Shown here: positions 1 through 32,919 of the stretch, piece by piece | How the letters are laid out: every line of letters begins with the position of its first letter | Position numbering within the stretch: the first letter of the stretch is position 1 | Assembly: GCF_004010195.1 (NCBI RefSeq) | Contig: NC_057719.1 | Coordinates: 6,420,561-6,453,479, forward strand | Origin: Chiloscyllium plagiosum | Lineage: Eukaryota | DNA length: 32,919 bases | Direction: 5' to 3' | Made by a program: the position numbers and the translations under genes | Notes under the pieces: model-generated | Told to the model about the DNA's origin: nothing | The model's input: the letters and a program-made list of their open reading frames with translations, nothing else | The model's database searches: none

Positions 1-48
1 GAACATTTGTGCTTTCAGAATAATGCTTTTGTTTTCTAAATGGAATTA

Positions 49-295
49 GGGCAGCACAGTGGCTCAGTGGTTCACACTGTTGCCTCATAGCAGCAGGGAC
101 CTGGGTTCAATTCCAGCTTTGGGTGACTGTCTGTGGAGTTTGCATGTTCTCCCTGTGTCTGTGTGGGTTTCCTCTCACAGTCCAAAGATATGCAGGTGAC
201 CATGGGAAATGTAGTGTTATAAGGATGGGGTGGGATGCTCTTTGGAGGGGCAATATGGATTTGATGGGCTGAATGGCCTGTTTCCACACTGTAGA
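49..295 (+). mobile_element. HE1-type (V-SINE) tRNA-derived SINE, internally deleted
   Basis: tRNA-like head with A box (GTGGCTCAGTGG) and B box (GGTTCAATTCC), central GTGGAGTTTGCATGTTCTCCC motif, and tail GGCCTGTTTCCACACTGTAG shared with the other copies. Confidence 0.85.
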
Positions 296-394
296 GGTTG
301 TATTTTGTGCCAAAATTCTTGACCCAACATTTCCACCGTTCTCCTTCCTTGTCAGTTTCCCAACTTCCATGTGTTTTGGCTTATCCAAGACTCA

Positions 395-545
395 GTTTCC
401 TTCCCTAAAGGAAATTAATGAACCAGATGGGTATTTCCTGACAACTGGAAACAAATTCATGGTCAACTTTTGACTCTTAGCTCTAGATTTTTGTTTAAAA
501 ATTGAATCTATCTTCCATGGCAGAATTCAAATCCAGGACTCAAAC
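395..545 (-). mobile_element. Degenerate 5' part of second SINE family (same family as 23447-23762)
   Basis: Reverse complement resembles the CTGGTTCAC...AGGAAAGGAA region and B-box region of the 23447 copy. Confidence 0.45.
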
Positions 546-606
546 CTTAGTGGGAATATCATGAGGCCATCACCTTCCCATTCCTGTGGTACGACCCAGT
601 GACACC

Positions 607-711
607 GAAGGATTCCATGTGGAAGATAAAGTCTCAGCGACCATCAAACTATTGATGCTTATTGCGAAAGCGCATCTTTTCGTTTCAGGGGAAAAAATAT
701 GTGCCAATCTC
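607..711. repeat. 105-bp direct repeat, copy 1 (copy 2 at 2263-2367)
   Basis: GAAGGATTCCATGT...TGTGCCAATCTC occurs twice with 3 substitutions and no indels. Confidence 0.95.
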
Positions 712-714
712 ACT

Positions 715-852
715 TGATCTGGCCTACATGTGACTCCAGACCCACAGCAGCGTGTTTGACTCTCTAGCGCCCTCTGAGAAATCAGGAACGGGCAGGAAAA
801 CGTTGGTCTAGCTAGTGACCGCCACATCCCATGAAGGAACAACTGAAAGAAA
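715..852 (+). mobile_element. 3' half of second SINE family
   Basis: TGGCCTACATGTGACTCCAGACCCACAGCA...GCCCTCTG...CCACATCCCATGAA matches the 3' part of 23447-23762 and the LINE family-2 tail. Confidence 0.65.
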
Positions 853-1194
853 GCACATCTTTTTGATGGAGATTTTGTTCTTCATTGGTATGGAATGCAG
901 GTTTTTCTTCTTTGAAGATATTTCCTGACATTAAAGTACACATAACTGCAACATTGATTAATTCATCTGGTGTAGCCAGTTTATCTGGGTCAGAGACACC
1001 ACTGTTGTACAGATAGGAAGTCTACTCCTCAAGGTGAATTTTTTTCGATTTCAACTGTTGCAATTAAATGGATTTCCTATCAGTTTAAATTAAAGTTCAG
1101 AAAGCGGCTGCTTTTTAAGAGATCAGAAGGATTCTTAGATCCCCCCACGTTCAGATTTATAGTTGATTGAAAGAGTTGATGACTGTATTTTTGT

Positions 1195-1420
1195 GAATTT
1201 TTAAAGACATTGACAGGATATAGATGCCACTGGCTGGGCCAGCATTTACTGCCCATCTCTCGTTGCCCTTGAGAAGGTGATGGTGAACTGTCTTGTGGAT
1301 ACCCCCATGATGCTGTTAGGGAGGGATTTCCAGCCATAATTGATCCAATGATACTGAACGAACAGCAATTAATTTCCAAGTCAGGGTGGTGAGTTGGAAG
1401 GGTACTCGCTGGTGCTGCTG
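1195..1420 (-). mobile_element. LINE family-2 3' end
   Basis: Reverse complement matches the CTGACTTGGAAAT...TCACCTTCTCAAGGGCAA...AAATGCTGG tail seen at 17420-17630. Confidence 0.7.
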
Positions 1421-1564
1421 GCCCCAATTTTTAATTGGTATAAGTTAAAGCACAGAAACAGGCCATTCGGCCTACTGGGGCAATACTATTGCTTACGTTC
1501 CACATGAACTTCCACTTAATTGAATTCTGTCAACACAAGTCCATTCGCATTATAGCACGACGCT

Positions 1565-1655
1565 ATAAATGCTGAAAATCTAAAGGAAAAACAAAAACTG
1601 CTGGAAATATTCAGCAGGTCTGAGGCGCCTGTAGAGAGAGGAACAGAATGAATGT
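1565..1655 (-). mobile_element. Degenerate PLE family-3 terminal fragment
   Basis: TGCTGGAAATATTCAGCAGGTCTG...TGTAGAGAGAGGAACAGA resembles 3500-3582. Confidence 0.5.
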
Positions 1656-2135
1656 GAGGAATCTGCTGGCCTCTGCCCTGGTAAAACAGGTGAGTGGCGG
1701 GTTTCATGGCCACCTGGACTGTAGGGTGGCAATGCTCTCTTTAAACCTATGCCAGGGAAACCCAAGGCAATTGAGGCCCTTAAGTGGGTAATTGTGGCCT
1801 AACCACTTGGCCGAATCGTTGGGAAATAGACTAATGTGAATCAGCAGACACCATTTTTAAAGTTCCTCGTGGACTGTTGGGTTGTCTAGTTGCCCACTTC
1901 ATGTGTTCCCATCTTCTTAAAGGCTCTCTAATTATTCCAGGAGGCTTATCACATCTGAATGATATGGTTGACTTTTGACTGGCCTTTGAGGTGGTCAAAT
2001 GTGCATATTGTCAACGGTTTAAGATAAGATCCACCTGTGGGAGGGCAGTAGATGCCAGGGGTTACCAGGGACACCAATAAGAAGTATAATAAAAAAGTCA
2101 CCAGTTTTTATCTGAGCCAGGCCAATGATGACATG

Positions 2136-2262
2136 TAGGAGAAAGTGAGGACTGCAGATGCTGGAGATCAGAGCTGAAAATGTGTTTCTGGAAAAGCGCA
2201 GCAGGTCAGGCAGCATCCAAGGAGCAGGAGAATCGATGTTTTGGGCATGAGCTCTTCTTCCT
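2136..2262 (-). mobile_element. PLE family-1 terminal-repeat fragment with decayed hammerhead motif
   Basis: Matches the terminus attached to the GIY-YIG remnant at 12963-13468; minus strand reads GAAGAAGAGCTCATGCCCAAAACATCG. Confidence 0.85.
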
Positions 2263-2367
2263 GAAGGATTCCATGTAGAAGATAAAGTCTCAGCGACCAT
2301 CAAACTATTGTTGCTTATTGCGAAAGCACATCTTTTCGTTTCAGGGGAAAAAATATGTGCCAATCTC
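2263..2367. repeat. 105-bp direct repeat, copy 2
   Basis: See 607-711. Confidence 0.95.
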
Positions 2368-2494
2368 TCAGGGGCGTGATCAATGAGCGATCATGGTGAC
2401 AATAGCACGTTGAGTCACTATGTTAATGTACACTTTGCTGTGTATGTTGTTGTCCAGAACTACAGTTGGTGACAGTACACCTCAGGTGGATGTT

Positions 2495-2980
2495 GTGGGC
2501 ATCAGACTATAGGGAAGAGTGCAGAAGGGATTTACAAGGATTGTTCCAGGAATGGGAAACTTCAGTTTTGAGGACAGACTGAAGAATTTGGGACTGGACA
2601 GAAGAAGACTGGGGGGAAATCTGATAGAGGTTTTCTAATGATGAATGGGTCAGATAGAGGAAATACGGAGATGCTGTTCTCACTCGTAACAGAAACAGGA
2701 AAGAGAGGCCATAGATGTAAAATGACGTGTAAAAGAAGCAAGGGCGAATTGAAGAAAAATGATTTCACACAGCGAGTAGTTTGGGGACGGAATGTGTTGT
2801 TGGGGAGCGTGGTGGAGGCAGGTTCAACTGAGACATTCAAGAGGGTGATTTGGATGAAAGCAATGTGGAAGGCTACGGGCAAAAGGAAGGGCATGGCACC
2901 AGTCAAAAATACTCATTTGAAGAGCAGGTGCAGGCACACCAGGCCAACAAATGGTCTCATTCTGCACTGTGACAATTCTG
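2495..2980 (+). mobile_element. Old CR1-type LINE 3' fragment
   Basis: Translation ...NDFTQRVVWGRNVLLGSVVEAGSTETFKR resembles the CR1 ORF2 C-terminus. Confidence 0.8.
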
Positions 2981-3115
2981 CAGAGGCTTCAGTGTTCTCT
3001 CTGTCACACGGCTGGCCAGACATTTCTCTCGCACACTCCTTGCCTGCATCAGCACCTGCTGCAGGGTTTACAGGCTGACACTCTGTGTGTTTGGCCATGT
3101 CACAGACACACACTC

Positions 3116-3308
3116 TTAGAGTCATACAGCACGGAAACAGACCCTTCGGTCCAACCAGTCCATGCTGAACATAATCCCAAACTAAACCAGTCTTACCTGC
3201 CTGCTCCTGGCTCATATCCCTCCAAATCTTTCCCATTCGTGTGGGAAAAGGTCTTTCAAACCTCGTAATTGTACCCACATCCACTACTTCCTCGGGCAGT
3301 TTATTCAC
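3116..3308 (-). mobile_element. CR1-type (HER1-like) LINE 3' end
   Basis: NKLPEEVVDVGTIT motif, CR1 3' UTR, and GACTCTA-type tail on the minus strand. Confidence 0.85.
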
Positions 3309-3499
3309 TTAACCCCAGAGTTCCTGGCGCAGAGGCAAGGACACTATCCTGTTACACGAGGTCCTTTAGTTTATAATGACAGATTGGTAACATTCGGGTG
3401 GGTTTGGCTGAACTTTAATTTGCAACCTGATAGGAACTCCAGGCAACAGCTTACATAAGAAACGTCACACCTCAATTCAAATAAATGTGAAATCCTGGC

Positions 3500-3582
3500 T
3501 GGATGCCGGAAATCCGAAACAGAACGTGCTGGAGAAACTCAGCAAGTCTGGCAGCATCTGCGGTAAGAGAAACAGAGTTAAC
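3500..3582 (-). mobile_element. PLE family-3 terminal fragment
   Basis: Reverse complement of 7680-7768 (GCTGGAGAAACTCAGCAAGTCTGGCAGCATCTG...AACAGAGTTAAC). Confidence 0.7.
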
Positions 3583-3605
3583 ACTTATATTCCCTTGTTA
3601 TACTA

Positions 3606-3725
3606 AATTGAATTGAATTTATTGTCCCGTGTACCGAGGCACAGTGAAAAGCTTTGTCTTGCGAGCAGTACAGGCAGGTCACAGAGTTAAATAGCAGAGA
3701 TATGTAAATAATAGGTAAATAATAA
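3606..3725 (-). mobile_element. 3' end of a further non-LTR element (Rex1/Babar-like tail)
   Basis: Minus strand TTTTCACTGTGCCTCGGTACACGGGACAATAAA followed by a short (ATTCA)n tail; family assignment from memory. Confidence 0.5.
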
Positions 3726-3932
3726 TGAAGTAGCGAATAAATGCATATCAGTCTATCAACCTGTACAGAATACTAGCTGCTATCAGTTCCTTATTGTATG
3801 ACACAAATGATTTGAAAACAGTCTGATTTGAAATTGCCAATGACGTGCGACACCCCGAAAATAATTTCCACAGATGTGATGGCCCAGGAGTTTCTAATCA
3901 GCATCAGCAACAACAAATTCAAACACAGATGT

Positions 3933-4240
3933 TTAGATTACTTACAGTGTGGAAACAGGCCCTTCGGCCCAACAAGTCCACACCGACCCGCCAATGCGCA
4001 ACCCGCCCAGACCCATTCCCCTACATTTACCCCTGCCCCTAACACTACGGGCAATTTAGCGTGCCCAATTCACCTGACCTGCACATCTTTGGACTGTGGG
4101 AGGAAACCAGAGCACCCGGAGGAAACCCACGCAGACACGGGGAGAACGTGCAAACTCCACACAGTCAGTCGCCTGAGGCGGGAATTGAACCCAGGTCTCT
4201 AGCGCTGTGAGGCAGCAGTGCTGACCACTGTGCCACCGTG
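3933..4240 (-). mobile_element. HE1-type SINE, near full length, CpG-rich (young)
   Basis: Complete head, central motif and tail on the minus strand. Confidence 0.9.
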
Positions 4241-4423
4241 TTCTGCTGTCAACTTTCCTGGACAGGAGCCTCTTGTTACAAAGGTGTGGAGCTGAGGCCA
4301 GGGATCCTGGCAGACAGCAGGAGAGTACGTCAGTGTGGAAACTGCACCTCCTTTTCAGCAGCAAGTGGCACTTTGAGCTAATCTTCTGAGTTGAAGATCG
4401 ATAGAACGAGGGGCTGTGATAGT

Positions 4424-4560
4424 TTGGCTCAGCGGTTAGCACTGCTGCATCACAGCACGAGGGACCCAAGGTCAATTCCAGCCTTGTGTGACTGTCTGTG
4501 TGGCCATTGCATGTTCTCCCTGTGTCTGTGTGGGTTTCCTCTGGATGCTCTGGTTCCCTA
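4424..4560 (+). mobile_element. HE1-type SINE, 5' part
   Basis: TGGCTCAGCGGTTAGCACTGCTGC...TGCATGTTCTCCCTGTGTCTG. Confidence 0.8.
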
Positions 4561-4574
4561 ACCAGCAAAAACAT

Positions 4575-5390
4575 CCTGTAGCCCTGTTAAAACTTTATGT
4601 ATTTTAATCAGATTTCCTCTCATCTTTCAAACACAAGTGAATACTGGCTTAGTCAAAGGACAGTCCTGCCAGTCCCAGTATCAGCCTAATGAATCACCAC
4701 TATCCTTCCTCTCTGGGAAAGATATCCTTTCTTTAGTAGGGAGGTCAAAACTCCATGCAATACTCCAAGTACCATCTGTACCTGCCTGTCTACTTTCATT
4801 GACTGGTGTACAAGGACACCCAAATCCCTTTGTACATCCACACTTCCAAACACATCATCCTTTAAATACTCATCTGTTCTGCTTTTTCACACCAAAGAGT
4901 ATTTAAATTCACATTTCGCCACATGGAATGAGCTGCCAGAGGAAGTGGTGGAGGCTGGTACAATTGCAACATTTAAAAGGCATTTGGATGGGTACATGAA
5001 CAGGAAGGTTTTGGAGGGATATGGGCCGGGTGCTGGCAGGTGGGACTAGATTGGGTTGGGATATCTGGTCAGCATGGACGAGTTGGACCGAAGGGTCTGG
5101 ATCCATGCTGTGCATCTCTATGACTTTACGACTCTATCTGTTTGCCCACTCACTCAACGTGTTTGATTCACCCTGAAACCACTTTGCATCCTCCTCACAA
5201 TTCTCAATCCCATCCAGTTTTGTGTCACCAGCAAATTTGGAAAAGTTACATTTAGTTCCCTCGTCCAGGTCATTTCCGTAGATCATGAATAGCTGGGGTC
5301 CAAATACTGATCCTTGTGGTACCCCACTGGTCAGTGCCTGCCATTAGGAAAAAGACCCACTTATTCCCATTCTGTTTCCCATCTGTCAAC
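4575..5390 (-). mobile_element. Old CR1-type LINE RT fragment interrupted by a younger + strand CR1 tail
   Basis: Minus strand encodes a decayed GVPQGSVFGPQLF RT motif near 5290-5330; split at 4918-5137. Confidence 0.7.
4918..5137 (+). mobile_element. CR1-type (HER1-like) LINE 3' end
   Basis: WNELPEEVVEAGTIATFKRHLDGYMNRK followed by 3' UTR and a CTATGACT-type tail. Confidence 0.9.
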
Positions 5391-5814
5391 CCAGACTGAC
5401 AACTCGATACCAGCCTTGACTCTTTCTGCCCTGTTGGGGGCTGATTACCTCATTGAGTGAGAGAAAGGCTGGTGTTATGGGAGATGTAAGTGGTTGGCAC
5501 AGCCACTGGTGCCAGTGCAAGTAGGGAGGTATCCCAAGGGAGTGAGTGGGCATGCAGGGTTGGGGGCTGTGGTGGACTGTAGGCAATCATGAGCATGGTG
5601 GATCATGGGCCTTCCTGGGAGGTAGGGACAGTCGTCGCGAAAGAGTGACTGTGAGGTATTGGAGAGAAGCTGGTGGCACTTATGCCCATAGGCTGGACAT
5701 TCATCCAGAAAGCTGACAATGCACCTAACCATGTAACAACCTGGGATCAGGCTGGTATCTCCGAGATCCCTCAACAGTGTTTTCTCCAACAAGCTCCTTC
5801 AATGGTGCAACATC

Positions 5815-5945
5815 ACAAAACTGGAGATTTTGGAATTTGCAAAGCAAAACCAAAAACACTGGGAAAGCTCCACAGCTGGAGACAGAGATAGAGTCAATAC
5901 TTCATGTCAATGAGCCTATCGTCAGAACTGAACAGAGGTTGGAGA
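5815..5945 (-). mobile_element. Highly decayed PLE family-3-like terminus
   Basis: CTGGAG...CTGGGAAAGCTC...GAGACAGAGATAGAGTCAAT...TCGTCAGAACTG resembles the family-3 layout. Confidence 0.35.
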
Positions 5946-6546
5946 TGGAACTGGTCTTGAGCAGGTGTCGACTTGGGGAAAGGTGGGCTCTATCTTTCAC
6001 ACGCTGCTTCCACTGTTCAGGATATACATAGCCTTGCAATTACAGAATGCTAAAAATCTCTTGTATTTGATTGTAATCAAATCACTTCAAAGCAACCTTG
6101 AGGCACCAGGAAGATTGCAACTGACAGAAACAAACTGACAGAGGAATGATAATTATTCCTGACTGCATTGCAGATATGATTCAGGAGTTTAAAGCATCAA
6201 GAGAATGAACTAACAAGTGGATGTTAGTACAGTGTGTGAATAGATATCAGCAGTGTAAAACAAGAGGATTACATCTTTTTAATGTCGAAGTCCTGCAGAC
6301 TGAGAGATCAGAGAAATAAACGCGAGGGTCCAGTGAAATTGGATAAGGTCTCACAGTGTATTGCAGAGATTTCATTCAGGAGGAATTTTAAAGGTAAAAA
6401 ACAAATCTGATGTACTCAAGGGCTTTAAGAATCATATCACTGTGAGGCCATTGTTTAATAACCACAGCAACCATGGCCTTCCATTTACAAAGGCCCTCTG
6501 TGTTGTTGCTGGCTCCATAATCCTGGACTAGCTACTGAAGATCTGA

Positions 6547-6721
6547 GGCAGAAGTGGGTACTGCAGATGCTGGAAATCAGAGTCTAGATTAGAGTGGTGC
6601 TGGAAAAGCACAGCAGGTCAGGCAGCATCCGAGGAGCAGGAAAATCGACGTTTCGGGCAAAAGCCCTCCATCAGGAATGAAAGCAGGGAGCCTCCTGGGT
6701 GGAGAGATAAATGGCTCTAAT
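6547..6721 (-). mobile_element. PLE family-1 terminal insertion with 15-bp TSD
   Basis: Flanked by CTACTGAAGA(T/C)CTGA at 6532-6546 and 6722-6736; hammerhead core mutated to CTGATGG. Confidence 0.9.
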
Positions 6722-7086
6722 CTACTGAAGACCTGATACAGGCTTGATCTCTAAAATGGTCTGGTATTCAACTCTAATGAATGGAAAGGCCAGCGAATGC
6801 ATTTCCACAGCCTCCTGCCTCCTGCTTGTTAGTTTGTCCTCCTGGTGTGTCAAACCCCTGTATCTCATCCTCACGTACCCGTTTCTTTGCTACTGGGAAT
6901 AAACTTTGCTACTACTGCCAAAAGTCACAGCCCTGACCACTGTGACAAACTAATGCCTCTTTTTTTAATGGGAAGTTATTAAATAATGGCAACCAAGTTA
7001 CAAACCGCAAGATCAAAACAGCCATGTGAAAAAGGAAAGATAACCTGCTTTCATAATGTCGGATGATCTTCATTGATTTTCTGTAG

Positions 7087-7191
7087 ACTGGAGTCAAGGT
7101 CACCCCAGAGGGCAACAGGACCTTAGTATACAAAATGTTTGTTGTCAAGGTGTTTGGAGGAGATAGGGAGCCTCCATTAAAAATGGGTGAG
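7087..7191 (+). other. Candidate exon of an unidentified transcript
   Basis: Acceptor TTGATTTTCTGTAG; donors GTGAGG (7187) or GTAAAC (7192); open frame TGVKVTPEGNRTLVYKMFVVKVFGGDREPPLKMGE; non-repeat context; no homolog recognised. Confidence 0.3.
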
Positions 7192-7429
7192 GTAAACCAC
7201 ATACACCTACAATGTAGTTGCAATAACAAACCTTACATAATGCATTTACCAAAAGTTGCAAACCAGAAACACTCCAATAATGCATGTGTGTGTGCGCTGG
7301 TGGTGACTTTCGCTACAATCACACCCCCAGGTTTAAGAGCTCATCCAAATGGACCTTGCAGTTTGGGAGTGCTGGCTGTCATTTTGAAAGTTTTCTTCTT
7401 AAATCCTGGAGTGAGACTTGAACCTACAC

Positions 7430-7640
7430 AGGATTTTCTTTTCTTTCAGAGGGGAGTGAATCTGTGGAATTCTTCACACAGAGGGTTGTTGAGGCTGGGT
7501 CATTGAGTATATACAAGGCTGAGAGAGACAGATTTTTACTCAGTAAGGGACTTAAGAGTTAGGGGGAAAAGGCAGGAAATCGGAGTTGAGGATTTTCAAA
7601 TCAACCACAATCTCATCAAATGGCAGAGCAGACCTGGATG
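7430..7640 (+). mobile_element. CR1-type LINE 3' end
   Basis: FFQRGVNLWNS motif and CR1 3' UTR. Confidence 0.8.
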
Positions 7641-7647
7641 CAACAAT

Positions 7648-7768
7648 GGTTCCCAAAAAGAGTCATTGCAGACTCTAACGTTAACTCTGTTTCTCTCTCC
7701 ACAGACGCTGCCAGACCTGCTGAGTTTCTCCAGCAATCTGTGTGTTTGGTTCGGATTTCCAGCATCCA
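7648..7768 (+). mobile_element. PLE family-3 terminal fragment with decayed hammerhead-like region
   Basis: AAGAGTC-ATTGCA-GACTC hairpin, then TAACGTTAACTCTG...GACGCTGCCAGACCTGCTGAGTTTCTCCAGCA...CCAGCATCC. Confidence 0.65.
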
Positions 7769-7819
7769 CTTCATTGACAGACTGAATGGCCTCCATTTGA
7801 TTCTATGCCTTACAGTCTT

Positions 7820-9515
7820 ACAGAAACAGGAAGCAGGAAACTCTAGGCCAGTTAGCTTAACATCTGTCACGGGAGAATTAGTGTATTTTGTTATTAAGGA
7901 GGTAATTGCAGGATATTTAGGAAAGTGTAATATGACCAGATAGGGTCAAATTGGTTTTGTGATGGTGAAAATGCATGTCAATAATTTGTTAAAGATATGA
8001 AAAAGGAGGGAGGCAAAAGGGGTGACAATAGGCTGATTAGCCTAATTTCTATTGTTGGAAAAATGGTGGAGTCAAGCACTAGAGAAGTAATAATGAAGCA
8101 TTTGGAAAATCATCATCTAATCAAGCAGGATTGGCACAGTTTCATGAAAAGGAAATTGTGTCTGACTAATTTATAACAGTTTTTTTGAGGAAGTCTCAAT
8201 CAGAGTGGATAGAAGGGAACCAGTAGATGGGCTGCATTTGGACTACCAGAAGATGTCCAGCAAGGTATCTTGCCAATGACTAAGTCATAAGGTAAGAGGC
8301 CACTGTGTTGGAGGTAGTATACTGGCATGGATAGGGGATTGGCTAATGGGTAGGAAACAGCGCGTGGGGAGAAGGGACACTGTTTCAGTTAGTGACCTGT
8401 GAACAGGGGGGAGTCCACAGGGATCCGGGCTGGGACTGCAGCTGTTTACAATGTATATTAGTGACTTGGAGGAAGGAAGTGAATGTACTGCATCCACGTT
8501 TGCAGACAGCACCAAAATAGGTGCAAGGGCAGGTCACAAGAGCGGTATAAGCAGTTTACGGAGAGATACTGATAGGTTAAAGTAATTGGGCAAAAGATTG
8601 GCCAATGGAGTATAAAGTGGGAACATGTGAAATTGTTCAGTTTGGAAGGGAGAACAAAAGGTCAGAGTATTATTTAAATGGAGAAAAACTGCAGAAAGGT
8701 GCAACGCTAAGGGACTGGGGGAACTTGTGCATGAAACACAGAAAGCTAACACACAGGGGCAGCAGGTAATCATTGACAGACTGAATGGCCTACCTCTGAT
8801 TCTCCACCTTATGGTCTTACAGAAGTAGAATTCCTGATGAAGGACTTATGCCCGAAACATCCATTCTCCTGCTCCTCGGATGCTGCCTGACCTGCTGTGC
8901 TTTTCCAGCACCGCATTCCAGACAGCAGGATATTAGGAAGGGAAATGGAATGTTGGCCTTTATTTCAAGGGAGTTGGAGTATAAGAGTAGGGAAGTTTTA
9001 CTGCAGTTCTACAAGGTGCTGGTGTACTGTGAGCAGTTTTGGTTTCCTTATTTAAGGATAGGTACAATTTCATTGGAGGCACATCACAGAAGGTTCAGTC
9101 GGTACGGAAGGATTGCCTTACAAGCAGATTAAACAGGCTGAGGTTTACTCACTGGTGATCTCATTGAAATGTACAGGATTCTCAAGGGGTTTGAGGGGGT
9201 AAATGCTGAAAGGATATTCCCCCTCATGGGAGAGTCTAGGACCAGGGGCATAGTCTCAGAATAAAGGGGCACAATTTCAGACTGAGATGAGGAGGAATTT
9301 CTTCTCTCAGAGGGTTGGGAATCTTTGGAACGTCTTGCCACAGAGAGACCTGTGGGGGCAGAGTCCCTGTGTATATTTAAGGCCATTGAGGTTGGGTCAT
9401 TAAGTATATTCAAGGCTGATGTCAGGAAGGGAATTGGGGGGGCGGGGGGGTGGGTGAGGGGAGGCAGGAAAGTGGAACTGAGGACTATCAGATCAAGCAG
9501 GATCTCATTGAATGG
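7820..9515 (+). mobile_element. Decayed CR1-type LINE ORF2 (RT region to 3' end), composite
   Basis: RPVSLTSV, GVHRDPG(GVPQGS-like), FADSTK, GMLAFISRELEYKSREVLLQ and RRNFFSQRVGNLWN motifs, with stops and frameshifts. Confidence 0.85.
8829..8920 (+). mobile_element. PLE family-1 terminal fragment inserted in a CR1 LINE
   Basis: CTGATGAAGGACTTATGCCCGAAACATC...GATGCTGCCTGACCTGCTGTGCTTTTCCAGCA. Confidence 0.85.
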
Positions 9516-9837
9516 TCTCACCAAAACTATACAAAGCACTAGACAGACTACTGCTGGAAAACTGTTACTGGAAAAGGGTTTTTGGCCTCTTATCTCAGAA
9601 AAGATACAGAATTAGAATTAGCTTTATTGTCACATGTACTGGTTTTGGAGGTAATCCAGGCATAGAGGGACTGTCTTATGAGGAGAAGTCGAGTAGATTG
9701 GGCCTGCATTTGCAGCAATTATGACCCGCTCCCGTTAATAGCTCACAATGATATTAATATTTTCTGATCAACCTGTGGGATTTGAACCCAGGACTATCAC
9801 TACCACTGCACCACAACAGTCCCCTCAGAATGAAAAT

Positions 9838-9950
9838 ATGTGTGGTGCTGGAAAAGCACAGTTGGTCAGACAGCATCTGAGGAGCAGGAGAGTCGACTCC
9901 CCTGCTTTTTGACTCTGATCTCCAGCATCTGCAGTCCTCACTTTCTCCTC
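9838..9950. mobile_element. PLE family-1 rearranged (inverted) terminal fragment
   Basis: Minus-oriented arm turns at GCAGGAGAGTCGACTCCCCTGC into the plus-oriented end CTCCAGCATCTGCAGTCCTCACTTTCTCCT. Confidence 0.8.
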
Positions 9951-10222
9951 GTCCTCCAGAATGGTTGTGACATCTGTTGAGAATTGACTGTAACTAGGTT
10001 GGTCTAAGGGTTGAGTATCTCTGACAGAGCTTTGATCAGAGGTACCTGGAGAAGCGTGGGATGGAAGAAATGAGGCCTTGCAGAGTCAACAATTAAGGAA
10101 TCAACTGAGCTGGGAATGTTATCAGTGACTCGCCAGAATTAAATTACTGCAGCCTTCCTTTTCCATCACAGATAGAAAATGACCTTTAAGGAAGATAAAT
10201 ATAATATGAGTTGGTGAACCTG

Positions 10223-10350
10223 GTAAACATGTTGCGTATGCAACCGTTCCCATGGAAACAGAACAATTAGAAGCTTTTTCTTAATAAACATTAATGAGGA
10301 ATGTTTCTAAGTGGTTATGTGGAAACAAAAACCGCCTCCTGATGGCAACC
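10223..10350. promoter_or_regulatory. Candidate RFX (X-box) plus forkhead motif cluster
   Basis: GTAAACA 10223-10229; GTTGCGTATGCAAC 10231-10244; GTTCCCATGGAAAC 10246-10259; ATAAACA 10284-10290; GTTATGTGGAAAC 10314-10326; ATGGCAAC 10342-10349. Confidence 0.5.
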
Positions 10351-10589
10351 GTAAGATTTAATTAGTTCATTTTTATAACCTGACTTACAAGCATGTTCTG
10401 TGTTGCTTCACAACGGCTGATGGAATTAAAGTAATTTTTTACAGTAAATCGTGCCGGAAAACTGTTCCATTTTCTGCCATCTGGCAATTGGTCACACCAT
10501 TTGGGAACTGATTTGAGTTGACCACAGCTTTCGCTTCTTGTTGATTAGATGTCAGAGTGTAACAGAGTGAAAAGGAAGAGTCATTATGA

Positions 10590-10722
10590 TCTTATCAGAC
10601 CATAGAGCTGCTTTCTCATCAGAGCAAAATGGCTGGTGGTGGCATAAGCTGGGGGTCATACCGCAGACAATGCGAAAGGTTGAGGAGGAGAGTCCCTCAG
10701 TCAGTGCAGGAATAGAACACAC
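10590..10722 (-). mobile_element. Decayed SINE of another family
   Basis: Minus strand has B-box-like GTTCTATTCC, then GACTCTCCTCCTCAACC...CCACCACCAG...GCAGCTCTATGGTC; recognised from memory of shark repeats. Confidence 0.4.
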
Positions 10723-10725
10723 TTT

Positions 10726-10928
10726 GTTTGCACATTCTCCCCATGTCTGCGTGGGTTTCCTCCGGGTCCTCCCAAAGATGTGCAGGTTGGGTGGATTGGC
10801 CGTTTTAAATTGACCCTTAGAGTCCAGCTGGATTAGCCATGGGAAATGCAGGGTTACAGGGGTGGGATACTCTTTAGAGAGTTGGTGTGGACTCGATGGG
10901 CTGAAAGGCCTGCTTCCATACTGTAGGG
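10726..10928 (+). mobile_element. HE1-type SINE, 5'-truncated
   Basis: TTTGCACATTCTCCCCATGTCTGCGTGGGTTTCCTCCGGG...GGCCTGCTTCCATACTGTAG. Confidence 0.85.
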
Positions 10929-10959
10929 GCGCTGTGAAATTGGCATCCCCCTCTCACCT

Positions 10960-11370
10960 TCTGAATCTGAGTGCTGTACTGGAGGAGGGGTTGTTTACTG
11001 GGTGAGATTCAAACTGAGCCAATGCACCGTATCCCAGGTATCTCCAACATACCGGAATATTCTCTTGAAGCAGAGAGTTCTCTGGTCCTGGTGTCCTGGT
11101 GAACATTTGTCCACCAGCCAGTAACACCAGAACTGGACTCAAACAAGCGTAGCTATACCGAAGGGGGCCATTTGGTTCGAGTCCATGCCTGCTCTCTGTG
11201 GACCATTCCAAACAGTCCCATTCGATTCTGCAAGGACTAATTGGTTTTTCTGTCTTATTGCAGCCATGTGGGATCTTGCTGTGCAGCATGGAAACAGTGA
11301 CCACAATTCATTGGCTGTGAAGCTCCTTTGGAATGTGCTCAGGGTGTAAACGGCAGTAAGTAAATGCAGC
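10960..11370 (+). mobile_element. Ancient Deu-SINE-like (SacSINE1/AmnSINE-related) remnant
   Basis: GGTGTCCTGG...CATTT, TGTGGGATCTTGCTGTGC, CAGTGAC...TTCATTGGCTGTGAAGC...TAAATGCA motifs in the expected order; family call from memory. Confidence 0.6.
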
Positions 11371-11470
11371 CACCAACAAAAGCAGACTCAGCTGCCACTG
11401 ACCAAGTCAGAAGATGCTGACACAGGCCAGACCCAGGGTTGCTCCATGTCAATGTTTCCCAATCCTCCAG

Positions 11471-11571
11471 AGCCTTTGCCGGGTCCTCCACCAAAGAAGC
11501 ACTCAGTTTCCCAAAGGATCTCAACATGAGGTTGAGGAACAACACCTCATTGAGCATAACCAGCATGATTG
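11471..11571 (+). other. Candidate exon
   Basis: Acceptor TTTCCCAATCCTCCAG, consensus donor G|GTGAGT, two frames open, non-repeat context. Confidence 0.4.
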
Positions 11572-11619
11572 GTGAGTGGTGAATTGTTTAGTAATCCTGA
11601 AGCCATTCATGGGTAAATA

Positions 11620-12120
11620 CAGCAAAATGTGAATGATATCCAGGCTAGGACTGACAAGTGCAAGTACACACAATACCACAGGCAATAGCCTTCTCCAATA
11701 AGGGACAATCTAACCACCACCCCTTGACATTCAATGGCGTCACCATCACTGAATCCACACTATCAACATCCTGGGGGCTACCACCAGAACCTTATACTGG
11801 ATTCACCACATGAACATAGTGGCTACAAGAGCAGGTCAGAGACTAGGAATCCTGCAGTGAGTAACTCCCCAACTCACTATCTACAAGGCACAAGTCAGGA
11901 GTGTGATGGAATACTCCCCACTTGTCTAGATGGGGACAGCTCCAACAACACTCAAGAAGCTTGACACCATCCACTTGACTGGCAACACATCCACAAGCAT
12001 CCACTCCCATCACCACCACCGCAGTAGTGTGTACTGTTGACAAAATGCACTGCAGAAATTCACCAAAAATCCTCAGATAACATCTTCCATATCCATGACC
12101 GTGACCGTGTCCATATAGAA
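11620..12120 (+). mobile_element. LINE family-2 ORF2 C-terminal fragment
   Basis: TIYKAQVRSVMEYSPL and VCTVDKMHCRNSP-type motifs. Confidence 0.8.
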
Positions 12121-12667
12121 GGTCACACTACAGGTGACCCCACTACACTATACATTCTCACACTCACACACATACACACCACACTCTTACATACTCACAT
12201 TCTCATGCAGATCCTCTCTCTTACAGACACACGCACATACACCCCCCGAGAGGCACACACATGCAAATACACTCTCTCTCACACTCACACACACACTCGC
12301 ATGCACGCACAGACACACACACAGACACACACATTCATAAATCTATGGGGTGAATTTTCATTTGCAGAATTGTAATTGTAGATACATTCTATTTTGTTCG
12401 AAAAACACAATCTGCAGGCAGACAATCCATGTAACATTTTATAAATTCCCACTTTGGAAATAGAACCAATCTGACTCAAGATTTGGATACAGACAGACTC
12501 TAACCTTACACCTTTACTGCATTGTCAGGCTGAGATGTCACTTCCTTCACAAAATCTTATCTTGAGAATCTGACTTGAAAGAAGTTCTGGGGTTTACATA
12601 TTAATGAACCGAAAGCTGCAACCCGTTCTAAAAGATGAAAGACTTAACATCAATCTAGGTTTGTTCA
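12121..12667 (+). mobile_element. PLE family-2 3' region (ORF end, CA-rich tract, AT-rich UTR)
   Basis: GTCACACTACAGGTGA, CA-rich tract and TTCTAAAAGATGA.AGACTTAAC match 25968-26545. Confidence 0.85.
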
Positions 12668-12750
12668 CGTTTTGGGCATAAGCCCTCACATTCCTGCTCC
12701 TCGGATGCTGCCTGACCGGCTGTGCTTTTCCAGCACCACTCTGATCTAGA
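12668..12750. mobile_element. PLE family-1 short inverted terminal fragment
   Basis: CGTTTTGGGCATAAGCCCT (minus) joined to CCTGCTCCTCGGATGCTGCC...CCAGCACCACTCT (plus). Confidence 0.8.
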
Positions 12751-12962
12751 ATATTGAGAGTCAAGTTCAGGCCTCATCAATGATAAGCCCCAGTAAGTTG
12801 ACAGAGAAGGATTCATTGATGGTAATACCACTGAATGTCAAGGGCAGTTATTAGATTGTCTCTACTTGGCGGTGGTGATTGCCTGGCATTTGTGCCATGT
12901 TAATGTTACTTGCCATTTTTCAGCCCACAGCTGGATATTGTCCAGATCTTGCTGCATTTGAA

Positions 12963-13468
12963 TCCACTGCACATCCACTAATATCATTTATAATATCATT
13001 TATTGTATCCGTTGCTCCCGATGCGGTCTCCTCTACATTGGGGAGACTGGGCACCTCCTAGCAGAGCGCTTTAGGGAACATCTCCGAGACACCCGCACCA
13101 ATCAACCAAACCGCCAACATTTCAACTCCCCCTCCCACTCTGCCGAGGATATGGAGGTCCTGGGCCTCCTTCACCGCCCGACCTGCCCAGCTCCTTTTCC
13201 ACCTATCCACTCCACCCTCTCCTCCCTGACCTATCACGTTCATCTCCTTCCCCACTGACCTATTGTACTCTATGCCACTCTCTCCCCACCCCCACCCTCC
13301 TCTAGCTTATCTCTCCATGCTTCAGGCTCTCTGCCTTTATTCCTGATGAAGGGCTTTTGCCCGAAACGTCGATTTTGCCTGTCCTCGGATGCTGCCTGAA
13401 TTGCTGTGCTCTTCCAGCACCACTAATCCAGAATCTGGTTTCCAGCATCTGCAGTCATTGTTTTTACC
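12963..13468 (+). mobile_element. PLE family 1: GIY-YIG endonuclease remnant plus terminal repeat, 9-bp TSD
   Basis: NIIYCIRCSRCGLLYIG(fs)ETGHLLAERFREHL...HFNSPSHS; TSD GCATTTGAA at 12954-12962 and 13469-13477. Confidence 0.92.
13340..13374 (+). ncRNA. Minimal type-I hammerhead ribozyme motif, core intact
   Basis: CTGATGA-A-GGGC-TTTT-GCCC-GAAAC-GTC; short helix I (TC/GA). Confidence 0.8.
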
Positions 13469-13699
13469 GCATTTGAACATGGACTGCTTCACTATCTGAG
13501 GTGTCATGAATGGTGCTGAACATTGTACAATAATCAGCAAACATCCCCACCTCTGACCTTATGATGGAGGGAAGATCATTGATGAAGCAGCTGAAGCTGG
13601 TTGGGCCTAGGACACTACCCTGAGGATCTCCTGTAGCGATGTCCTGGAGCTGAGATAACTGACCTCCAACAACCACAATCATCTTCCTATGTGTCAGAT

Positions 13700-14033
13700 A
13701 AGGTATTGGATGGGTGTATGAGTAGGAAGGGTGTAGAGAGATATGGGCCAAATGCTGGCAAATAGGATTAGATTAGTTTAGGATACCTGGTTAGTATGGA
13801 TGAGTTGGACTGAAAGTCTTTTTCTGTGCTGTACATCTCTATAACTCTATGACTCTAAGTGATGGATGTGCGTACAATTACAACATCTAAAAGACATTTT
13901 GGATAAGTACATGAAGAGGAAAGGTTTGGAGGGATATGGGTGAGAGCAGGCAGGTGGGACTGGTTTAATTTGGGATTATGTTCAGCATGGACTGGTTGGA
14001 CCAAATGCTCTTTTTCTGTGCTGTATGACTCTA
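13700..14033 (+). mobile_element. Two consecutive CR1-type 3' tails
   Basis: Two 3' UTR copies ending in ACTCTATGACTCTA (~13857) and ATGACTCTAAGACTC (~14038). Confidence 0.8.
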
Positions 14034-14674
14034 AGACTCCAACCAACAGAGAACTTGCCTCCAATACCCATTCATTCCAGTTTTGTGAGGGCTCTTCGAT
14101 ACCACATGTGGTCGAGTTCGGACTTGACATCAAGGGTTGTCCCTCTCCCCTCCCCTCTGGATTTCTTTTGTCCATGTTTGAACCAAGGCTGTAATGAGAT
14201 CAGGAGCTGAGTGACACTGGCAGAACCCAAACTGGGCATCACTGAGCAGGCTATTGCTGAGCAGGTGTGGCTTGATAGCACTGTTGATGACCCCTTTCAC
14301 TCATGATAATGGGGATTCTCAATGTGAAGACAGGAACTGTGGAGTGGTTAACCTTCCCAATACTATCAGGAACTAAGGCATCTGCATCCAGTAGGTTGGT
14401 AAGCGTGAGGTCAAGTATGTTCCCTCACTACCTGCTGCAGAGCTAGTCTGGTAGCTACGTCCTTTAGGACCAGACTAGCTCGATCAGTAGTACCACTGCT
14501 GACCCACTTCTAGTGGCGGACATTGCAATCCCCCTCCCACAATGCACTTTGTGTCATTGCCACCCTCAGTACTTCCTCTAAGTGTTGTTCAACATGGAGG
14601 AGTACTGACCCATCAGCGAGGGAGGAGGTTCATGTTAATCAACAGGAGGTTTCCATGCCCATGTTTAACCTGTT

Positions 14675-15143
14675 CGAAAAGATTTACAAGGATGTTGCCA
14701 GGGTTGGAGGATTTGAACTATAGGGAGAGGCTGAACAGGCTCGGGCTGTTTTCCCTGGACCATAGGAGACAGAGGTTTACAAAATTATGAGGGGCATGGA
14801 TAGGGTAAATAGACAAGGTCTTTTTCCTAGGGTCGGGGAGCCCAGAACTAGAGAGCATAGGTTTAGGGTGAGAGGGGAAAGATATAAAAGAGACCTAAGG
14901 GGTAACTTTTTCACGCAGAGGGTGGTACGTGTATGGAATGAGCTGCCAGAGGAAGTGGTGGGGCTGGTATAATTGCAACATTTAAGAGGCATTTGGATGA
15001 GTATATGAATAGGAAGGGTTTGGAGGGATATGGGCCGGGTGCTGGCAGGTGGGACTAGATTGGGTTGGGATATCTGTTTGGCATGGACAGTTTGGACCGA
15101 AGAGTCTGGATCTATGCTGTACATCTCTATGACTCTATGACTC
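14675..15143 (+). mobile_element. CR1-type (HER1-like) LINE 3' fragment
   Basis: RFTRMLPGLEDLNYRERLNRLGLFSL...LRGNFFTQRVVRVWNELPEEVV; tail CTATGACTCTATGACT. Confidence 0.92.
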
Positions 15144-16624
15144 CATGGTGTCCAGAGTCAATGTTGAGGACTCCCAGGGCAACTCTGTCCCAACTGTACA
15201 CCACTGTGCCGCCACCTCTACCATGTCTGACCTGCCGGTGAGGCAGAACATATCCAAGGATGTTGATGGTGGTGTCTGGGACATTGTCTGTAAGGTATGA
15301 TTGCAGAGTATGACTGTGTCAGGCTGTTGTTTGACTCGTCTATCAGTCAGCTCTCCCAATTCTGGCACTGTCCCCCAGATGTTAGTGAGGAGTACTTTGC
15401 ACGGACAACAGGGCTGTTTCTGAAGCCTGGGTCTGTCCAGTTCCAGTCAGCTTTTCTCTCTGACCCTTTTAGCATTTGATACAAGTGAATTACTTGATCA
15501 GCCATTTCCGAGGGTTAGTACAATCAAAAGGGGAATGGCAAACAGGCAAATGTAATGGCTCTTTGAATGCACATAGTATTCTGAGTAAAACAAATGGATT
15601 AATGGCACAAATAGAGACTAATAGATGTGACCTTATGTGCATCATGGAGATACAAGGAGACCAAAAGTGGGAACTAAATATTAAGGGGTATGTGACTTTT
15701 TGATAGGACAGACAGGAAGGAAATTGTGGTGGCGCAGCTTTGTTAGTATGGTATGGAATAAGCATGATAGAAAGAAGTGATCAAGGACTGGATAGTATAG
15801 AATCTATATGGGTCAAGGTAAGATGACACCAATGGAAGTAGCCTATAGACTCCCTAATAGTAACTACTCTATAGAACAAAAAATAAATAAGGATAAAATG
15901 AACAAATGTAACAAAGAGAATACATTAATCACAGGCGACTTTAATCTTCATGTTAGATTGGAAAAATCATATTGGCAAAGGTAGCCACAGCAAGGAATTC
16001 ATGGAGAGTGTTTGGGTCAATTTCCGGAACAATATGTTGTGGATCAAAGCAGGGATCAGGTCATTTTTGAATCTGGTGGTGTATAGTTAGATTGAATAAT
16101 TGATCTCAGAGTAAAAGATCCTCTCGGGAACTGTGCCAGTAAATGATAGAATTTAGTATTCAGTTTGAGAGTGAGAAACTTGTGTCAGAAACAACTGTGC
16201 TAATTAAGAGTAATTACAAAGGAATGTGGGCAGAATGGGCTGGTGGATGGGGAAATAGATTTAGCAGAAAAGATAGCTGAGGAGCAAAGTGGATGTTTAA
16301 AAAAATATTCATGACTCATAGTAAAGACATATCGCAGTGAGGAAGAAGAGTTCTAAGGTGCGAATAAACTGACCTTAGTTAACCAAGAAAACTAACAATA
16401 ATACCAAATTGAAAGAAAAATATACGATATGGTAAATGCTACTGGCAAACTAAAGGACTGGACAAGGTTTAAACACCAACAAAAGATTACCAAAAAAAAC
16501 TTTGAGGGCAAACTAACAAGTAAAAGTAAATTAGACAGTAAGAACTTATTTAAACACGTAAAAATGAACAGAGACACCGATGTGAATATATATCCTTTAG
16601 AAAACAAGGCTGAGGCGATAATAA

Positions 16625-16850
16625 TCGAAGAGGGTGGTGCTGGAAAAGCACAGCAGGTCAGGCAGCACCTGAGGAGCAGGAGAATCAACGTTTCAGGCAT
16701 AAGCCCTTCATCAGGAATTCTTGCTGATGAAGGGCTTATGTTCGTAATGTGGACTCTCCTGCTCCTCGGATGCTGCCTGACCTGCTGTGCTTTTCCAGCA
16801 CCACCCTCTTCGACTCCAATCTCCAGCATCTGCAGTGCTCACCTTCTCCT
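16625..16850. mobile_element. Fold-back PLE family-1 mini-element
   Basis: 90-bp inverted arms 16625-16714 and 16724-16813, followed by the element 3' end. Confidence 0.9.
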
Positions 16851-17294
16851 GGGGAAATAATAAGGGAATTATTAGGAAACGGTAGAGGCTTTGAATGAAT
16901 ACTTTGCATCAGTCTTTACAGTATGTTATCCTAATAACATCCCAATAATACTAAAGCTGGGGGAGGGGAAGAGGGGTGGGAATATACACAATAACAGTCA
17001 CAAGAGGAGACGTACTAGAGAAACTGATGAGTCTAAAGGCCGATAGGTTCTGTGGACCTAAAGGGTTCCATCTCAGGTTTTAAAGGAAACAGCTGCAGAG
17101 GTAGTAGATGCACTGCTAGTAATTTGCAGGAATCCTTAGAATCTTGGAAAATCCAAAAGTATTGGAAAACTGTCAATATGTAAACCTTACTCAAAAAGGG
17201 AGCTTTTTTTAAAAAAAGGTGACTATAGTCCATTTAGCTTGCCATTTTAATCAGGAAAATGCTAGAGTCTATTATAATCAATGTTATAAAGGAT

Positions 17295-17630
17295 AACTTC
17301 ACCAAAGATCCTCAGACAGCACCTTCCAAACCCACGACCACTTCCAACTAGAAGGACAAGGGCAGCAGGTACAAGGGAACACCACCACCTTCAATTTCCC
17401 TTCCAAGCCACTCACCATCCTGACTTGGAAATATATTGCCATTCCTTCACTGTCACTGGATCAAAATCCCGGAATTCTGTACCTAAGGGCATTGTGGATC
17501 AACCTACAGAAAATGGGCTGCAGCTGTTCAAAAAGGCAGCTCACCATCACCTTCTCAAAAGGCAACTAGGGACGGGCAATAAATGCTGGGCCAGCCAGCA
17601 AAGCCTACATCCCACAAATGAATTTTTAAA
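17295..17630 (+). mobile_element. LINE family-2 3' end
   Basis: SPKILRQHLPNPRPLPTRRTRAA and 3' UTR ending ATGAATTTTTAAA. Confidence 0.85.
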
Positions 17631-17783
17631 GAGAGCATTTAGAAATATGTTATATAATTAAGCAGAGTCGGCAAGGTTTCATGAAATGGAAACCATGCCT
17701 GACAAACTTCTTCAAGAAGGTGTCAAAACAGGTGGATGAAGGTAAGGAAGTTGATGCGGTGTATGGAGACTAGTAAGGCATTT

Positions 17784-18111
17784 GATTAGATTCCCTACAG
17801 TGTGGAAACAGACCCTTTGGCCCAACAAGTCCACACCAACCCTCCGAAGAGTAACCCACCCAGACCCATTCTCCTACCCTATATTTACCCCTGTCAAAGC
17901 ACCTAACACAATGGGCAATTTAGCATGGCCAATTCACCCTAACCTGCACATCTTTAGATTGTGGGAGGAAACCGGAGCACCCGGAGGAAACCCACACTGA
18001 CACGGGGAGAATGTGCAAACTCCACACAGACAGTCACCCGAGGTGGGAATCATACCTGGGTCCCTGGCACTATGAGGCAGCAGTGCTAACCACTGAGCCA
18101 TCGTGTCGCCC
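17784..18111 (-). mobile_element. HE1-type SINE (in duplication copy 1)
   Basis: Full head, central motif and tail. Confidence 0.9.
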
Positions 18112-18651
18112 ATAACATTTAATAAGGTTCCACACAGTAGGCTATTGCACAAACTAAGGAGTTTCGGGATTGAAGGTGATTTAACGGTTTGGATCAGAAA
18201 TTGGCTAGCTGAAAGAAAACAGAGGGTGGTGGTTGATGGGAAATGTTCATCCTGGAGCTCAGTTACCAGTGGTGTGCCGCAAGGATCTGTTTTGGGGACC
18301 ATATTGCCATTCCTTCACTGTCACTGGATCAAAATCCCGGAATTCTGTACCTAAGGGCATTGTGGATCAACCTACAGAAAATGGGCTGCAGCAGTTCAAA
18401 AAGGCAGCTCACCATCACCTTCTCAAAAGGCAACTAGGGACGGGCAATAAATGCTGGGCCAGCCAGCAAAGCCCACATCCCACAAATGAATTTTTAAAGA
18501 GAGCATTTAGAAATATGTTATATAATTAAGCAGAGTCGGCAAGGTTTCATGAAATGGAAACCATGCCTGACAAACTTCTTCAAGAAGGTGTCAAAACAGG
18601 TGGATGAAGGTAAGGAAGTTGATGCGGTGTATGGAGACTAGTAAAGCATTT

Positions 18652-18979
18652 TATTAGGTTCCCTACAGTGTGGAAACAGACCCTTTGGCCCAACAAGTCC
18701 ACACCAACCCTCCGAAGAGTAACCCACCCAGACCCATTCTCCTACCCTATATTTACCCCTGCCAAAGCACCTAATACAATGGGCAATTTAGCACGGCCAA
18801 TTCACCCTAACCTGCACGTCTTTAGATTGTGGGAGGAAACCGGAGCACCCGGAGGAAACCCACACAGACACGGGGAGAATGTGCAAACTCCACACAGACA
18901 GTCAGCCGAGGTGGGAATCATACCTGGGTCCCTGGCGGTGTGAGGCAGAAGTGCTAACCACTGAGCCATCGTGTCGCCC
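18652..18979 (-). mobile_element. HE1-type SINE (in duplication copy 2)
   Basis: Duplicate of 17784-18111. Confidence 0.9.
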
Positions 18980-20130
18980 ATAACATTTAATAAGGTTCCA
19001 CATAGTAGACTATTGCACAAACTAAGGAGTTTCGGGATTGAAGGTGATTTAACGGTTTGGATCAGAAATTGGCTAGCTGAAAGAAAACAGAGGGTGGTGG
19101 TTGATGGGAAATGTTAATCCTGGAGCTCAGTTACCAGTGGTGTGCCACAAGGATCTGTTTTGGGGACCACTGTTGTTTGTCAATTTTATAAATGATCTGG
19201 AGGTGGGTGTAGAAGGATGGGTTAGTAAATTTGCAGAGAGACTAAGATAGGCAGAGATGTGGATAGTGTCGAAGGATGTCGTGGGTTACAAAGGGACATT
19301 GATAAGATGCAGAGCTGGGCTGAGAAGTGGCAAATGGAATTTAATGTGGAAAAGTGTGAGGTAGTTCACTTTGGAAGAAGTAACAGGAATGCAGAGTATT
19401 GGGCTAATGGTAAAATTCTTGGCAATGTAGATGAACAGAGAAATCTTGGTGTCCAGGTGCATAAATCCCTGAAAGTTGCCACCCAGGTTGATAGGGCTAT
19501 TAAGAAGGCATATGGTGTGTTGGCATTTATTGGTATGGGGATTGAGTTTCGGAGCCACGTGGGCATGCTTCAGCTGTACAGGACACTGGTAAGGCCGCAC
19601 CTGGAGTATTGTGTACAGTTCTGGTCACCGCATTATAGGAAGGATGTGTAAGCTTTGGAAAGGGTTCAAATGAGATTTACTGAGGTGTGGTCTGGTATGG
19701 AAGGAAGGTCTTACAAGGAAAGGCTGAGGGAACTGAGGCTGTTTTCGTTGGAGAGTAGAGGGTTGAGAGGTGACTTAATCAAGGCGTATAAGATAATCAG
19801 AGGGTTATATAGGGTGGACAGTGAGAACTCTTTTCCTCGGATGGTGAAGGCTAACATGAGGGGACATAGCTTTAAATTGAGAGGTGATAGATTTAGGACA
19901 GATATTGGGGTAGTTTCGTTACTCAGAGAGTAGTAGTGGTGTGGAACGGCCTGCCTGCAACAGTAGTAGACACACCAATGTTAAAGGCAGTTAAATGGGC
20001 ATTGACATACATATGGATAATAATGGAACCGTGTAGGTTAGAGGGGAATCAGATTCATTTCACAGGTCGGTGCAACATTGAGTGCCGAAAGGCCTGTACT
20101 GTGCTGTAACATTCTATGTTCTATGTTCTA
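18980..20130 (+). mobile_element. Relatively young CR1-type LINE RT and 3' end, disabled
   Basis: SGVPQGSVLGPLLFVNFINDL, WAEKWQMEFNVEKCEVVHFG, LVRPHLEYCVQFWSPHYRKDV then a premature TAA (19649-19651); tail (TTCTATG)n. Confidence 0.92.
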
Positions 20131-20671
20131 AATTCACTAGAATTATTTGAGGAGATAACAAAAAGAATAGATAAAGGGGGCAAAGTGAATATAATTGAAT
20201 TTGTACAAGATGTTGATAAGGTAGCATGGATTAGGGTACTTAACAGGATAAGAGCCAACGGTGTTGGGGGTAGTAATATTAACATGGATGGGGATTGCTA
20301 ACCAATAGAAGACAGAGAGTTGGGATAAAAGCTGGCATCTTCATGATGACAATCTGTAACTAGTGGAGTGCCACAGGGATCAGTGCTGGGGCCATAATCA
20401 TTTACAATGCATATTAATGAATGGAATAAGGAAAGTTTGTGGATGACACAAAAATAAATGGGAAAACAAGTGGTGAGGATGACACCAAGAGTATGCAGAG
20501 GGATAGAGACAGGTTAACAGAGTGAGCAAAAACCTGGCAGATGGAATATAATGTGGGGAAAAGAGAGGTTGTGCACTTTGGTAGGAAGAATAGAGGAGCT
20601 AAATATTATTTAAATGGTGAAGGACTGCAGAAAGCTGCAGTGCAGGGGGATTTGGGAGCTCTCATATATAT

Positions 20672-21230
20672 ATCCACACTCTACCATCCTAGTCAGCAAT
20701 GAATTCTAACTCGTTACTGATCACTTTATAAACAAATTCTTCCTCACTTCCAACCCTGAATCATTTTCCAAACCCTTAAATTTATGTCTTTAGTCCGTGT
20801 TCCATTGGATAATGAGAGCAGTGAATCTTTGTCTAGATTACCCAATCCTGTCATAATTGGGGAACAATCCCAGATTCTCCACCCTAACCTGGGCGGAAGT
20901 GGGTACTGCAGATGCTGGAGATTCGAGTCAAGATTAGAGTGGTGCTGGAAAAGCACAGCAGGTCAGGCAGCCTCCGAGGAGCAGGAAAATCGACGTTTCA
21001 GGCAAAAGCCCTTCATCAGGAAAGGCTCGGATGCTGCCTGATCTGCTGTGCTTTTCCAGTACGACTCTAATCTTGACTCTGTACCTAACATTACCCACTC
21101 GCCTATTGAACCGCTCCGATAAATCTGCTCCACATTCTTGTATCCTTCTTAAAGTTTGGGGACAAGAACTGGGCACAGTACTCTAGTTGTGGCCTAATCA
21201 GAACTTTAGACAGGTTCAGCTTAACTGCTC
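20672..21230 (-). mobile_element. Old CR1-type LINE 3' fragment
   Basis: Minus strand NLDKDSLLSLSNGTRTKDINLRV; interrupted by a PLE insertion. Confidence 0.55.
20892..21081. mobile_element. Fold-back PLE family-1 mini-element with intact minus-strand hammerhead core
   Basis: Minus strand CTGATGAAGGGCTTTTGCCTGAAACGTC (~20992-21019); inverted arm 21026-21080. Confidence 0.9.
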
Positions 21231-21231
21231 T

Positions 21232-21544
21232 GGGCAGCACAGTGGCTCAGTGGTTAGCACTGCTGCCTCACAGCACCAGGGTCCCAGGTCTGATAACAGC
21301 CTCGGGCGACTGTCTGTGTGGAGTTTGCACATTCTCCCCGTGTCTGCGTGGGTTTCCTCCGGGTGCTCTGGTTTCCTCCCTCAGTTCAAAGATGTGCAGG
21401 TCAGGTGAATTGGCCATGCTAAATTGCACATAGTACTAGATCCATTAGTCAGAGGGGAAATGGGTCTGGGTGGGTTACTCTTCGGTGGGTCGTTGTGGAC
21501 TTGTTGGGACGAAGGGCCTGTTTCCACACTGTAGGGAATCTAAA
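21232..21544 (+). mobile_element. HE1-type SINE, full length
   Basis: Head, central motif and tail GGGCCTGTTTCCACACTGTAGGGAATCTAA. Confidence 0.92.
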
Positions 21545-22031
21545 TTTTCTCAATACCTCCATATGAATGCCATATTTTTTGCCAGTGCTGTCACAATATG
21601 CCACATTCAAAAATCCATGCAAACAAGCTCTCAGGTTCCCCAGTCCTTGCACAATCTTTTAAACAAGGTCATGGGGTTTACACTGCCTCTCCCCATTGAG
21701 AAAAACACATCACCTCACACTTTACTGAACTAAACTCCACCTGCTATTTGTCTGGCCGTCTGGCTAGCCACTCCATGTCCAGTTATCCTCCACTGTAACG
21801 CCTCCACGTTTTGATATCAATTGTCATTTTTGAATTCCCATATCCACAGCATATTATTTCAAATTATCCCAATATATTAAGAAGATAAACCATGATCGAT
21901 TGAGTGTTGTTAGGGAAGGATATTAAGAATTATAGGATCAAGGCGATGCGAATCAGGAATGATTAATCAAGTGATGAAGCAGCCATAAGATGCTGAATGG
22001 CCTCCACCTGTTTCTGTCTTCCTAAACTAGT

Positions 22032-22244
22032 GTAGATTAGAGTGGTGCTGGAAAAGCACAGCAGGTCAGGCAGCATCCGAGGAACAGGGAAATCAACGTT
22101 TCGGGCAAAAACCCTTCATCAATAAGGACGTTTGCCCGAAACGTCGATTTTCCTGCTTCTTGGATGCTGCCTGACCTGCTGTGTTTTTCCAGCACCACTC
22201 TAATCTAGACTCTGATCTCAAGCATCTGCAGTCCTCACTTTTGC
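22032..22244. mobile_element. Fold-back PLE family-1 mini-element with 14-bp TSD
   Basis: CTTCCTAAACTAGT at 22018-22031 and 22245-22258; inverted arms ~22033-22108 and ~22132-22208. Confidence 0.93.
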
Positions 22245-22714
22245 CTTCCTAAACTAGTCTGTCTAGTCTAAATCACAGGGACCTAATCCCAACCATCTGT
22301 TCTTTAGCTGCTTGAATGGATAGAAAAGGAATTGGAACATTTCAGTTTAAATAAGATTAATTATATGCAATCAACATGGAAACAGGTTGCAGTCATGATC
22401 ACAGTGTTCTGTATACCATCCAGTTCCTTCCTACCAGACCTAGATGCCTTCCTGTTTACCAACAGCGAGACAAGTCTTGTAGTTCATTTCCTGAGCATTG
22501 CTGACAGCTTGCTGGCTCTCACTATCGATTTCGAGCAGGGAGGGGATTTGAGAGAGGTGATTAAAATGGCAAAGGGTTTTGATAGGGGAGGACTGGGTGA
22601 GTTAGGGAGATCCTCCTCACAGGCCGGTTCCTGGGCTTGGTCAAAGTGGCCTTGAACAGATCCTGGCAGTGATCATAGCGCCTGACTATCTGCCCCACAT
22701 GCCCAGTTATGTCT

Positions 22715-23190
22715 ATAAGACCGTAAGAAATAGGAACAAGAGTAGGCCATTCCGCCCATCGAGCCTGCTCTGCCATTCAGTAGGATCGTGGCTGATTCAA
22801 CATTCCTCCTGTCCTTTCCCTATAACCCTATGTGATCTATCTCAGCCTTAACTATACACAAGGACCCTGCCCCCACAGCTGTCTGTGGCAAGGAGTTCCA
22901 AAGACTCCCAACCCACTAGGAGAAAGAATGTCTCCTCATCTCAGTCTTAAATTGGTCCCCCTTTATTCTCAGACAATGCCACCTGGTTCTAGACTCTCCC
23001 ATGAGCGGAAACACCCTCTCAGCATTGACCCTGCCAAGCCCTTTAAGAATCCTGTACGTTTTAATGAGATCACCTCTCATCCTCCTAAATTCCATAGAGT
23101 AAAAGTCCCAATCTGTTTAACCTTTGCTAAGAAGACAATCCCTCCATTCCAGGGATCAGCCTGGTGAACCATCTGAACTGCATCCAAAGA
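22715..23190 (-). mobile_element. CR1-type LINE 3' fragment
   Basis: Reverse-complement homologue of the + strand CR1 end at 9130-9340; tail TAAGACCGTAAGA. Confidence 0.85.
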
Positions 23191-23358
23191 AATGGGTCTC
23201 CATTGAGAGGGGACCTGTGGTGTCTGTCAGCTCAAAAGAAACCTTTAGAGAATGGTGGGTACCGTGGGGCTAGGGTACATTGTCACCCTGAAGAATGTTA
23301 TTCTCGTCAGCTTGTCTTCGAAGTTTCCATTAAGCATTTGCTTATGTTTTTGTTGCAG

Positions 23359-23411
23359 TGGTACTCCGGATGCTTAACCTGACCATAGGCTTGTTTAAAT
23401 GGTTAGAAAGG
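23359..23411 (+). other. Candidate 53-nt exon with strong splice sites
   Basis: TTATGTTTTTGTTGCAG|...AAGG|GTAAGT; one open frame VLRMLNLTIGLFKWLER. Confidence 0.5.
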
Positions 23412-23446
23412 GTAAGTAAAGCGAAACATCGCGGTCGCTGCAGGGG

Positions 23447-23762
23447 AGGTGATGGTCTAGTGGTGTCATTGCCGGGCTGCTAATCTAGAGACCTGGGTAA
23501 TATTCTGGGCCCAAGGTTTAAATCCAGCAGATGGTGGAATTTGAATTCAATAAGAATCTGGAATGAAGAGTGTGATGATGAATCTGTTGTCAATTGTTGC
23601 AAAAGCCCCTCTGGTTCACTACTGCCCTTGAGGAAAGGAATCTGCCATCCTTACCTGGCCTCGCCGAGTGCGACTCCATATCCACAGCAATGTAGTTGAC
23701 TCTTAATGGCCCTCTGGGTAGCCTTAAGCCAAATACGCCCACATCCTGAGAGTGAATTAAAA
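23447..23762 (+). mobile_element. Second tRNA-derived SINE family, near full length
   Basis: A box TGGTCTAGTGG, B box GGTTTAAATCC, and 3' end CCCACATCC...GAATTAAAA resembling the LINE family-2 tail. Confidence 0.75.
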
Positions 23763-24204
23763 CTTCAAAATATCGGCTCCTACCAGTACCATCATGACTG
23801 TGGGTACAGGGACATGCAGAGTGTTCCTGCAATTGGAGCTGATGCGGATTTCTAGAATTCCCAGAGCAGCAGAGGATGGTGATGGTTCCATGGAACACTA
23901 GGCTGCTGCCTTCTCTCAGGGTAATGCCATTCTGGTAGTGCCCTCTGCTGTTACTACCAGCCCGTGGGGTAGTGCCATGTCAGTCTGGATCTTCGAGTCA
24001 CCCTGTGAATGCATTTTAACTACAAGTGGCCTCTTCCAGAAGGGAACTGGAGAAGGATTTGAGAAAGTGAAATGGGGATGCTGGACCCATGGGGTTAGCT
24101 GCAGCTACAGAACTGTCACTTACTTTAAAGGGCTGCATTCGGGTCTTCTGTTCTGTCATTCACAGTCCATACTCTCCGCTGATGTTCTGCTGCAGTGCTC
24201 AGGC

Positions 24205-24522
24205 AGTACTTCCTGTTCTGCTATAACATGGTCTTCCTGTTCTCATGCAAACCCGTGTTATAAGAAAATTGCCTAAAAGCAGCACCATTTAATCTAACGG
24301 GGCCAGAATCATATTATAACCAATTCACGCTTTAAAACTTCATGATTTAGAAACAACGTCCCCAATTGTTTAATCGTGTCATAGCAAATGTATCAAAAAG
24401 TGTGGTGCTGGAAAAGCACAGCCGGTCAGGCAGCATCTGAGGAGCAGGAGAGTGATGTTTCAAGCATAAGCTCTTCATCAGATATTTATGTTAATAAAAC
24501 ACTCATTATGCAGAACGACCTG
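24205..24522. mobile_element. Possible non-autonomous DNA transposon (MITE-like), interrupted by a PLE fragment
   Basis: Imperfect inverted ends GTTCTGCTATAA (24215-24226) and TTATGCAGAAC (24506-24516); internal TTATAA repeats. Confidence 0.4.
24393..24481 (-). mobile_element. PLE family-1 terminal fragment
   Basis: GTGGTGCTGGAAAAGCACAG...AAGCTCTTCATCAG. Confidence 0.85.
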
Positions 24523-24576
24523 GACTACACTGTCAACGATGCCATCGTTCTCTGAAGCTCTGTCTCTCCTCTTCAG

Positions 24577-24790
24577 CCCTGGTGTAAAAAAAAAGTCTCA
24601 CACCAGGATGTCCTGAGGTTTTGACATGGGCGTTGTAAACCCAGGTATACGCTAGAGATACAAGAGGCACCAGAACACAAACTATTTCTCTTCAATCTTC
24701 AAGACACTTCAATCGATGTGTTCTCAGAGGGTTCCAGCATTTGCTGGGCTTAGGATAATTGATAGTAATTAAATAAAACGTAAAACCTGA
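24577..24790 (+). other. Candidate terminal exon
   Basis: Acceptor CTCTGTCTCTCCTCTTCAG; AATAAA at 24772-24777; alternative donor CAG|GTATAC near 24645. Confidence 0.3.
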
Positions 24791-25039
24791 CCATCCTGAT
24801 AAAGTGGAGATCTCAATAGTGATGGCCAAATGGCCTGTTGTGTTCAAGCTGTGATTTACTTCCTGCTGGCCTCACGCTTCACGTTTAACCAGCTTATTAT
24901 TTCACAATCAAACCTTTCCTGGAAAGAATAATTTGTTCCAAGAAATTCAATCAGGGAATGAGCTCCATCTTTTCTCACTGAGGTCCTGGAGGTGTTGTCT
25001 CTGCTGTGAGAATATTAAACTGGCATAGTGCCATCCATA

Positions 25040-25352
25040 TCTAACACCCACACATTCCAACACTTACCCACATATAGTACAGACAGAAACACATACACAC
25101 ATCTATCCACTCACAGACAGAAACCAACACATGGACAGAAACTCACACACACACACACACACAAATCTACCCAGACACAGACGGAAACCCACACATACAC
25201 ACAAACTACCCACACAAAGACAAACACACACACACAAGTGTACCCAAATACCTAGCCACACACAAACAAAAGAAGCACAAACATGCCCATATACTCACCC
25301 ATACATCGACATAAACACACAAACACAAACTTCCACATACACAAAAACGGAC
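25040..25352. repeat. CA-rich low-complexity tract
   Basis: Degenerate (CA)n; continues at 26960-27125 beyond nested insertions. Confidence 0.85.
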
Positions 25353-25596
25353 AAAGATGCCCACTTGATTGGTACTGCATCTACAAGCATCCACTCCCTC
25401 TACCACCGACGCTCAGTAGCAGCACTGTGGACTATCTACATGATGCACTGCAGAAATTCACCAAAGATCCTCAGTCTAGCACCTTCCAAACCCACGACCA
25501 CTGCCATCGAGAAGGACAAGGGCAACTGATACCTGGGAACACCACCATCTTTATGTTCCTCTCCAAGCCACTCACCATCCTGACTTGGAAATATAT

Positions 25597-26747
25597 CTTG
25601 TCAACATGAATACCACCATTATACATGGGGACACCTCTCACTATGAACGGGGCAGGTACTCATGTGACTCAGCCAACGTTGTCTATCTCATACGCTGCAG
25701 GGGCAAGGATGCCCTGAGGTATGGTACATTGGTGAAACCGAGCTCAGGCTATGGTAACTGATGACACCGCACAACAATCAACAGACAAGAGAGTTCCCTC
25801 CCACTCGGAGAACACTTCAGTGGTCCGGGACATTCGACCTCGGACCTTTGGGTGACAGTCCTCCAAAGCAGACTTCGGGACAGGCAACAACGCAGAGTGG
25901 CCAAGCAGAAGCTGATAGTCAAGTTCGGTACCCATGGGGATGGCCTCAACTGGGACCTTGGGTTCATGTCACACTACAGGTGATCCCACTGCACTGTACA
26001 CACACACACACAGACACAGACACACACAAACACAAACACTGACACACACATGCACACAGACACACACACACTCACACAGACCCTCTCTCATAGACAAGCT
26101 CTCTCTCATACGCTCACACATACACTCCCACATTCACATGCACACACACATACCCTCTCACAGACTCATAGCCCTTTACACTCACACTCACACACATACA
26201 CACACTCTCTCACAAACATTCATACCCCCTCGCACACACACCCACATGCACACACACACATCTAAGTTTGTGGGGTGATTTTGTACTTGCAGAATTACTT
26301 TTTACTTTGCTCACAAACTGCATGAATCCATGTAAGATTCTTTAATTCCCTTTTTTAGATTAGAATCCATCTCACACAGGGCAACTCACACCTTCAATGC
26401 CTTATCTGGGCCGACAAGGCACCTATTGTTAAAGTTCACTTGAGAATGTAACTTTTAGAAAAGTCCTGGGATTTATATATGAAAGAACTGAAACCAACAT
26501 GGTCATTCTAAAAGATGAGAGACTTAACAAACAATCCAGATCTTTTTAAATATATAATTTCAGTTAGATCACACTGTAAACTTTCGCTATAAATTCTGTG
26601 TCCTATGATCTTATGCTCCAAACCCACCTGATGAAGGAGCGGCGCTCCGAAAGCTAGTGCTTCCAAATAAACCTGTTGGACTATAACCTGGTGTTGTGTG
26701 ATTTTTAACTTTGTCCACCCCAGTCCAACACTGGCACCTCCACATCA
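25597..26747 (+). mobile_element. PLE family 2: GIY-YIG remnant, CA-rich 3' region, hammerhead terminus, 11-bp TSD
   Basis: YSCDSANVVYLIRC(fs)...WYIGETE...GEHFSGPGHS...GLNWD; TSD TGGAAATATAT at 25586-25596 and 26748-26758. Confidence 0.92.
26625..26659 (+). ncRNA. Minimal hammerhead ribozyme motif (family 2), core intact
   Basis: CAC-CTGATGA-A-GGAGC-GGC-GCTCC-GAAA-GCTA-GTG; helix I CAC/GTG. Confidence 0.8.
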
Positions 26748-27124
26748 TGGAAATATATAACTGCCCTTTCACTGTTGCTGGGTCAAAATCCTGGAATTCC
26801 CTCTCTAATGGGGGGCATTGTGGGTCAACCCACAGCAGGTGGACTGCAGCAGTTCAAGAAAGCAACTCACCTCCACCTTCCCAAGGGCAACTAGGGACGG
26901 GCAATAAATGATGGTCCAGTCAGTGACAGCCACATCCCTCAAAATGAATAAATTAAAAAATACACATAATAATACACACAAGCTTACCCACATTCAGACA
27001 TAAACACACACACATACACAAAAACACACCTCGCCTCACGGTGACATAGACACACATACACAAACCTACACATGCACAGGTAGAAACAAAGATTCAACAT
27101 GGGGAGAGATAAACACACACACAC

Positions 27125-27900
27125 ATTGTTTTTATTTAAGCAATCATCTAATGCCCTCTCAAATGCCTCAATTGAACCTGCCTCCACCACACTTCCTGCC
27201 AGTGCATTCCAGATCCTAACCATTCACTCTGTGAAAATGTTTTTTGACGCCTCACATTGAAATCTCTTGCAAATCACTTGAAGTCTTCTTCTCAATCATC
27301 ATAGAGCATAGAAGAGGCCCTTCGGCCCATTGAGTTTGTATCTTCTATTCTATCCTGATCTCCCATCTTCTTTTCCTATTTAATTACTTGTAGAAACTGT
27401 TATATTACTAACTAGCTCCCTCTCTCATGCTTTAATTCCCTCCTCTTTATTTGTTTTTAATTACTTTTGCTGGTTCTTAAATTCTGACCAATCTTATTAC
27501 CAAGAGGTAATCTTAGCAGTGATTCTTTCAATTTGATACTGTTCTTAACTTTCTCATTCAGCCATGGCTGATGCATCCTTCTCAAAGAATATGACAGGGG
27601 TAAATCAGCTGAAAATGAGTTCATATCTCTTTAGAAATTTCCCCTCCTACCTTTTAACCTCGTTTCCAAGTCCACTTTAGCTCGCTCTACCTTCCTGACC
27701 TACAATTAAACTTTATTCAGGTTTAAAACACTAGTCTTAGACCCACATTTCTCTTCTTCAAGTTAAACATGAAACTTTACCATCTTATGGTCACTGTCAC
27801 CCAGAGGTTCCTTTACCATAAAGTTATTGATTAATTCTGTCTCATTGCTCACAATCAGTTCAAGAACAGCATGCTCCCTGTTGGGCTTTAGAGGAAATGA
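27125..27900 (-). mobile_element. Old CR1-type LINE fragments
   Basis: MVRIWNALAGSVVEAGSIEAF (27130-27240) plus decayed ORF2 linker/endonuclease sequence. Confidence 0.65.
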
Positions 27901-27903
27901 AAT

Positions 27904-28195
27904 GGCGGCACAGTGGCTCAGTTGTTAGCACTGCTGCGTCACAGCACCAGGGTCCCAGGTTTGATTCCAGCCTCGGGCGACTATCTGTATGGAGTTTGCA
28001 CATTCTCCCCGTGTCTGCGTGGGCTTCCTCCCACAACCCAAAGATGTGCAGGTTAGGTGAATTGGCCATGATAAATTGCCCACAATGTTAGGTGCATTAG
28101 TCAGAGGGAAATGGGTCTGGGTGGGTTACTCTTCGGAGGGTTGGTGAGGTCTGGTTGGGCTGAAGGGCCTGTTTCCACACTGTACGTAATCTAAA
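27904..28195 (+). mobile_element. HE1-type SINE
   Basis: Head, central motif and tail. Confidence 0.9.
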
Positions 28196-28337
28196 AAAAT
28201 TCTAAGGAATTGTCCTGAGTACATTCTACAAACTGATTTACACAGATGCACTAGAGGAAATGGTCACTGGACGAGCAAGTCATAAATCCCAGTTAATGTT
28301 CTGTGCATTCAAATCCTACTGTGTGAATCTCGTTAAT

Positions 28338-28671
28338 TAGGTTAGATTAGAATCCCTATAGTATAGAAACAGGCCCTTTGGCCCAACAAGTCCATACCGA
28401 CCCTGTGAAGAGTAACCCATCCAGATCCATTTACCAACCCTATATTTATCCCTGACTAATGCACCTAACATTACAGGCAATTTAGCATGGCCAATTCACC
28501 TGACCTGCACATCTTTGGATTATGGGAGGAAACCGCAGTACCTGGAGAAACCCACTCAGACACAGGGAGAACGTGCAAACTCAATGCAGACAGTCACCCA
28601 AGGCTGGAATCGAACCTGGGACCCTGGCACTGTGAGGCAGCAGTGCTAACCACTAAACCACCGTGCCACCC
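28338..28671 (-). mobile_element. HE1-type SINE
   Basis: Full-length copy on the minus strand. Confidence 0.9.
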
Positions 28672-30782
28672 CCATTTACCTAGAATGGAAAGTTAGCCTC
28701 AGTAGGTAATAATATCGGTAGAGAAAGGTTCTGCTGAGGGAATATGAGCAGTTCAGAGATAAACTAAAGAGCAGAATCAGAAAGGTAATTACCTCTGGAT
28801 TACTACTTGAACCACAAGCAAATTTCATACAGTCAACAAGATTAAAGAGGTGGCTCAAAGACTGGTGTTGGAGAAATGGGCTCAAATTCATGGGACATTG
28901 ACACTATTACTGGGAAACAAGGGAGCTGTTCCAACGGGATGGGCTCCACCTGAGGAGATCTGAGGGATCACATAACTAGGGCTGTGGGTAGAGCTTTAAA
29001 CTGAATAGTGGGCGGGGCTTGGATTGGGGAAGGGGTGGGAGAGGCTGGGGGGGCATCAGTTGCATGAAGATTTATGGAAAAATGTTGAAGTGGGGGAGGG
29101 CTCAGCAGAGGTTACTAAGGTGTCTACAAAAAGTAACAGCGGAGAGAGTACAGCAAGGGTCAGGAACCTAACTTCAGGCACAGCAGATGACGGGAACAGA
29201 GCAGTCAATGCCGTACTGAGGGTGTTGTACTTAAATGCACGCAGTTAATGAAAAAAGGTAAATGAGCTTGTAGCGCAGATTGGAATTGGCAGGTACAATA
29301 TCGCATGCATCAGAGAGATCTGGCTGCAAGGGGATCAGGACTGGGAATCAAACATCCTGGGATACACATCCTACCAGAAGAACAGGCAGATGGGCAGATT
29401 GCCTTGTTAGGAAGAAATGAAATTAAATCAATAGCAGTAAGGCATAGAATCAGTGTGGGGAGAGCTGAGGAATGTCGAAGGAAAAAAGACCCAGATGGAA
29501 GCTGTCTACAGGCCTCCTAGCAGTAATCAGCATATGAGGAAGAAAATAAATCAGGAGATAGAAATGACATGTAAGAAAGGCACTATAACAATAATCATGG
29601 GGGCTTCAATATCCAGGTGAACGGGGAAAAATCAGATTGGCAGCGGATCCCAAGAGAAGGAATTTGTGGAATGTCTATGAGGTGGTTTCTTTGAAGCAGC
29701 CGTGAACAGGTAATTCTGGATTTGGTGATGAGGCAGACCTGATTAGGGAGCTGAAGGTGATGGAACCCCGAGGGGCAGTGAGCAGAATATAACAGAATTC
29801 ACCCTGTAGTTTGAGGGGGAGAAGCTGGAATCAGAAGTAACTGTATTAGAATTGAGTAAAGTTAACTACAAAGACATGAGGGAGGAGTTGGCCAGAATTG
29901 ATTGTAAGGGGAGCCTGGTGGGGGAGATGGTGGAGCCGCAATAGCAGGGGTTTCTGAGGGTAATTCAGGAGACACAGCAGAAATTCATTCCAAGGAAGAA
30001 GAGACGTACTCAGGGGAGGATGAGGCAACCATGGCTCATAAAGGAAGTCAGGGAAAGCATAAAAGCAAGAAAAACCATGTAATATGGTGAAGATTTGTGG
30101 AAAGACAGAGGATTGGGAAACCTTTAAAAAACAGCAGAGGGATAACTATAAAAGTAATAAGAAAGACGATGAAATAAGAGAGTAAGCTAATTAGGAATAT
30201 AAAAGGAGATTGCAAGATTTTTTAGATATCTAGAAGGTAAGGGAGAGGCAAGAGTGGACATTGGACCTCTGGAAAATGAGGCTGGAGAAGTAGAAATGGG
30301 GAATAAAGACATGGCAGAGGAACGGAATAGGTACTTTGTATCAGTCTTCATGGTGGAAGACACCAGTCGCTTACCAGAACTTCAAGAGAGTCAGGGGATG
30401 GAGGTGAGTGTAGTGGCCATCACGAAGGAGAAGGTGCTGGGGGAACTGTAAGGTCTGAAGGTGGATAAGTCAGTGTTCTGAAGGAGATAGCTGAGGGAAT
30501 CGCAGAGGTGGTGATCTTTCAGGAATTACTGGACTCAGGGAAAGTCGCAGAGGATTGGAAAATGTAACACTCCTGTTTATGAAGGGAAGGAGGCAGAAGA
30601 CTGGAATCTATAGGTCAGTTATTGGTGAGATTTTAGAGTTGATTATTGAGGATGAGGTTACAGAGAACTTGTAAAATAGGGTTGATTCAGCACGGCTTTG
30701 TCAAGGGGAGGTCATGGTTGACAAATCTGTTAGAATTCTTTGAGGAGGTAATGATAATTAGATAAAAGAGAGCCATTGGACA

Positions 30783-30955
30783 TAGAGTTATAGAATCATA
30801 GAGATATATAACACAGAAACAGACCCTTCAGTCCAACTTGTCCATGCCGACCAGATATCCCAGCCCAATCTAGTCCCACCTGCCAGCATTTGGCCCATAT
30901 CCCTCTAAACCTTATTCATAGATCCATCCAGATGCCCTTAAAGTGTTGTAACTGT
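30783..30955 (-). mobile_element. CR1-type 3' tail nested in the long LINE
   Basis: Reverse complement of the HER1-like 3' UTR. Confidence 0.85.
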
Positions 30956-31520
30956 ATGATCTATTAGGTATTCCAGAAGGCCTATGACAAGGTGCTGCAC
31001 AGTAGGCTGCTAAAAAAGATAACAGCCCATGTTGTTACTGCCATGGAGAGAGAATTGGCTGACTGGCAGAAGGCATAGAGTGGGGATAAAGGGGTCTCTT
31101 TCAGGATGGCAGCTGGTGACTAGTGGAATTCCACAGGGGTCAGTGCTGGGATCACAAAAATTCATATTATACGTTAATGGTCTGGACGAAGGAACTGAGG
31201 GCACTGTTGCTATGTTTGCAGATGACACAAGATTAGGTGGAGGGACAGAGAGGGTTGAGGAAGAGGGGAGGCTGCAAAAGGATTTGGACAGGTGAGGAGA
31301 ATGGGCGAAGAATTGGCACATGGAACAGAATGTAGAAAAGTATGAGGTTTGCACTTTGTAGGAAGATTAGAGGCATGGACTATTTCCTAAATAGGGAAAG
31401 GCTTCCGAAATCTGAAGCACAATGGGACTTAGGGACCTTAGTTCAGTATTTTCTTAAGGTTAACATGCAGGTTCAGTTGGCAGTTAGGAAGGTAATGCAA
31501 TGTTAGCATCATTTCAAGAG

Positions 31521-31704
31521 GTGAAAAATGTGTTGCTAGAAAAGCGCAGCAGCTCAGGCAGCATCCAAGGAGCAGGAGAATCGACATTTCGGGCATAAGC
31601 CCTTCTTCTCCTGCTCTTTGGATGCTGCCTGACCTACTGTGCTTTTCCACCAACACATTTTTCAGCTCTGATCTCCAGCATCTGCAGTCCTCACTTTCTC
31701 CTAG
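31521..31704. mobile_element. Fold-back PLE family-1 mini-element with 11-bp TSD
   Basis: ATCATTTCAAG at 31508-31518 and 31705-31715; inverted arms. Confidence 0.9.
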
Positions 31705-31772
31705 ATCATTTCAAGTGGGCCGGAGTACAAGAGCAGGGATGTACTGCTGAGACTGGATAAGGCTCTCGTGAG

Positions 31773-31859
31773 CTGAAAATGTGTTGCTGGAAAAGTGCAG
31801 CAGGTCAGGCAGCATCCAAGGAACAGGAGAATCGACGTTTCGGGCATAAGCCCTTCTTC
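31773..31859 (-). mobile_element. 87-bp PLE family-1 insertion with 13-bp TSD and intact hammerhead core
   Basis: AGGCTCTCGTGAG at 31760-31772 and 31860-31872; minus strand CTGAAGAAGGGCTTATGCCCGAAACGTC. Confidence 0.92.
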
Positions 31860-32164
31860 AGGCTCTCGTGAGACTGCATTGGGAATATTGTGAGTAGTTT
31901 TAGGGCCTGTATTGAAGGAAGGATGTGCTGGCATTGAAGGGGGTCCAGGGGAGGTTCACAAGAATGATGCTGGGGATGAAGGGCTTGACACACTCGACTT
32001 GTTATGGAGGGCTTGATCCATTCCATCGGTTATGGATTGACATCCTGAAATAACCCCTTATCCCAACTCTCTGTCTTCTGTTAGCCAGTCCATCTTATTG
32101 GCTTCACTCATATCTTGGACAAAGGGAATCTGCCATCTTGTCTGTTCCCATCAGTAACTCAAGA

Positions 32165-32505
32165 CACAAGAATATAAGAACATCAGAACTAGGAGTAGGA
32201 GTAGGCCATCTCGCCCCTCGAACCTGCTCTGCCATTGAATAAAATCATGGCTGATCTTATAATGATCTCAGCTCCACATACCCACCCTCTCACCATTACC
32301 CTCAAAAGTCCATCTATCTTCACCTTAAAAACATTCAACGAGGTAGCGTTAACTGCGTCACTGGGCAGGGAATGCCACAGATCCACAACCCTCTGGGGGA
32401 AGAAGTTCCTCCTCAACTCAGTCCTAAATCTGCTCCCCCTTATTTTGAGGCAATGCCCCCTAGTTCTAGTTTCACCCACCAGTGGAAACATCTTACCTGC
32501 TTCGA
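32165..32505 (-). mobile_element. CR1-type LINE 3' end
   Basis: MFPLVGETRTRGHCLKIRGSRFRTELRRNFFPQRVVDLWHSLP. Confidence 0.9.
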
Positions 32506-32733
32506 TCCCACAAGACCGACAGCAAAGTGGATGAACTGAGCTGTTCGTTTTGTGTCTGCCTCCTCTAGTTATAATCCTTGCATGCCATGTGGTTATTGCT
32601 GCATTTCTTATCCAATCCCCGTGACCACCAAGACAGAATGACGTTTGCCCAGTTCTAAGGGTGGTTCAGTGTTGACCATATTGATGTCGATGAGCAAGCT
32701 GCCTTGTTGTTTACTTGTTTAATATCCTTATCC

Positions 32734-32919
32734 AGAGCTGAAAATGTGTTGTTGGAAAAGCGCAGCAGGTCAGGCAGCATCCAAGGAACAGGAGAATCGA
32801 CGTTTCGGGCATAAGCCCTTCTTCAGGAATGAGGAAAGTGTGTCCAGCAGGCTAAGATAAAAGGTAGGGAGGAGGGACTTGGGGGAAGGGCGTTGGAATT
32901 GCGATAGGTGGAGGGAGGT
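32734..32919 (-). mobile_element. PLE family-1 terminus running off the window end
   Basis: Terminal repeat plus purine-rich UTR; intact minus-strand hammerhead core. Confidence 0.88.
32795..32830 (-). ncRNA. Minimal hammerhead ribozyme motif, core intact
   Basis: Minus strand ATTC-CTGAAGA-A-GGGC-TTAT-GCCC-GAAAC-GTC-GATT. Confidence 0.8.

Follow-up and report, generated by a model that had tools for sequence, protein, structure and literature searches.

Metazoan Penelope-like elements (PLEs) carry small hammerhead ribozymes in their pLTRs, and the corresponding min-HHR class was defined by Cervera and De la Pena in 2014 (PMC4209133). As reported there, most copies in the survey were single motifs of truncated PLEs, monomers did not cleave in the assays and dimers showed low cleavage; the dimer requirement of PLE hammerheads is also summarised in a 2019 review. 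In the anole element PAc, cutting by the hammerhead requires the element's protein, the template is mainly uncut RNA, the tail is defined by two priming sites, and no ends at the cut site are seen in the RNA-seq presented in that work (Frangieh et al. 2024, PMC11167929). A CX2-5CxxC linker marks the Neptune and Nematis clades (Craig et al. 2021, PMC8557442), and the same paper describes the role of PLE hammerheads as still unsettled in the field. Finally, non-LTR retrozymes consist of pLTR-derived tandem units and were found in one chondrichthyan genome (10.64898/2026.07.22.740005).

We analyzed a window of 32,919 nucleotides from the shark Chiloscyllium plagiosum (NC_057719.1, positions 6,420,561 to 6,453,479), in which a short repeat carries a hammerhead motif. 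The motif belongs to the kind already described in 2014, and the shark family is an addition to it. It has in common with the min-HHR class (PMC4209133) the CUGANGA core, an extra base between 9 and 10.1, the G10.1-C11.1 pair, the lack of loop III, a palindromic 15.2-16.2 and the NUH site; the copies, too, are mostly single motifs of truncated elements and include opposite-strand pairs, and near-identical layouts are presented there for an Acropora Neptune element and for Nematostella. In contrast to the descriptor of that class, which has a helix I of 3-7 bp, the shark family has 2 bp, a pyrimidine mismatch and 1 bp, although published examples reach 2 bp. The alignment shown in that survey contains no cartilaginous fish, and the local density in the shark, if typical, would far exceed the counts it gives (about 4,000 in coelacanth and 9,000 in Xenopus).

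Like the Anolis Poseidon element PAc (PMC11167929), the shark family has two 3' ends about 35-40 nt apart downstream of the hammerhead and insertions derived from uncleaved RNA, but it looks Neptune-like. With the insertion units of endonuclease-bearing (EN+) PLEs of the Neptune clade, as they are described in PMC8557442, it shares the C-terminal GIY-YIG domain, strong 5' truncation, an adjacent inverted truncated copy and a one-sided tail; unlike those units, the window has neither a full-length nor a tandem copy. The non-coding, pLTR-derived units with type-I hammerheads resemble non-LTR retrozymes (10.64898/2026.07.22.740005), but retrozymes are head-to-tail tandem units, whereas the shark copies are dispersed or head-to-head. 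The retrozyme reading was rejected, as the window contains no tandem units. Our literature search on shark and elasmobranch Penelope hammerheads found no description of this family, which may be listed in the supplements of 10.64898/2026.07.22.740005.

Very probably, the repeats are 3'-terminal copies that were dead on arrival and derive from an endonuclease-bearing PLE, probably of Neptune type, whose hammerhead would cut only as a double hammerhead, with little or no cutting by the scattered copies. Each repeat has the minimal hammerhead located downstream of the GIY-YIG domain, in full or in part, and the explanation is supported by target-site duplications (TSDs), inverted 5' arms, a one-sided tail and helices that covary across families.

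The hammerhead motifs

A complete minimal hammerhead lies at 13339..13374 on the plus strand, where the core box, extra A, helix II, palindrome and GUC site can be read in the sequence. Positions 13343-13370 read CTGATGA-A-GGGC-TTTT-GCCC-GAAA-CGTC and are flanked by ATTC on the 5' side and GATT on the 3' side. The 5' strand of helix I (13339-13342) is followed by the core (13343-13349), the extra A (13350), helix II with 4 bp and a four-base loop (13351-13362), GAAA (13363-13366) and the palindromic half of helix III with the GUC site; the predicted cut is after 13370. The preliminary description had named this core and four on the minus strand (16714-16687, 21019-20992, 31861-31834 and 32826-32799) as intact. 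All five positions are correct, but intactness holds only in part: the 10.1-11.1 pair that closes helix II is G-U at 16714 and 21019, the 16714 core has a GUU site, and at 31861 helix I has been lost to 5' truncation down to 1 bp. Moreover, that list overlooked a sixth complete motif, which belongs to another family and lies at 26628-26656(+).

The CUGANGA and GAAANNUH boxes are exact at 13343, 16714, 21019, 24481, 31861, 32826 and 26628, and the extra A between 9 and 10.1 is present in all seven of these descriptor matches. The 10.1-11.1 pair is G-C at 13343, 31861, 32826 and 26628, and 24481 has a G-U pair like 16714 and 21019. The 15.2-16.2 palindrome, which allows a shared helix III, is CG in the main family and GC at 26628; CpG transitions have broken it in five aligned arms. 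Helix I in the main family consists of 2 bp, the pyrimidine mismatch and 1 bp, as compared with 3 bp at 26628.

The plain core pattern has 10 matches in the window versus 3.4 ± 1.9 expected, a number reached in 0 of 100 shuffles. When the exact core was combined with a helix II of at least 4 bp, there were 7 matches versus a mean of 0.03 (maximum 1) in 60 dinucleotide shuffles, and the further addition of the palindrome and a helix I of at least 2 bp left 5 matches, including 26628, versus none in all 60 shuffles. An Rfam hammerhead search had been proposed as a check; in our scan no hammerhead family was matched at E ≤ 1 across the window or at E ≤ 10 in 13280-13480. Both the 2014 descriptor and Rfam miss the motif because its helix I has only 2 bp plus a mismatch. 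Since standard tools miss the family in this way, with a short helix I and no Rfam match, hammerhead censuses of sharks would undercount it. The canonical type-I features, i.e. a 6-bp helix I with loop contacts, a helix III with a loop and an Rfam match, are absent here, and there is no loop III. Exact motif searches of metagenome and viral contigs gave no match.

The Penelope-like carrier and its insertions

The copy at 12963..13468 (+) is a 5'-truncated PLE insertion with an internal deletion, which lies inside a LINE-like fragment and is bordered by an exact 9-bp TSD (12954-12962 / 13469-13477). It contains a GIY-YIG endonuclease remnant at 12965..13174 (+) without the C-terminal part (Pfam PF01541, E 8e-6), which bears out the earlier assignment of a GIY-YIG remnant to this copy. 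Over 72 residues, the remnant shares 83% identity with the C-terminal part of an RT+EN protein of Chiloscyllium punctatum (P0002), its nearest protein relative, a match that fits a shark origin without settling the species. It has a 12-nt duplication and a 9-nt deletion (12980-13005), and a larger internal deletion at about 13180 takes away the C-terminus of the endonuclease. The RT domain is absent from this copy; through the P0002 relative, the GIY-YIG domain is seen to lie C-terminal to a PLE RT, as in EN+ PLEs. The P0002 linker that joins RT to EN reads, by eye, as CX4CxxC, and the copy is truncated before it. Judged from this linker motif of a relative, the carrier is probably a Neptune-type PLE, a linker of this kind being present in Nematis as well. 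LINE-type RT fragments were also found in the window (13467-13772, 18097-18351, 19229-19930 and 31023-31292), and at least the 13343 stump lies within one.

A second PLE family is represented at 25597..26747 (+), with an exact 11-bp duplication, a GIY-YIG remnant (25654-25932) and a (CA)n tract. Its hammerhead (26628-26656(+)) is complete, with a 5-bp helix II, an AGCU palindrome and a 3-bp helix I. The layout of GIY-YIG followed by hammerhead, together with the duplication, independently repeats that of the 13343 copy; at both 13343 and 26628 the motif is in sense orientation downstream of the GIY-YIG remnant. The 26628 family has a second 3' region at 12120-12658, again with a (CA)n tract, which is cut off before its hammerhead at the point where a main-family stump starts. 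A third, older family has a decayed hammerhead, read by eye, at 7648..7775 (+), with a 5-bp helix II at 7660-7675 and relatives at 3500-3582(-) and 1569-1666(-). Downstream of the hammerhead, the main family (16778-16799 and the equivalent positions of other copies) and the older one (7710-7733) retain a CTGAC or CTGAG together with a pyrimidine tract and CAG, an arrangement that we take to resemble a 3' splice site with its branch point.

The short repeat had been estimated to recur about 13 times in 33 kb, and indeed a blastn search from the 13343 end, together with reading of the raw sequence, gave 13 insertion loci of the main family, about 0.4 loci per kb. These loci comprise 20 arms because several of them are fold-backs. 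In addition to the 12963..13468 insertion, the copy with the complete hammerhead 32826-32799 occupies 32730..32919 (-) and extends past the window edge. The stump at 31773..31862 (-), of about 90 nt, has an intact core, no 5' strand of helix I and a 13-bp duplication. The stump at 24398..24481 (-) runs from C3 on with helix I and palindrome broken, and that at 8830..8915 (+) runs from 4 nt 5' of the core with mutations in helix I, helix II and palindrome. At 6547..6721 (-) the stump begins about 35 nt 5' of the core and carries A9→G and a 15-bp duplication with one mismatch, and at 2143..2271 (-) it has a 9-nt inverted 5' piece, mutations in G12 and the palindrome and an 11-bp duplication with one mismatch. 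The stump at 12660..12752 bears a short inverted hammerhead piece with G12 mutated, and its forward arm begins past the cut site.

The fold-back pair at 31519..31704 has an 11-bp duplication; its inverted arm starts at G5 and has a broken palindrome, and its forward arm starts just past the cut site and bears the tail. In the pair at 22032..22245, which has an exact 14-bp duplication, the core start is absent from both arms. The pair at 20891..21083 contains the intact, partly sequestered 21019-20992(-) core with its G-U closing pair, and the pair at 16625..16851 contains the 16714-16687(-) core with its GUU site, which is predicted to be fully paired with the decayed opposite arm. The fold-back at 9833..9950 is without a core and is centered on the cut-site palindrome: its center is exactly the predicted cut site (GUC|GAC), which fits either two arms both beginning at the cut or a fold-back at a 6-nt palindrome. 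At the fold-back junctions 2260-2271 and 21020-21030 we observed the same GAA microhomology (inverted helix I strand / core), and the arm at 21026 may begin within the core and carry an internal deletion.

Duplications of at least 9 bp were found at 6 of the 13 main loci, weak matches of 7-8 bp at three and none at three, and one locus runs past the window edge. Head-to-head pairs are present at 5 loci, and in all five the 35-40 nt tail is confined to one arm.

Conservation across relatives and decay of the inserted copies

A metagenome scan with an alignment of 2 of the 3 protein hits yielded 79 related loci, with 17 sense motifs versus one antisense motif, the latter in an inverted copy. In one relative (L001), the stretch 1005-1133 is an inverted copy of its hammerhead-bearing end, located about 0.9 kb upstream of the ORF segment that matched, an inverted arrangement usual in PLEs. 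No relative of the element protein was found in viral contigs. Of the relatives, 22 were eligible in that they cover the endonuclease end plus 300 nt or more past it, and 12 of these have the motif downstream of the endonuclease. We also used a descriptor-free comparison: when the 294-nt 3' region of the window was aligned locally to each of the 22 relatives, the best alignment lay on the motif in 18; in the other four, half the motif was matched in one and the match was elsewhere in three. In 15 of the 22 loci, at most 3 of 100 shuffles reached the score. The assignment of the motif as a minimal type-I hammerhead in a PLE terminus, which the preliminary description had made from the repeat and the adjacent remnant, is supported, both by the repeated layout in the second family and by the 12 of 22 relatives.

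An alignment of 19 rows was built from 16 of these 18 relatives, two duplicates being dropped, and 3 window copies. Pairs 1 and 2 of helix I are paired in all 19 rows with compensatory changes, a result reached by 1 and 0 of 2000 shuffles, respectively, and pair 3 of helix II forms in 18 of 19. Agreement in the core columns is 18-19 of 19 rows, compared with 7-13 of 19 in the flanks; the helix result is the stronger of the two, because the rows are related and the core served as the anchor. Since the motif is the best-matching part in 18 of 22 relatives and its helix I shows compensatory changes, we concluded that it is under selection in the source lineages.

The motif might be kept for a non-catalytic role, such as RNA dimerization, protein binding or an internal promoter, with no cleavage even in the source element. 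Pair 3 of helix I, which is paired in 16 of 19 rows, is U-U in both rows of the main window family, a pyrimidine-pyrimidine mismatch that would suit such a role, as would the mostly uncut templates and the insertion in vitro of the anole element without need of cleavage (PMC11167929). Nevertheless, all catalytic positions and the NUH site are retained, 2-bp helices I occur among the published PLE hammerheads, as in Culex and D. virilis (PMC4209133), and 5 of the 20 arms begin at +25 to +41, at or just past the cut site. We therefore regard a purely non-catalytic role as unlikely.

Excess conservation of the core had been proposed as a test of the hammerhead assignment. It is present across the families and absent among the window copies. 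In a decay count over 17 aligned arms, from which three short pieces were left out, there were 2 non-CpG core changes in 108 cells versus 2.5 expected from base-matched downstream rates, a comparison of low power; this weak test gave no sign of purifying selection in the inserted copies. Helix II had 8 changes versus 3.9 expected (P about 0.05), and the motif's three CpGs had changed in 13 of 80 cells versus 3 of 17 in the downstream CpG.

We predicted the folding of the copies with about 200 nt of flank, using models that leave out the tertiary contacts of the core, so that the results are suggestive only. Helix II was absent at 16714, 31861 and 22122, had P 0.6 at 21019 and reached about 0.95 at 13343 and 32826, whereas helix I had P 0.04 or less at all copies. 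Complete and foldable motifs occur at only 2 of the 13 loci, 13343 and 32826, which are 19.5 kb from each other and on opposite strands. On a single strand, the best cis partners are 32826 and 31861, at a distance of 965 nt, and their predicted shared helix III had P 0.0000. The plus strand has one complete main-family copy (13343), with which the palindrome of 26628 is incompatible; on the minus strand three of the four cores would, by prediction, be sequestered in part or in full, and one of these three is truncated as well. The earlier proposal was that any transcript crossing the locus on either strand carries several potential self-cleavage motifs; the presence of several working ones is not supported by these counts. 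The energy gap of the dimer was rejected as a marker of activity: since the relatives also favor the double hammerhead over two monomers, by 1.5-16.5 kcal/mol, the gap cannot separate active from inactive motifs.

Could the dispersed copies nevertheless act in host transcripts, with the ACGU palindrome mediating pairing in cis or in trans, and shape RNA turnover genome-wide? The complete 13343 and 32826 motifs with their well-folded helix II, the density of the loci, a possible use of 31861 as substrate half for 32826 on the same strand, and the strong cleavage in vitro of one of nine Xenopus tandem dimers (10.64898/2026.07.22.740005) would speak for this, and given very many transcribed copies, trans dimers could form. 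We nevertheless consider it highly improbable: complete, foldable motifs are limited to 2 of 13 loci, which lie on opposite strands; the best cis pair is predicted to form neither the shared helix III nor, at P 0.04 or less in context, helix I; the window copies lack excess core conservation; the 118 frames of at least 72 aa include no host exon; and in the anole RNA-seq (PMC11167929) RNA ends at the cut site are missing. The Pfam scan of these frames, in which short exons would be missed, gave no host domains, only four RT pieces and the GIY-YIG remnant. Most window copies are broken, misfolded or without the needed partner, and these predictions indicate that the scattered copies probably do not function as ribozymes. 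With a dimer needed and two complete, foldable loci on opposite strands, the very large ribozyme load suggested previously is, as a load of active motifs, not supported by the window.

The findings are consistent with a source element that would cut only as a double hammerhead in tandem element RNA, where two ACGU palindromes would form a shared 4-bp helix III, probably with the aid of the element protein. Reverse transcription would prime at two sites about 60-100 nt beyond the cut site, as papers on PLEs suggest, and would copy mostly uncleaved RNA. The scattered copies, having no partner and subject to CpG decay, would cut host RNA little or not at all.

5' ends of the copies

A family with many insertions allows the 5' ends of the templates to be mapped against the cut site from DNA alone. 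The offsets of the 20 arms from C3, judged by eye, were -380, beyond -93, -35, twelve values in -4 to +6, and then +25, +28, +30, +32 and +41. At 9 of the 11 scored loci, the two longest being left out, the 5'-most point lies within -4 to +6 (under a uniform null, a crude one, the binomial P is about 1e-9). Of the 13 loci, 12 keep sequence that lies upstream of the cut, and because of this pre-cut sequence these 12 loci derive from uncleaved RNA. Searches with only the tail turned up no additional loci with shorter copies. We rejected stalling at helix II as the source of the 5' cluster, as the clustered arms already traverse helix II.

This clustering would also be expected if the stumps were a non-autonomous element in its own right, SINE-like and about 130 nt long, that begins just before the hammerhead and is mobilized in trans. 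Such an element is quite improbable, however: the start cluster is common to all three subfamilies, long copies of two subfamilies (13343, 6674 and 32826) join the same end to upstream PLE sequence, the starts are spread over 11 nt, and the inverted arms vary by locus.

In the window copies, to which this comparison was confined, an RNA 5' end near -4 would explain the cluster. Within the 51 nt inspected, all three long copies show a single initiator-like match whose A lies at -4. The relatives do not share it, such a motif being present 5' of the core in 4 of 16 versus 23 of 208 background bins, so that it is not a general feature and is a lead for the shark family only. In D. virilis, Penelope starts 46 nt 5' of an intron (PMC2377424) that ends at helix I (PMC4209133); as this start precedes an intron ending there, a start at helix I differs from the known arrangement. 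For the five arms at +25 to +41, either cut templates or a fold-back at the palindrome may be the source.

Tentatively, and with some doubt, the stumps may be read as a record of the ends of the element RNA, a possibility to which the positions of the 5' ends point. The wall at -4 would mark the start of transcription, which would fall on the A of an initiator-like YYANWYY; that these letters also serve as helix I's 5' strand would account for the weakness of helix I. The stumps themselves would be run-off cDNAs, with priming in the message's upstream pLTR, and the minority of arms at +25 to +41 would be hammerhead-cut templates. Cleavage would take off just the capped first 32 nt and so act as a decapping switch between message and template. 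If this is true, the fraction cut in vivo could be read from insertion ends across the genome.

Two further features of the window were observed. A tandem duplication with a period of 868 nt at 17433-18990, with 99% identity over 300 nt, is either a recent duplication or an assembly artefact. An abundant SINE-like repeat, which presumably belongs to the shark HE1/V-SINE family, is present at 50-304, 3928-4560, 10726-10936, 17781-18110, 21233-21544 and 27904-28670.
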